A stretch of DNA of 64,000 bases. Source: Mytilus edulis. Taxonomy: Eukaryota. Below are positions 1 through 64,000 of the stretch, in pieces. Under the pieces are notes generated by a model. It did not search any database. It worked only from the letters and a program-made list of their open reading frames with translations, and was not told the origin of the DNA. Numbering within the stretch: the stretch's first letter is position 1; each line of letters opens with the position of its first letter. The stretch lies in contig NC_092344.1 of the NCBI RefSeq assembly GCF_963676685.1, positions 115,196,001 through 115,260,000 of the forward strand. The letters run 5' to 3'. Both the position numbers and the translations under genes were made by a program.

Positions 1-1083
1 TCAAATTGATTTTTTGGTGTTTTTTTCCATGGAATGTTTTTGGTATTTGGTCAAACATATAACTATGTTAACCTCTTCAATTTCTAAAACATTTTAAGTG
101 CTAAGCTCTTGATGATTCAGAAATACATGCCTCCGCTCGCAAAACTTCAAACTGCATTATCTCTAAAACGACAATAGATATCTCAAATCTGTTAAATGAT
201 AAATGATCTACAGTTGAAGGACAACATTATAGAAAAAGAATTGGGACAATTTCAAAGTTCACCAAGGTCACAATTAATCATCAAATATATGATGCAATAC
301 AAAACTTGAGAACCGGAAGTCGTAGAGACATGGGACTATCACCATTCAACTCAGGACCACTTGACCTTTCAAATATTACAAGGTCAAGGTCATAGTAAAA
401 TGTAAAGGTCAAGGTGAAATTTCATCATGACCTGACATTGACCTCAAATTGAAGGTCTTGAACTACTGATCATCTTTGCAGTTTATAGTAGGTTGATATC
501 TGTTACCTTAAAAAAGATATACACACAATACTATACTTTTAAGAATCATCCCGTCGTAACTTTTGAACAGACAGTCGGACTCTTTTGAGGTCAGTGTATA
601 AAATGTAGAGCTCGTCGAGAGGAACATTTTATACGCTGTAAGTATGCAGCAAACTCTTACCGTTTTCCTAATATGAAAGCTTGAAATTGCAGCGTAATTT
701 TTTTTTGCACTCGGTGACCTTTGACCTTGGGTGCAAATTAAAGGCCACATGAACTTAAGATTATTGGTGTAGGTCCCAAGTCTTTACGACTTCCGGTTCT
801 CAAGATACAATTTTTCAAAAATTGGGTATATTTTTTCAAGGGAAATAACTCCTTATAAGGGTTAACAACAAAATGATTGTAGTTAATTAACATTGCCATC
901 TGGTCCTGTACATGTTGCCGTTTTCAAATCGATTCTATCTTGAATACTTTTTGAGAAAATGTAAAAGAAAGAAATTGCTTCAAGGGGACATAACTCTCAT
1001 AGGGAATGATGAAATCCTTAGCAACCTCATATGGTAACACATCATGATGAGATCTAACTATTGTCCAAATAAGGTCATGATAT
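1..1083. repeat. Helentron/HINE-like interspersed repeat, left part (resumes at 11552 after the Gypsy insertion)
   Basis: Recurrent TGACCTT/AAGGTCA and GG(A/G)xATAACTC motifs. 1016-1083 recurs at 11552-11619 and continues into paired hairpins at 11846-11917. Family assignment is inference. Confidence 0.4.
1016..1083 (+). repeat. 68-bp target duplication, left copy
   Basis: CCTTAGCAACCTCATATGG...AAGGTCATGATAT is identical to 11552-11619. Confidence 0.9.
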
Positions 1084-1774
1084 TGTAACGGTTTCGTTAT
1101 TTGAATTTATAGGTAGATTGATTTACAACCATCACAGTTCTTTTATGAACGGTGGGAGGGCTAAACAATTTTCAAGCATTTACTGGACTTATAGTCGTGA
1201 AATCACATCATTATAATGAACTGTGTCGGGAATGTCAGGATCATATTATTACTCCAACTGAACGTTTATTTTATGTGTAATGTATAAAGAGTTCTTACCT
1301 TTACGATTTATTGTTTGCATTCCGTGGTAGCATCTTAAATTATTCATGTCTATAATTTGGAGTCCCGTTATTTTTATGTACATTGATTTTCATGTACGAC
1401 GCTCTGGTATCAGAATTTGTCAACAATAATGGCGACGACAATATCTGATACCAGAGCGTCGTACATGAAAATCAATGTACATAAAAATAACGGGACTCCA
1501 AATTATAGACATGAATAATTTAAGATGCTACCACGGAATGCAAACAATAAATCGTAAAGGTAAGAACTCTTTATACATTACACATAAAATAAACGTTCAG
1601 TTGGAGTAATAATATGATCCTGACATTCCCGACACAGTTCATTATAATGATGTGATTTCACGACTATAAGTCCAGTAAATGCTTGAAAATTGTTTAGCCC
1701 TCCCACCGTTCATAAAAGAACTGTGATGGTTGTAAATCAATCTACCTATAAATTTAAATAACGAAACCGTTACA
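1084..1774. repeat. Fold-back palindrome of the LTR 5' part (arms ~330 bp, ~30-bp spacer)
   Basis: 1084-1414 is the reverse complement of ~1443-1774, with one visible mismatch at 1103. Confidence 0.92.
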
Positions 1775-1935
1775 ATACCCCCCTACCAAATTTAGTTTGT
1801 CCCCAAACTGAACGCATTTAACAACAATAGTCAATAAGTGAGCATATAAACAAAACAAAAGCTAAATGAACACATTATTGGTATTTAACTGAATTCGATG
1901 CACATATTGTTCGGTTCTAATGTCTTTAAACACGA

Positions 1936-3192
1936 TTAGTAAAATCTACAAGCAATAATGTCACAACTGCTTTCTTTATCCTCGAATGTTTTCTTTACAA
2001 TTGCTGCCATCTCCTCTGTTTGGGTTCCTGATAAGGTGGTTACTGGAGTAACCTGTATATTTTCATCACGAGTTTCGGGCGTAGTAGAAGCCTGAACTCC
2101 AGTTGTCTTGTACCTTCGGACCGGGATGTCTGGCACCCAGTGACTGGTCAGTGAATATACTGTTCCATCCGGGAGCTCACATCTCTCAGTTTTGATTAAA
2201 CCAGAATAACCATCTGGCAAAATAGTAGTAGAAAGGTTGTTTCTCCTAGCCTGTTCCCTGAGTCTCTTCAATAGTACAGCCTCATTAGAAGAGTGATAAG
2301 ACGAAGGAGGACAAAGAAGTACCTGCCTGGGATCCTCATTGTCCTTCTCCTCGGGCAGTCCAAAGTGTCTATAATCATATATTTTTCCAAATTTTAGATG
2401 AGTGGGAGTAATTCTGGAGGGGAGGTAGTTGGGCGTGGGCGTCATCCCATCTATTTCGACAACCCTTATATCTTCTTGGATGACCTCCATGCCGTCCTCG
2501 GTGACTTCGACTAATTGCTCCCTCACCTCTGTCACTGTGTCTTCTCCTGGTCGCTCACTAATTACAGTTTCATCTGGCTCTTGGATGTCCTCACTGACGG
2601 GTACTGATTGGTCATCCATGACTACTGTTCCCTTCTCAATTTCGAAACCATCTGATTCTTTAATGTTATCAGTTGCTATCTTGGCTCGTTCTTGATCCTG
2701 CATGACTGATTTAACAAGCTTCGGAACACTCAAAAGGGGAGTGTTATCTACTGAATTCTCTACCTCTGCGACTGCTATAACTGGTAACGCAAACAGTAGG
2801 TCTTCTGTAGGGGTTGTATGTTTGGTGGCCATGAGTTCCTCGAATTCCACTGTCATGGGTGATGGTTCCCTCAGTGGTGGGCATTCTGCTGAGGGCAATT
2901 TTGTAGCCTCAGAGTTAGTTGAACTCTGCTTCTTCTTCTTCTTCTTTTCCACTTTCTTTACCACTGATGGTATTTTCTTTGTGGGTGTCTTTTGGTTTTC
3001 CTTACTTTCATCCTTGAACTTGTACCAGTGTTTGGATTTCTCATGATGCCTCATCCTGTAGGTGGCATTGGATGATACGTCGTAGGGACACCATCTACAT
3101 TTCACTCTATTATCTGTGTGCGCATAGCGCAAATGCCTCTTGAGACTCTCCAGAGTGGGATAGTTCCTCATACACTCATTACAGGTGAACAT
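1936..3192 (-). CDS. Gypsy ORF3 (env position): 418-aa protein with two N-terminal C2H2 zinc fingers, basic NLS-like run and acidic region
   Basis: CNECMRNYPTLESLKRHLRYAH and CRWCPY...MRHHEKSKH; KKVEKKKKKKQ. Same sense as the element, ending ~150 bp before the PPT/LTR at 1787-1774. The acceptor TTTTATTTTCCCAG lies directly before the ATG. Confidence 0.85.
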   Translation of the reverse strand: MFTCNECMRNYPTLESLKRHLRYAHTDNRVKCRWCPYDVSSNATYRMRHHEKSKHWYKFKDESKENQKTPTKKIPSVVKKVEKKKKKKQSSTNSEATKLPSAECPPLREPSPMTVEFEELMATKHTTPTEDLLFALPVIAVAEVENSVDNTPLLSVPKLVKSVMQDQERAKIATDNIKESDGFEIEKGTVVMDDQSVPVSEDIQEPDETVISERPGEDTVTEVREQLVEVTEDGMEVIQEDIRVVEIDGMTPTPNYLPSRITPTHLKFGKIYDYRHFGLPEEKDNEDPRQVLLCPPSSYHSSNEAVLLKRLREQARRNNLSTTILPDGYSGLIKTERCELPDGTVYSLTSHWVPDIPVRRYKTTGVQASTTPETRDENIQVTPVTTLSGTQTEEMAAIVKKTFEDKESSCDIIACRFY

Positions 3193-3433
3193 CTGGGAAA
3201 ATAAAATTTAACCATGAGTCCGAGAAAACCCAAACAGGAGATACCAGAGCCACAGATTTGATTTTCTTTGACAGCTTTATATTTTAAGTCCTACCCCAAC
3301 CCTGTACAACCATTTGAAAATCCTTAAAACCCTAAATTTTGACTATAAAACCCTTATTTATTTGTGGAAACATTTTCTTTAATTTTTAACCCTTTTACTA
3401 AATTATACAAAATCGTTTAGATATTTCGGCTAT

Positions 3434-4233
3434 TTTTGAGTGTTCCGGAGCTTGTTAAATCAGTCATGCAGGATCAAGAACGAGCCAAGATAGCAACTGA
3501 TAACATTAAAGAATCAGATGGTTTCGAAATTGAGAAGGGAACAGTAGTCATGGATGACCAATCAGTACCCGTCAGTGAGGACACCCAAGAGCCAGATGAA
3601 ACTGTAATTAGTGAGCGACCAGGAGAAGACACAGTGACAGAGGTGAGGGAGCAATTAGTCGAAGTCACCGAGGACGGCATGGAGGTCATCCAAGAAGATG
3701 TAAGGGTTGTCGAAATAGATGGGATGACGCCCACGCCCAACTACCTCCCCTCCAGAATTACTCCCACTCATCTAAAATTTGGAAAAATATATGATTATAG
3801 ACACTTTGGACTGCCCGAGGAGAAGGACAATGAGGATCCCAGGCAGGTACTTCTTTGTCCTCCTTCGTCTTATCACTCTTCTAATGAGGCTGTACTATTG
3901 AAGAGACTCAGGGAACAGGCTAGGAGAAACAACCTTTCTACTACTATTTTGCCAGATGGTTATTCTGGTTTAATCAAAACTGAGAGATGTGAGCTCCCGG
4001 ATGGAACAGTATATTCACTGACCAGTCACTGGGTGCCAGACATCCCGGTCCGAAGGTACAAGACAACTGGAGTTCAGGCTTCTACTACGCCCGAAACTCG
4101 TGATGAAAATATACAGGTTACTCCAGTAACCACCTTATCAGGAACCCAAACAGAGGAGATGGCAGCAATTGTAAAGAAAACATTCGAGGATAAAGAAAGC
4201 AGTTGTGACATTATTGCTTGTAGATTTTACTAA
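3434..4233 (+). pseudogene. 5'-truncated inverted second copy of Gypsy ORF3 (C-terminal ~265 aa)
   Basis: Reverse complement of 1936-2733 with 3 visible amino-acid changes (K>E, I>T, I>V); lacks the zinc fingers. Confidence 0.85.
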
Positions 4234-4381
4234 TCGTGTTTAAAGACATTAGAACCGAACAATATGTGCATCGAATTCAGTTTTATACCAATAATGTGTT
4301 CATTTAGCTTTTGTTTTGTTTATATGCTCACTTATTGACTATTGTTGTTAAATGCGTTCAGTTTGGGGACAAACTAAATTT

Positions 4382-4394
4382 GGTAGGGGGGTAT
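4382..4394 (+). other. Polypurine tract (PPT)
   Basis: GGTAGGGGGGTAT immediately before the TGTAAC LTR start; inverted copies at 1775-1787 and 7194-7206. Confidence 0.85.
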
Positions 4395-5821
4395 TGTAAC
4401 GGTTTCGTTATTTAAATTTATAGGTAGATTGATTTACAACCATCACAGTTCTTTTATGAACGGTGGGAGGGCTAAACAATTTTCAAGCATTTACTGGACT
4501 TATAGTCGTGAAATCACATCATTATAATGAACTGTGTCGGGAATGTCAGGATCATATTATTACTCCAACTGAACGTTTATTTTATGTGTAATGTATAAAG
4601 AGTTCTTACCTTTACGATTTATTGTTTGCATTCCGTGGTAGCATCTTAAATTATTCATGTCTATAATTTGGAGTCCCGTTATTTTTATGTACATTGATTT
4701 TCATGTACGACGCTCTGGTATCAGATATTGTCGTCGCCATTATTGTTGACAAATTACGTCACACATTGAACCTTGGGAAAGTGCAGGTGGCATGACGTCA
4801 CACAAGTGAACGTCAATTCTACTATGTTCTTATACAAAATGTGTGTCACGGTGTGTCTTAGTGTGTCGTCCTTGTATATAAATTTGCGACATCTAAGCAC
4901 TCGGGTTCAGTCTTGTTTCGTCTGGGCGCCATTCCTACGACTTTCAAATAACTAAAGCTGCTTACATATTTTTGTCTTAAGGTTAGCATATAGGATTATA
5001 AATATATAAAAAAAAGGGTTAAAATAATATTTCTGGATATTATCTACAATTTGTCGGTGACAATAACTTTCATTAATTTCATTTAAGAGAATTATACTGA
5101 TTCAATACATATCAACACTGCGACACGGTGCCGACACACATAAGTGTGTCGTGTTTCTAACAACGTATATAAAGCAGATTTTTATACATTCTTTATATAA
5201 ATAAAGATACGAAATTCACTTTTGAAAGTTATAGTATAATACAAGGCGTATTAAAACTAATGGAAGAATAGAATATTGGAATTATTACTCTGAATAGGTT
5301 TTTCGTAGTATTTAGGCCTTATAGGACGACACACTTTTAAAGCAGAGAAATAGTAATAACTCGACACACATACTTATATCATACAAGAGAATATTGTTTT
5401 AGACTAAGTAAGGGAATAAATTGTATATTATCATATTATTTGTTTATTGTCATAGTATTGTTCATAAGAGATATATACTGATACCAGAGCCATTCATTTG
5501 CTACCATAGATGTAAATAAGATACCATAAATCTATTTAGGACGTATTAATAACTGTTTCTTGGTAATTAATCGACTTATTGTTAATTGTTATAAAAGATC
5601 ATAATATATTTCACTTCTAGTTAATAAATCGTTAACTTATTAAATATCTCCTTATATATGCCATACGTGATTCACTTTATACTATCAACTGTACCTAGAG
5701 GCGTTTACGTTCAGGATCATTCCGCTAAGGTTTAATAATAGGAGTACGTTATTGCCCATCCTCCCTTATAAAACGCTCTAGATCCGTTGATAGGTACACA
5801 AAGTTTCTTGGATATAAAATT
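4395..5821 (+). repeat. Nearly complete LTR (~1.46 kb full length; last ~30 bp missing here)
   Basis: Starts TGTAAC. CRE-like TGACGTCA at 4793, TATATAAA at ~4875, Inr-like TCAGT at ~4907. The 3' end ...GCTGATTACA is seen only in the inverted copy ending at 7296. Confidence 0.85.
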
Positions 5822-5938
5822 TGCCAATCTAAAAATCTCACCAAAGAAATGCTCGTTTTTCCAGGAAAAAGTTCATTTCCTTGGTCACGTGGTATCTGAA
5901 GAAGGAGTTGCTACCGACCCTGATAAGATAGCAGCTAT
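5822..5938 (+). mobile_element. 117-bp pol (RT thumb) fragment templated into the insertion
   Basis: Reverse complement of ~10082-10197. Confidence 0.9.
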
Positions 5939-5943
5939 GTAAT

Positions 5944-7265
5944 ACATCTAAGCACTCGGGTTCAGTCTTGTTTCGTCTGGGCGCCATTCCTACGACTTTC
6001 AAATAACTAAAGCTGCTTACATATTTTTGTCTTAAGGTTAGCATATAGGATTATAAATATATAAAAAAAAGGGTTAAAATAATATTTCTGGATATTATCT
6101 ACAATTTGTCGGTGACAATAACTTTCATTAATATCATACAAGAGAATATTGTTTTAGACTAAGTAAGGGAATAAATTGTATATTATCATATTATTTGTTT
6201 ATTGTCATAGTATTGTTCATAAGAGATATATACTGATACCAGAGCCATTCATTTGCTACCATAGATGTAAATAAGATACCATAAATCTATTTAGGACGTA
6301 TTAATAACTGTTTCTTGGTAATTAATCGACTTATTGTTAATTGTTATAAAAGATCATAATATATTTCACTTCTAGTTAATAAATCGTTAACTTATTAAAT
6401 ATCTCCTTATATATGCCATACGTGATTCACTTTATACTAATAAACAAATAATATGATAATATACAATTTATTCCCTTACTTAGTCTAAAACAATATTCTC
6501 TTGTATGATATTAATGAAAGTTATTGTCACCGACAAATTGTAGATAATATCCAGAAATATTATTTTAACCCTTTTTTTTATATATTTATAATCCTATATG
6601 CTAACCTTAAGACAAAAATATGTAAGCAGCTTTAGTTATTTGAAAGTCGTAGGAATGGCGCCCAGACGAAACAAGACTGAACCCGAGTGCTTAGATGTCG
6701 CAAATTTATATACAAGGACGACACACTAAGACACACCGTGACACACATTTTGTATAAGAACATAGTAGAATTGACGTTCACTTGTGTGACGTCATGCCAC
6801 CTGCACTTTCCCAAGGTTCAATGTGTGACGTAATTTGTCAACAATAATGGCGACGACAATATCTGATACCAGAGCGTCGTACATGAAAATCAATGTACAT
6901 AAAAATAACGGGACTCCAAATTATAGACATGAATAATTTAAGATGCTACCACGGAATGCAAACAATAAATCGTAAAGGTAAGAACTCTTTATACATTACA
7001 CATAAAATAAACGTTCAGTTGGAGTAATAATATGATCCTGACATTCCCGACACAGTTCATTATAATGATGTGATTTCACGACTATAAGTCCAGTAAATGC
7101 TTGAAAATTGTTTAGCCCTCCCACCGTTCATAAAAGAACTGTGATGGTTGTAAATCAATCTACCTATAAATTTAAATAACGAAACCGTTACAATACCCCC
7201 CTACCAAATTTAGTTTGTCCCCAAACTGAACGCATTTAACAACAATAGTCAATAAGTGAGCATAT
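5944..7265. repeat. LTR fragments with a shared ~300-bp internal deletion: + copy 5944-6438 folding back into - copy 6439-7193, plus PPT region
   Basis: The deletion junction CATTAAT|ATCATAC at 6131 recurs inverted at ~6510. Confidence 0.85.
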
Positions 7266-7295
7266 TGAAGCGGGTCCGACCTGCTGCCTGTGAGA

Positions 7296-8048
7296 TGTAA
7301 TCAGCGACAATCTCCTCAACGACAACAATTTTATATCCAAGAAACTTTGTGTACCTATCAACGGATCTAGAGCGTTTTATAAGGGAGGATGGGCAATAAC
7401 GTACTCCTATTATTAAACCTTAGCGGAATGATCCTGAACGTAAACGCCTCTAGGTACAGTTGATAGTATAAAGTGAATCACGTATGGCATATATAAGGAG
7501 ATATTTAATAAGTTAACGATTTATTAACTAGAAGTGAAATATATTATGATCTTTTATAACAATTAACAATAAGTCGATTAATTACCAAGAAACAGTTATT
7601 AATACGTCCTAAATAGATTTATGGTATCTTATTTACATCTATGGTAGCAAATGAATGGCTCTGGTATCAGTATATATCTCTTATGAACAATACTATGACA
7701 ATAAACAAATAATATGATAATATACAATTTATTCCCTTACTTAGTCTAAAACAATATTCTCTTGTATGATATAAGTATGTGTGTCGAGTTATTACTATTT
7801 CTCTGCTTTAAAAGTGTGTCGTCCTATAAGGCCTAAATACTACGAAAAACCTATTCAGAGTAATAATTCCAATATTCTATTCTTCCATTAGTTTTAATAC
7901 GCCTTGTATTATACTATAACTTTCAAAAGTGAATTTCGTATCTTTATTTATATAAAGAATGTATAAAAATCTGCTTTATATACGTTGTTAGAAACACGAC
8001 ACACTTATGTGTGTCGGCACCGTGTCGCAGTGTTGATATGTATTGAAT
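7296..8048 (-). repeat. 3' half of LTR, undeleted allele, including the ...TTACA terminus
   Basis: Reverse complement of 5100-5821, plus the terminal ~30 bp. Confidence 0.85.
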
Positions 8049-8143
8049 ACCGTGTCGGTGATGCTGTCTGGATATTCAACCCATTGCGAAGAAAAGGGTT
8101 AAGTCCAAAGCTGCAACCACACTGGATAGGCCCTTACATCATT

Positions 8144-11100
8144 AGACTTAACCCTTTTCTTCGCAATGGGTTGAATATCCAGACAGCATCACCGACACGG
8201 TATTGTCGCGAATGGACCCTAGTGTCGTACTGACGTTTTTGTCTATCACTTGCGTGTTTCATCTTCTCTCTTGCGACATCGTGTATGTCCCAAAGCCCCT
8301 TTCGTAAATCTTTTAGGTAATCATTCTCGGATTTCTCGTCCGTCTCTATACTATCTGGGTAAGATCCAAAAATCAGGTCAATGGGAAGTTCAATTTCCCT
8401 TCCGAACATCAACATGGAGGGCGAAAACCCTGTACTCTCATGGTCGGATGACCTGTAAGCCATGAGAGCTAACTGTAGATGTTCATCCCAGTCTTTTTGA
8501 TGTTTAGTTACGTATTTACTCAAAATATCTTCCAAAGTCCTGTTTAGCCGCTCTACCATTCCATCACTTTGTGGATGCATTGCTGTTGTTCGTGTCTTGT
8601 CTATTTTTAATCTGGAACATAGATCCTGAAACAGTTTGGACTCAAACTGAGTTCCTCTATCTGTGTGCAACTGTTTTGGAACTCCAAAACGTGACACAAA
8701 TTGACTGACAAAAATTTCAGCAACTTCTTCAGCGGTCAGACCAATCATAGGGTAGGCTTCGGCCCATCGCGTGAAATAGTCCGTGAGAACTAAGATGTAC
8801 CGGTAACCTGAATGAGTTTTGGGTAAAGGGCCAAGAATGTCAATGGCCACCCGTTCTAATGGTGCCCCCACCAGGTACTGCTTCATAAGTCCTTGATAAT
8901 GTTTCTGGGGTTTCTTACGAGCTTCGCACGTTTTACATTGTCGACACCATTGTATAACGTAATCCTTGTAACCTGCCCAATAAAATCGTCTCGAAACTCT
9001 GGCTAAGGTGCGATGTTGGCCAAAATGTCCAGCGGGTGGATCGTCATGCAGCATTTTCATGACTTCCTCATGCCAACAGTCAGGTAAGATTAACTGGGTT
9101 ATTTCACCCTTGTCTTTGGATTGCCAACACCTATACAGGACACCATTTTCCAATTTTATCTTGTTCCATTGGGCCCAATAAACTTTCAAAGTTATGCTTT
9201 GAAAAGAAATATCTTCCCAATTGGGCCTTTCTGTACCTTTCACTTTCATCTCCCGTAATTGCTTCAAAATCGTGTCGTTTTGTTGAGCAGTTGCGATTTC
9301 CACGAGGCTTCTACTCTGTACCCATTCAAAGCTGTCCGTGTTATCTTCTATGTCGACTTCTTCGGTATCGAATATTTCAGGTTCCTTTGTGGCTCCTTTC
9401 GCGACTCTGACATGTTCAATGTCATCTTTCTCAGTATTTTCTCTGTTCTTACTTTCTTGACGGGTGCAGTATGTACACGGAGAACATGGACGCCGCGAGA
9501 GTCCATCTGCATTATTGTGTTGCCTGCCAGGTCTGTGTTGAATGGTGAAATTATAGGAGGCAAGGATCTCCAACCATCTCGCGGTTTGACCTTCAGGGTT
9601 TTTGAAATTCATTATCCAATTGAGTGCGCCGTGATCTGTTCTTACCAGGAACGGGACTCCATACAAATAGTGATGGAAATGTTTGATGGATAAAACTACT
9701 GCTAACAACTCCCGTCGAGTGACACAGTAGTTCCTTTCGGGTTTATTCATACTCTTGCTGAAATATGCTATAACCTGCTCTTTTTCGTATGTTACTTGTG
9801 ATAGCACTGCCCCAATTCCGTACCCACTAGCATCGGTATCTAAGATGAAAGGTTTGCTAATATCCGGATATCCAAGTATCGGAGCTGAGATTAGGCATTC
9901 CTTCAGTGTATCGAGCGCTTTTTGGCATTCTTGAGTCCATTTAAATCGATCCCCTTTTTCCGTAAGTTTATGAAGTGGCCTAGCTATGTCAGAGAATCCA
10001 CGAATGTACCTCCTATAGTAAGAGCAGGTACCTACGAAACTTCGCACCTCGTGAACTGTTTTAGGGGTAGGCCACTCTTTTATAGCTGCTATCTTATCAG
10101 GGTCGGTAGCAACTCCTTCTTCAGATACCACGTGACCAAGGAAATGAACTTTTTCCTGGAAAAACGAGCATTTCTTTGGTGAGATTTTTAGATTGGCATT
10201 TTTGATTTTTGATATAACTTGTTCTAAACGGGACAGGTGCTCTTCAAATGAATCTGCAAAAATTATGACATCATCCAAATACAGCAGGCAAATTTGCCAA
10301 TTCAGCCCTGACAGAACGCACTCCATGAGTCTTTCGAAACATGCGCCCGCGTTGCATAACCCAAATGGCATTACTTTAAATTGGAAAAGGCCTTTAGTTG
10401 TGACAATACTCGTCTTTTCTTTGTCGGATTCGGCCATCTTTACCTGCCAATAACCACTTTGCAGATCAATGGTCGAATACCAACTTGCGCCTCTTAGAGC
10501 ATCCAGACAATCTGCTATTCTTGGGAGTGGATACGAGTCCTTTTTTGTCAAATGGTTAATTTTTCTGAAGTCCGCGCAGAAGCGCCAAGAGCCGTCGGAT
10601 TTCTTAGGTACTAGTACGATTGGGGACGACCATGGACTAGTACTAGGCTCGATGATTCCTCCCTCCAGCATCCGGTCTATTTCTTGATCTGCTGCCTCCC
10701 GTTTGGCCAGAGGAAGACGTCTCGGATTCTGTTTAACAGGCCTGGCATCACCCGTGTCAATTGTGTGTTCAATGAGGTCACAACAACCCAAATCATTCTT
10801 TGATTTTGCAAAAGCATCGCTGTGTCGGATCAGTAGATGTTCCAACTGCACTCTCTGCTCTTCGGACAACTCACGACTACTTGCCATGAAAAGACCCTCA
10901 AGGTGGTGAGGTAAGATTGAATAAGTCTTTTCTGGGTCCTCGGTATTAGTAGTAATTATATTAGTTCTTACTACTTCACTCCTTTCAGGAGGTTCCGACT
11001 GAAAGGAACCATATGGTAGTGTCTCACATGTTGCAAGATTGGTGTGTCGGTAGATGACACATTCTGTGTCGATCATGTTAACAATACGCATCGGTATTGT

Positions 11101-11477
11101 ACCATTGCTAGGGTCAACTACCGATCGTGCGACATGAAAATTCGTGTCGGTACTTGGCTCTTCTGGTTCAACAATAGCGTCAGAAATATGACTCGAATCT
11201 CCTACTATTGTTGCTCTTATAATGGATTCCGAAAAAGGTGGTAATGTAACATTTTCATCAATGGTAACCTTAAAAATAGTCGCCATTTGCGACTCTTTCT
11301 GACATGCAATCTCAGTGCCTCCAAATGTTATAGTACCCTTGCCAAGGTCAATCTTACAGTTGTGTCGGTTTAGTAAATCATATCCCAAAATAGCCGGAGT
11401 ATCAATATCGGCTATCAATAAGATGTGTTGAAAACATTTCCCGTTTATTGTAATGGAAAATTCTGCTTTTCCATTAC
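8144..11477 (-). CDS. pol: Gypsy pol: partial aspartic protease, reverse transcriptase, RNase H, integrase; truncated at both ends by junctions
   Basis: ILGYDLL, SPWSSPIVLV, DLQSGYWQ, MPFGLCNA, YLDD, TDASGYGIGAVL, HHCC zinc motif, D-D-E integrase core; no stops over 3.3 kb. The GPY/F motif (PKLQPHWIGPYII) is on the inverted 8046-8143 piece. Confidence 0.95.
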
Positions 11478-11551
11478 TATGAACGGTGGGAGGGCTAAAC
11501 AATTTTCAAGCATTTACTGGACTTATAGTCGTGAAATCACATCATTAGCAA

Positions 11552-11619
11552 CCTTAGCAACCTCATATGGTAACACATCATGATGAGATCTAACTATTGT
11601 CCAAATAAGGTCATGATAT
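11552..11619 (+). repeat. 68-bp target duplication, right copy
   Basis: Identical to 1016-1083; preceded by an extra TTAGCAACC micro-duplication. Confidence 0.9.
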
Positions 11620-11845
11620 CTTCAAAAACAACGAGGGGGGGGCCATATCGAAAAAAAACAATAAAAGGGAGATAACTTCTAAAGGGGATGATGAAATCCT
11701 ACACAGCCTCATCTGGTAATACTTTATGATGAGGTCTACCGATGGTCCATATTTGGTCTTGATAACTCCAATAGAAACAAGGGGAGGCCATGTTAAACAA
11801 ATGCTGGATGAAAAAAAAAAAAAAAAAAAACAGGAGAAAAACAAT

Positions 11846-11917
11846 AAGGTCTTTCCTCGCGGAGAGGAAAGACCTTAAAAACAGTAAGGTCTTACCCCAC
11901 GTAGGGGAAAGACCTTA
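11846..11917. repeat. Two tandem GC-cored hairpins (AAGGTCTT...AAGACCTT), HINE/Helentron-like terminus
   Basis: AAGGTCTTTCCTCGCGGAGAGGAAAGACCTT and TAAGGTCTTACCCCACGTAGGGGAAAGACCTTA. Confidence 0.55.
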
Positions 11918-12237
11918 AAAAAAGAAATGAAGTACACAATAAAATGCAACCAATGAAGTAAAATACGGAATCAACACAATAATTCCGGAATGAAAAAGCA
12001 GATATCAACGAACGATTCCGGAAATGATCGGAAATTACTTTACATTCGGAAATAAACGAATGTTTCCGAATACTACCGGAAATATATATACATACGGAAA
12101 TATACGAATGAATACGAAAACTAATGAAATGATATAACATTTTGTATCTTTACCAGAAAATAAAAACACAACGAAAAATTCCACATAAATATAAATTTAT
12201 TCAATGAAATATACATATATTTACACAAAATACAATA

Positions 12238-12642
12238 TTACTGTGTGAAACGTCCTTCAAGTTTTAATTTCCTTTCCATTAAATTATAAACACTCACTTT
12301 CATTTTTTCTGATCGAAGCGTGTCCATGAACAAAACATGAAGAATGAAAAAGTTTAAAACGACACTATTTTCCAAGGTCAATGTTCTCACATTCTCTCTG
12401 TATTTTCCTAGTATGTGACTGTATTTAAACTCACAGAACGCCTGATCAAAATGTTTTTCGAGTTTATCTAGTTCACTATCCATCAAACATTCGTGTCTAT
12501 GTTGTGATCCATGTTCCACTTTGCATCCCTGACAAAACTTCTTTGATAATTGTTGCACCATTTCATCCAATAATTCAGCAAAAGAAAACAGTAATATAGT
12601 TGAAAGCAGTCTTTTTTCCATACCAACTTTAATTGCCACCAT
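12238..12642 (-). CDS. Polinton accessory protein with CxxC-H-HxC putative zinc-binding motif
   Basis: CQGCKVEHGSQHRHEC; AATAAA on - strand at ~12196-12201. Confidence 0.6.
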   Translation of the reverse strand: MVAIKVGMEKRLLSTILLFSFAELLDEMVQQLSKKFCQGCKVEHGSQHRHECLMDSELDKLEKHFDQAFCEFKYSHILGKYRENVRTLTLENSVVLNFFILHVLFMDTLRSEKMKVSVYNLMERKLKLEGRFTQ

Positions 12643-12649
12643 TGTACTA

Positions 12650-12910
12650 TCAGTGTTCGTCTATAAATGAATGAAGAAATAAGATGCTGTCCTTTAGATA
12701 ACACAGTTTCGTCCAATTTTCTTTAGTGATCAGAATCTTTTTCCCTTTAACAACAAGCTGTATTCGAGTATGTTTTCCTCTTTTCTTCACCACCACTTTT
12801 GTTGTTTCATCAATTAAACACTCGATCTGTTTCTTGAATAAATCAGTATGCAAGTGATCAAAGTCACAACCGTACACCTCCTTGGATAAATCAACCTGTG
12901 CCTGTGCCAT
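12650..12910 (-). CDS. Small Polinton protein, possibly PC4-like ssDNA-binding fold
   Basis: ATG start; KKILITKENWTKL resembles the PC4 GISLTxEQWxxL motif (by eye). Confidence 0.5.
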   Translation of the reverse strand: MAQAQVDLSKEVYGCDFDHLHTDLFKKQIECLIDETTKVVVKKRGKHTRIQLVVKGKKILITKENWTKLCYLKDSILFLHSFIDEH

Positions 12911-13071
12911 TGATATAACTGTGTGCTTTTATAGTTGTGGTAGCGGCTTAAATTGTTCATGATGATTCATTAAGAGATAAAAGAAACGTATGGTGAACGT
13001 TTCGGTCACGTGGTTAAAAGGAGGGTTACTCGAATACTTTTTTTCCTCCCTTCTTTTTATGTGAATCTCAT

Positions 13072-13263
13072 TTATATTTTATTTATAGAAGGGTTTGGTA
13101 AAATGTAACCAGTACAACCACTTAATAAACTAACCCATAGTTCTATACTCCCATTTTGTGTTGATAAATTAACAACTGCCGCAATAACAATTATGAAAAC
13201 TATTATCATCTGACAAAAATACACGATCTCTGCTTTTGGTACATTCTGTCCGAAAAACACCAC
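13072..13263 (-). CDS. Small two-helix membrane protein typical of Polintons/adintoviruses
   Basis: YFCQMIIVFIIVIAAVVNLS...LWVSLLSGCTGYILPNP; GTG start, true start unclear. Confidence 0.6.
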   Translation of the reverse strand: MVFFGQNVPKAEIVYFCQMIIVFIIVIAAVVNLSTQNGSIELWVSLLSGCTGYILPNPSINKI

Positions 13264-13657
13264 TTTGTTTGAAGGTTTTCTGTGCTCATCCTCTCTGACA
13301 TCTTAACTCGAAATATATTTTTTTTAAATACACAAAATATATATATATGTCTATATTTTATAGTAGAATTTCATTAAGAAGATGTAATTTCCAATGTTCA
13401 ATATGAAAACTTTTGTTATCATATTGTTGTTTTAGTTGAAATAATGTATGTTTATCAATTGAAAGTAATAAAATATACAATCTAGTTTTCTTTTCTTCGA
13501 AAATAAACAAGTTGTGAACCTTTTGTAGATATTTCATATTCGTTGGAGAAGAAAAACGAACTGATCATGTACAACAATAATAGACTCTTTTTGAATGATT
13601 TGTTGGTCCTTAAAAGGACCGTTGTACACATGTAAATGATATACATGGATTTTTTTC

Positions 13658-13966
13658 TTATTGGTAGTTGACAGGATCCATAAACTTGTAGTCTGCTAAC
13701 ACTGCATCAAAGTAACATCCACAAAAATATAGATCTTCAATAAACTCTGGGTGGTGTTCAAAGTTGTATAGAATACAAACAATGTAACCGTTTTTCAGAA
13801 GCCATGTTTCTACTGGACACCGAGATAGTTCTTCATGATGAAGTTTATCAACCCTGTTCCTTATCAAATTTGCAGTCTTTTTGGGACCTCTTCGTGATCG
13901 TCTGATCTTCCCTGTTAGTTCTCTTTCTCTTAAAAGTGTATACATATTAAAATTTTGGAGATTCAT
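13658..13966 (-). CDS. Polinton terminal ORF, 102 aa, unknown function
   Basis: ATG-started ORF; TATA-like sequence just upstream; basic N-half. Confidence 0.45.
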   Translation of the reverse strand: MNLQNFNMYTLLRERELTGKIRRSRRGPKKTANLIRNRVDKLHHEELSRCPVETWLLKNGYIVCILYNFEHHPEFIEDLYFCGCYFDAVLADYKFMDPVNYQ

Positions 13967-14182
13967 ACTGTTTGTTCTTATAAAATTACTAATGATGTAT
14001 GCTATATAGTAAACGTTTTTCTTAGTTTATAAACTTTTTACATTTAGATTATACGTTTACAAGATTAAACTTTAGGATGTTAACGTGCATGTCTCAACGT
14101 GTATGCCACGTTTACAAGATAATACGTAGGAGGGTAGGGGGGATTAAAAAACATGTCCGTTAATTTTTTTCCCCACCGGATT

Positions 14183-14453
14183 TTAACCAGGATGTTAAGT
14201 ACAAGTTAAGAAGATTAAGAAATTAATCCACTTCAGTTAAGAGGATTATAACCAGGATGTTAAGTAGCAGTTAAGAGGATTAGGAGATTAATCCACTTCA
14301 GTTAAGAGGATTATAACCCGGATGTTAAGTAGCAGTTAAGAGGATTAAGAGATTAACCCACTTCAGTTAAGAGGATTATAACCCGGATGTTAAGTAGCAG
14401 TTAAGAGGATTAAGAGATTATAGACCGGATTTAACGTCATAGTTAAGAGGATT
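14183..14453. repeat. Subterminal tandem repeat, 65-bp unit x ~4
   Basis: ACC(A/C)GGATGTTAAGTA at 14186, 14251, 14316, 14381. Confidence 0.9.
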
Positions 14454-14574
14454 AGCTGTGACGTGACTTCCGGTGGCGGGTTGGTGGCGGACTGACCCCA
14501 TTTCATACTACTCAGATACATGTATGTCATTATGGAAATACAACTTCAAAATATTGATGGATTCAGTAGAGGAT

Positions 14575-15740
14575 TATGCCAGACACTTCACTTGGAAACG
14601 CAACATATACCCTCGCGACACTGACCAAAGAGGAAATCCTGAATAATCATAGGTCTGTTCTATGTTCCTTTGGAATTTCAACCAAAGATGATGAACTGGA
14701 TCTTCCATCACTGTATTGGTTACCTACACTACATAAGTGTCTTTACAAACAACGGTACTTTGCTGGGTCTTCCAAGTGCTCCACAAAACCTCTCTAAATT
14801 TTCATCTATTTTATCAGCAATCAAAGCCAACGCTCCAAAGTCATTGTCAAACTGCCTATTCTAGACTGAGGTGGCGTGAATCAGATGTGGATACTAAAAA
14901 AATCCAAAGATCTTTGAGAGTACATCTTATCGAACTTGAGATAAAGGATACAAAAAATACAGTTAAGTCTGCCTGATATCTTAATTTACATCTAGAAATT
15001 GACAATGAGGGTCGGTTGCAATCTAATTAAAAACCAATCTCTCATCGCTCCTGTTTTCTGATATGTCACGGTATATCAGAAAACGGGAGCGATGAGAGAT
15101 CGGGTTTTAACTAGACTGGGTCGATTGAAAACAAAACTTTACAACAAAAGAGATGCTTCCAGCTTCCCAATTGTGAACTTTCCATTTCTGTGTAGCAACA
15201 TTCCAGCAGCGCCTGCATACATATATATATCTCCCAATTGATACGATGTTCTCGGGCTTGTGTTTCCTATCATGATTTCCTTGATAGACTGAGGATTGCT
15301 GCTCACAAGGAAGCTATCAAACCAAGAGTTCCAAATGGTGAAGTTGAAATCATCCCAAGGCTTCGTAAATTTTACGGACGCCATCACGAGTTGGTTAACC
15401 GTTATGGAATAACCGTTTCACAGATATATCGGATATGTTCCTTATGTCGTGACGACAATACCCTTCCCTTTTCAAGAATTGGACCTGCCGAATTAGACTA
15501 TTTACCGGATTTGCATAACATAAGCAACACGACGGGTGCCACATTCGGAGCAGGATCTGCTTACCCTTCCGAAGCACCTGAGATCACCCCCAGTTTTTGG
15601 TGGGGTTCGTGTTGCTTAGTCTTTAGTTTTCTATGTTGTGTCTTCTGTACTATTATTTGTCTTTTTATTTTTAGCCATGGTGTTGTCAGTTTATTTTCAA
15701 TCTATGAGTTTGACTGTCCCTTTGGTATCTTTCTTCCCTG
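14575..15740 (+). mobile_element. Degenerate, internally deleted Penelope-like retroelement (RT C-terminus)
   Basis: LYWLPTLHK...RY.AGSSKCSTKPL; ELEIKDT..TVKSA; FPIVNFPFLCSNIPAAPAY; LRKFYGRHHELV; stops and frameshifts. Confidence 0.75.
15019..15118. mobile_element. 100-bp hairpin MITE with 9-bp TSD (AcademH/MULE-like), inserted in the Penelope-like element
   Basis: CAATCTAATTAAAAACC...GGTTTTAACTAGACTG; flanks GGTCGGTTG/GGTCGATTG. Confidence 0.75.
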
Positions 15741-16695
15741 TTTTATTAGATGAAATGAAATTTGTTGGATTATCCATCTGAGACACCTGAAGATTTGTTT
15801 GTTACTTCAAAATTATCTAACTTATTGCATTGTTCTTTTTTAAGAACGAAATGGACTTCTATAGAAAATATCAAAGTAGTTTGAAAAAATTGAAACCAAT
15901 AAAATCGACCAGGACTTGTTTCCTTTATGCCCAATAGGCTTCCAAAATGACTTCGTGTTTTTATATTAACTTTATTTATAATTATGCATCTTTGCTTGCC
16001 AAGACCCTTCCTCTCCACCCTTCTGTAAATGCGAAGTCCTGTTTTTGTAAGGTTTATGACCCCTTCTGTAGCCATTGCTGTACGAACTTTTCAAACTTCA
16101 ATTGTTTCAAAACTACAGATATAATGAATAATAGAGATTGGCCATTTTGTACATATTCCAAGGGGTAACTTGATGCAAAGCATTATTATTTACCGTTTCA
16201 TTGCATTTGAAAAGTACTTTGTTGCAAATAAACCAAGAATTTTATAGAAAATCAACAGTCTTTAAAACAGAGATTTTTGTTATAAAATTTAAAACATATA
16301 TTACTCACTTACTTTTCTTTGATGTGCTAGTGTTTATTTTTTACCAAAAATGCTAACTAACCTGAAAATTCCAAAATACCTCGTGCTGAGTCACTAAAGT
16401 CGGAGCGCACTTTACAAGGTGTACTTGATTTGGTCGATATTTTTATTTGTTTTAACCAATAACTACATTAATAAACGTGTTTTAATGAAAACAGTGCTAG
16501 CACTGCATGCCATTATCTTATATCTATTAGTCATCAAATTGCCAAATATTGGAGTACAAGGATAAAAGCTGTGGATTTTCTATAAAATTTCCATATGTTT
16601 AGCATTGAATCAACACAAGGGTACATAATCCTTAAATGAACTTTCATCAATCTAATCATTTCGTGCAGGGACTTTCTATACTAAAAAATAGTTTA

Positions 16696-16926
16696 GGGAC
16701 GACATCAAAAGTTCAATGAAGGATAAAAAACTTAATTCACATAGTTTTTTCACTGACCCCCACACCCCCTCTCTTAACTTAATTTGGGAAAAATTGATTG
16801 ACCAATAGGGATATATGTAAAATCGATTTTAGATTAACAAAACTTGCAGCAATGTTGACCCCCCCACCCCCAAACTATTTGATTTAAGTTTTTTTTTATC
16901 CTACATCGATCTTTTGATGTCGTCCC
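16696..16926. mobile_element. PIF/Harbinger-type MITE
   Basis: TIR GGGACGACATCAAAAG...CTTTTGATGTCGTCCC with TTA TSD. Confidence 0.8.
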
Positions 16927-17418
16927 TTAGAAAGTCCATGTTTACTGCGCTTTAATTTGTAATTCATTTGATTTCATAGATTAAATTTTGGACACAAAAA
17001 GTCCATGATTGGTTAAAAAAATATCTAATAGGAGGGGGTCAGTGTCAACATATTCTAACCAACCGTGCAAAGTCAGTTGTTTGTACTCAACTTCCAAAAT
17101 CAACCAATCAAAATGTTGGATTTCATGTTTCGAGCATGATTTTTGTGCTCCAAGCACTGAGCAAAGTTTTATGACTTTGTGGTCTCACTCCCGGCACGTT
17201 TATAGTGGTTATTATACTTCATCCTTATTCGACCAATTCATAGGGGTACCTAATAGATTCCAATGACGAGACATGAAAAATAGAACTTAAAATTTTCTTT
17301 ACAGAAGAACAACAATACTAAGCCTAAATCTGTTAGTGAGGAAATACTTTGCGGAGTTTCTCCCATCACTGGTCCTATTATTATTCAGTTTATAAAACGG
17401 TGGATTGATTTAGATCAG

Positions 17419-20400
17419 ATGACTTTTCACATATCTAAAATTCTTTCGCTTCCTGGACCAAAGGGCGGAGTATCTAGGTTGTTTAGTAAAATGGTAAGTC
17501 GTTTTTAACATAAAATTGACAACGTTGAACTGCACATTGAAACACAAATGCAATATTTGACGAGTGACAGTGATCCAATTTCGACATGCGGCACCAATAT
17601 TCTATTTTTAGACCAAGTAGCTATTGGCAATACACTTTAATCTCTATCAGCTGTTTATAGCTTGGCATGGGATCCTCAGTTTCAGCCAGTGAGGTAATTC
17701 TTTGGAAGCATCCATTCGTCTTATTTAAGGGGGATGACATGGGTTTCTTTTTTGGATTTTTTGTTTGTTTCAGCATACATAAATACAATAATTATCAATA
17801 TAAAATTATACAATAAAAAACACAATTATTTTTTTCATCTAATTTTCCCATACCCTAACCCTTGGAATAATATATTATCAGACTCAGAGCTCCAGATAAG
17901 ATTTTCAGTAATTGCGAGAATTTTTTTTTATAACATCAGCTAGTCCAAATAATACATGTAATAATGTCAATGACGTCTTGAAAGGCTCTAATATTTTTTT
18001 TCTTTGACGCCTTACTTTGACGAAGTAAGGCGTCAAAGAAAAAAATTAATATGAGGCAGGCATAACCTGTGAATGGGGACGAAGTCTGTATGTATTATTT
18101 TCTTACCTCAAACATGTAAATAAAGGACACGGAAATACCGTAACGTTCCCGATTTCGGTTCTGTGGTTAGGGATTTAGCTGTGACGTTGTTTAAATTATG
18201 ACGTCATATTCAATGTAAACAAAAGAAACGCTTCCATCAGGTAACTTTTTTTCAAATCAAACAATTATTAAAAATGAAATTGTATTGAGTTCCAATCTTA
18301 TATTTTACTAGACTGATACATATAATTTTCTTTTCATAGTCTCATGCAAACAAGACAGATTTCTGCGCAAATGCGGGGAAAACGGGAACAGGAACTAGAT
18401 CTGAAAAAAAAAGTTAACGATTTTGAGTTCATTAGTCATGTTAGTAGAATGAAAAATTCGGGAAATTTTCCCGATTTTTTTTTAATTTTTTTTTTTATTG
18501 ATTTTTCTACTGTAATTGGGGACGAATATAATAGCCATTCAAGACGTCATAATTATTTGGACTAAACATCAGCCAGGAACTTTCGAAAAGTATCTGCATC
18601 GGCAAATTCAATTCCAACACTTCAGACATTTACCTGAATTGCGTGGCAGTGAACAAAAAAAATCACAGTGTCTTCCACTCGTTCATCTGTTAGTCCAGTC
18701 TTCTTTGCACTCTCACATGTATCAGTATGCCAGAATCATAGTTCAGGGACCAGCTGAAGTCCAACTCTGGGTACAGAATTTTCTTGCAGTCTTGAAGACC
18801 CATTGGTGACCTTCAGTTGTTTTTATACTCTTTTGTCAGTTTTTTGTCATTATAACACATTACCACTGATTGCTTAAGAAGGGTCATGCTTGAGTGATTC
18901 CCTCTTTAATTAACCATGTTTTTCCCCAAAAAGGGGGAGTAGACTCCCAGCCCCCTCAAAATTCACCTTTGTTAACACATGCAGTGTGCTTGTAGAATAT
19001 TAACTTTACAAAACTTTATGCTTCATACAGGCAGCAGAAAAAGATTGGTGGAAAAAAGCAGCATCTATTTATGAATTTTCTGCCAAAGATATTGATGGCA
19101 ATGAAGTATCATTAGAAAAATATAAGTAAGTAATCATTTAGGAGGAACCTTGGTAAGGACATTAATTGTTATGATGTCCAATCTGGCTCTGATGTCACTT
19201 ATCAGTCATTATCATTCAACAGATTCTGTAAAGAACCAAATACATGTACTTAAATATACATGAACATTTATGACATTCAACAACTGATAAAGTTCAGGCC
19301 TTGGGATAAACAAATCAAAAAGATGGTGCTAAAATGGTTATTTATGTCAGTTTGTCAGGAAGAACTTAATTAGTTGTATTTTAATTATTGTATGCAAAAA
19401 TGGTGAAATGTTAATCAAATTCTTTCTAATGCAAATTTTGAGTCAACATGATGAATGCAATGCATGTGTGTTTACCGGTAAAAACTTTATATTTTGTCTG
19501 ACAGCCAAATGGGGGACTACAGATATATTATGGCATATTATGGTGGTTGACCATGTCCTTATTGTCATAGTTGGAAAATGAAATAAAAATCAAATTTGAA
19601 CTGTGATAGTGTGTAAGCTTCACTACATTTAATCTGCAAAATCATTAATTGTATGTGGTCATAAGGTGTGGATGTTTGTCTGACCAGATTGTGATATTTT
19701 TCCAAGTTACATGATCAAAGTTATGTTTTCCTGCCATGGTCTGTTTTGTTTACTAAGAGTAATATAGGTGTGCTATATTAGTAAATTTATATTATACTAG
19801 TCTATAGATTTAAGATGTCCATTTTGTCAATCAGCAAGCACCTGTTCATGAACCGCTGACAAGAATTTTCGCCACTAATGTTTTTGTGTTTTATTTGGTA
19901 AATAAATAGTACAAATAATAACTTTAAACATGATATTTTCTCATTTCAATATTTCAGAGGTCATGTTGTATTAATTTTAAATTGTGCATCCAAATGAGGG
20001 TTCACAGAAAAGAACTACACTCAGCTACAAGCTTTGCACGCCAAGTATGCTGAATCAAAAGGTCTTAGGATCCTTGGATTTCCCTGTAATCAGTTTGGAA
20101 GTCAGGTAAATCAATACTTTAATACCTTCTTGCATTAACATGGAATATAAATTTTAAACAAATGCGATTGTCAGTAACCAAGATCAATCATAGTTGATTT
20201 ATAAGAAATTGAATATCATAAGCTTAAGAGTCTAATATTCTCAAAAAATTATTAAATCTAGTCACTTGTTTAAGACGTTATGTGGGTAAGAAATGTTGAT
20301 AGACAAATGAAACAATTACTACATATATATATCCTTGCTTCTAGAAGTTGGAAGTATACAAATTTCAGAAATAAATGTGTATAGATCCTTGGACATACAT

Positions 20401-23400
20401 TAATATTTAACAGGAAATGTTTATTTATTTGAAGGAGCCTGGAACTGAAGCAGAAATAAAGACTTTTGTCACAGATAAATTTAATGTTCAGTTTGATATG
20501 TTCTCAAAGATAAATGTGAATGGAAATGATGGCCATCCTTTATTTAAATATCTCAAACACAAACAAGGAGGCACACTCGGGGAGTAAGTATCTTTAATAT
20601 CTCAGACAGAAACGAGGAGGCACACTAGGATAGTAAGTATCTTTAATATCTCAGACAGAAACAAGGAGGCACACTTAATGTAAGTATCTTTAATATCTCA
20701 GACAGAAACAAGGAGGCACACTTAATGTCAGTATTTAAAATATCTCAAACAAAGGAGACGGCATACTGGCAAAAAACAACCGCACCCTTTTTTTAAAGTT
20801 CTTACACATGCTTAAAGGCACACAATGGGAGTAATCATTAAGCCCAACCTTTGTGTAAATATCTTTAAAACAAACAAGAAGGCACACTTAGGGAGTTGAT
20901 ATTATACCCAACCTTTTTGTAAATAATTAAATTTTGGGAGTAAGTATCAAGTCCAACCTTTGTGTAAAAATATCACACAGAAAAAAACACACTTTATGAG
21001 GTAGTATGTAGTATCAAGCCCAACCTTTGTGTAAATATCTCAAACAGAAAAAAATATCATAAAAATAATCTATTTCATTCATCTTTTTCTTCTTTTTTAT
21101 TCAGTTTTATCAAATGGAATTTTACAAAGTTTCTAGTAAACAAAGAAGGAATCCCAGTTAAAAGATATGCACCAAATACAGAACCAAACGTAAGTTTTTA
21201 TCTTGGCTGCAAAGAAAGTTACAAAATGTGAGATATAGTGGATGCTAATCCAATGGCAGCAGCTACAGTGTAAACTATTTGTATAAAGCTATATGTTTTT
21301 ATAGGCAGAAGAAAAGGAATGTTACATAACTTGTATATAGGTGCCCTATGTTGAGAAGTTTTCATCTGTCATTAAATGATTTGTCCCTTGTCCTTGTCCT
21401 TGTCCTCATTTTTTCATGTTTCAGAATTGCTTATAAAACTTTATTTTTTTGTCCAAGATTTTTTCCAATTATATTACATGTATGAGTAATAGGGTAATTC
21501 AATTTGTTAACAAGATCCTTACAAGGTGTACATGTCCTTCAGACTGTGTTCACCTTATACCAACCTCATTACATGGATATAAGATCTATTTTCTATATAT
21601 TTTAAACAGCAGGTGAACTATATTTGGTGTATGAAATAATGTACATATCTATGTAGCCAGGTTCATATGACCTTTACCTCATTTGCATAGTTCATTTGTA
21701 TAGCTTTTGATGTTTGGTCTGATTCTCATATACTATACATGTAAGCATATGGTCAACTATAGAGACTGTATGGAATGGTTAAAAGGTTTACAAAAACCAA
21801 TCAAATCTAAGGAGAGAAGCAAGAGACAACCCTGAGCAAAATTTACATTTTTTTCTATAGATCTTTTTGTTTTTATCGATATTTATAGAATAACTAATCG
21901 AAGAATTCAAATAGAGAAAAATATTCAACAAGTGACCACACAACACATTAATTCACGTAGCGCATGAGTTAATTATCCGTGTTTTTTCGGTCACGAGTTG
22001 AATATTTTTCGATATTTGAATTCTTTAATTAGTTATTTATTTTATTACATTGGCAAATGGCTTTTTTTTAAGAAATTAATGTAAAACATGTAAGGAACTA
22101 TATCTTTTTTCAACGCATTCACAATTTGTTTTGATCCGCCGTTATCAACTTCTTGACAACGCCTATTGTTGTGTGATGTCAGAGAGTGAAATTATCGGTT
22201 TTTATTTAACTGGGAAATCAATGTAATTCATTGCAACCAATGTAATAAATTTTTTTTTATTTTGCAATCAATGACATCACACTCTAACACTGACAGCAGC
22301 ATTGACAGGAGAGGAAGCCGTTATCAAAAATTGATATTTACTAGAATTTCTTTATCTTGTAGAGTGAGTGACCCATATTCGCCGCATAATTAGTTCATTT
22401 CCACTTACCTCCGACATACATTTGAATATTTGGAACTTTTTATGTAGGTTTCAGAAATTTAACTATATGAAAAAAATATTTGATAAAGGAATTATCTTCA
22501 AAACATTTGTTAATTGTTCTAAAAATGAACGCAAACTCAAAAGGAAATCAAGTTGTTCGTGCACCATGTGAGACACATTTTCGCCCAATGTATGGTATGA
22601 CCATCCTCATTATCCTGGTATTTTATAAAAAAACGGATGTTTGTTATTACATGAATTAGCTTAAGAGATCATTCCTATACGATTTTTCTCACAAATATTT
22701 ACATTAAGACTGTGCATGATTGCCATATAAATCAAGGCTTACATAATAGCCAAAAATTGTTTGAAAATACCTGCATATTTCTTTATATATGTGGGAATAA
22801 CCTTTGAAATGGGGTTAAATAATTATATAATTATAAATTAACAAGAGGAATATCAACCGTTCGAACATTTCAAACAGCCTTTACCATCTTTTTCGGCAAG
22901 TACTGGTAAAGGCACACAAATTTTACAGAAAAAATAGCAAAATGGCGAAAATGTGTCCATGGCGAATATGGGCCCCCCACTCTATATAAAAAGGTCTGGA
23001 TGATCTTTCATTTCTTAATTCTTTAATTTTTATGCCATTTTTCTCTTTTCTTTATTGATTTCCCCATTATTCTTCATTCTTTATATTTTTTAAAAGCACT
23101 CTTTATATCTATTCTTTATATTATTTGCCATTTATTCTGCACTTTTATAAACCCCATCCAGACCCTCAAATAAACAGAACAAATATTTCCTTACATTGTA
23201 TTTGATATCTATGTTGAACTTTGTAAAACTACTATCAACATTTGGATTATTTCCCTAATTCAGGAAACGATCTTGACATATAAAGCTTCAATCAATTGTT
23301 ATCTTATTAAAGCTGTTATAAATTAAGTAATGGGTTTTTCATCAGGCAAACAGTTGTATTCTTTTTTTATATTTTTATTTTTCAGAGCATTGAAAAAGAT

Positions 23401-23418
23401 TTTGAGAAATATTGGTAG
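17419..23418 (+). CDS. GPX4: Selenoprotein phospholipid-hydroperoxide glutathione peroxidase. Exons 17419-17493 (or 17667-17693), 19031-19125, 19958-20105, 20435-20583, 21105-21189, 23386-23418
   Basis: Splice phases are consistent. The translation [37 protein letters not shown]...[13 protein letters not shown]...[13 protein letters not shown] gives the U/Q/W/N catalytic tetrad. In-frame TGA at 19995-19997; SECIS downstream. Confidence 0.95.
20546..21050 (+). repeat. Degenerate ~49-60-bp tandem repeat derived from the GPX4 exon/intron junction
   Basis: AATATCTCA..A.AAACAAGGAGGCACACT...GTAAGTATC repeated with increasing divergence. Confidence 0.8.
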
Positions 23419-23503
23419 TTGTGTATAAACAATAAACATATCTTTGTCACCATAGTGCATGTGACTGTACCAGATAGATGACAGACTCTGTCTTGAAGAC
23501 CGT

Positions 23504-23546
23504 ATGAAGGTTGATATCAAATCCGTTCTGGGGATGTCAACCTGAG
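23504..23546 (+). promoter_or_regulatory. SECIS element (type II) in GPX4 3' UTR
   Basis: ATGAA-GGTTGATATC-AAA-TCCGTTCTGGG-GATGTCAACC-TGAG: GA/GA quartet, 10-bp helix with one G.U pair, unpaired AAA, apical mini-stem. Confidence 0.92.
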
Positions 23547-24090
23547 CTATAATGGCGTGCAACTTGTCTTGCAAGATAGAGAGTGTTTCTTCATTGGCAT
23601 GTTTACATCCACCATCGATGACTTGTTGTATTTCCTATGTTGTGTAGACTATATCAATTGTTATCCATGAATCATTGTTTTTGTATAAGTGAATCATATG
23701 TACTTTTATATCCAGGAATCTTTGTTTTTTTTTGTATAAGTGAATCACATGGTCAGAAAATTTATTTTTATGGATGTAATTATTACTTTTAAAATATTTA
23801 AAATTTGCTTTAGCTGTACAAAGCTGTCCAATTTAATTTATGTTTACATTTTTTTACAAGTCCTCATGATGAAAGATAGTTGATTTTAGAATCTTACTGT
23901 CAGTTTTGGTCATGTTGGTGCTAAGATTTTCAAACTTCATTTTCCTGATATGTTCTGTCCCACTGCATTTACCCCACTGCCCCATCTTTATTGTAAATTT
24001 AAAAAAAAGCAGAATGTTATTTTTTGTTTGAATTGAATTGGAGTAAACCAAAGCATTATCAAAATGTTAAAAAATGTTGTATGCTATGAA

Positions 24091-24101
24091 AATAAAATAA
24101 A
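24091..24101 (+). terminator. Likely polyadenylation signal of GPX4
   Basis: Tandem AATAAAATAAA ~670 nt after the stop codon. Confidence 0.5.
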
Positions 24102-24850
24102 ATGCATTATTTTACACAATGTTTATAAAATCTCAACATAAAAATTTGAAACAAATTTGTTGATTTCGTTTCATGCTTTTTGAGTGAGCTGGTTGTTCTC
24201 ATGAGAGAAGTCATTGTTCATCACCTGCCATTGAGAGGTTTAGCTAGCTGTAAAACCAGGTTTAATCCACCATATTCTACATAAGAAAATGTGCGTGCCA
24301 AGTCAGGAATATGACAGTTGTTATCCATTTGTTAGATGTGTGTGACCTTTGCTTTTGCCATTTGACTGCAAACTTTCGGTTATTCCTGGGAGTTCAGTAT
24401 TTTTGTTTTTTAATTTTTAATTTGTCATTTTCTTTTAATTTTTTTCCATTATTTTCATACAAGATCACAAACAAACATTATAGCTTGTTGTTTGGTGTAA
24501 GCCAAGGCTCTGTGTTGAAGGCCGTATATTGACCTATAAATGAGGCTATAATGGTTTACTTTTATAAATTCTTATTTGGATGGAGAGTTGTCTCATTGGC
24601 ACTGACACCACATCTTCCTATATCTATTTTTGGTTGATTAATTTGGTAATTTGTAAGACAGAATGGGTGGATACTCAAGTCAAGAGGTTATAATACCATA
24701 CTTTTTTAAAGATTTTAATGAATCAAACAAAACAAATCTAAACTTATACAAACATTTGAAAATAAAATAAAAGCAGATTTATATTTAGTGTTCATATGAA
24801 TTTTGCATATTTTAAAAACACAGCCTCTTATCCTCCTTCTCCCTTTGTAT

Positions 24851-27800
24851 TTACTTGTTTTTAGAGGGATATATTCTTATCAAGTTAGCTCGAATATTTC
24901 TGGTCTTGCATCTTGGCCTGTCCCTGTGTTCTTTTCTATATATTTCCTCACCCATTGTTTCTGTACTACTGTAGTGCACTGTGTTGCTGATTTCCTCATC
25001 ATCTGTGTTGTTATTGTTGGCATTCCAGTTGCCATTGTACGTACACTGAGCTTTCTGCTGGCCTGGATAAAATTGGTACCTGTTTATTGGGTTCTGTATT
25101 TGAGTTGGTGGTTGTTGGACAAATTGTTGTAAGTTGTACAGAAACGATTGTGGGTCACTGACATCCTGTATATTTTGGTACATTCCTGTTGGTTGAAGAT
25201 CAGGTTGAAAGTTTGTTCTTTGATTTACCAGCCCTGGTGGACGTACCAGTTGCTGATTAAATCCTGGTGGAGGTTGGATTTTTGTTGATGTGTTATGGTT
25301 GTTAGATAATTGTTGGTAGAGGTTTTGGTCATGCCATAGTTGTTGTTGCCTTGGTTGGTTCTGATCTGTCCATAATTGGCTTGTTGGATAATTTGTGGTG
25401 TAATGATCTGGTCTGTAACTTTGATGTGACCAGGAACTCTGATCCAGTGGTTTAGGCTGAATTCCTTGGAATTCATTATTCCTGGGATAAGGATTTGGCA
25501 AGATAGGGTTTTGTACACGTGTATAGATTGAATTCTGAAAGGAAAATAATAATTTATTATTTTGACAATATGTTAACACTTTCTTTTTAAACACATACAC
25601 ATGCTAGTTAAATTGACGCTCTCCTTGCAATCACTGAATTGTATGATTTCAAGAGAAAGAACAGCAATGTATGTTTATTTCATAGTATTTCTTAGAATTG
25701 TTGTCCAACTTCTGAAGCTGATATTGTAATACAAACTTGTAATTTACAAGATTAAAAAAGCAGCAAAGCTATGCCTCTAACTTCCCCTTTTCAAACACTC
25801 TGAACTTGGTCTTTTCAGTCTTAAAAAGAAAAATATTCTGTTAAAAACGGTGTGTTTTTTTTTCAATACATACTGTGTTGTTCTTTATATTCTGTTGACT
25901 GTTATAGTTGTCAATAATTGTAGGACCAAGAGAAGACGCCTTTGTTGTTTGGTTGAGTGTTTCAATCTTGTTTTCAGTGCCATCTAGCATGCCATTCATT
26001 CTGAAATATCAAATTACTGTATGGTCAGAATGATTTTAATTAAATGGTCTGTTATTGAGATGTGGGATAGTATACAATAAGACATCAAATTTACAAATAT
26101 CAAAGTGTATGTGAAAACTGAAGGGTACAGATTACTTTCTTTTTGCAAGGTTTACTTGGAATTAAACGTTGCTTTTTAGGATATAAAGAATGTTCTCACT
26201 GCAATATGTTGTTTGGGCTCTTTAAAAGTAGAGCTTCCATAGACGTAATATTTAAAAGATGAAATCACCAAGATACAATTACATTCAACATCTGCCTGCC
26301 TGACAAATCTTCTGTCAAACCAGCATATACGGTACGAGAGTTAAACGAAATACTTAACTTACCCCCCCCCCCCCCCCCCCCCTGTTTTGATTTCTTGTCA
26401 TACTCAATGAACATACTACAACAAGAACATGATACATGTTACCGAGGGCAACATAATTTCTAGCGAAAACTGTCTTGTAATCAGCTATATTTCTTAAAGA
26501 GTTAGTATATTATTTAAAAATCATCTGATATCGTGCTCGAAACCAGTTATCAATGTTAGTAGAAAAATGCTTTGATAAAATATACGCAAATTCTGCAACT
26601 ATAAACTGACTGGCAACTTAAATGAAGTTAATATCAAAGGTAGGGCTCATTCCAAACATGAAAGACTGGTATGTAATATAAGACTTGTCTTCCATGTCGG
26701 AATTAATTTCCAAACACCTGTGAGTGACCAATAAACAGATTGGACATATTGTTTTACCATAAAACACACCTTTGTGTTTCTGCATCCTCTAAATTTGATC
26801 CTATGCTGACATTTGGTGTTTGGTTGCTATCTTTCTTAAACAAACCAGCCCAACTGTTAGTCAATCTGTAAACATTAAACTAGCAGCTTTATTTGCCGAC
26901 AAGACACAACTTACACATGTATGTATACATTCAAAGACAAACACCATTTGTATATTGTACGACTAACACCGTTCCTATATATTGTATGGCAAACACATTT
27001 TTAAAATGTATAACACACTTTCTATGTGGAAATTTTAAGAAATCCGACGTGAAAATATTGAATTTAGACGCCCATCTCGGTATTCTATCTGCCAGTACCA
27101 CACTTCTCTTCATACATTTGTTTATCACGTTGGCTTTGTAACGTAAAATAAGTTGATCGAACAAGAAGCATGATTTATGGTACGAGTGTACAAATATGTA
27201 CATTGCATTTTTAAAAAAGTTAAAGCTTATGTAAAAAAAGGAACACATAAAAATAAGTATCGACCTTGAAAAAACTTACTCTCTCTGATCCTGAACAATT
27301 GGTTTGTCTGTTTTTGGATGTTCATAAATAGTGTCTTTTATACCAAATCTGGATGGTAGATTTGTTCTTTTTTTATCCCCATTATGTTCTGCATTGCTTT
27401 GACTTTTATTTTTATCTTCGGTTGGTACACAACCTTCAAATTTCCCAGGCATTCCCGTGTCTGCATATGCTACATTTCTTGTAAAACTGTCGGAATCTTT
27501 CTTCTGTCTCATTGTAAGTCTAGTTTTTGTAGTCTTTGGTCTACATTGCTGGTTAGTCTCATCAGTAGAAGCGAGGTCAGATTTATTCACAACATTACTA
27601 TTGGTAGGGGGCTTTGGTTTCTCTGTGTTTTCAGACCATATCGACTTGACAGCGTTAGAGGAAATCCTTTCATACAACCTTTTGCATTCTATACTTCTGT
27701 CCGCCCAGTCTCCGGACCCGGGAGAATCACTCAATCCACGAACATAAGCCCTATATCCGTTCAAGTATTTGTCCATTAGCTGACTAGGTTGGTCTAATGC

Positions 27801-28928
27801 AAGGAAGACATTCTCTGTCAATTCTGCTTTGTATTTCTCATCTTTAACATCTGGTTGATGAACATGCTCCCCGAGTCCATGAAAGGTCCTGAAAACATAA
27901 TGTCTTAATGGGCATTGACGATTGAAGGTTTGTGATCATTTTTTTTTTAAATATATTCTATAGTGTTTTGTGAAGAGTCGCAGTAACTTGATTTTGCATA
28001 CATTTACACAGAAAATTGAGACTTTCTTTGCATTCAAATTTTTTGGTGTTTTAAAGGGTGTTTCAAGAAATGTTGTTGTAAATGTTACAAGTACATCTGG
28101 GAACAGAAAATCTAACTATATTTATATAAGTACGTCTGAGCCAGTGACAACTCTACAACAGATTTATCCATCGGATCAACAGCAATGATGGTGATACATG
28201 GCTGTGTACATTATGTGTGTACATTATGTATATAGGGAAGAACCCAAAATTTGCAAAAGCAAATTTACAGATCTAACATTGTTGGGTTGATGTTTAGACG
28301 AGTTGTATAACTATATATATATATATGTGTTCCTGGGTACATGAATGAAATGATATACGTATGAAAGGTGAACTCGTGCAATTTTATAAAATTGTGCATG
28401 CACACAGAGCAGGAATAAGAAACTGCACATGAATACCGAAACTGATTATATACATGTATATATGATTATTACGGCCATACTTTAGACTTCCTCAGATATA
28501 GATATTTTAATAACTGGAAAATAGTTCTAAAATGTATGAATTACCCATCCATATCGTTAAAAAGTATAGCCATCTGACTTCAAATTAACATTTTTCGAAG
28601 TCCTATTGTACAAATGTCCAATTTTGAAAAAAAATGATGCTACTGAAATTTCCGTTTTTGTTTTGTTTTGTAGGGAGTCCCTGAACTAGTTTTTTTTTTG
28701 TATGCATACGTTAAATCTGCTGTACAGCGAAAGAACATTTTTATTTGCAATCGTATACATTTATACTTCAATTTTTTTAATGTTCAATTCTCTTTATCTT
28801 CGAAAGTATAAAATATTTCCAGAAATGCTAACTTACAGCCGTGGGTCAAACGGATTGTTATAAGTTAACATATCGTCCTTTCTTCCGCAGCCGACTGTAC
28901 GTTGATCTTCATAGTAAGCGCTAAATAC
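24851..28928 (-). CDS. Uncharacterised gene with Q/N/P-rich low-complexity C-terminus. Exons 28928-28837 (probable), 27888-27280, 26000-25874, 25534-24851; further upstream exon probably 33907-33841
   Basis: Canonical AG/GT sites with matching phases give one open frame (…DPRLTFHGLGEHVHQP…QDQREMNGM…KNNTNSIYTRVQNP…); 5' end uncertain. Confidence 0.75.
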
Positions 28929-29768
28929 CTAGACAGATAAAAACACATTTAAGTTATTTGGTACTAGAAATTTAATTAAAATATAAAAATAAGATCAGGC
29001 GTTAATACGAAAATATTCAAATTTATATCTTGATCTTATATATTGTATGCTCAGATCGTAGGGTGCTTTTTATGACATTGGAAAGTCCAAAGAGCGAATT
29101 TGATGAATATGACTGAACAAAAAACCGTCAAGAGTTACACACATATTTAGGTGGTTAGAAACTTATTTTGTAGTTTTTACTTTATGTCTCTGATGCAGAG
29201 TTGTCTCATGATTTGGCAATCGTCAGACCACAGACTTCAGATGTAAATGTCCAATGATGTACTCTTTGACTTAACTGCAGATCCTATCTCTAAAACACAC
29301 TAAACATGTCTATGGGTGAAGTTTGTAAGTAGACGAGACAATTTTAATATAATTCTAATTCATAACATTTAACAATCGACTGCTGTGGTCGATTTGTTGT
29401 GGACCTTAAAAGAATCATCAACAGTTTACAATTTTCAAATCTCAAAAATCCATTTTGAATTACAGATCAAATAAACAGAATAGTATTAAATCCAAACGGA
29501 GTGGGAATGGGTCATCGACGGGTTGAGCGTCTACTGATATGCAGGTCTAACCGTCCTACTCACCATGAATGACATGAATATCCAGACTCGTATAGTTTTT
29601 ATAGCTTATTATGCAGTTTGGGTTTTGCTCATTGTTAAAGGCCGTACGATGACATATAGTTTTTAACCTCGTAGTAATTAGTCTCTTGTGGGGAGTTGTC
29701 TTATTGGCAATCATACTACTATTTCATCAGGAATGGTAGTGAATACTTCAATGATATGTCAGCCCAAC

Positions 29769-32700
29769 TAGGCGAGTGTAATATTTGAAAAAAGACGTCT
29801 AGTTAAGGACTTTAATGCACCCACCTAACACACGGCTAATTTCTTTTTTAAATGAAAGAATAATGATTTAACTTTGATTTTTGCCCGGTCGTCACAAAAT
29901 CGTACGGTGCAGTTTTTGTAAAATTGACGTTTATTTCAGAAATTAGTTGAAAATTGTAAAAATACGACATGTTTTTCAAGCAAAAGAAATTAGTCGTATC
30001 TCTTCTTTTAAGACAGAATAATTAAGTGAATTAGATTCTTAAAATAATGAAAAACAATATTTACAACTATAACTCCGCATGCTTTTGCATTCCTTTTAAA
30101 TATTTGACATTTTGAACGAAAATTTTCATAATCCTGACCTTTTCGGATCTACAAGTAAATTTTTTATTAAATTCTTTTGCACTCGATCCGTTTTAAAACA
30201 CACCAAATCACTCATCAGTTATCGTTTTTTCATTCAAGATCAAGACTTTATCTCAACATTTCTTAAAATCACGAATTTCTGTAATTTTATGATGTTGGGT
30301 AGCATCACTATAATTTCCGGAATCCCTTATCTATTTCGTTATCGTTTTTTTACTGAATATATTAGTCGATTTCCGTATACTTAATAGTGCTATTAGAGTA
30401 CGATAAATCATATTTAAACGGTTATATTTCTATCTTGAATTTCAGTGGAGCTTAAATAGATATAAAATCGTCCGAAAATAAGATCAAATCAAAGTAAAAC
30501 ATAGTTTTTGAGTTCTGTAGAATTCACCCATTTCTAAATAAGGAATCGTATCGGAAAATTGTAGAAAATCTTCCGAGTCGTGTCAAATTTTCACAGTCCA
30601 GTTCACAATGAAACCCTTCCTATGCTAAAGAGCAAAAACTATCCATTGATTGACAACAGATGCATAGTCTGTCATGTATTTATTACATAGAAACTATGTA
30701 GTTAAATACTTAAATGAAGATACAGTTGTATTGCCGCAGTGGGAAAACGAAAAGATGAAGTTTACAGACTGGTCGATGAATATGAAAAAAATGAAAACAT
30801 CCCATTTGAAAATACAAAATATCATAAGAGTTGCTATGAATATTTCAAAAGTAAGTACAACCTATCAGCTTCTGTTTTTTCTGTACAACGACTTTGTACT
30901 ACATGTACCAATTCTACCGACCAGTCTCTTCTCATATGTCAACGAGGGCAGTAGATCTACAACTCATTCTGATTTGTCTGTTTGTATATTTTGCAAATGT
31001 ATAAAGCCTATAAGCAAGTTACACAACTTCATAAGGTATCATCTGAGTAGCAAACTCAAGCTGTATTGAGTGTTAATACATATATCTCCTACTATATATA
31101 TAAAAAGAAGATGTGGTATGATTGCCAATGAGACAACTATCCACAAAAGACCAAAATGACACAAACATTAACAACTATAGGTCACCGTACGGCCTTCAAC
31201 AATGAGAAAAGCCAACACCGCATAGTCAGCTATAAAAGGTCCCGATAAGACAATGTAAAACAATTCAAACGAGAAAACTAACGGCCTTATTTATGTAAAA
31301 AAAATGAACGAAAAACAAATATGTAACACATAAACAAACGACAACCACTGAATTACAGGCTCCTGACTTGGGACAGGCACATACATAAATAATGTGGCGG
31401 GTTTAACATGTTTACGGGATCCAAACCCTCCCCTTAACCTGGGACAGTGGTATAACAGTACAACATAAGAACGAACTATAACAATCAGTTGAAAAAGGCT
31501 TAACTCATCAGATGGACAAAAATATCAGTGGACGTAATGATCTGATTTACAAAATAACTCATGATAATTTTACTATTAAATCTGTATACCATCGGAGCTT
31601 GCATCGCTAAATATTAGCTACAAAATTTGAAGTGAGAAAGTAAAGAGCTATTTTATTCTGAACATAAAACAGCTTTTACTAACATTTCGACGATTAAAGA
31701 TGACGTGCCTGTACACAAGGAAGTATTCTGGTTAACAACTTTAATTACTTAATTTATGCCGAGGATCGCCGCCGAGAAAACTAAATAACATATTATCAGC
31801 TTCAACAAATACTAAAAATATATGGTCAATTTATAGTTACAATGTACATGTATACAGCCTCAACAAGGCCAAGGTACATCCAATATTGTATACAGTAGCT
31901 CTATAATTTTGTCTTATTCTTTTTAACTCCTTTTCATTTAGATTTATCATAACAAATGCACCGTATTTGTGGACACACCTTTGATAACTATTAACAAGTT
32001 TGACTGATCAACAGATAAGAAAAATTGAAAATGGGTCATACATTCTACATGGCATTATTTTTCTTCTGGAGTCAAAATTTTATCCAAGACAATGTCAATC
32101 TAACTACAGAAACAATAAAAGTTCTCTGCATGACTTTGGTTGGTTAAAAGGCAATGTCGGTCCGGTATGATGTTATTCAACTTTCTACAAGATTTGATCT
32201 GTTCACGCAGGGGAGGGTTGAGATTGCAAAAACATGTTTAACCCCGCCGCAATTTTGCGCCTGTCCCAAGTCAGGAGCCCCTGGCCTTTTTTATTTTTGT
32301 ATGATTTTTTGTTTTAATTTCTAGAGTATATTTCAAAGCTTAGTATGACGCCCATAATCATTTCAAACTAGTATATTTTTATTTAGGGGCCAGCTGAAGA
32401 ACGCCTCCGGGTTTGGGAGTTTCTTGCTGCATTGATGACCCATTGGTGAACGGGTTGGCGTCTCTTTGACAAATCCCTCATGTCCATTTCCAATTTTTAA
32501 TTCAATCTGTATATAGTAGATCTTGTGTCCGCTTTCAGCAAAACCTCTGCTGTACTGGTATATGCCCATGCCAAGGAAGTTGTCTTCGTATGGATATTTT
32601 GACCGATAAGAATGATGAGATTACAAGTTAAAATGAAGCTATAATATTCCGATATCTCAATATTCCGACACCTAAATGGTCCTACATCCCATTGGTCCGA

Positions 32701-33801
32701 CGTTTCGATCATTTAGGTTATGCGCTAACGGGATTTTAACATAAGAAAGCCAAATAAAAGGTTCAATATTAGGATAACCTTGTCCTCCGTTTGAAGCGGT
32801 GAAACAAGATATAAAAAAGTAAAACGTAGTGCCAAAGTAGCCCGAAGGTCATCACTAGCGTAATTTAAAATAAGTACAAACTCCTTTGTCAAGTGTTGTT
32901 TGATTAATAAGATATCTCAAGATACTCGGCGGCCGACTAGAGTAAAATCAAACACAGTTTAACGTACAATGAGTGGTCATATTTCCCTTGTGATGTTTTA
33001 TATTAAAATTGTCAATTTGTTGATATAAATATACTAGTAGCACTTTACTCATTTCAGTAATGTTAGTTAGTACTCTTGTCATATCTGATTTAGTGATGTG
33101 AATGAAATTGCGGTATGATCCAGACTCAACATATTGCACTACAATAATAATTAAAAAAAATCCGCCCTATGGTTGTCTGATCTTGAAGCGGTTGGTAGGC
33201 TTTCAAACTAACAGGAGACCATACGCTTCCGCAATTTTAATGTACAGCTCATCATGGGACTTTCTAAACAATTAAAAATACGTCATATGTTATATTTTCC
33301 CCTTGCTTCAAATATTTTGTTTCGAATTATTTATCTCAAATTTTCAGATATATGTTTGTAATTACGTGCAATCAAATGATATGGAGGTATTATAAGATCT
33401 AGATAATGCAAGGGCGACTACAGATACATTTGTGTGACTTAATGGTTGATTTTCAAAGACTCCGAGAGAAAACGTTACGTAACATGCGTTACCGTTAAAA
33501 TCAACCAAAATTAATTAATACTATGATAGAAATATATTTTCCCAACAGTAATACAGCATTCTTATAAAATTGTTTCATTTTTGTATTTGTTTTGACTCGA
33601 TTTTTCTACTGGAAGTATCCGTGAATTGAAATTGCACCCATGACCTTTGACCTCGATTTAAAAAAAAATGCACCATAATTTCTTTTGACGACCGGGATAT
33701 TTAGAAAGTACACATTCTTAGCTTTCCAGTGATATATAATTTAGTCGTGTGTTAGGTAGGTGCATTAAAAATGTGAATTTGGCTCTCATATCACTCGCCT
33801 A
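29769..33801 (+). mobile_element. Degenerate Academ DNA transposon
   Basis: TIRs TAGGCGAGTG...TTTAATGCACCCACCTAACACACGGCTAA and TTAGTCGTGTGTTAGGTAGGTGCATTAAA...CACTCGCCTA; 3-bp TSD AAC; broken ORF with KYHKSCY motif at ~30740-30960. Confidence 0.75.
31100..31535 (+). repeat. Abundant dispersed repeat (related pieces at 24230-24630, 29600-29720, 32210-32500, 36565-36710, 46715-46765, 55785-55985)
   Basis: Shared AAGATGTGGTATGATTGCCAATGAGACAACT and CTCCTGACTTGGGACAGGC blocks. Confidence 0.7.
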
Positions 33802-36800
33802 AACGACACACATAACTAATAGGTAACTACTTATACTGACCTGATTTTCATTTTCGCCGGTTTCTGGGTAGGTCGATTGCAGTGATGTTTCAATTTCGGT
33901 AAGAATCCTAAATAATATAATATCTGTAGAGCAAATACGAAAATAAATGTGCACGCATAAAGGAGATTTGTTCGGTGGATCATCAGTTTTCTAATCTATA
34001 GATTATAAAAATATATTGCTTATATATTTTCATCAAAATGTTCATTTTCATAATCATGCCATGCAGTCTAGTTTGTGATCATACGATTAAACCTGTTTTA
34101 TTGTACGGTAGTTAAGTTTGGATACTGTGTGCCACTTTTCTGCAACTCAGACACACAAAAGAAGAGTATATTCTATCGAAATGTCTTCTGAAAATTTTAT
34201 TCTTGGAATAATAATAAATCATTTTCGTGTAATACGTCGCTGGTGTTGATTCTTCCATATATCTTATCCATGTTAGTTAGACGAAACTGGAAAAATCGTG
34301 TTGGGTATTATCAAAATTTATTTTTTCGGACACAATATTGCCAGATACAAGATATCTGATGTAATAAGAAGTAAACAAATCTAAGTGAATGTTGAAGTCG
34401 TTATGAAAATTACGGAAAGACGATTTAAAAATATATACGAATATTTCATGAATTTCCAAGTGATTTTTTTTCACCTGCTGTATATGGTATATATGCCAGA
34501 AAAGGCCAATGACTGTTTTTTTTTATAGAGAATTCTATTCTATTATATGTTCTTTTCTGTGAATCTAATAAAGGTGTTCCGAGATTTGTTAATACGTATA
34601 GAAGAAGAAGTAGTGGAAGATCAACTGTCATTATTGAGTCTCGTTACATATTTTCTGTGCGGATTGCAAAAATGCACTAAAACTTTTTCAATTTGATACA
34701 CATTATTTCCAGCATCTTGTTAGGCAAAGGTAATTTCCTCAAATATCCTCAACATCCTATTTTGTTCAAGGTTATTTTTTCCATTATTACCAGGCCAAAC
34801 TATTCATTCACAAATTCCTCAAGAACAAGATCATTTTTCAATTATTACCAGGCCAAACTATTCATTCACAAATTCCTCAAGACCAAGGTCTTCGGTTCAT
34901 AAAAGTCAACTATGGCCAATAAGTAAGTTCTCAAATGCGTTTAAGTTTAACAAAAGAGCGGTTAACATTTAAGTAAGACATGTGTTTGCTTTGTGTTTTT
35001 GTATAACTTACGAATCGATGGAATCTTCGTCGTCCTTGTCCATATTTGACCGGACCTTGTTTTCATCTTATTGATAAAAGAGTGACGTCAACGTTGCTAA
35101 AGGAAAGTTCCTCAAAATAGTTGATGCCTTTAACCGCCATCATATTTTATCCATCCGGTCTACCAAAACTAAACTGACAAACCGTATATATGAGAATTCA
35201 ACTGCACAGTGATGACGACCGCTTTTTTTAAATAAAAGAAACCCCTGAAGAGTTTGCAACATACTCATTGGATTGATTAGTTATCTATGATATTATCATA
35301 TGCTAAGGTCCATTTTTTTTTTACAACTTAACAACACGTTTTCAATATTCACAAAAATAGTATAAACGAAAAATAGATGTGGTCTAATCTTAATTGGTAA
35401 ATGTATAGCATACAGCTTTTACCAAAGGACAAATTATCACATAAACATACATGTAGAATAACTGTAAGACGCCTCACGGTTTAATTTCTGTCGGTGTATC
35501 GAATAAATTAGAGAATGCATAGAAATAAAGTCAAAATTATGGTCTCCTTTTAAAATCAAGCCTATATAGAAATTAATCATGAGCCAGTCTAGATATCCAT
35601 CCTGTTTCTTATTGGGTGGTGAAAGATATGTTTATTGGTCCCAACTTATAGAGTTAAAGGAAAATATTTATTTTTCTATGCTGTTAAACCTTGTTCAACC
35701 ATTAAAAGAAGCAGATTTTAAGGGATTAAATTCCAAACATCTTATATCTTTTTAGCCAACTGTGTGTCGTTCGTTGTTTTTTTAAACGCTTATTTTTTGT
35801 GAGGGCCAGAGTGTGTTGGCGGTTGACGTGGTACAATCAATTAATCTTAGATATTCCTGATATCCATAAATTTATATTTTTGAGTTTTTGCGCTGATAGT
35901 CTAAAAGTGGTGACGGTTGTGATGCTGATAGCATCTTCCCTCTTTCCTCATCTCATGTTCTTCTTTGGTATATGTTTTATTTGATTTATATTTTCAACCA
36001 CAGCGCCCGGACACCGGCTTATTGGTGCCGATTTTTTGTTTAAGACAGAAAATTATAAAAAGAAATTGTGTTAGAATAACACGATTTGTTGCAATTGCCA
36101 GTCAGACAACTCCTCACTAGAGACCAACGACAGATCGATATCTTAAACTGCCTGTAGTCTGTAGAGATATCTGTAAACTGTGTAATTTAAAAGTTGAAGA
36201 TAAATGAATTTCATTTTATTATTACATGTACCAAACTTAAAAAGCAAATGGAAGAACTATTTAAAAACATTATTTCTGTTATACCTTCCTTTCTGATTTT
36301 TCTGAAATTAAGAAATTTAAATTTATAGTTGAAGCAGTAATGTAAGGAAGCGTATTAGCGCCACACATTTTTTTTTAAAATTTTTCTTCCTATGTTTGCA
36401 TTATAACGCAAACCTTTGCGAAATTACGCAAAATTTTGCGTTAAACGCAAAAGGAAACAGCAGTTATTAATGGAGGAGGCTGTATGTATTAAAATTTATC
36501 ACTTTAAAGTAAAATGCTTGAATAATTAGAACATATCATTGACTAATAATGAGCAGAATAATATAAGAAGATGTGGTACGAGTGCCAATAAGAAAACTCT
36601 CCATCTAAGTCACTATTCGTTAAAATATACCATCATAGGCCAATGCAAAATACGGTTTCTAACTAGGAGCATTGGCTCACACCGAACAGTAAACTATAAA
36701 GGCCCCCCAAAACAATATCCATGTTTCTACTAGTATATACATTACAAAGAAAATTGAGTTAATTGAGGTTATACCGAAGAAAAAAAATAAATACTGCTAA

Positions 36801-39800
36801 TATAGCTAAAACCGAATATAAATATACGTCCAAAGTAAGCTCTCGTTTGAGAACTGTGTAAAGTTGGTTAGATTCAAACAAGCTACCCTTTGGCAACAAA
36901 CGTATAGAATGAAGATGTTTTATTAAAAAATATTATGTTCTCTCCATTCAAATTGCTACCCAAGCATCAGAGAAACCTGAAAATTCTTTGAAATAACTAA
37001 GATATAAAAACTTGAACTCAGCATCGGAATCATTGTTAATTGTTCTGTTCAATGTATTGTTGTTTGATAATTTTGTTCAATTGTGTAAACAAATGTATAT
37101 GTTCATTTTATGAAAACTCACTTACTCACTTACTTACTTATCGTATGGTAGAAGGCCCGACATGAAAACGCTAAATCTCCCGCATGACCGAAGCGAAACA
37201 AACGTCATGGGTTATGCTAATCCCAATAAACGAAAACAAAAAAACCAGTATGGCCATTATAGCTGATGGCAACTAACAACAACCATATTGTATTAAAGGT
37301 TTCTGAGTTTGGAAAGGTGCAACGGCATGAAAAAGTATGCGGGATTAAATATGTGCGGAGATCCGAGTGTTAAACGTTTTAAACCGTATTCCTTTACATG
37401 CAATAGTAGTGTAACAGTTCAATCTAAAAATCAATTTGAAAGGACTCGACTCTCAGTCGGACCAATATTAATAAGACCCATTGATATTCGGGGCCGGAGG
37501 ACTGAGGATTTCGGGATTTTCAGTATTTGAGCTATCATGGTATGTCAGTTTTTCAAGTTTTTATTTTTGTAAACATTGGTTTCTTCAACTGTTCTGCAAT
37601 TTTTGTTAAAGAATTTCCGTTTTTTCCTGTCTTAAACATATTTCCTAGTCTTGGGCAGTCATTTATCATAGTTTTCCAGCCCGCCGACCAAGTAAGTCAT
37701 TTTTAAAGTTCCCCCTCCCTCCGGTCCAACCTCCAACAGAAAATTAAATTGGTCAACCCCTAAGCTCAATAAGTGAAGACTTTATACAATAAACTTTTTC
37801 AAAAAAGAAAAAAAATAATCACGTTTATTCATAAAACGGCGGCAAATTGTGTTTATTTCGCACTATGACAACAAGGGCGACAACCACTTCTAAAAAAGTA
37901 AGTGTAAATACAAACATTCCATACATCGATTAGTTGTACACACGACATACATTTTGGGAATGAGAGTTATTATACGCGGAGTTCGCCCGTCCTTCCATAA
38001 CTCTTTCATTTATAAAGTTCATGAAAATTCAGATCTGTTGACTCGCTTTTGACGAAGAACATTTGTCGAAAAAAGTAATTACAGAAACATATACGGTTTC
38101 TACGAATTCCGTATTTAAGAGGCAAAAATCCATGCTCAGCTTGGTCAGAGCTTATATATATATATATGCTTGCACGGAAAATACGTCAAAACTATCTTCT
38201 TGTATATATTAACTCTCTGTTTTACTTGATATTCCCGATTTAGTATACACATTTATGATATAATTGGTTGACGACTTTTAAAAAAGTATTTCTTGACGAT
38301 CACTGCAAAGTGTTTGAATTTTATATGAAAAATACCGAGCACGCAAAATAAGCATTTGAAAATCACGATGCACGTAAAATTAAATTAGCAGAACACGTTG
38401 AACGAGGCACCTGTCTTGCACGACTGTACGTCAAATAAAAAAAGTAAAAACACGTTGAACGTCAAATAAAAAACGGCGACCACGTTGCACGAAAATAACC
38501 TTTTACCACCCTCTTATACCGAGGGCTATGGCATATTTTCATAAATTCCCACTTTAAGCAAAGACAATACTTAACTGAGGTTCCTTTTGCCTTTCTTTGA
38601 GTCCCTCGAGGGACAGTGAACATCCTTTGAATTCCCTGACTCAAACGTGCTTGGTCTCCAGTAAACGACCGTATAGTGGAAATAACCGAGATCATCATGG
38701 TAACATACTCTCTTCAGCAATAAAGGAAAAAGCTTTTTAAAATAGGGTGTATAATATATAAAAGATGAAGTGACGATAATATGTTACAATCAAACTTGTA
38801 TTCACACTGAAAAAAAAAATGAAACAGATGTATATCCCACAGCTGTTTTTCGTACGCCGTCTGAAATGTGAAACCCGCATTCAGCATTCATTTACAGTAA
38901 ATATAGTACTAGAAAATGTGGCTGAGTTGCTTGCATTATTAATCCGGGCAGAATGGTATATAAGAATAAGAATAAGAATATTTTATTTCCAATTAAAGGG
39001 CCCTATAAATAACTTTCATGACATTACATACAAGTACATACGATTAGACATAAATAAGAGACATATAAGAAAACAACGGTGTTTAATACTATTAAAAATT
39101 ATAAAGGACCAGGACAGAACCAGATAGTAGACATATACATGCATTAATGACAATCTGATTAAACTTCAGATCATATGATGATGATGATACGTACGAGGAT
39201 TACGAACTATTTATTTTATGGCGGTCAATTTTTATTGGTAAAGGAATACGTTGTGCAAGTAGAGACCACGACACTGACCCGGCTTCGGTAGAAAAACGTA
39301 AACAGGGATCTTTTTTTTTTAATAAGATTGGAATGAATGAATGAATAATAGAATGAATGTGTATATAATGTAAAATAGTGTAAACATGTGCAACATATGC
39401 CACGAAATAGAAGTTCCTTTTTAAATTCAAAATGGAAGACATATTCTGTAATAGTATTTCCACTGGAACAAATATTGCAGTATTGGTTTCTAACGAAATA
39501 AAGGATATGGAATATTTGTTCCAACAGGAACAGATATCATACCATTGTTAATAACAAAGTTCCCAGAGAAACTTCTGTTAAGATGAACGAATATACAACC
39601 TCGCATCCTCGTCAAAGACCAAATCGAAACCTGAGATCTATATTTTCGTAAAGGAGAAAATGGAAGGAACAATTTTGATTGCAAAAAAAAAAAACCCCAG
39701 GCCAAAATAAAATAGTGATGCATAAGCCGTTCGCAGGTTTTAGAACTATGAGTAGACCACAGTTCTGCGTTTCTTAAGGTTACCGGAAACGCAGAATGTT

Positions 39801-40072
39801 AAAATTCAGTCAGGGTTCGCCTAAAGTATGAATCTGATTTTAAATTAGATCTAATAGATGTTGATACTATTTTTCTCCACAAGTAAGAAAACCACCAGTC
39901 CACTGTAGTGGTGATACGCACAACAGACAAATAGGTGTATACAAGGGAAAACGGATACATTTAAAAAGATTTTTTTACTGTTATTTTGTTGGAAAGCATG
40001 CAGGTTTCATCAGATATCTATATTTTATATGTTAAAACCCTTGAAAATAATTTATTTTGTAGCAATGACTAC

Positions 40073-41755
40073 ATGATAATGGACGAGCTTTGGAAAGACA
40101 AAATATTTTGGACTCAAGAGAAATGCAGAGAAAAAGAAGTTGAGCCCGAGAAAAGCGACAGTGATTTTGGTCAGACTATTAACATCAAAGAAATTCGTGT
40201 TCCAGACAGTCAAACGACAGGACTTGAAGATGAAGAGGCTGATAAACTGAGCGAAGGAAAACCAGAGGAAGTGGACGCTTTCAAGTCGATAGAAAATAAA
40301 GTCATAGGGTTGTACTTTGCTGCAGACTGGTGTATTCCGTGCCAAGAGTTCACATTTTTATTAAAACAAACCTATGAAGAACTGAAAGAGCGTATATCAC
40401 CATTTGAAATTGTCTTTGTCAGTTTTGATAAGAAAATAGACGATATGAAGACTTTCTTCTCAGAAAAGCATGGTGATTGGTTATCTGTGCCATATAAGGA
40501 TCCGTTAGTTGAGTAAGTTTAGACCAATTCTACAACTTGGGAGATAATATTGTAATATCTCAGACTTAAGCAACCACAACCCATCACTCAGATTATCTCC
40601 GGTGTTTGATTATACTCATTTTATCATATGTACTTCTTAAACACATTTTCATCAATACGAATAACTAGCAGAGTATTAAAACTTGTGTGTTGATTTAAAT
40701 GTTGAATACTTAAACTTTCTTATTTTTTTTTCTTCTGGAGTACCTGTATGCACTTTGCTCTTTTATTCTATATACCCCCCCCCCCCCCCCCCCCTGGAAT
40801 CCCTCTGACAGACTGAGTGAGCGTAAAATCACTGTTATCGATAGTCGATGGCAAACAAGTTAAATGATTCAGTATTATTACTAACATAAGTATTGCGGGT
40901 GTTCACACTGTTTTGAAAATGATTCTATATTTTTACTTTGCAAAATCAATGCAAGCCAAACGCACACTGCATATTTGATTTCACACGTAAGTTTTAGGGT
41001 TAGCAAGAGTCTTGCTTTAATTAACTTTTAGTTTATTGTTGCATTTGACAAATGTTCAAAAGAAGTCCAAACACTTTCTAAATAATGTAATATAAGTTGG
41101 GTCACGATGGTCCCTACTAACTTGTCTCTGAACGTCGGAAAGAGAATTTTGGAACCAGATCGTTTTCAGATCTCATCTTAGTTTCAAGCATGTTGGTAAA
41201 ATACCAATCTAATTAAAAACCGATCTCTCATCGCTCCTGTTTCTAATATGTCGCGATTTTAATTAGATTGGTAAAATACAAATAGGATATTGGAATGGAT
41301 GTAGAGATGTGCACAAAAAAAAATAAAACAAGACACGTTTACGTGTACGAATCACTGCAGATACTTGTTTCAACATTCTGTGAAAACTTATACGCCTCAC
41401 AAAAAATTAACAGTTCAGCTTCCATTTTCAACTCTTGTATTATTTACCTGAATATCTATTTATTTTATATTCTAGTGTACTAAAATCAAAATACGAAATA
41501 AAGGCGATTCCAAAGCTGATTATAATTAGAGACAATGGAACGATAATAACAGAGAAAGGACGCAAGGACATTCAAGACAAGGGCATTATATGCTTTCGGG
41601 GGTGGTTGCAGAAGGCTAACCTGTCTGCAACAAAACCATCTGAAAAAACTTTAGACAGTGAGAAACAGGATGAGACAAAACTAGTTGAGAATAGCATTGA
41701 GAAAGAGAAAACCGTCAGTTTTAAAGAGAACGTCTCGAGTATTACTATTGAGTGA
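40073..41755 (+). CDS. NXNL2: Nucleoredoxin-like single-thioredoxin-domain protein; exons ~40073-40512 and 41476-41755
   Basis: KVIGLYFAADWCIPCQEFT…FEIVFVSFD…HGDWLSVPY | IPKLIII…KGRKDIQDKGIICFRGW; phase-2 GT/AG intron. Start uncertain (acceptor at 40062). Confidence 0.82.
41205..41270. mobile_element. 66-bp MITE, same family as 15019-15118, in the NXNL intron
   Basis: CAATCTAATTAAAA...TTTTAATTAGATTG; perfect 9-bp TSD GTAAAATAC. Confidence 0.8.
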
Positions 41756-42537
41756 ATTATAGTATCATGAGTATATCTGGAAGTTTTTTATGACAGAGAA
41801 AGATTAACTCAATGTTATCTGTATAAGTTGATATCATTAGAAATCGTCATCTGATTTCATAGTCACAGGAGGCCTCGGTGGTTTTTATGAAATGTTCACT
41901 GATATTTATTGCCAATTTTTTTTTTATATCTTGCCATAAATTTAAATTCTTACCAAAAACCGATTTTCAGGAAATTCGAGTGTGAATTCTTGCCAGACTT
42001 TCATTTCATTGTCATACTACACTTATAGAAGAAGAATGCACGAGACACCACTCCCCAGATATGAATGCATATATTTATAGGCTAGACAAAATAATATTAA
42101 AGCAGTATACTGACAACCGTAATCAACTACTTTTCCATTCTGAAAATATTGTTCTGGTTGAACAGTTATGCTTCATGTGCTTTTAAAACAATGTATATGT
42201 CAGTTTCCTGCCATTTAATATTTTCTTATTTTTATGTAATGTTTTTTTTACTGTATTATTATCAATGTTTATCAATAAATCTGAATTAGATTGAATTAAA
42301 TGATCTGTTTCAAGTGTAAACATTGTCAATTCAGTCGTTCAAACATAGGAACCTTTTTTGTGATTATTGAAATTTTTCAATCAGAATTGAGGATTATTTT
42401 TGTTTGGTACTGGAAATTCTGTATTGTCTTACCTAAACTGAATTAGGTAAGAAGTGTTTTTCGAACTCCCACGGCTTGCTACTGGAAGATGCCGGATTCT
42501 CTGTTTGCTATATCACGGCTCTTCCTAAGGTAGTTGA

Positions 42538-43566
42538 GTCGACTGTAGATGTTTTGGTGTGGTACTTGGACCATCCTCTTCATGCTGCTGTGTCGACTGT
42601 AGATGTTTTGGTGTCGTACTTGGACCATCCTCTTCATGCTGCTGTGTCGACTGTAGATGTTTTGGTGTCGTACTTGGACCATCCTCTTCATGCTGCTGTG
42701 TCGACTGTAGATGTTTTGGTGTCGTACTTGGACCATCCTCTTCATGCTGCTGTGTCGACTGTAGATGTTTTGGTGTCGTACTTGGACCATCCTCTTCATG
42801 CTGCTGTGTCGACTGTAGATGTTTTGGTGTCGTACTTGGACCATCCTCTTCATGCTGCTGTGTCGACTGTAGATGTTTTGGTGTCGTACTTGGACCATCC
42901 TCTTCATGCTGCTGTGTCGACTGTAGATGTTTTGGTGTCGTACTTGGACCATCCTCTTCATGCTGCTGTGTCGACTGTAGATGTTTTGGTGTCGTACTTG
43001 GACCATCCTCTTCATGCTGCTGTGTCGACTGTAGATGTTTTGGTGTCGTACTTGGACCATCCTCTTCATGCTGCTGTGTCGACTGTAGATGTTTTGGTGT
43101 GGTACTTGGACCATCCTCTTCATGCTGCTGTGTCGACTGTAGATGTTTTGGTGTGGTACTTGGACCATCCTCTTCATGCTGCTGTGTCGACTGTAGATGT
43201 TTTGGTGTGGTACTTGGACCATCCTCTTCATGCTGCTGTGTCGACTGTAGATGTTTTGGTGTCGTACTTGGACCATCCTCTTCATGCTGCTGTGTCGACT
43301 GTAGATGTTTTGGTGTCGTACTTGGACCATCCTCTTCATGCTGCTGTGTCGACTGTAGATGTTTTGGTGTCGTACTTGGACCATCCTCTTCATGCTGCTG
43401 TGTCGACTGTAGATGTTTTGGTGTCGTACTTGGACCATCCTCTTCATGCTGCAGTGTCGACTGTAGATGTTTTAGTGTCGTACTTGGACCATACTCTACA
43501 TGCTGCTGTGTCGACTGTAGATGTTTTGGTGTCGTACTTGGACCATCCTCTTCATGCTGCTGTGTC
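42538..43566. repeat. Minisatellite, 54-bp unit x 19, near-perfect
   Basis: GTCGACTGTAGATGTTTTGGTGTCGTACTTGGACCATCCTCTTCATGCTGCTGT; no spacers. Confidence 0.97.
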
Positions 43567-44853
43567 ATACTTCGATAAAGTAGCGATTCCATACTGAGTT
43601 GCCGAATTATGTGGTGACGTAGTCTTTAAATGAATTGGTGTTGGTCATATTATTAAGTCGAAATAGTCCATCAGGTTCTCTAGTGCATGTGATACAAAAG
43701 GAAGGCCTGTTCTGTGTACAAGGTAGTGATTGTTCATACAAAAGTATTAAATTAGATCAAATAATTTTTCCATTTGAAGATTACATTCATGGGTTTAAAA
43801 TTAAATAAGCAATTTAATATCTTATTTTCTGATATTTCACTATTGTCTCAAGTGTGATACATTCTGTATGCGTCTGTCCAAAGACCGGAGCCTCTAAGTC
43901 AGTTGTAGTTGGATACTTTCTGTCATAATTGTTTTTCTTTTGTAGTGTTATCATAAATAAGGGGATAATTCTCGGCTGAAATGCTTTACATTTTTTCATA
44001 TCGGTACTCTTTATGGTACATACGACATGCGTTTTTATCATATTTCTTATTTTGTGTATGTCTATTTCAGGAATGAATTGACGTAAAATGAGTATAAAGT
44101 TGTCGAATAAAAACTGCATCTCACTTGTCAGAATGAGATTGAAGTTCTATTAAACCCACGAAAAGTAATATTTACTACGGCATAGCTTGAAAGACTTCAA
44201 GAAGGTGAACACATTTTCATATCTTTTCTAAAGTAATGGAGATTATGGTATAACGACTCAACTGCCAAAAATAAAGATATTATTACCAACATTTAGAAAA
44301 CCCCAAACACAATATTAATTAATTAATTCCAACCACTTCAAACCGTACAGAAACAACCAGGACAAACACGTAACTTGGCCGTAACACTTTGAAAAACATG
44401 GAACCACCTGTATAATCAGTTACATCGTTCATTGGTATACAGAAAATGTTTATCATTCAACACGAGACTGAAACATAAAAGGTGATCCATATGACCAAGG
44501 GGACCTCAACATCTTTCAGGACCGAGAGATAAAATTTCTGAAAAAAAATGACAGAAAATATCGTTCATCGTCAAAATAAATTGAACAGATTGTCATCAGA
44601 TAATCAAAGGTGCTATTTCGTTATGTTATCAAGTTTTGGCGTCTGTCATATGTCGTGCCATCGTCTTTGTTCAGCGACTGCTTAAACGTTATTTGTCATG
44701 TGAATTCTTCACTTATTAAGTTATTATGAATAATATGTTGGGTATATATATATAGTTCTATAGCAACATCTACATGTCACCTGACCTTGAACTAACTATA
44801 TTTATCAGTGATCAAGGTTAAAGACTTAAGTTACGTAATTAGTATAAAAAAGA

Positions 44854-46713
44854 CTAGAACACAACCGCGAAATCGCGGGTATATACAGCTTGTAAACTGT
44901 TGTAGGATGATTTTTTGTAAAAGATATTATGACTGGAGAATTTAATTTAAGGTATCAAAAGCCCTCTCCCTTTTTCCAAAGTCCGTTATGTGTGTCCTTT
45001 CTCTTAAATTCAATCATTTTCGTGTTTCTGGCCTTATATCACAATTATTCTTCTCCTTTGCTACAATGCATTTTTTGGTAAAAGTCAAATTGAATTAAAA
45101 ATTTGCACCGATTCAAACTTGAAATAAATGAAACTGCTTTAATATAGACCATTATCATTCTAATAAAATGTGCTTCTAGGACAATCCATCAGTACTTTTC
45201 CTTTTGAGAGCCCTATTAACATGCCAATGGTAGGATTTGAATCTCGTATAAATGACTAAAGCTCATTTGAGGGGTGGTCTGAGGGGCCCTGATTCCGAAA
45301 TCCCGGGCTTAAAACATGAAATCCCGAGGTGCGTATTTTAACCTAACTTATATCCCGACATTCCGAAATTAAAAAAAAAAATATTCCAGCATCCCGTAAA
45401 GATCAATCCCGACGTCCCGAGCTTAAAAACACCCGATCCCGACGTCCCGAATAAGTCCTGCCTCCCACTAATGTCTACCCTATTTTCATTTTGGCCAAAT
45501 CACTACTTTCACTTTCAACAATTATTATAAATTTGTATGCCCAATTTATGGGAATTATGTTTTCTAGTCTGTCCGTCCGTCCGTTCGTTTGTCCGTCCTT
45601 CTGTCCGGCTACAGGTTAAAGTTTTCACTTTCAACAATAAATTTTTATGCTTCATTTATGGGAATTATGTTTTCTAGTCTGTTCGTCCGTTCGTCCGTTC
45701 GTCCGTCCGTCTGTCCCGCTTCAGGTTAAAGTTTTTGTCGAGGTAGTATTTGCCAGATGAAGTTGAAGTCCAACCAACTCGAAACTTAGAAAATATGTCA
45801 CCTATGATCCATGTATGATCTTTCTAATTTTAATTCCAAATTAGAGATTTTACCCCATTTCACGGTTCACTAAACATAGCAAATGATAGTGCCGATGTGG
45901 CATCCGTATAATATGGACACATTCTTGTTTCCACATGTTTTACTTATTTCAATATATATGCAACTGGTATGATAACCCTTAGATAGTAAATATTTCAGAA
46001 AAAAAGTAGACAGAATACAGAGAGTCTCTGTATATTATATTGTTGACATCAATAATGTGGTCATTTTTACAAATATCCTGTTTACAAAATTTGGAATTTT
46101 TCGAAAAACTAAGGATTTTCTTATCCCAGGCATAGATTACATAAGCCGTATTTCGAACAACTTTTTGGAAATTTTTGACCCTCAATGCTCTTCAATTTGA
46201 AATTTTTTGGCTTTATAAATATTTTGATATGAGCGTCACTGATGAGTCTTATGTAGACGAAAAGCGCGTCTGGCATACTAAATTATAATCCTGGTATCTT
46301 TGATAACTATATATAGTAGTATAATCGTAGTTTACATGTGGATAAACGCGAAAAATAATTGTCTCTATAATAGTTGTGGTTCTTGCAATTTAAAAACCAT
46401 GATATGGAGAACGCTCTGATTGGCTTATTTATTTTTCAATTTTTGTAATCTATCATACGATTAGTTTTTCTTGTGCATGTTTAAAACCCGAAGTCTTATC
46501 TATGGCTTAAAGTCAGTCTAATAACGGAAACAATATCCGGACACCTATTTTGTCGTTTTTCTCCCAAAATAACTCAATCTGAATAATCATAAGAATGGAT
46601 GACAAATGCGACTATGCATGTTACCTAAAGAACACAGAAGCATGATGATTTATTTATTGTGGAAGGAAGAGAAGCGACACACAAAAAGAGGTCTTCTCGT
46701 TTAATAGTATAGA
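44854..46713 (-). mobile_element. Non-autonomous Helitron with nested repeats
   Basis: On - strand: 5' TCTATACTATTAAA; 3' hairpin CCGCGATTTCGCGG followed by CTAG. No TSD; removal restores the AAAAAGAAGATGTGG dispersed-repeat start. Confidence 0.75.
45530..45930 (+). mobile_element. HINE/DINE-like element with duplicated head and (GTCC/GTTC)n microsatellite
   Basis: TTTATGGGAATTATGTTTTCTAGTCTG-(GTCC)n present twice. Confidence 0.55.
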
Positions 46714-48079
46714 AGATGTGGAAGTTTGCCAATGAGACAACTCTCCACAAGAGACCAAAATAACACGTGACCGAATATGTAGACAGCTTTCTAACAGGCA
46801 AAACACACTATCTGTAAAAATATAAGGGACGAGATGCTTTTCTCAGATATAATAATCAATGGTTTTTGTCAGTAGGTCAACTACACGGGTGTCAGTCGGT
46901 TTAACGAGAGAAATGATCGTGAAAGATCGGGTCAAGTATTGCGAGACGATCGTGAAAGCTCTGGTAACGGATCGTGAAAAGAAATTTAATCGAGAAGACA
47001 TATGAAAAGTCAGTACATAATCTTATTTAATTAATTACACAGACAAATTTACAACAAAATAAAACTGTCTGTTCAACATTATGATCGGTATGTGAGAAAA
47101 TCCAGTTTTAAAAAGTACATAGTTTTTACAAAACAACAAAAGGCAGATTGCTACTCGACATTTCAATGAAATAAAAAAATGTAAACAAACATGATTTTTT
47201 TTCTCACAAGTGCGAATAAAATAAACTACTTCTATCTGTATAAGGGCATTCTATTTGAATGAATCAAATGGTTCTCATAGTTATTTTCTATAAACATAAT
47301 CTAAAACTTCGTAAAAAAAAGATACATTCACACAAAATAGATTTTTCGGATCGTGAAAGATCATGTACCGTTTTTTGAAGATCGTGAAAGATGTGATGCT
47401 ACAATGACGTTCAAATAATTTTTTCAAATTATATGATAATTAATATTTGTTATTTGATTGAGAAAAACTAGATTAGCCAATATCCTCAAAAAAATAAGCA
47501 TTTCAAAGTATTAATATTTTCAAAAGAGTAAATTTTTTATTATCCACCAATGTATGTATATTGTTATTATCCTGCAAGTAACACCCGTCACTTGAAACTT
47601 TTGTTTTGAACCTCTAGGCATAAAGACAATCCATATTATCGCTTGCTCAAGATATATAAGCGGGGTAACATGAGATTTTATTTGTACAAACAAACTATTA
47701 TTTGTGCCTGTGAACATGTTATTTGTATAATAGTTGACTGGTCGTAGGTTTAGGGTTTTATTGTCATGTGAAGTACTCACTAATCACTAGTTTTTTTTTA
47801 TAAATATTTTGTATATTGGATCCTATAATCTACATGTCCGTCAGACAGGATTCATCTGACCTTAACTTTACCTCATTTCATGGATGAAGATTTAGTTTTG
47901 TTATCAAGTCCGTATCGCGGATACGTTTAAGCTTTAGGATAACTGTCTGTTGTTATGATAAGAATTGTAAGGTGTAAATTTTCGACTTCTGCAAGGTTTC
48001 AAATAACATTGACCTCATTATCATGCATCATTTGGCAATGTTCGTTTTATGTTGTTTGGCCTTTTTTGTATACCTGTAT

Positions 48080-48115
48080 CAGAGACATATAATACAATTG
48101 TATTATATGTCTCTG
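48080..48115. mobile_element. 36-bp perfect palindromic mini-transposon (P-like)
   Basis: CAGAGACATATAATACAATTGTATTATATGTCTCTG flanked by CCTGTAT on both sides. Confidence 0.75.
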
Positions 48116-50259
48116 CCTGTATGCTATAGCGCCACGGTATTTGGTGTATGGTGTCTGTCTGTATGTCTGTTTCATATATGACGTCAATTGTATTTGATAT
48201 TTTGAATGATAGTATTAAGATGTCTATTTTTGGCTGTCATTGTTCATATACTTTCGACCTTATGTTCCGAATTAATTTGCCAAACACAACTTTTACATTT
48301 GTCAGTTTCAAAGGTACTGTAAGGATCGGAACACCTATATTTGGTGTACGGGATGTTTGTAGAGATTTTTATGGCATGGTTCATCTAACCTTGTCACCTT
48401 TTTATGAACCATTGACAATCTTAAGCGTATTTGACACTCCTAGTAAAAACCCTTAATATTACAGACGTTCAACAAATATACTATCATAAGTAAGGCAGAC
48501 GAGACATTTCATTATTTGTGCTTTGGTATTCTTTAGTCAGTAGTATATAGTTATCTCGTTGGAAATCAATCCACATCTACTACGTTGTATATAAAGATAC
48601 ATAGAACGTAAGAAAGTACTGTTACACAAAATGTTGGTTATCGTTTAATCTCAAATTGTTCATGAAAGATGCTGTTTTTGCTATAAGTTTTTGGTTGATG
48701 GTTAACATTTTGGTTTAAACGTCGCATACCCATTTTATTGGCTAAATAGTGGCTGTTTGCCCTGAATTGGTCTGATTCTCAGAGCTGATTTTTTTCACAC
48801 TGATTTAGATACGTTTTGAGTTGGGTTTTATTTTTTAACTTTCGAGGTAAAGTTTTGAATTAAAAAAAAATAGCTTTAATGTTCATTTTTATCAAAATAG
48901 TAACTGGCTTCAACCAGTTGCAGGTATATCAATGGTTAAAAGAAATATTGATTTTTGAGTAGTAATATATAGTATGGTCTTAAGCGGTGCTTAAAAATGG
49001 CATTAATACAGAAATTTATAAAAAATATTTGATATTGACCTTCTTTTTCATGATGATTCATTGGTCAATGCTAAGTTTCAAGTTATGTTTCGGTCTGTTT
49101 TTCAAGTACAATATTGAGTAGGTCAACTATTTCTTCATGGAAAGATTGTTATGTGAATATGTTTGTCTATCTGACAGGTGTCATCCGACCTTGACCTCCA
49201 CTACCTGTTTTATTCCCAATTTGGTCAATGTTAAGTGTTTGTGCGCTTTGGTCTGTTTTTCAATTACCATAAACAATATGTCAACAATACTTGCTGTATG
49301 TGTAAAGCAAATTATTGTCTAATGAAATGTTGTCCACCAAGACAATAGTTCATGACTACTTATGTATCATGAAATATTGTCAGGAGAACTTGAGGAAATA
49401 TTTTCACTGTGAAATTTTGCCTGAATATAAACAATGTTTCACAGATGAATACAAAGAAATTTTGTTCTGGCAAAGGGAAGTTACCATATACCATATATGA
49501 CAATATTTCATAGCCAGGTTGACACGAAGTTTTGCCTCATGAAGAGGAGGTAATCAATGGAAAATTTCAAATGATATACAGGTTTTGGACAAGAACATTT
49601 CAATTATTCCTGTACCTCCAAAACGCTGTCAAAAGATCCGTCAATTTGGTATTAAATTGTACAAATACTACTAGTACATTCAATTTTGGATTGTCATAAA
49701 CATTACTTAAATCTATACAGTATAATGTTGTACAATGGGACATATATTAGACAATTCTTTAATCTATTAATACTTTATTAAGTATCTGTTTAAATTTAAA
49801 TCTAGTTTATATCAAAATAAATGCTACATTGTAGTTTGAAATAGTACTTGTTTTACAAAATAATTTCAGTTATAATCTAAATATATGCTAATAAAACCAA
49901 TTTTTTTATAGAAAAACAACAGACTTTAATAAAGAGATTTTTATTACAATATTTTAAACATAGATTGATCACTTCTTTTCCTACGTGCTAGCGTTTATTG
50001 TTTACGAAAAGTCCTAAAATAACCTTTTAATAAAAAAAAAAAACCTTCTTGCTGAGTCACTCAAAGTCGAGCGCACCCTATAAGATCATAGAAGGTGTAC
50101 TTGAATTGGTCCATATTTTTATTTTATCAACAATTATAAACTTGTTTTCAGGAAATCAGGCGAGAAGTTTATGTATATAATGTCTTTGGCAGATATATAT
50201 TTTGTAGAGAAGAAAAATTGTGAGATAAATATTAAAGGACATTAAATTTTGTTTTCCGG

Positions 50260-50655
50260 AATAGACCACTTTCGAGTTCATCCGTCACCGGTAAAAACTC
50301 GTCAATTATGCACGCCTTTATGACGTCACTTACCAGATAGAGGGGCTCGCCTGTATCCCTGCACTATTTACGTTCATCAAGCGTCTTAGTGATCGTCTTT
50401 GTGCAGGATAAACTAGAAATAATGGTTGCTCTGTAGGTACTTACTGACAATTCCCTAATGACAGCAGTGTTGATTGTCAATTTTGAGAATTCAATTTGCC
50501 GAATAAATCGTACAATATAGAATTATAGTTTTCCTACCACTCGCTCAACATTGGGAGGAAGTGACGACGCCCCTAAACGCAAAAATGACGGTGATAAAGG
50601 CGCGTATAATTGACGAGTTTTTTCCGGTGACGGATGAACTCGAAAGTGGTCTATT
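50260..50655. mobile_element. MITE with ~60-bp TIRs
   Basis: AATAGACCACTTTCGAGTTCATCCGTCACCGG...CCGGTGACGGATGAACTCGAAAGTGGTCTATT. Confidence 0.85.
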
Positions 50656-51108
50656 GCAATAACTAACCGTATTTGTTATGAACACATTTACGCATGCGCT
50701 GCATTCCAATGTTTTGTTTCCTGTTCAAGTCTTGTCTCGTTGAAAAATATCAACAAAAGCCTTTTCTACGTTAAATTAGACTTCTACATCTAACATTAGG
50801 ATATTATAATGAGTAACTTTAACATAAAGTAGAAATACACCGCACAAGAAATGATAGAATTACAAACAAACCGTTGAAACACGAATGTTTTGGAGGTTGC
50901 CATAAACGCCGAAAATCTCCATGCAGTGATATTTGAGACTACAAATATATAAAGATATATATTCAGAGTATTTTTTTAAGGTGAACAAATTACTAAAAAA
51001 TGATTGAAATCATTATAGATGCACACGACCCACCAAGCTGACACCAATTGTCAATGATTGTTGCTAAACATAAGTTGAGCACAGGAGTTTGAAATCCTAT
51101 CAATAAGG

Positions 51109-53458
51109 AGGTAACACGAATGACCGAATAACACTGTTATTATCCGAATAACACATGTAATGACCGAATAACTCTTCAAATATCAATATTAACACATTTG
51201 AGTGACTTTTAAACATATATTATTGAATAAAATTATAATAGAAGTGTATTTTATAACCTAAAAATGATTTACAAGTTGCAGGTAAGTTAATATTGATCAT
51301 TATAAATTTATGGATATCTGTGTGTATTTCCAAGATGGCGATGGCGACCAAGGAAATCGTATAGAATGAATAAAAGAAAGATTGCATACAATCCCTCAAT
51401 GTGTTCATCTTAGACCACCAAAGTGGAGCCCTCACGCCACGTCAAGGCAATGAACAATGTGAGGGTGTGCCTTTTTAAAATAAAATATGGAATAGTAAAC
51501 TGTTTAAATTAGTTTTTGTTTTAATTTTAGTTAGTTATTAAAAAAATTATTATCTTTATCATATTATTATATTTTTAATTTAGAAATGGATGTTAACCAA
51601 GCCCCTTTTAAACTCTAAAATTACAACTACTAAGATATCCTACACAAGGCACGGGCTTATCTGTCATAGTCCGCGAATATACTTTAATTAGAATTTATTG
51701 TAAACATTTTATAACTACTAAGATATCCTGCACAAGGCACGGGCTTATCTGTCATAGTCCGCGAAAATACTTTATTTAGAATTTATTGTAAAAAAATTAT
51801 AACTATTAAGATATCCTGCACAAGGCACAGGTTTATATGTCATAGTCCGCGGAAATAATTTATTTAGAATTGTTAAAAAATATTTATAACTATTAAGATA
51901 TCCTGCACAAGGCACAGGCTTATCTGTCATAGTCCGCGGAAATACTTTATTTAGAATTTATTGTAAAAAAATTATAACTATTAAGATATCCTGCACAAGG
52001 CACGGGGTTATCCGTCATAGTCCGCGAAAATACTTTATTTAGAATTTATTGTAAAATATTTATAACTATTAAGTAATGCAGCCTTGGTAAACCAAGACAG
52101 TCACAAGCCTGTTAATGCAGAGTGTCCATACCGTAATATAATTTCATTATCTCTTAATGATTAATTATGTAATGGGCATGTGTCAGTAAACAACAACCGA
52201 ATTAACAATATAACAGAAGTAATGATTATTTTGTTTATTGGAACATATTAACTCATTATCACTACTAAATTATATATTTGGTACTGAACATTTCACTATT
52301 AAAACTTATTCAATGTATGAAAATAAAGGAAAGTAGCAATAAAAAAACGTAAATACTAATTATTTAGTAATTAAGCAAATTTAATACATTTTAAATGAAA
52401 TAAGAAATAAATGAAATATAATAAACTTAGTGAAAGATTGTCTTCTTTGAAATTGAAAATTAAAATTTTTATTTTAAACTTCTTTTTCCATGTTTTGTTC
52501 TCTATTAATAATATAAAAACTCAATTTCACATTTATATACCTTATAATAAACGGTATGTCTGAAATATACTTTAAAAAATACTTACCTTTCTAGGGCCTT
52601 GGCCATGTCATACTTGTTGTCTGTAAAGCAGCAGTCCTTACATAGGAACTTTAGAGACACATCTGACCAGGCCAATAACAATGCTTCATCCATTGGGACA
52701 CAAGCACTGTGAACCCAACGATCACAACAACTGCATTGAATGGTGCAATCAACACATTCTTCATCACATTGAACACACGGATATAAAGCCATTTTGAAAA
52801 TGGAAGACAGCACAAATGTCTTCATGGTTTTTTATACAAAATTATAGTTACTTGTAAAAACATTTATATTTGCCAATGAAGTTTTGAGAAAATTTTATTA
52901 GAACAAACATACGAATCATCCATTCAGAAGCTTTGTTTTTATTAAAACAATCAAGTATAATAATTTTTTAATTAAATTTGAATTGAATATGTGAAAATTC
53001 TTAATTACATTTTATTTAATGTTGAGTAAATTGTTATGAAAAGTAATTAGTGATTGGAGTAATTGCATTGCTTTGATGTAATGGTTAAATTTTCAAATCC
53101 TTTCTGAAAAACAATCATTAGACAATTCTCTGTATATACAGTAAAATATTTAATACTATATTTTCATAGCGTTTTCCTTTGAAGGCATATGCAATCTTTC
53201 TTTTATTCATTCTATACGATTTCCTTGGTCGCCATCTTGGAAATACACACCGATATCCATAAATTTATGATCAATATTAACTCACCTGCAACTTGTAAAT
53301 CATTTTTAGGTTATAAAATACACTTCTAATATAATTTTATTCAATAATATATGTTTAAAAGTCACTCAAATGTGTTAATATTGATATTTGAAGAGTTATT
53401 CGGTCATTACATGTGTTATTCGGATAATAACAGTGTTATTCGGTCATTCGAGGTACCG
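51109..53458 (-). mobile_element. Non-autonomous Mutator-like element (~275-bp TIRs, 9-bp TSD) carrying a PHD-finger exon and a ~90-bp x5 tandem repeat
   Basis: TIRs 51109-51388 and 53188-53458; TSD TCAATAAGG; repeats at 51625-52073. Confidence 0.85.
52587..52792 (-). CDS. PHD-finger first exon inside the MULE
   Basis: MALYPCVQC…IQCSCCDRWVHSAC…FLCKDC (C4-H-C3), ending at an AG|GTAAGT donor. Confidence 0.75.
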
Positions 53459-53485
53459 TCAATAAGGGGGTAAAAATATACCAAA

Positions 53486-54065
53486 GAGGGTGGTAAAGGG
53501 GGGTACTGAACACGGAAACACGTGAAATAAAAATCGCAAAAACGTAGCACAAAAAATAAAAATCAGGAAAAACGAAGCACGATAAATAAGATCGTAAATA
53601 TGAAGGAAACAAGTACCAGAAGTTATATCCAGTCGTTCTTGTAGATCATGCAGCCATTAGTAATGAACATTGAAGACCTTGCAGTCACCTTTTAGCATCC
53701 GCTACTTGCATCTTACTTGATAAAAAAACGAATTTATAGACTAGCAATTTGATGGACTTCATTAATACCATACATATTGCAAAAGCAAAAGTAGAATGGT
53801 AACAATATATTAATCAATTTCTATAAGTTTACACAAGATGTGAAGTTTCAGAAGGTATTATAACACACTGACTTTTTAATCAATTTCGGGACCTGCACGA
53901 GAAATTAAGAGCACTGACACGAAGCATGGAAAATAAATAAGAGGAAACACGAAGCACGCAAATCGAGCCAAACACGAGAACATGAGAAATAACACGTTAA
54001 AACACGAAAATACGTGAAATAAAAAGGCCGAAAACGTTGCACGAAAATAACCCTTTACCACCCTC
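53486..54065. mobile_element. Unclassified TIR element (GAGGGTGGTAAAGGG termini); related end at ~38330-38513
   Basis: 15-bp TIR; flanking ACCAAA duplication; CACGAA-rich subtermini. Confidence 0.7.
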
Positions 54066-55186
54066 ACCAAAGTATAGTCGACTTTGGTATATTTTTACCC
54101 CCTTATTGATAGGATCTTGAAAGAAGCTCTACTGTGATAGTCGACTTTGGTATATTTTTACCCCCTTATTGATAGGATTTCAAACTCCTGTGAGTTGAGA
54201 CAGCACAGGCACTTGTTTCTGTCAATCTCTGAATCTGTCATTTACCAATACACCTAATCGCTATTTGACAACCATTACTAGACATCACACATGTTCCTGT
54301 CAAATTTTGACGTCATAATAGAAAATATCTAAAGCCAAAATGGAAAAGATGACGTCGAAAGTTCATGTGGGACAGCTTTTCAGATCAAGTCGTAATAGCT
54401 ATAAGGTGTATGCCAAAGGGGAAATGAGTCTGTTTGCTCCCAAAATACATTCATGCCCATTTGTTCGTCCACTTTTTCTGATCACACTTATTTAATATTT
54501 TAGATACATTCCCTAATCCTAGCTTTGCTTGAATCAATCATAAGATTGAAGTAGCTATAATGAATTGATACTGCCAATGATTATTGAATATTGTTATTTA
54601 ACTCCATTTCTAAAGTTGTTCTTTTTAAGAATGTATCCAAAATATGCAAAACTTAACTGTATTATGAGCATGCCTACATATGTACATTGTACATGTACAA
54701 TATACATGTATTTGAGAAAATGGAAGAACTCAATTTTTCCTTCATTTTGAAAAAAATAACTCAATTTTAACTGTATACATATCTTTCAAGCCCAAGAATG
54801 TTTTACCAACTGTTTTATAATTACCTGTCATTTTATTTCAAATTTAGACATCATCACTGATCATGGACTTGGGGTGAAGGTGGGGGTAATTTTCATTTAC
54901 TATGGGCAGGTCAGTCAGACCTCACCTTTGATCCCTGTAGTAGTAAACATTTGTCTGATTTGTGTCTCATACTTTTAATACTGTAGAACTGTTTCATTTT
55001 GATATATAAACAGTTTCAAATTGGACAGGTTATAACTTTCACTAGGGGAATAAAATGTATCATATATTATAATGTCAGATTGAAGAATTTTTCTCTATGA
55101 TGGAAAAAATGAACAGATAGTTTTCCACGTTTATGATGTTTCTGTATTTTTGTTAACTTGCTTTCTTTCTCTCAGCAGGAAATAAC

Positions 55187-58100
55187 ATGACCTCAATGAT
55201 GGAATCTGACATTGACCAATTTATTCAAAATCAGAAAGCAAAACTTCAACAGGAAAGACAACAGTTAGCAGTAAGTTTTTCTCTCTTTCTTACATAAAAT
55301 TTATTGACTACATTTAAAGATATATACATATGAAAACAATGAACTGAAATGGAACAAAACTGCATGCTTATTGCACATTTATAATGTTTCTTATTATACA
55401 GCTAATGCATGACTGTTAACTTATCATGATCATTGAAAGACTAATACAAAATAATATATATATCTATATGTACATGATACACCATCATGTGGTTTGTATC
55501 AAATTGTAATTTTGTTTAAAAACTTTTAGTTAATTTTAGTATTTACAGGTAGTAGGTCCATTTACCTTCAGTAGTACTTTAATTGAAAGAATTATGTATG
55601 TTATATGATATATCCCTGCTAACCTCTGTCTCATTGGCAGTTGTACCACATCCTCACAGTGTTTGTTATATTACAAGAACAGAAGAGATACAGTGTAACA
55701 TGTAAACAAGATGTAACATATGTAGTCTCATTTTCAGTTTCTTTTGTACTTATTTCCAATGAATTCAGATTAACCCATAATAAAATTGAGAAATGAAATG
55801 GGGAATGTGTCAAAGCGACAACAACCTGACCATAGAGCAGAAAACAGCCGAAGTCCACCAATGGGTCTTCAATGTAGAGAGAAACTCCCGTACTCATAAG
55901 CGTCCTTCAACTGGCCCCTTAAAAAATATGTATACTAGTACAGTGATAATGGACGTCATACTAAACTCCGAATTATACATAAGAAACTGTACAATGGATT
56001 GAAGTTTTTTGTAAAAGTTTAAGGAAACAAGTTGCCAAGTGTTGAAGTAAGATTATAGAATCATCAAAAATGAAGGCAGGATTGTGTGTTTTTTTCATAA
56101 GTAATTTTTGCAGATAAAGGCTTATATTATCAGAAACAGGCACTAAACTGGATTCCCCATCAGTTAATCAGCACATATTTTTTTTACCTACAATGGAGAA
56201 GTATTTTCACTTTTCTTTCTGAAAGTTTCATTTTCTCTTTGTATAATGTAAGTAAAAACATAATTGACTGTACAAACCCTGAGATACTGTAATTAATACT
56301 CAAAACAAGTCAACATAATCATTATTATAAGTACTTTTTCTTTGATATTCCATGTTATAGTATACATGTAGATGTGATTGATTGCTCATAAATGAAAAAG
56401 AAGATTTGCCTTTGTTTTATTTTGGTTCATAATAATCACATGTAATGCTACATTTATCCCCTATCCATGACTTCTTTTAATTCATACTTAACAAAATGTT
56501 TAGACAAATTACTTGTGTTGTTGTTAGGATGATGAAAGAGGTGAAAGGGTAGGGCGTAGACAGTGGGATGATCCTGGACAAGAGACACAATATGCTGAAC
56601 AGGTACGATGCTGTGTCACTATTTTGTCTGTTTGCACTGTTGTTGTTAACTGATTGTATTGTACTCTATATTTTTTTATTTATATATTTATATTTCTTAG
56701 TATGATACTTCTTAGTATGTTGTTGTTTCAGTAAATAGATGATGTGTCAACTCAGGGTCCTTTTAATGTTACTTTTATTTTTAATACATTAACACACAAA
56801 GTTGTACACAAAAAATATAAAAAAATGTCAGGATTCTTATTATATATGCATCTATTTATACAATGTATATATTAACAGGAAATGCAAGACTTCTGGATTG
56901 ATTGGTCAAATAAATCTTAAAACTGAATTTGCATGTTCAAAATTTCACAATTTTGCAGGAACTGTTGGATTTATGTTTAATTAACATTTATACTAATAAT
57001 AAACCGCTGTACTTTGGGGTTAAAACTAGGTTAAAACTATATCCTTTTCATGTGTTAATAATGCTGCCCTGAAATGACAGTAAAATAATTGAAATTGCAA
57101 AATTTCTACAAATTTTGTTTGCTTACTTTGCAATTGCTAATTGAGGAATACTTCGAAAGGGTATTCGAGTCTGATATGCTTTTGTGTTTAACTGCTTACT
57201 GGCATTTTTTAGGAATGTGAGGAGAAAGTTATGCTCTATGTTAGTTTAATCAGAATGCTCCTGCAAACATCCTATTTCAAGAAATGTTTCATCACTTGAA
57301 TAAAGAAATGTGAGAATTAAAGAGAAATAATGATACCAAAAAGTATTCTATTTTCTTTTATTAAATTTAGGACGATATAAGCCAACAAACATTTCCCTCT
57401 GCACCTCAATTTTATATTCAACTGTTTATAAAGAAAATGAGGCTTTATGACTAAGAGTAATATAAAGTTGTTGGCAAAGAGTTGATTTAGAATCTGTTCT
57501 ATAAAAACAAGCTTATCAATTCTTAACAAAAGGTATTTCTTTAATCTGGAGCTCATGGTAACAAATGGATGAAAAATTTTGATTTGTATGATACAGGTTT
57601 TCATGTCCTACAAATAAGAGGACATATTACAGTCTGTGCCAGACTGTTTTAGGGTTTGTCTGACCAAAAGAGAAATTTGGACTTTTCTACTATGTCCTAC
57701 AAATAAGAGGACATATTACAGTCTGTGCCAGACTGTTTTAGGGTTTGTCTGACCAAAAGAGAAATTTGGACTTTTCTACTATATATGCAACATAAATATC
57801 TTTAAACTTCTGTCTGACCGAATGATTTTTTGTCTGACATTTTGTCAGTCAGACAGAGTTTGGGATACACTGATATTAAGATGTTTTCTTCTCAAACAGA
57901 TTTAAAGCAGAGTAAGGGAGGTATTTCAAACACTGCATTTGAATTACCTTTCTTACACTGCTTCTAAATTATGTGTAAAGAAATGTTGTATTGTTTTAAG
58001 GTGATTAGCTGTCAATTTATTTTTAGACGTTACTATTTTAAAAATGCTGAAGAAGGTCATTTAATTTTAGACATGATTATGTACCGGTATGTCATTTTCT

Positions 58101-61100
58101 ATTTTAAGACTTTTATGATATATTTAAATGGGTTATTATGGTTGCAAACTCCATTGGAAATTTGAATTGAAATTATGACCATATCTTGAGGGAAAATTTT
58201 TTTTTTTTGGAAAAAAGGGGGGATAATTTGTTCTCAAGATTTTATAAATTAAAAAGAAAATTTCTTCAAATATTATATTTTTTTGTAGGGGGAATGTCAA
58301 TTCACAACAGCATAGTGTATTGCTCAAAAACAAAATGATTGAATATAAATTCAAATCACATAACCAATTCAAGTTCTTTGTCTACAGTTATTCTGTGTCA
58401 GAAACCTATTATGTGTCAAATATTTAATTACAATCCAAATTCAGACCTGTATCAAGTGTGAATATTGTGTCCATTTTTGCCCCAAGTGTTCAGGGTTGGA
58501 GCTCTGCGGTCATATCCAGCTGCACTCGGCGAATTTATTTATTCTAATTTACTAAGTAACTTCATTTTGTGCATGTATCAGCATGAAAATTAAGTGTATA
58601 CATATAATTGTGTAAAGCACATTTGAATACCCTTTTGTTATATTTGCCTCTCGTTTAATATGAAATATTTTCTTATTGTGTCTTTATATTTAAACAAGTA
58701 AATACGATTGCATAATTTGTATGACTGACAATGAATTATATCTTGTTATTAGAAAGTAAATATATTGAAGTCACCAGAATTGAGAATCCCGTTAAGTAGC
58801 GAATCAGCTGGTTCAGAACAACACAACCAAACAAGTGACAATAAGGTGAACTCAAGATCTGTTTGGACTTACTAGGGTCACATATATTGTATTTGGATGA
58901 TGTGTTTGCAAACTTGGTGTATATCTATATAAAAGATACCATGCATGTTAAAGTTTGAACTGCTTTTTTATGAGGTTTATTGGGAAATTGCTTTTTTTTC
59001 CTTTACATATAGTAAATGTTTCCGAGGCACTTTATTATGAATGGTACATGTACATTGTAGAAACTTGCAGTGGCTGCTAATTTCCTACATGTAGCTTTGG
59101 TGATTTCAGGATATAGATTGAATTAAGAAAATTAAAATGTTACAACGCTTATTGTAATGTTTATTGTAGTAAACAAAGGGATATTAGTTGAAGAAGACCC
59201 CTTTTAATAAGTAAATTTTAGCAAACTAAAGTTTCTTTGGTTTCAATCAATTTTGTACTTAAAAATTTGACAACTGATTAATTAGTTGATTCTTCATCTC
59301 AATCTTAAATTAGAATATATATAGCCAGTCCTGGTCTTTTCAATATTATTATTTGTGTCTAAACTAACAGAGTACCAATCCTCCTAAGACTGCACCAAGG
59401 TCCAACACTACTCAACGTAAAACAACACCAGAAGCAGGCCTTAACAAACTAGGAAAATATGAGGAGAAAAGAAAACAACTTATTGAACAAAGAACAGAAG
59501 AATATAAAGCTATCCAGAACCAGGTACACAAAACAGGATGTGAATACACAATGTATGTGTGTTCAACCACAACCATGTGTTAGGGTAGTGTGGATATTGG
59601 CAATGTACGGAAGTGGTTTGCACAAAATTTGAGAATGTTTTGCTATAAATATAATCTCTGTTGGGTACCTGTTTGTATGATTTATTGTGCATATTTATTT
59701 TGTAATGCACTGAAGTTTTATTTCGTATTACATGTTAGAATTGCACTGAAATGTTATTTTGGTATGGTATTACATGTTACAGTTACTCCCTAAGAGGACT
59801 ATTATGGTCAGGAGTCATACATTACCAGATCCCAAGTCAATGAGGGAGTTTGAGTATAAAGATGCTAGAAAGGAGCTGATGAAGGAAAGAAGGAAGGATT
59901 ATGAGGAATATCTAAGGACCTATCATCATGATCTCATACCATTATTATCCACACCAGCGAACTCCTCCCCACAAACCAGGCGTTACAACAGGCGACATAG
60001 TCCATCTCTACATTACCCAATGCTACCTCACTTTTCATTTGATCAGTTTAGGGACAAGAGCTCAGAGGTAATGTGTTGAATGTATCATAACAGTGTCCAA
60101 AGGATTAACTGATAGCATGAGATCAAAATGACAGTACAGCCATCTTAACAGTGTCCAATGGCTTGTGATAGCATGAAATAATATTGACAGCACAACTTTA
60201 TCTGCCTGCATTAAACCTGTTTATAATGGCATGCAATATACAGGATTTAAGTTTCCATAACCAGAGGACTTGTTTGGAGGCTTACAAACTGACAGCATGA
60301 AGTGATATTAACAATCTGCAAAGGAGATGAGATAACAATCAGCAAAATGTAAATAAAACAAAACAGATTTGAAGTAGAAATTATGGTTCAAAAGGCCATT
60401 AAATAATGCTGACTATTTATAATAACTATGTAGCATGACTGTCTTTAATTAATGTTTTAGTAACAGCATGTGATGTACATGTATTATATTCCAGATGAAT
60501 TGACTAATTCTCGACTAATATTGTACCATGTAATGTATATTGTTGTTATGATAATGTTTTAAATGCCTATGTACAGAATTGTTTTGTTGTTAAATTTTTT
60601 TTAATTGCTATATACATTTAGAGGCCATATATATGTTAAGTTAGTATTTGAGTTTAGTTAAGTTTTGAGGAAAAATATATATTTGCAGGAATTTTAAATG
60701 TAGGAAGTAGACTCAAGTTCTGTTACCCATGTCATTTTTAAATTAACAATAAACCTCACATTATTTTGCTATACAGAAGACAAATGAATCGCCACGTAAA
60801 CCTGAAGTTGATTACAAAGAGTGGGAGCTCTCCTTCCAAAAAGAAAAACAAAGAGACTATAATCAATATTTAGAACAGGTACTATCATTGTTTATATAAG
60901 TTATACAACAAACAAATGGTTTTGATATCAAAGTTAATAAGAAATTAAAATTCCTAAAGCAGTTGATATAGTTTTCAAAGTATAACAGTATAATTGTTTT
61001 ACCTGAATAAAGTACTGTTTTTATGCATTAAGTAAATTTTTTAAGTTAAGAATTAGCTATAATATTTTTTGTAAATATATAGAAATTGAAACAATTATTG

Positions 61101-62373
61101 TAAAAATGACTAATCTGTTTCCACTTCATTAGAGAAAACGTAGAACAAGAAAACAACCTACCCCTCCTGGGTCAGGTTTAAAGTTTGGGGAGTTTGAGGA
61201 ATATCGTAAAAAGATTGACCGACAACGCAAACAAGATTACAAGGAAGAGCTAGAAAAGGTAGAGCCCAAAAAGCTGTCATTTAACGTATAAAGGTCTACA
61301 CAAAATTTCTACTAAGTTGTTTTATAAAATTGATAACCATCAAAACTTATGGTAGAAAGGTCACTTTTTTAAGGTATTGGCATGATTATTTAATAATAAA
61401 TTTGATTAAGATTTAAATTTACATGAAGGAAAAAGAGGAAAATTTCACAAATTTAGATAAAATTATGACCACCTTGCTATTTTTTTTTAAAGTTTAGACT
61501 AATTGTGATGTTGGAATTTTTGCCATGCACATTTTATTAAAAAGTTAACTTACATATAACTGTTGACCAAAAGAATTACTGATAAGTGTTGTCTGTGTAA
61601 TTCTTCTAGCAACAGACAGAGCAAATGATGTTAAAAGCACAAAGAGATTATAATACAGTTCCCTATGTACAAACTTCTCCTCGTTTTGATCCTTCCAAAG
61701 AAAAACTAGACCACGAAATAAGTGACAGGATAATGAACCAGAAGTTTAAAGAATTTGATAAAATGATGGCGCTCAATAAGACACATGACCAGCATGTACA
61801 TGTAGATAAAAGAAGGACAGAACGTCCACCGCCAAGACCACAAGATAAGGTTGTACCAGAAGAGCAGGTACTTATAAATCCTGCCCTATAGACCTATACC
61901 ATACAGATGTCAAACGTAGAATAGACTAACACAGGCCACACAACTTTAGTAGTGCTGAACATTCCCACATAGCTTTTTCAGATATTTGTAATTTTAAAGA
62001 AAAAATCTTGTGTTGCAATAATAAAAAAAGAGTATGTTGTATGAGTGTAAAAGAAATATGTCTTTTAATTTTCATGAATTATTGAAGAAATAGAGTTGTA
62101 ATTTATTGATAGAAGTTTGAAGCACTTTATATTTTATTTGAAAATATCACCTTGTTTTGCACATAATAAATATCACATTATCACAATTTAGATTTTTTTT
62201 TGCTTATAATTTATTTTTTGCCTTACATCACCTATATTGTGACTAATATTTCTGTATAGACACCAGAGAAGCCTTCAGAGCCTAACAACTATTATGACAC
62301 ATTTCACTATCAGAAACATCAGCAACAACTGAAGGATGAAAGGCAGAAAGAGACGAGACAATTCTTTGAACAG
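55187..62373 (+). CDS. CSPP1: Centrosome and spindle pole-associated protein 1-like, 5' part. Exons 55187-55270, 56528-56602, 58753-58845, 59371-59523, 59783-60067, 60777-60878, 61133-61258, 61610-61867, 62260-62373; continues beyond window
   Basis: All exons are open and phase 0. The N-terminus SDIDQFIQNQKAKLQQERQQL resembles the CSPP1 start (LDEFIEEQKARL, from memory). Repeated G.YE..R.....R..DY coiled-coil motifs. Confidence 0.72.
57603..57782. repeat. Perfect ~89-bp tandem duplication (intronic)
   Basis: ATGTCCTACAAATAAGAGGAC...GGACTTTTCTACT twice. Confidence 0.9.
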
Positions 62374-62816
62374 GTAGATGATGAATGAGTGACTAGTGCT
62401 AGTATTGCTGGATAGTGCTAGAGACATCAATTAATTACATTGTTTTTAATGTTTTTCTGCTGTGCTGTTTTTAAAAATATAACAATATGTATTTATATAG
62501 ATAAGCTATTAGTTAGTTTTGTGCTGTTTTACAAACTAAAACAATGTGAATATATGCTGCACCATTAACAATTTGTAAACACATGGAAACCATAATTGTG
62601 AACATTTACACACAAATAATGTGATTTTGGAGTTTGTTTATCAATGTCTAAATTTGGCCCTGAAATTTGAGATATACCAAAAATTATTTAAAAAAAAAAC
62701 CCGATCATCGTCACTGATATATTTGTCAAAATTTTTCTTAATTTTACATAAGTTGTTATTATCAATTATAATATCAAGGAATTCATGTGAATTTCAGGCT
62801 GTGTTACAGTGAGTTG

Positions 62817-63729
62817 ACTGTTAGTGTTGCTCTCCACCAATTGCAACTCATTCAAAATTTTGACCAAATTGCAATTTGTTTTATTATACCAAATTGTTCA
62901 ACTGGTCAGAATATTGAACAAATTGTTCAGTCAAAATGTGAAAGTGCAAGGTGATAAAATAAAACATACTTACAATCCTATAAGACTTTAACTCCACTTT
63001 AATGATGTTGTGACAAAATTAGTTTATCAGTTTGTATAGTTATATTATAGTCATTTCCATGCTGAAGAGGAACTGTTTATTTTGAATTGCTATAAAATTG
63101 TCCAAACTAAGCTTTCATATAGTTTTTCTTTCTAAAAGTATTCTATATTTATAACAATCAGATATCATTTTAAATAAAACATCATATATTCAGTAAAATA
63201 TGTGTGAAATAACAATATGCTATTGATAAGTTTTCAGGGGAGATAACCTAAAATATTATTCTTTTGAATAAAGACTTTTTGAAAGAAAAGTTATTATCTC
63301 CCCCATGGAAACTTCCTACAAACATATATTGCAGTTTAACACATATTTTACTGAATATGAAATGTTTTAATTCACATAATGTCTGATTCTTATAAATATA
63401 GAATACTTTTAGAAAGAAAAACTTTATGAAAGCTTAGTTTGGACAATTTAATAGCAATTCAAAATAAACAGTTCCCCTTCAGCATGGAAATGAATATAAT
63501 ATAACTATACAAACTGATAAACTAATTTTGTCACAACATCATTAAAGTGGAGTAAAAGTCTTATAGGATTTTAAGTATGTTTTATTTTATCACCTTGCAC
63601 TTGGCTGTGGTTTTCTACAGCAGTTGGTTCAAATTTCTGACCAGTTGAACAATTTGATTTTATAAAACAAATTGCAATTTGGTCAAAATTTTGAATGAAT
63701 TGCAATTGGTGGAGAGCAACACTAACAGT
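62817..63729. mobile_element. Fold-back element with ~230-bp inverted arms in CSPP1-like intron
   Basis: ACTGTTAGTGTTGCTCTCCACCAATTGC... vs ...GCAATTGGTGGAGAGCAACACTAACAGT. Confidence 0.8.
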
Positions 63730-64000
63730 AACACAAACTTCACACATGTTTATTTTACATAGAAATGTGTTGAATTCACCAATTTATGAATATGTTAAAA
63801 AAACAATTCTAGTTGAAAAAATGTGTGTAATTAATGAAAATATAAAGAATGCATGCCTGTATTGGTTTACTAATGTGCTAGTTAACAAATAGTTCATTTA
63901 TTAAGTTTGTTGCAAATTTATAGTATTGTTATTTTTGTTAATTATGCCAGTATTAATATATATTTTATGTTGTATCTGCTTTTGCATGTGTTTTGTTATT

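Follow-up and report, generated by a model that had tools for sequence, protein, structure and literature searches.

Within the window, a 64,000-nucleotide stretch of the Mytilus edulis genome (contig NC_092344.1, positions 115,196,001 to 115,260,000), positions 1084-11547 hold a 10.5-kb insertion built from 12 pieces of a single Gypsy family in alternating orientation, as resolved by self-BLAST and by mapping onto a natural full-length family copy (G000:C4:72842959-72853031; E denotes a position in that copy, whose LTR is 1484 bp long). The source element classifies by sequence as a Ty3/Gypsy LTR retrotransposon, on the basis of its TG...CA LTRs, PBS and PPT and of the domain order of pol, which runs RT, RNase H, integrase (Pfam RVT_1 299-459, RT_RNaseH 548-651, Integrase_H2C2 808-865 and rve 882-978). 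The intact copy on contig C4 has TG...CA LTRs of 1484 bp that are 99.8% alike, a G-rich PPT, a 4-bp target duplication and a PBS-like 18-mer beginning TGG, presumably of the tRNA-Leu type. A further reading frame, ORF3, matched no envelope family in Pfam and so does not qualify as an errantivirus-type envelope. Its N-terminus carries a C2H2 zinc-finger-like motif (Pfam E 0.001, weak and below the cut-off, as is a match to Spt46), its body is acidic and of low complexity, and its neighbours in the Atlas are C2H2 or unnamed proteins.

Order and joins of the pieces

The left copy of a 68-bp host duplication (1016-1083, +), a sequence present once in a paralogue, ends in the 4-mer ATAT (1080-1083), which adjoins an LTR start. 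Piece A (1084-1414, +; LTR1-331) begins with the exact terminal TG and has a private substitution at 1103. At a small hairpin in the LTR, whose stem spans about LTR333-337/356-360, piece A folds back into piece B (1414-3431, -), which in the element sense runs from E6930, at the end of IN, through ORF3 (1936-3192, -; 418 aa from the ATG) and the PPT to LTR362. Two extra bases mark the B/C inversion junction (3432-3433). Piece C (3434-5821, +) runs from E7629, in the middle of ORF3, through the PPT to LTR1423, and differs from piece B by 5 bases (4 events) over 1322 bp. A blunt join leads into piece D (5822-5938, +), which is 117 bp of RT (E4651-4767), and five extra bases (5939-5943) at the D/E join pair with the beginning of piece E as an inverted repeat whose arms are 5 bp long (5937-5947). 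Pieces E (5944-6132, +; LTR496-680) and F (6131-6439, +; LTR978-1286) meet where about 298 bp of the LTR have been lost between imperfect repeats of 17 nt, and the same deletion junction is repeated where piece G (6439-6511, -; LTR1050-978) meets piece H (6510-7265, -), which covers LTR680-1 and the PPT and continues to E8517.

At the H/I junction (7262-7267, -) the exact LTR 3' terminus CA is joined to an internal ATAT (E8517), which precedes the 3' LTR by 73 bp. Piece I (7266-8048, -; LTR704-1484) is free of the deletion and its last bases are the terminal CA; it overlaps by 3 nt with piece J (8046-8146, +), 101 bp of IN (E6645-6745) that fold back into piece K. Piece K (8145-11473, -) is a part of pol truncated on both sides (E3376-6704), in which the RT, RNase H and integrase domains are found. 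After four extra bases at the K/L junction (11474-11477), piece L (11478-11547, +; LTR61-130) ends in a stretch similar to host positions 1010-1020 (TGAAATC, then TTA). A templated insertion (11548-11551, +) follows, at which the host 9-mer of 1018-1026 is doubled (11545-11553 and 11554-11562), and the right copy of the host duplication (11552-11619, +) then runs on into empty-site sequence.

In total there are 13 joins, of which 12 are distinct, the LTR deletion junction being found at two places, with overlaps of 0-3 nt or 2-5 extra bases; the extra bases at 5939-5943 and 11548-11551 are copied from adjoining sequence. The start of the LTR with its PPT is present three times and LTR61-130 five times, whereas gag and the PBS (E1485-3375) are absent, as is E6746-6929, so the scrambled product cannot be a functional element. 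At the level of sequence, the insertion is confirmed as assembled. An earlier note, made from the letters alone, had listed its segments, about 12 template-switch junctions and microhomologies TAT (1081), AAT (8046) and TTA (11545); we recovered every segment to within a few bases, and all three microhomologies are present. What it had called flank within 7266-8048 is instead the 3' half of an LTR, ending exactly at the terminal CA.

The 68-bp flanking duplication that the same note described is also there: positions 1016-1083 and 11552-11619 are 100% identical, and an upstream paralogue (L006:9050-9117) has one copy. Judged by this single-copy paralogous empty site, the repeat is a true host duplication. 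The two window copies have 3 differences from the paralogue in common, and a join of two paralogous repeats was rejected on this comparison. The host sequence at the right end belongs to a high-copy repeat.

All of the pieces represent one haplotype, which is not that of the copies on C4 and C14 used for comparison (a C119 copy identical to the C4 copy across 13 kb, flanks included, was counted once). Over the 6479 bases present in more than one copy, the repeated pieces show only 5 private events, none of which occurs as an allele in the fetched copies covering those positions. No donor locus was found among the assembly copies compared, as the window haplotype occurs in none of them, and the deleted LTR was found as a pre-existing variant neither among 44 genome matches nor in the listed contigs of four sequencing runs over 5650-6490.

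LTR termini, target sites and a second locus

Integrase of this family makes a 4-bp target duplication in 4 of the 4 loci with both ends visible, which narrows the 4-5 bp of the earlier note. The targets are ATAG, GTAT, ATAT and ATAC where both sides are visible, and ATAT, ATAT, TTAT, AGAT and ATGA where one side is. Three of these nine are exactly ATAT (background 0.013) and eight are within one mismatch of it (background 0.11); the family's 4-bp duplications are centred on ATAT, its preferred target. The window locus is not a normal concerted integration, in that of its two host junctions only the left one is exact and the duplication is 68 bp rather than 4 bp.

Exactly two joins sit on LTR termini, and both are at ATAT. 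At the left boundary, host ATAT is followed by the exact LTR start TG at 1084 (ATAT/TG, 1080-1085); at 7265/7266, the LTR end meets the interior of the element itself (CA/ATAT, E8517). Under two simple nulls, the chance that two or more of the 22 breakpoints on the element side fall on a terminus is 8e-5 to 1e-3, which points to the ends of linear cDNA, rather than a chromosomal template, as the source of these joins. The element itself carries AT beside both termini (TAT/TG on the PPT side, CA/AT on the PBS side), so that cDNA ends could also have been captured without integrase. The likelihood ratio for integrase is only about 3-10, comparing the square of the family ATAT rate of 3/9 with 0.09 x 0.12-0.37.

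A second scrambled locus of the family lies on contig C4, making 2 of 10 family loci. It has one exact LTR end, where the target is ATGA, and a flanking duplication was looked for there and none was found. The second locus is the older of the two; its repeated pieces are only 92-97% alike, so that scrambled structure is both old and real in this family.

Assembly of the insertion

On a slender balance of probability, we hypothesize that the locus is one young insertion of 12 rearranged pieces of one haplotype, begun by integrase joining one cDNA end and completed by host repair synthesis; under this explanation the insertion would be a single, recent event. First, integrase would have joined a U3 end at the host ATAT, as the exact left boundary suggests. 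Second, an integrase product, either a 1557 bp autointegration mini-circle or a cDNA inserted into another cDNA, may have been among the templates. Third, several cDNAs or reverse-transcription intermediates may have been copied and joined by RT template switching and by Pol theta-like or MM-BIR synthesis. Finally, a free element 3' end would have used host DNA lying about 66 bp upstream of the first join as its priming site and template, and resolution of this copy with the right arm would yield the 68-bp duplication.

The left side of the locus shows what one-ended integration leaves, an exact terminus at a plausible target (ATAT/TG) with a truncated other end. At that other end, piece L stops at LTR130 with homology to host 1010-1020, retains its own bases at a mismatch in this stretch and then slips by 9 nt, and the 68-bp duplication follows, consistent with priming on the host. 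The join at E8517 has the form of autointegration, an exact LTR end on the element's interior at a target-like site, and its reciprocal junction was not found in the window. Many microhomology joins, templated insertions and copy gain are present, as expected of MM-BIR or Pol theta, and a role for Pol theta is suggested by these scars. The earlier note attributed the whole to integrase-independent template switching. Template switching and microhomology stand, given the short overlaps, fold-backs, copied inserts and copy gain; independence of integrase is unsupported, with two joins exactly at LTR termini and at the preferred ATAT. As for the FoSTeS that it named, the side retained at imperfect homologies points both ways, right-to-left at A/B and the deletion and left-to-right at C/D, J/K and the host join; one continuous fork of that type would be a poor fit, though these homologies are short. 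Its argument from the 68-bp length also fails, because the one-ended integrase events described for ASLV and HIV give long host duplications at one end (PMC5041404).

Several observations weigh against the preferred explanation. One intasome acting on two different targets would be unexpected, and at least two cDNA molecules are needed. The mini-circle reading, under which pieces I and H cover 1534 of 1557 bp, conflicts with the seemingly pre-formed deletion in G/H. Unprocessed cDNA ends could join by 2-3 nt of microhomology without integrase, and the ATGA end of the second locus, with no flanking duplication found, also counts against it.

Alternatively, linear cDNA or reverse-transcription intermediates could have been copied or ligated into an existing chromosome break by Pol theta or MM-BIR without integrase, a refinement of the earlier note that we regard as rather unlikely. 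The termini would then be exact merely as natural cDNA ends, joined through the TAT overlap at 1081-1083 and the AT overlap at 7264-7265, and the second locus does lack ATAT at its exact end. Yeast breaks are described as taking up Ty1 cDNA, including insertions of 2-4 pieces (PMC11372161), and MM-BIR initiated by Pol theta as giving multi-switch insertions with fold-backs (PMC13065848). However, under this alternative both termini must have met a complete ATAT by chance (about 0.01-0.03), and the combination of an exact end on one side with a long duplication generated on the other is the outcome expected of one-ended integration.

Strand-displacement chimeras are typically inversions with short overlap. 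The inversions seen here would fit such an amplification chimera, fold-back reads or mis-assembly, but we consider an artefact unlikely: the repeated pieces differ by substitutions (5 events), the haplotype differs from the other copies compared and the pieces are thus not borrowed from those, and neither joins at exact termini nor a templated slip nor a return to a point 68 bp upstream is expected of chimeras; the second locus, with its repeated pieces 92-97% alike, argues in the same direction. Improbable as well is an ordinary insertion at the host ATAT with a sister copy nested at E8517 and later break-induced template switching in the chromosome, which would make both exact termini normal integrase events and recalls the nested and tandem LTR structures described as common in plants (PMC11899658, PMC1950507), but leaves the partner ends of both insertions missing (no CA/ATAT into host, no E8520/TG), requires an empty template, because the right duplicate continues into empty-site sequence, and, with one haplotype and 5 private events in 6479 bases, would require insertions and scrambling to be nearly simultaneous.

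Related systems and recurrence in the family

One-ended aberrant integration is described for ASLV end mutants and for HIV-1 with sub-optimal integrase inhibitors or a weak integrase (PMC5041404). As at the mussel locus, those cases are reported to have one normal end and a truncated end joined to more element DNA in either orientation, with several templates open to copying, short homology at the priming site and a host duplication far above the normal 4-6 bp. They come from cultured cells with drugs or mutants and mostly retain an intact provirus with one bad end, whereas the mussel locus is a natural LTR retrotransposon in a genome assembly, in 12 pieces with no intact backbone and with a second exact terminus on the element interior; the single-provirus table of PMC5041404 may nevertheless hold multi-piece cases. 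An LTR end joined to the interior is the signature given for autointegration (SISYPHUS, PMC7197481; HMS-Beagle 1-LTR fragmented circles, 10.1101/2022.09.25.509424), and the same-strand join at 7265/7266 resembles the deletion/inversion circles. These are described as extrachromosomal and non-productive, while the mussel junction lies inside a chromosomal insertion.

The many switches, microhomology or blunt joins, fold-backs and local amplification are also like chromoanasynthesis by MM-BIR with Pol theta (PMC13065848), in which the templates described are chromosomal loci or a plasmid at induced breaks; here they are one retroelement haplotype, with two joins at termini. Capture of Ty1 cDNA at double-strand breaks (PMC11372161) likewise involves LTR-biased cDNA pieces, sometimes 2-4 fragments, but the account of it concerns fewer fragments and an induced break and, in what it describes, mentions no long host duplication. 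Complex and tandem LTR retrotransposons of plants (PMC1950507, PMC11899658) resemble the locus in that one insertion holds several LTRs, for which RT template switching is given as part of the explanation; the reported structures differ in being arranged as head-to-tail tandems rather than shuffled in both orientations, and many of them have normal 5-bp duplications.

If the window insertion is real, one-ended integration with completion by host polymerases would be natural for an LTR retrotransposon, up to chromoanasynthesis-like complexity, and would place an autointegration-type junction inside a chromosome. A bolder and doubtful reading is that the family repeatedly enters the genome by a second route, in which stalled or broken RT intermediates and autointegration circles, supposedly a dead end, are combined at an integration left half finished and become heritable, the intermediates stalling or breaking at fixed places (LTR ends, the LTR362 hairpin, E6742-6745). 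On this reading, LTR retrotransposition would regularly end in scrambled insertions, an overlooked outcome that preserves cDNA intermediates formed in vivo as fossils and that pipelines requiring two LTRs and a short duplication discard. The 2 scrambled loci in 10 do suggest an insertion class that standard annotation discards, and the question could be tested in any long-read genome by the simple signature of such insertions, which combines a long duplication, a shuffle within one family and one exact end at the target motif.

With LTR termini left out, the two loci have 2 of 15 breakpoints in common at a tolerance of 3 nt (p 0.025-0.04) and 3 of 15 at one of 10 nt (p 0.03-0.07), a sharing that is only marginal, as the tolerance was picked after the data had been seen and the second-locus positions are BLAST ends. 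A central PPT as the cause of hot spots at E6742-6745 and E6930-6938 was rejected: purine runs lie nearby, but starts and ends are mismatched in kind between the loci.

Contigs of 20 runs in 8 studies matched the locus, and 8 runs, one per study, were compared. Among the contigs listed, none from 4 runs over 7200-12600 spans H/I, I/J, J/K, K/L or the right host junction, and none from 4 runs over 5650-6490 bridges the C/D, D/E or deletion junctions, which is no evidence of absence, since contigs drop rare variants. The contigs listed over 5650-6490 carry the normal element continuation at C/D, D/E and the deletion junctions. One contig of run X4 starts at 7266, as piece I likewise does.

Structure of the insertion

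The insertion (window 1084-11547; the window is G000:C1:115196001-115260000 of a 1.37-Gb assembly) consists of 12 pieces, A to L, as determined by self-BLAST and by mapping onto a full-length family copy at C4:72842959-72853031, and the scrambled Gypsy insertion described in an earlier note was borne out by both. The C4 copy, whose 1484-bp LTRs are 99.8% identical and which is flanked by the 4-bp duplication ATAG, served as the ruler for element (E) and LTR coordinates. It was counted as one locus together with C119:28571-41571, which is 100% identical to C4:72841500-72854500 over 13 kb, flanks included, and is probably a redundant contig. Another family copy, at C14:57791861-57800340 (L007, L008), has an intact ATAT duplication and a double deletion, running from 5' LTR 1-560 to LTR1211-1275 and then to E2168.

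The 13 junctions show overlaps of 0-3 nt or added bases. Overlaps measure 3 nt at the left host join and I/J, 2 nt at E/F, G/H, H/I and J/K, 1 nt at A/B and F/G, and 0 at C/D; bases were added at B/C (2), D/E (5) and K/L (4), and the right host join has a 3-nt overlap followed by 4 added bases. Four junctions (A/B, B/C, F/G, J/K) are fold-back inversions. Piece K codes for RT, RNase H and integrase, arranged as in Gypsy elements; gag, the PBS and E6746-6929 are missing from the 12 pieces. LTR sequence makes up 4214 bases in all, equivalent to 2.8 LTRs, and 70 element positions occur five times; thus, more than one cDNA, or re-copying, was needed. Differences from the C4 copy are identical in all overlapping pieces, as expected of a single donor haplotype. 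Private changes amount to 5 events in 6479 multi-copy bases, none of them seen in the other fetched family copies, and 4 of the 5 fall within the B/C overlap, upstream of E8517 (clustering p = 0.02), a pattern that would fit either two templates that differ slightly or error-prone copying.

Element ends and the host site

At the left join, host ATAT is followed by the first base of the LTR. At 7265/7266, the last LTR base meets the element's own ATAT at E8517, and the 'flank' previously assigned to 7266-8048 is actually the 3' half of the LTR. The chance of at least two terminus matches among 22 element-side breakpoints is 8e-5 to 1e-3, and therefore linear cDNA ends appear to have been used. 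Family target 4-mers are ATAG, GTAT, ATAT and ATAC where both sides were seen, and ATAT, ATAT, TTAT, AGAT and ATGA where one side was seen, the ATGA coming from a second scrambled locus. Exact ATAT occurs in 3/9 targets versus 0.013 in host DNA, and at most one mismatch to ATAT in 8/9 versus 0.11. Because AT adjoins both termini in the element itself, the integrase call is not firm; with this overlap allowed for, the sequence would favour integrase by a factor of only about 3 to 10.

The host flank is the second unit of a tandem duplication (roughly 2 kb, 92-96% alike; L006:7358-10000, just upstream, and window 1-1083 and 11620-11818), which contains a very high-copy repeat. In its first unit (L006:8032-9314, 91-96% alike) the site is empty and the 68 bp occur once. 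Both window copies (1016-1083 and 11552-11619) share three differences from that single copy, and are therefore a young duplication; the same differences rule out two joined paralogues. A separate, very young 2.6-kb repeat (11918-14512) begins 300 bp beyond the right end of the insertion; it is 99.2-99.7% identical to four fetched copies, relative to which its left end is cut, and has 65-bp internal tandem units without a long ORF.

Origin of the scrambled insertion

We lean cautiously towards an insertion begun by integrase and completed by repair, from several cDNA templates. For ASLV and HIV, PMC5041404 describes one end being inserted by integrase, after which a host polymerase extends the remaining 3' end on a viral or host template, on either strand and possibly on several templates, with host DNA copied near the site to give a long duplication or deletion. 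The closing join here matches that series of events, and the 68-bp duplication, being of a kind expected from one-ended integration, does not argue against integrase. The earlier note's reading is thus supported in part: template switching has support, whereas integrase independence lacks it.

Piece L ends at LTR130, with final bases similar to host 1010-1020 (TGAAATC, then TTA). Where the two mismatch, the bases kept are those of piece L, which suggests that the element end was likely the primer at the right host join. The host 9-mer at 1018-1026 is written twice before the 68-bp duplication carries on; slips of this kind are a scar left by Pol theta. Judged by which side was retained at imperfect homologies, priming appears to have run right to left at A/B (6/12 matches) and at the deletion between LTR680 and LTR978 (9/12), and left to right at J/K (7/12), C/D (6/12) and the host join. 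Some joins probably predate insertion; examples are the snap-back at LTR362 and the deletion, which is bounded by 17-nt repeats, and either would be a plausible RT error. Pieces I and H cover 1534/1557 bp of the circle expected from same-strand autointegration at E8517 (circle types are treated in PMC7197481 and 10.1101/2022.09.25.509424). However, the deletion adjoins H and is absent from I, which two different cDNAs would fit better than a circle, although either origin is plausible.

Capture without integrase is a less likely alternative to an integrase-begun insertion. An artefact is unlikely, being countered by the sequence signatures and by the second scrambled locus, C4:64898649-64903387 (L012, L020, L021). 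The copy there belongs to an older subfamily, is 78-96% identical to the ruler and comprises about eight pieces, two of them inverted. One LTR 3' end is exact, two insertions came later, and no flanking duplication was found. Its repeated pieces are 92-97% alike, which rules out a single-molecule chimera. Scrambling was seen in 2/10 fetched loci of the close family, and in none of three loci of greater distance, for which the sequence compared spanned just 2.2-2.5 kb. Breakpoints common to the window and the second locus are LTR1484, LTR1/4, LTR362/363, E6745/6742 and E6930/6938, with LTR363 and E6742 at most 3 nt from window breaks. With termini included, 4/17 fall within 3 nt (p < 0.001); without them only 2/15 do (p 0.025-0.04, post hoc). 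Among the contigs listed for 8/20 sequencing runs, none showed a novel junction at the stretches compared, which says little on a rare allele. Scrambling after insertion is about as unlikely as an artefact.

Our literature search, in mostly open-access main texts on complex LTR insertions, autointegration, aberrant integration, cDNA capture, mollusc Gypsy elements and alt-EJ, found neighbouring phenomena; among them was no natural LTR insertion made of many pieces in two orientations with a single exact end. Multi-piece cases may be included in the provirus table of PMC5041404. PMC11899658, by its own statement, filtered out more complex arrays, and Tf1 insertion independent of integrase has reportedly been found.

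ORF3 and other window features

ORF3 has no envelope family match and only a weak C2H2 match. One 57-nt contig (one run, depth 28) joins LTR ~588 (AAG|GT) to the ORF3 start codon, its two sides of 30 and 27 letters falling short of the 31-letter rule; the corresponding window sites are 6036 (+) and 3192 (-), and the start codon lies 3' of a pyrimidine-rich AG. The donor GT is kept in 7/7 further loci in which this motif could be located, and the acceptor AG in 3/4. A spliced RNA is the likely source of ORF3, which is zinc-finger-like rather than an envelope protein. Elsewhere in the window, 42535-43566 consists of 54-bp tandem repeats, ~98% identical to one another, in which both strands have open frames, and 62817-63729 is an imperfect palindrome of 913 bp, 87% self-complementary.

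Follow-up and report, generated by a model that had tools for sequence, protein, structure and literature searches.

The window analysed here is a stretch of 64,000 nucleotides of the Mytilus edulis contig NC_092344.1 (positions 115,196,001 to 115,260,000, with all coordinates below counted from its first letter). It contains an open reading frame, ORF3, which is annotated here as a non-env accessory gene of 418 amino acids. ORF3 was identified by ORF calling on the minus strand (1936-3192), where the frame is open over 1936-3207 and the ATG is located at 3192. An earlier note on this DNA had described a 418-aa ORF ending just before a polypurine tract (PPT) and an LTR, which is indeed the case, since 145 nt separate the stop codon from the PPT (1775-1790, minus) and the LTR starts at 1774 with TGTAA (1414-1774, minus), until it is cut by a fold-back at about 1414-1421. 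The two C2H2 zinc fingers that had also been claimed (residues 4-25 and 32-55; 3028-3183, minus) score below the curated Pfam cut-off (zf-C2H2_4, E 0.0011) and are confirmed by AlphaFold, with a pLDDT of 90-97 across residues 1-60, as well as by structural comparison, the top matches being classical C2H2 pairs (YY1 with Z 5.9, rmsd 1.8, 52 aligned). Finger 1 is canonical (C-x2-C-x12-H-x3/4-H) and the pair has the tandem beta-beta-alpha architecture of C2H2 proteins; finger 2 has a 14-residue spacer with two extra residues before the helix and still folds as a finger. In the predicted model the fingers resemble DNA-bound C2H2 pairs in fold, which as a common fold by itself shows no function. 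The Lys-rich run of the earlier account is present at residues 79-88 (2929-2958, minus) and may act as a nuclear localisation signal (NLS); close relatives have kept its basic character, not the exact run. It is followed by a conserved Ser-Pro motif (residues 106-112; 2857-2877, minus), a candidate phosphorylation site, and by a region that had been called acidic and Pro-rich, of which only the first holds, as D and E make up 25% but Pro 7% of residues 101-250. Two features were absent from that first account: a conserved core domain of a helix and three strands (residues ~287-354; 2131-2334, minus), defined from relatives and AlphaFold, and a tail with three LC8-type Gln-anchor motifs (residues 363-369, 376-382 and 387-393, the last being GTQTE; 2014-2106, minus). 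According to AlphaFold, order is confined to residues 1-60 and about 301-355, and the rest of the chain is disordered. The last nine residues (1939-1965, ending CRFY) are shared with the closest subfamilies (7/10 identical in the relatives P0008 and P0009), not with distant ones, and represent a possible docking or degron motif. The absence of a signal peptide or transmembrane (TM) segment, as stated before, is confirmed by a maximum 19-residue hydropathy of 1.1. Because ORF3 thus has no hydrophobic segment, it is not an env protein; this identity is ruled out also by the zinc finger at the N-terminus and the lack of any env Pfam match. Nor does ORF3 show the signal peptide, the furin site or fusion peptide and the TM segment at the C-terminus that characterise errantivirus-type env.

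The locus around ORF3 is scrambled. In self-comparison, the region 1084-11551 breaks up into pieces that are about 98-100% identical to one another and lie in either orientation, a mosaic that also contains fold-backs (1081-1777 and 8046-8204). This is not an intact element: it includes the ORF, the PPT and the LTR start, but has no gag and a truncated pol; a gag-sized ORF was not found anywhere in the window. At the left end of the insertion an LTR start is joined to host DNA (1084-1421, plus), and 11552-11619 (plus) repeats the host flank 1016-1083 and continues as empty-site-like sequence, which points to an insertion after ...ATAT, within a host repeat, that is recent or heterozygous. The mosaic would be explained most simply by a young insertion, perhaps heterozygous, that was misassembled; a true rearrangement is conceivable. 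A second, partial copy of ORF3 comprising its 3' part (3434-4233, plus) shows three amino-acid-changing versus no silent differences from the first, which are too few to interpret. Between ORF3 and the mosaic junction upstream of it lie about 240 non-coding bases, and the stretch that ends at this junction (3219-3433, minus) is AT-rich with stops in every frame. The longest LTR-containing piece (4395-5821, plus) consists of the LTR and probably the 5' leader, with TTACA at 4962-4966 as one candidate for the LTR 3' end; no PBS was found, and a tRNA scan detected no tRNA. Among the terminal features of Metaviridae, the TGTAA start of the LTR and the PPT are seen in the window. A unique, GC-richer tail after a leader-like piece (7265-7330, minus) may be the approach to gag or an LTR end with PBS. 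The pol piece (8134-11477, minus) is truncated at both ends, carries nine GTGTCG sites and encodes RT, RNase H and integrase (Pfam RVT_1 299-459, RT_RNaseH 548-651, Integrase_H2C2 808-865, rve 882-978), which is the domain order of Ty3/Gypsy elements (Metaviridae). It begins at a junction, and no protease family matched there. Elsewhere in the window, a thioredoxin-like ORF (39965-40516, plus; Thioredoxin_8, E 1.6e-16) is likely a host nucleoredoxin-like exon, and long inverted-repeat elements at 51110-53457 and 62817-63729, in which 191-nt arms of 98% complementarity flank 88-nt tandem repeats and a 277-nt fold-back occurs, are likely non-autonomous DNA transposons.

ORF3, PPT and LTR are contiguous in two pieces of the window, whereas pol and ORF3 are not. 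Because the locus is scrambled, the window alone cannot prove their linkage, which was examined through chimeras among automatic gene models by BLASTP of the window pol against 112 proteins. Besides itself, pol matched five of them (P0007, P0019, P0021, P0069, P0074), and P0113, nearly identical to P0019, is a sixth pol-ORF3 chimera. The pol part is N-terminal of the ORF3 part in all six. In P0074 the pol part extends past the integrase C-terminal domain, and the ORF3 that follows is 80% identical to P0016; P0007 originates from M. galloprovincialis, and P0069 was placed by its fingers alone (48% identity). By best match the six chimeras belong to four subfamilies, the representatives of which fall inside one 34-row clade (support 98/88) in a tree built from the 61 core-bearing proteins, out of 75, whose core match was neither short nor weak; this clade covers the subfamilies of the chimeras, and the other 27 rows are more distant. 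Other fused partners (RING, OTU, an eIF3 subunit, Tpt1) occur once each. In the Tpt1 case, the distant core-bearing relative P0083 has a predicted fusion to a Tpt1/KptA RNA 2'-phosphotransferase domain, which is either a gene-model chimera or a real neighbour. A weak search of proteins of 941-2685 aa found no pol-ORF3 fusion among 7775 candidates. Because six chimeras from four subfamilies carry pol upstream, the layout of pol followed by ORF3 is supported. The earlier claim of an element-encoded non-env gene beside Gypsy pol has gained from the chimeras, from the conservation and from the acceptor signature described below. It seems highly improbable that ORF3 is a host gene, a passenger caught by a single copy or an assembly artefact beside an LTR. 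The scrambled locus with its separated pol, together with the 104 of 110 ORF3 matches that lack pol sequence (the six others being the chimeras), would be compatible with such an origin. However, it is opposed by the contiguity of ORF3, PPT and LTR in two pieces, by chimeras from four subfamilies and at least one other named species (P0007), and by the fragmentary state of many relatives, which would fit decayed copies of an element. Taken from the sequences, these observations support ORF3 as a conserved, element-encoded, non-env gene of nuclear type downstream of Gypsy pol.

The exhaustive search for the ORF3 family yielded 105 representatives at E<=0.001 and, with further searches added, 110 distinct matches, some of which are unrelated multi-finger proteins. 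The best database match is a Mytilus edulis protein, with 96% identity over the matched stretches. With the core region as sole query 74 of the 110 proteins were matched, query included, and a profile derived from the core matches 75 of 111, a number that is circular, as the profile was built from those matches. Members of the family consist of a C2H2 pair, a variable low-complexity linker, the core of ~70 aa and a short tail. Identity to ORF3 in the fingers, around the core and in the acidic linker is 33/60, 69/124 and 18/101 for P0008, 21/60 (in a model without finger 1), 76/124 and 19/101 for P0009, and 25/60, 58/124 and 29/101 for P0016, respectively. This pattern, high in fingers and core and low in the linker, supports the view that ORF3 has been under selection. 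No Pfam entry matched the family or its core, and no Foldseek match at E<=0.001 was found for the core fold in PDB or BFVD, which does not prove the fold to be new; the best structural comparison was VIA (Z 3.4 among 48,161 chains). Searching PDB sequences with ORF3 gave weak finger matches only, the ESM Atlas held no usable match for the core and, with P0033 as query, only generic C2H2 clusters, and a homodimer prediction for the core, run with no alignment used, gave no verdict (score 0.00). Present annotations of mussel genomes list the ORFs of this family as anonymous zinc-finger genes of the host.

Directly 5' of the ATG of ORF3 lies a candidate splice acceptor (3193-3218, minus) composed of a branch-like CTCAT, a pyrimidine tract and CAG. 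The earlier note had called this acceptor strong. Scoring of 375 AG sites from the ORF3 and pol pieces put the CAG, which has 10 pyrimidines in the 12 bases before it, in the top 6. Similar remnants can be read from the relatives: in six of seven unspliced read-through models (P0024, P0044, P0052, P0099, P0106 and P0108, the exception being P0085) Gln stands directly before the position of the start Met and after residues rich in Phe, Leu, Ser and Tyr, as a pyrimidine tract plus CAG would encode, although the Gln codon may equally be CAA. P0044 and P0052 are near-duplicates with Leu in place of Met. In the spliced models P0064 and P0069 foreign exons are joined just before the start Met; seven relatives with longer N-termini of their own were left out as uninformative. 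This supports conservation of the acceptor in the ORF3 family, with splicing of its RNA as a putative step. A scan of the LTR-containing piece found no strong consensus splice donor.

The tail behind the core is marked by a recurring motif. Fifty-one family members extend >=20 residues beyond the core. In these tails TQT was counted 39 times, spread over 28 proteins, compared with 3.8 expected from composition shuffles (maximum 12 in 2000); the 7977 residues that precede the core contain none. The wider pattern [TVI]Q[TV] occurs 62 times versus 10.6 expected, in 36 of the 51 proteins, and is lacking in the tails of the other 15. Since the tail of ORF3 has a pLDDT of only 40-54, its TQT anchor lies in a disordered region, as in LC8 clients. 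According to the accessible part of PMC6607443, TQT is the LC8 anchor, VSRGTQTE is the best binder, and the anchor alone is insufficient for binding. Residues 388-393 of ORF3 (SGTQTE) resemble this best binder. We infer from this likeness that the ORF3 tail may bind LC8. As far as the accessible sources go, LC8 is mainly a dimerisation hub (PMC3078936, PMC9481538) and in flies also a component of piRNA-guided silencing complexes (PMC7919418, PMC7861614).

A candidate target for the fingers is found in the element itself. Within the LTR piece (4395-5821) GTGTCG leads the enriched hexamers (7 vs 0.31) and GTGTGTC the heptamers (7 vs 0.13), both with 0/500 dinucleotide shuffles, and nine GTGTC sites are present, five on the plus and four on the minus strand. 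Three GTGTGTC copies at 10-nt spacing (4841, 4851 and 4861, the third alone with G next) belong to a putative promoter (4841-4911, plus) that continues with a TATA-like sequence at 4875-4883 and TCAGT at 4907-4911, which we take to be initiator-like. GTGTCG was taken from the LTR piece as a prediction, which makes the test in pol independent. There it occurs nine times versus 2.07 under synonymous-codon shuffles (0/3000, then 0/5000), at 9 of 23 positions permitted by the protein, two in sense and seven in antisense orientation, and shares the p floor with five other hexamers out of 2080. Six other top LTR hexamers were tested in pol, and among these TGTGTC, which overlaps GTGTCG, was the only one in excess (p 0.02). 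A general CpG excess was rejected as the cause, as pol has 126 CpG versus 134.5 in shuffles. ORF3 contains no GTGTCG (0.63 expected) and host DNA seven in 51 kb outside a tandem array. Other hexamers are above synonymous shuffles in pol (8162-11478) as well, namely GTAAGA (9 vs 1.7), ACGGGA (6 vs 1.1) and AACGGG (5 vs 0.8). The 54-nt host array (42412-43683, i.e., 42.4-43.7 kb) carries GTGTCG about twice per unit and accounts for 33 of the 40 matches in host regions, which is probably a coincidence; its open frames have 330-386 codons, and the one scanned gave no Pfam match.

The occurrence in both orientations favours a double-stranded DNA site, and a site of 6-8 bp suits two C2H2 fingers. 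The proposal of a nuclear regulator or anti-silencer, put forward in the earlier note, has thereby gained a candidate target word in the LTR piece and in pol, while binding of ORF3 to it is putative: the recognition code is inapplicable because finger 2 is atypical, and a host factor could equally bind the word. C2H2 fingers also bind RNA or protein. It is conceivable, but rather unlikely, that ORF3 is an RNA factor like Rev or CERV, i.e., that the product of the spliced RNA exports the unspliced genomic RNA with RNA-binding fingers and that the DNA word is for a host factor. An element with an internal acceptor needs export of unspliced RNA, ORF3 carries a conserved Ser-Pro motif, and the available text on CERV of the C. 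elegans Ty3/Gypsy element Cer1 describes a spliced, nuclear, phosphorylated non-env protein that exports genomic RNA from the same slot (PMC10309623). However, a motif present in both orientations, in the LTR piece (5+/4-) as well as in pol, is unlike an RNA element. Moreover, CERV, compared by its partial description only, has, instead of a C2H2 pair, a leucine zipper and a Cys-rich loop of C4 type, shares exons with gag and is limited to nematodes (PMC10309623), whereas ORF3 has the C2H2 pair, a different conserved domain, the TQT tail and a candidate DNA word.

Our preferred reading, to which we assign a probability of about one half, is that ORF3 encodes a DNA-binding protein by which the element activates itself or counters its own silencing. 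ORF3 would be made from a spliced subgenomic RNA using the acceptor directly before its ATG, would be nuclear by virtue of its Lys run, and would probably be dimerised by the host hub LC8 via the TQT tail. The two fingers would then bind GTGT(GT)CG-type sites across the proviral DNA of the element, those before the TATA box of the LTR being stacked one helical turn apart, and ORF3 would activate transcription or protect the element from silencing; host factors might be recruited by its acidic linker or its core. Points against this reading are the absence of GTGTCG from ORF3 itself, its occurrence in the 54-nt host array and the 15 tails that lack even the wider TQT pattern. The same DNA binding could also result in negative feedback for copy-number control, as the evidence for it gives no sign of the effect and the sites in pol could suit repression; such a self-repressor appears very unlikely to us, since long acidic disordered linkers are more typical of activators. 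Quite unlikely, too, is a role before integration, in which ORF3 attaches to the motifs of newly made cDNA and, through LC8/dynein and the NLS, couples this DNA to nuclear entry or integration sites. Sites in pol as well as in the LTR, the strongly conserved TQT tail and the viral use of LC8 that is mentioned in the accessible literature would fit this, whereas the densest and helically phased sites are located directly before the TATA box, and LC8 is described, in the parts of PMC3078936 and PMC9481538 at hand, mainly as a dimerisation hub. Extended beyond this copy, the preferred reading as an activator or anti-silencer would mean a widespread Ty3/Gypsy lineage of marine invertebrates in which env was replaced by an LC8-dimerised C2H2 transactivator or anti-silencer, with a CpG word in the LTR and in synonymous pol codons that diverges together with the finger helices; this extension is tentative, and we consider it more doubtful than probable.

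Several known systems share single traits with ORF3. Complex-retrovirus transactivators such as foamy-virus Tas/Bel1 are encoded, like ORF3, by an accessory gene near the 3' LTR and act on their own LTR; complex retroviruses (Retroviridae) also keep env, and to our knowledge Tas/Bel1 and its kin are not C2H2 proteins. The host transcription factor ASCIZ/ATMIN has C2H2 fingers at its N-terminus, and errantivirus env is expressed from a spliced RNA. Similar to ORF3, ASCIZ/ATMIN contains several LC8 motifs in a disordered region, but it is a host gene and, without direct comparison and within the text accessible, no likeness to the core was seen (PMC5963919, PMC10046861). In env-carrying Ty3/Gypsy elements including errantiviruses the third ORF occupies the same slot, but ORF3 lacks a signal peptide and a TM segment and does not resemble fusion proteins of the kind described in the available portion of PMC13524379. 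The VANC proteins of Arabidopsis VANDAL elements, as partially covered in PMC5735166, are also element-encoded and bind short, partly tandem motifs accumulated in their own transposons, as GTGTCG has accumulated here. However, these are plant DNA transposons with binding demonstrated in non-coding regions, whereas ORF3 is a C2H2 protein of an LTR element with the word also inside pol and with presumed binding, so that the likeness is at most a functional analogy, not membership. The earlier statement that a self-encoded nuclear regulator is atypical for Gypsy needs to be qualified, as precedents exist in Cer1 CERV, itself a nuclear non-env regulator, and in the ORF3s of bdelloid LTR elements (PMC10309623, PMC5408684, each as far as accessible). 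The latter are likewise non-env accessory ORFs in Gypsy-type elements, but encode enzymes or membrane proteins (GDSL, DEDDy, TM), and spliced expression is stated there for ORF3s generally (accessible part of PMC5408684). The maize Grande element, from what is available on it, is another Gypsy-type element with a non-env accessory ORF.

Non-env ORFs in the env slot are thus already known, whereas the C2H2 ORF3 family is apparently undescribed. The word "zinc" does not occur in the bdelloid paper (PMC5408684) or in the survey of env-carrying Gypsy elements (PMC13524379), neither "ORF" nor "zinc" occurs in a mollusc LTR survey (PMC6238403), and the accessible parts of PMC8220671 and PMC12440569 mention only env-like or other additions. 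Full-text searches, with Repbase, subscription journals and supplements outside their scope, found no description of the family. ORF3 represents a real and, as far as these searches go, undescribed accessory gene family of Gypsy elements, which Repbase, subscription journals or supplements may already annotate. The family offers a conserved domain of ~70 aa without assigned family or fold and, if our reading is true, many natural pairs of fingers and targets for testing co-evolution with simple assays. Simple LTR retrotransposons are thought to depend on host transcription factors. A conserved, element-encoded zinc-finger family with its cognate word would, if true, be a Gypsy counterpart, in animals, of the complex-retrovirus transactivators and of plant VANC.
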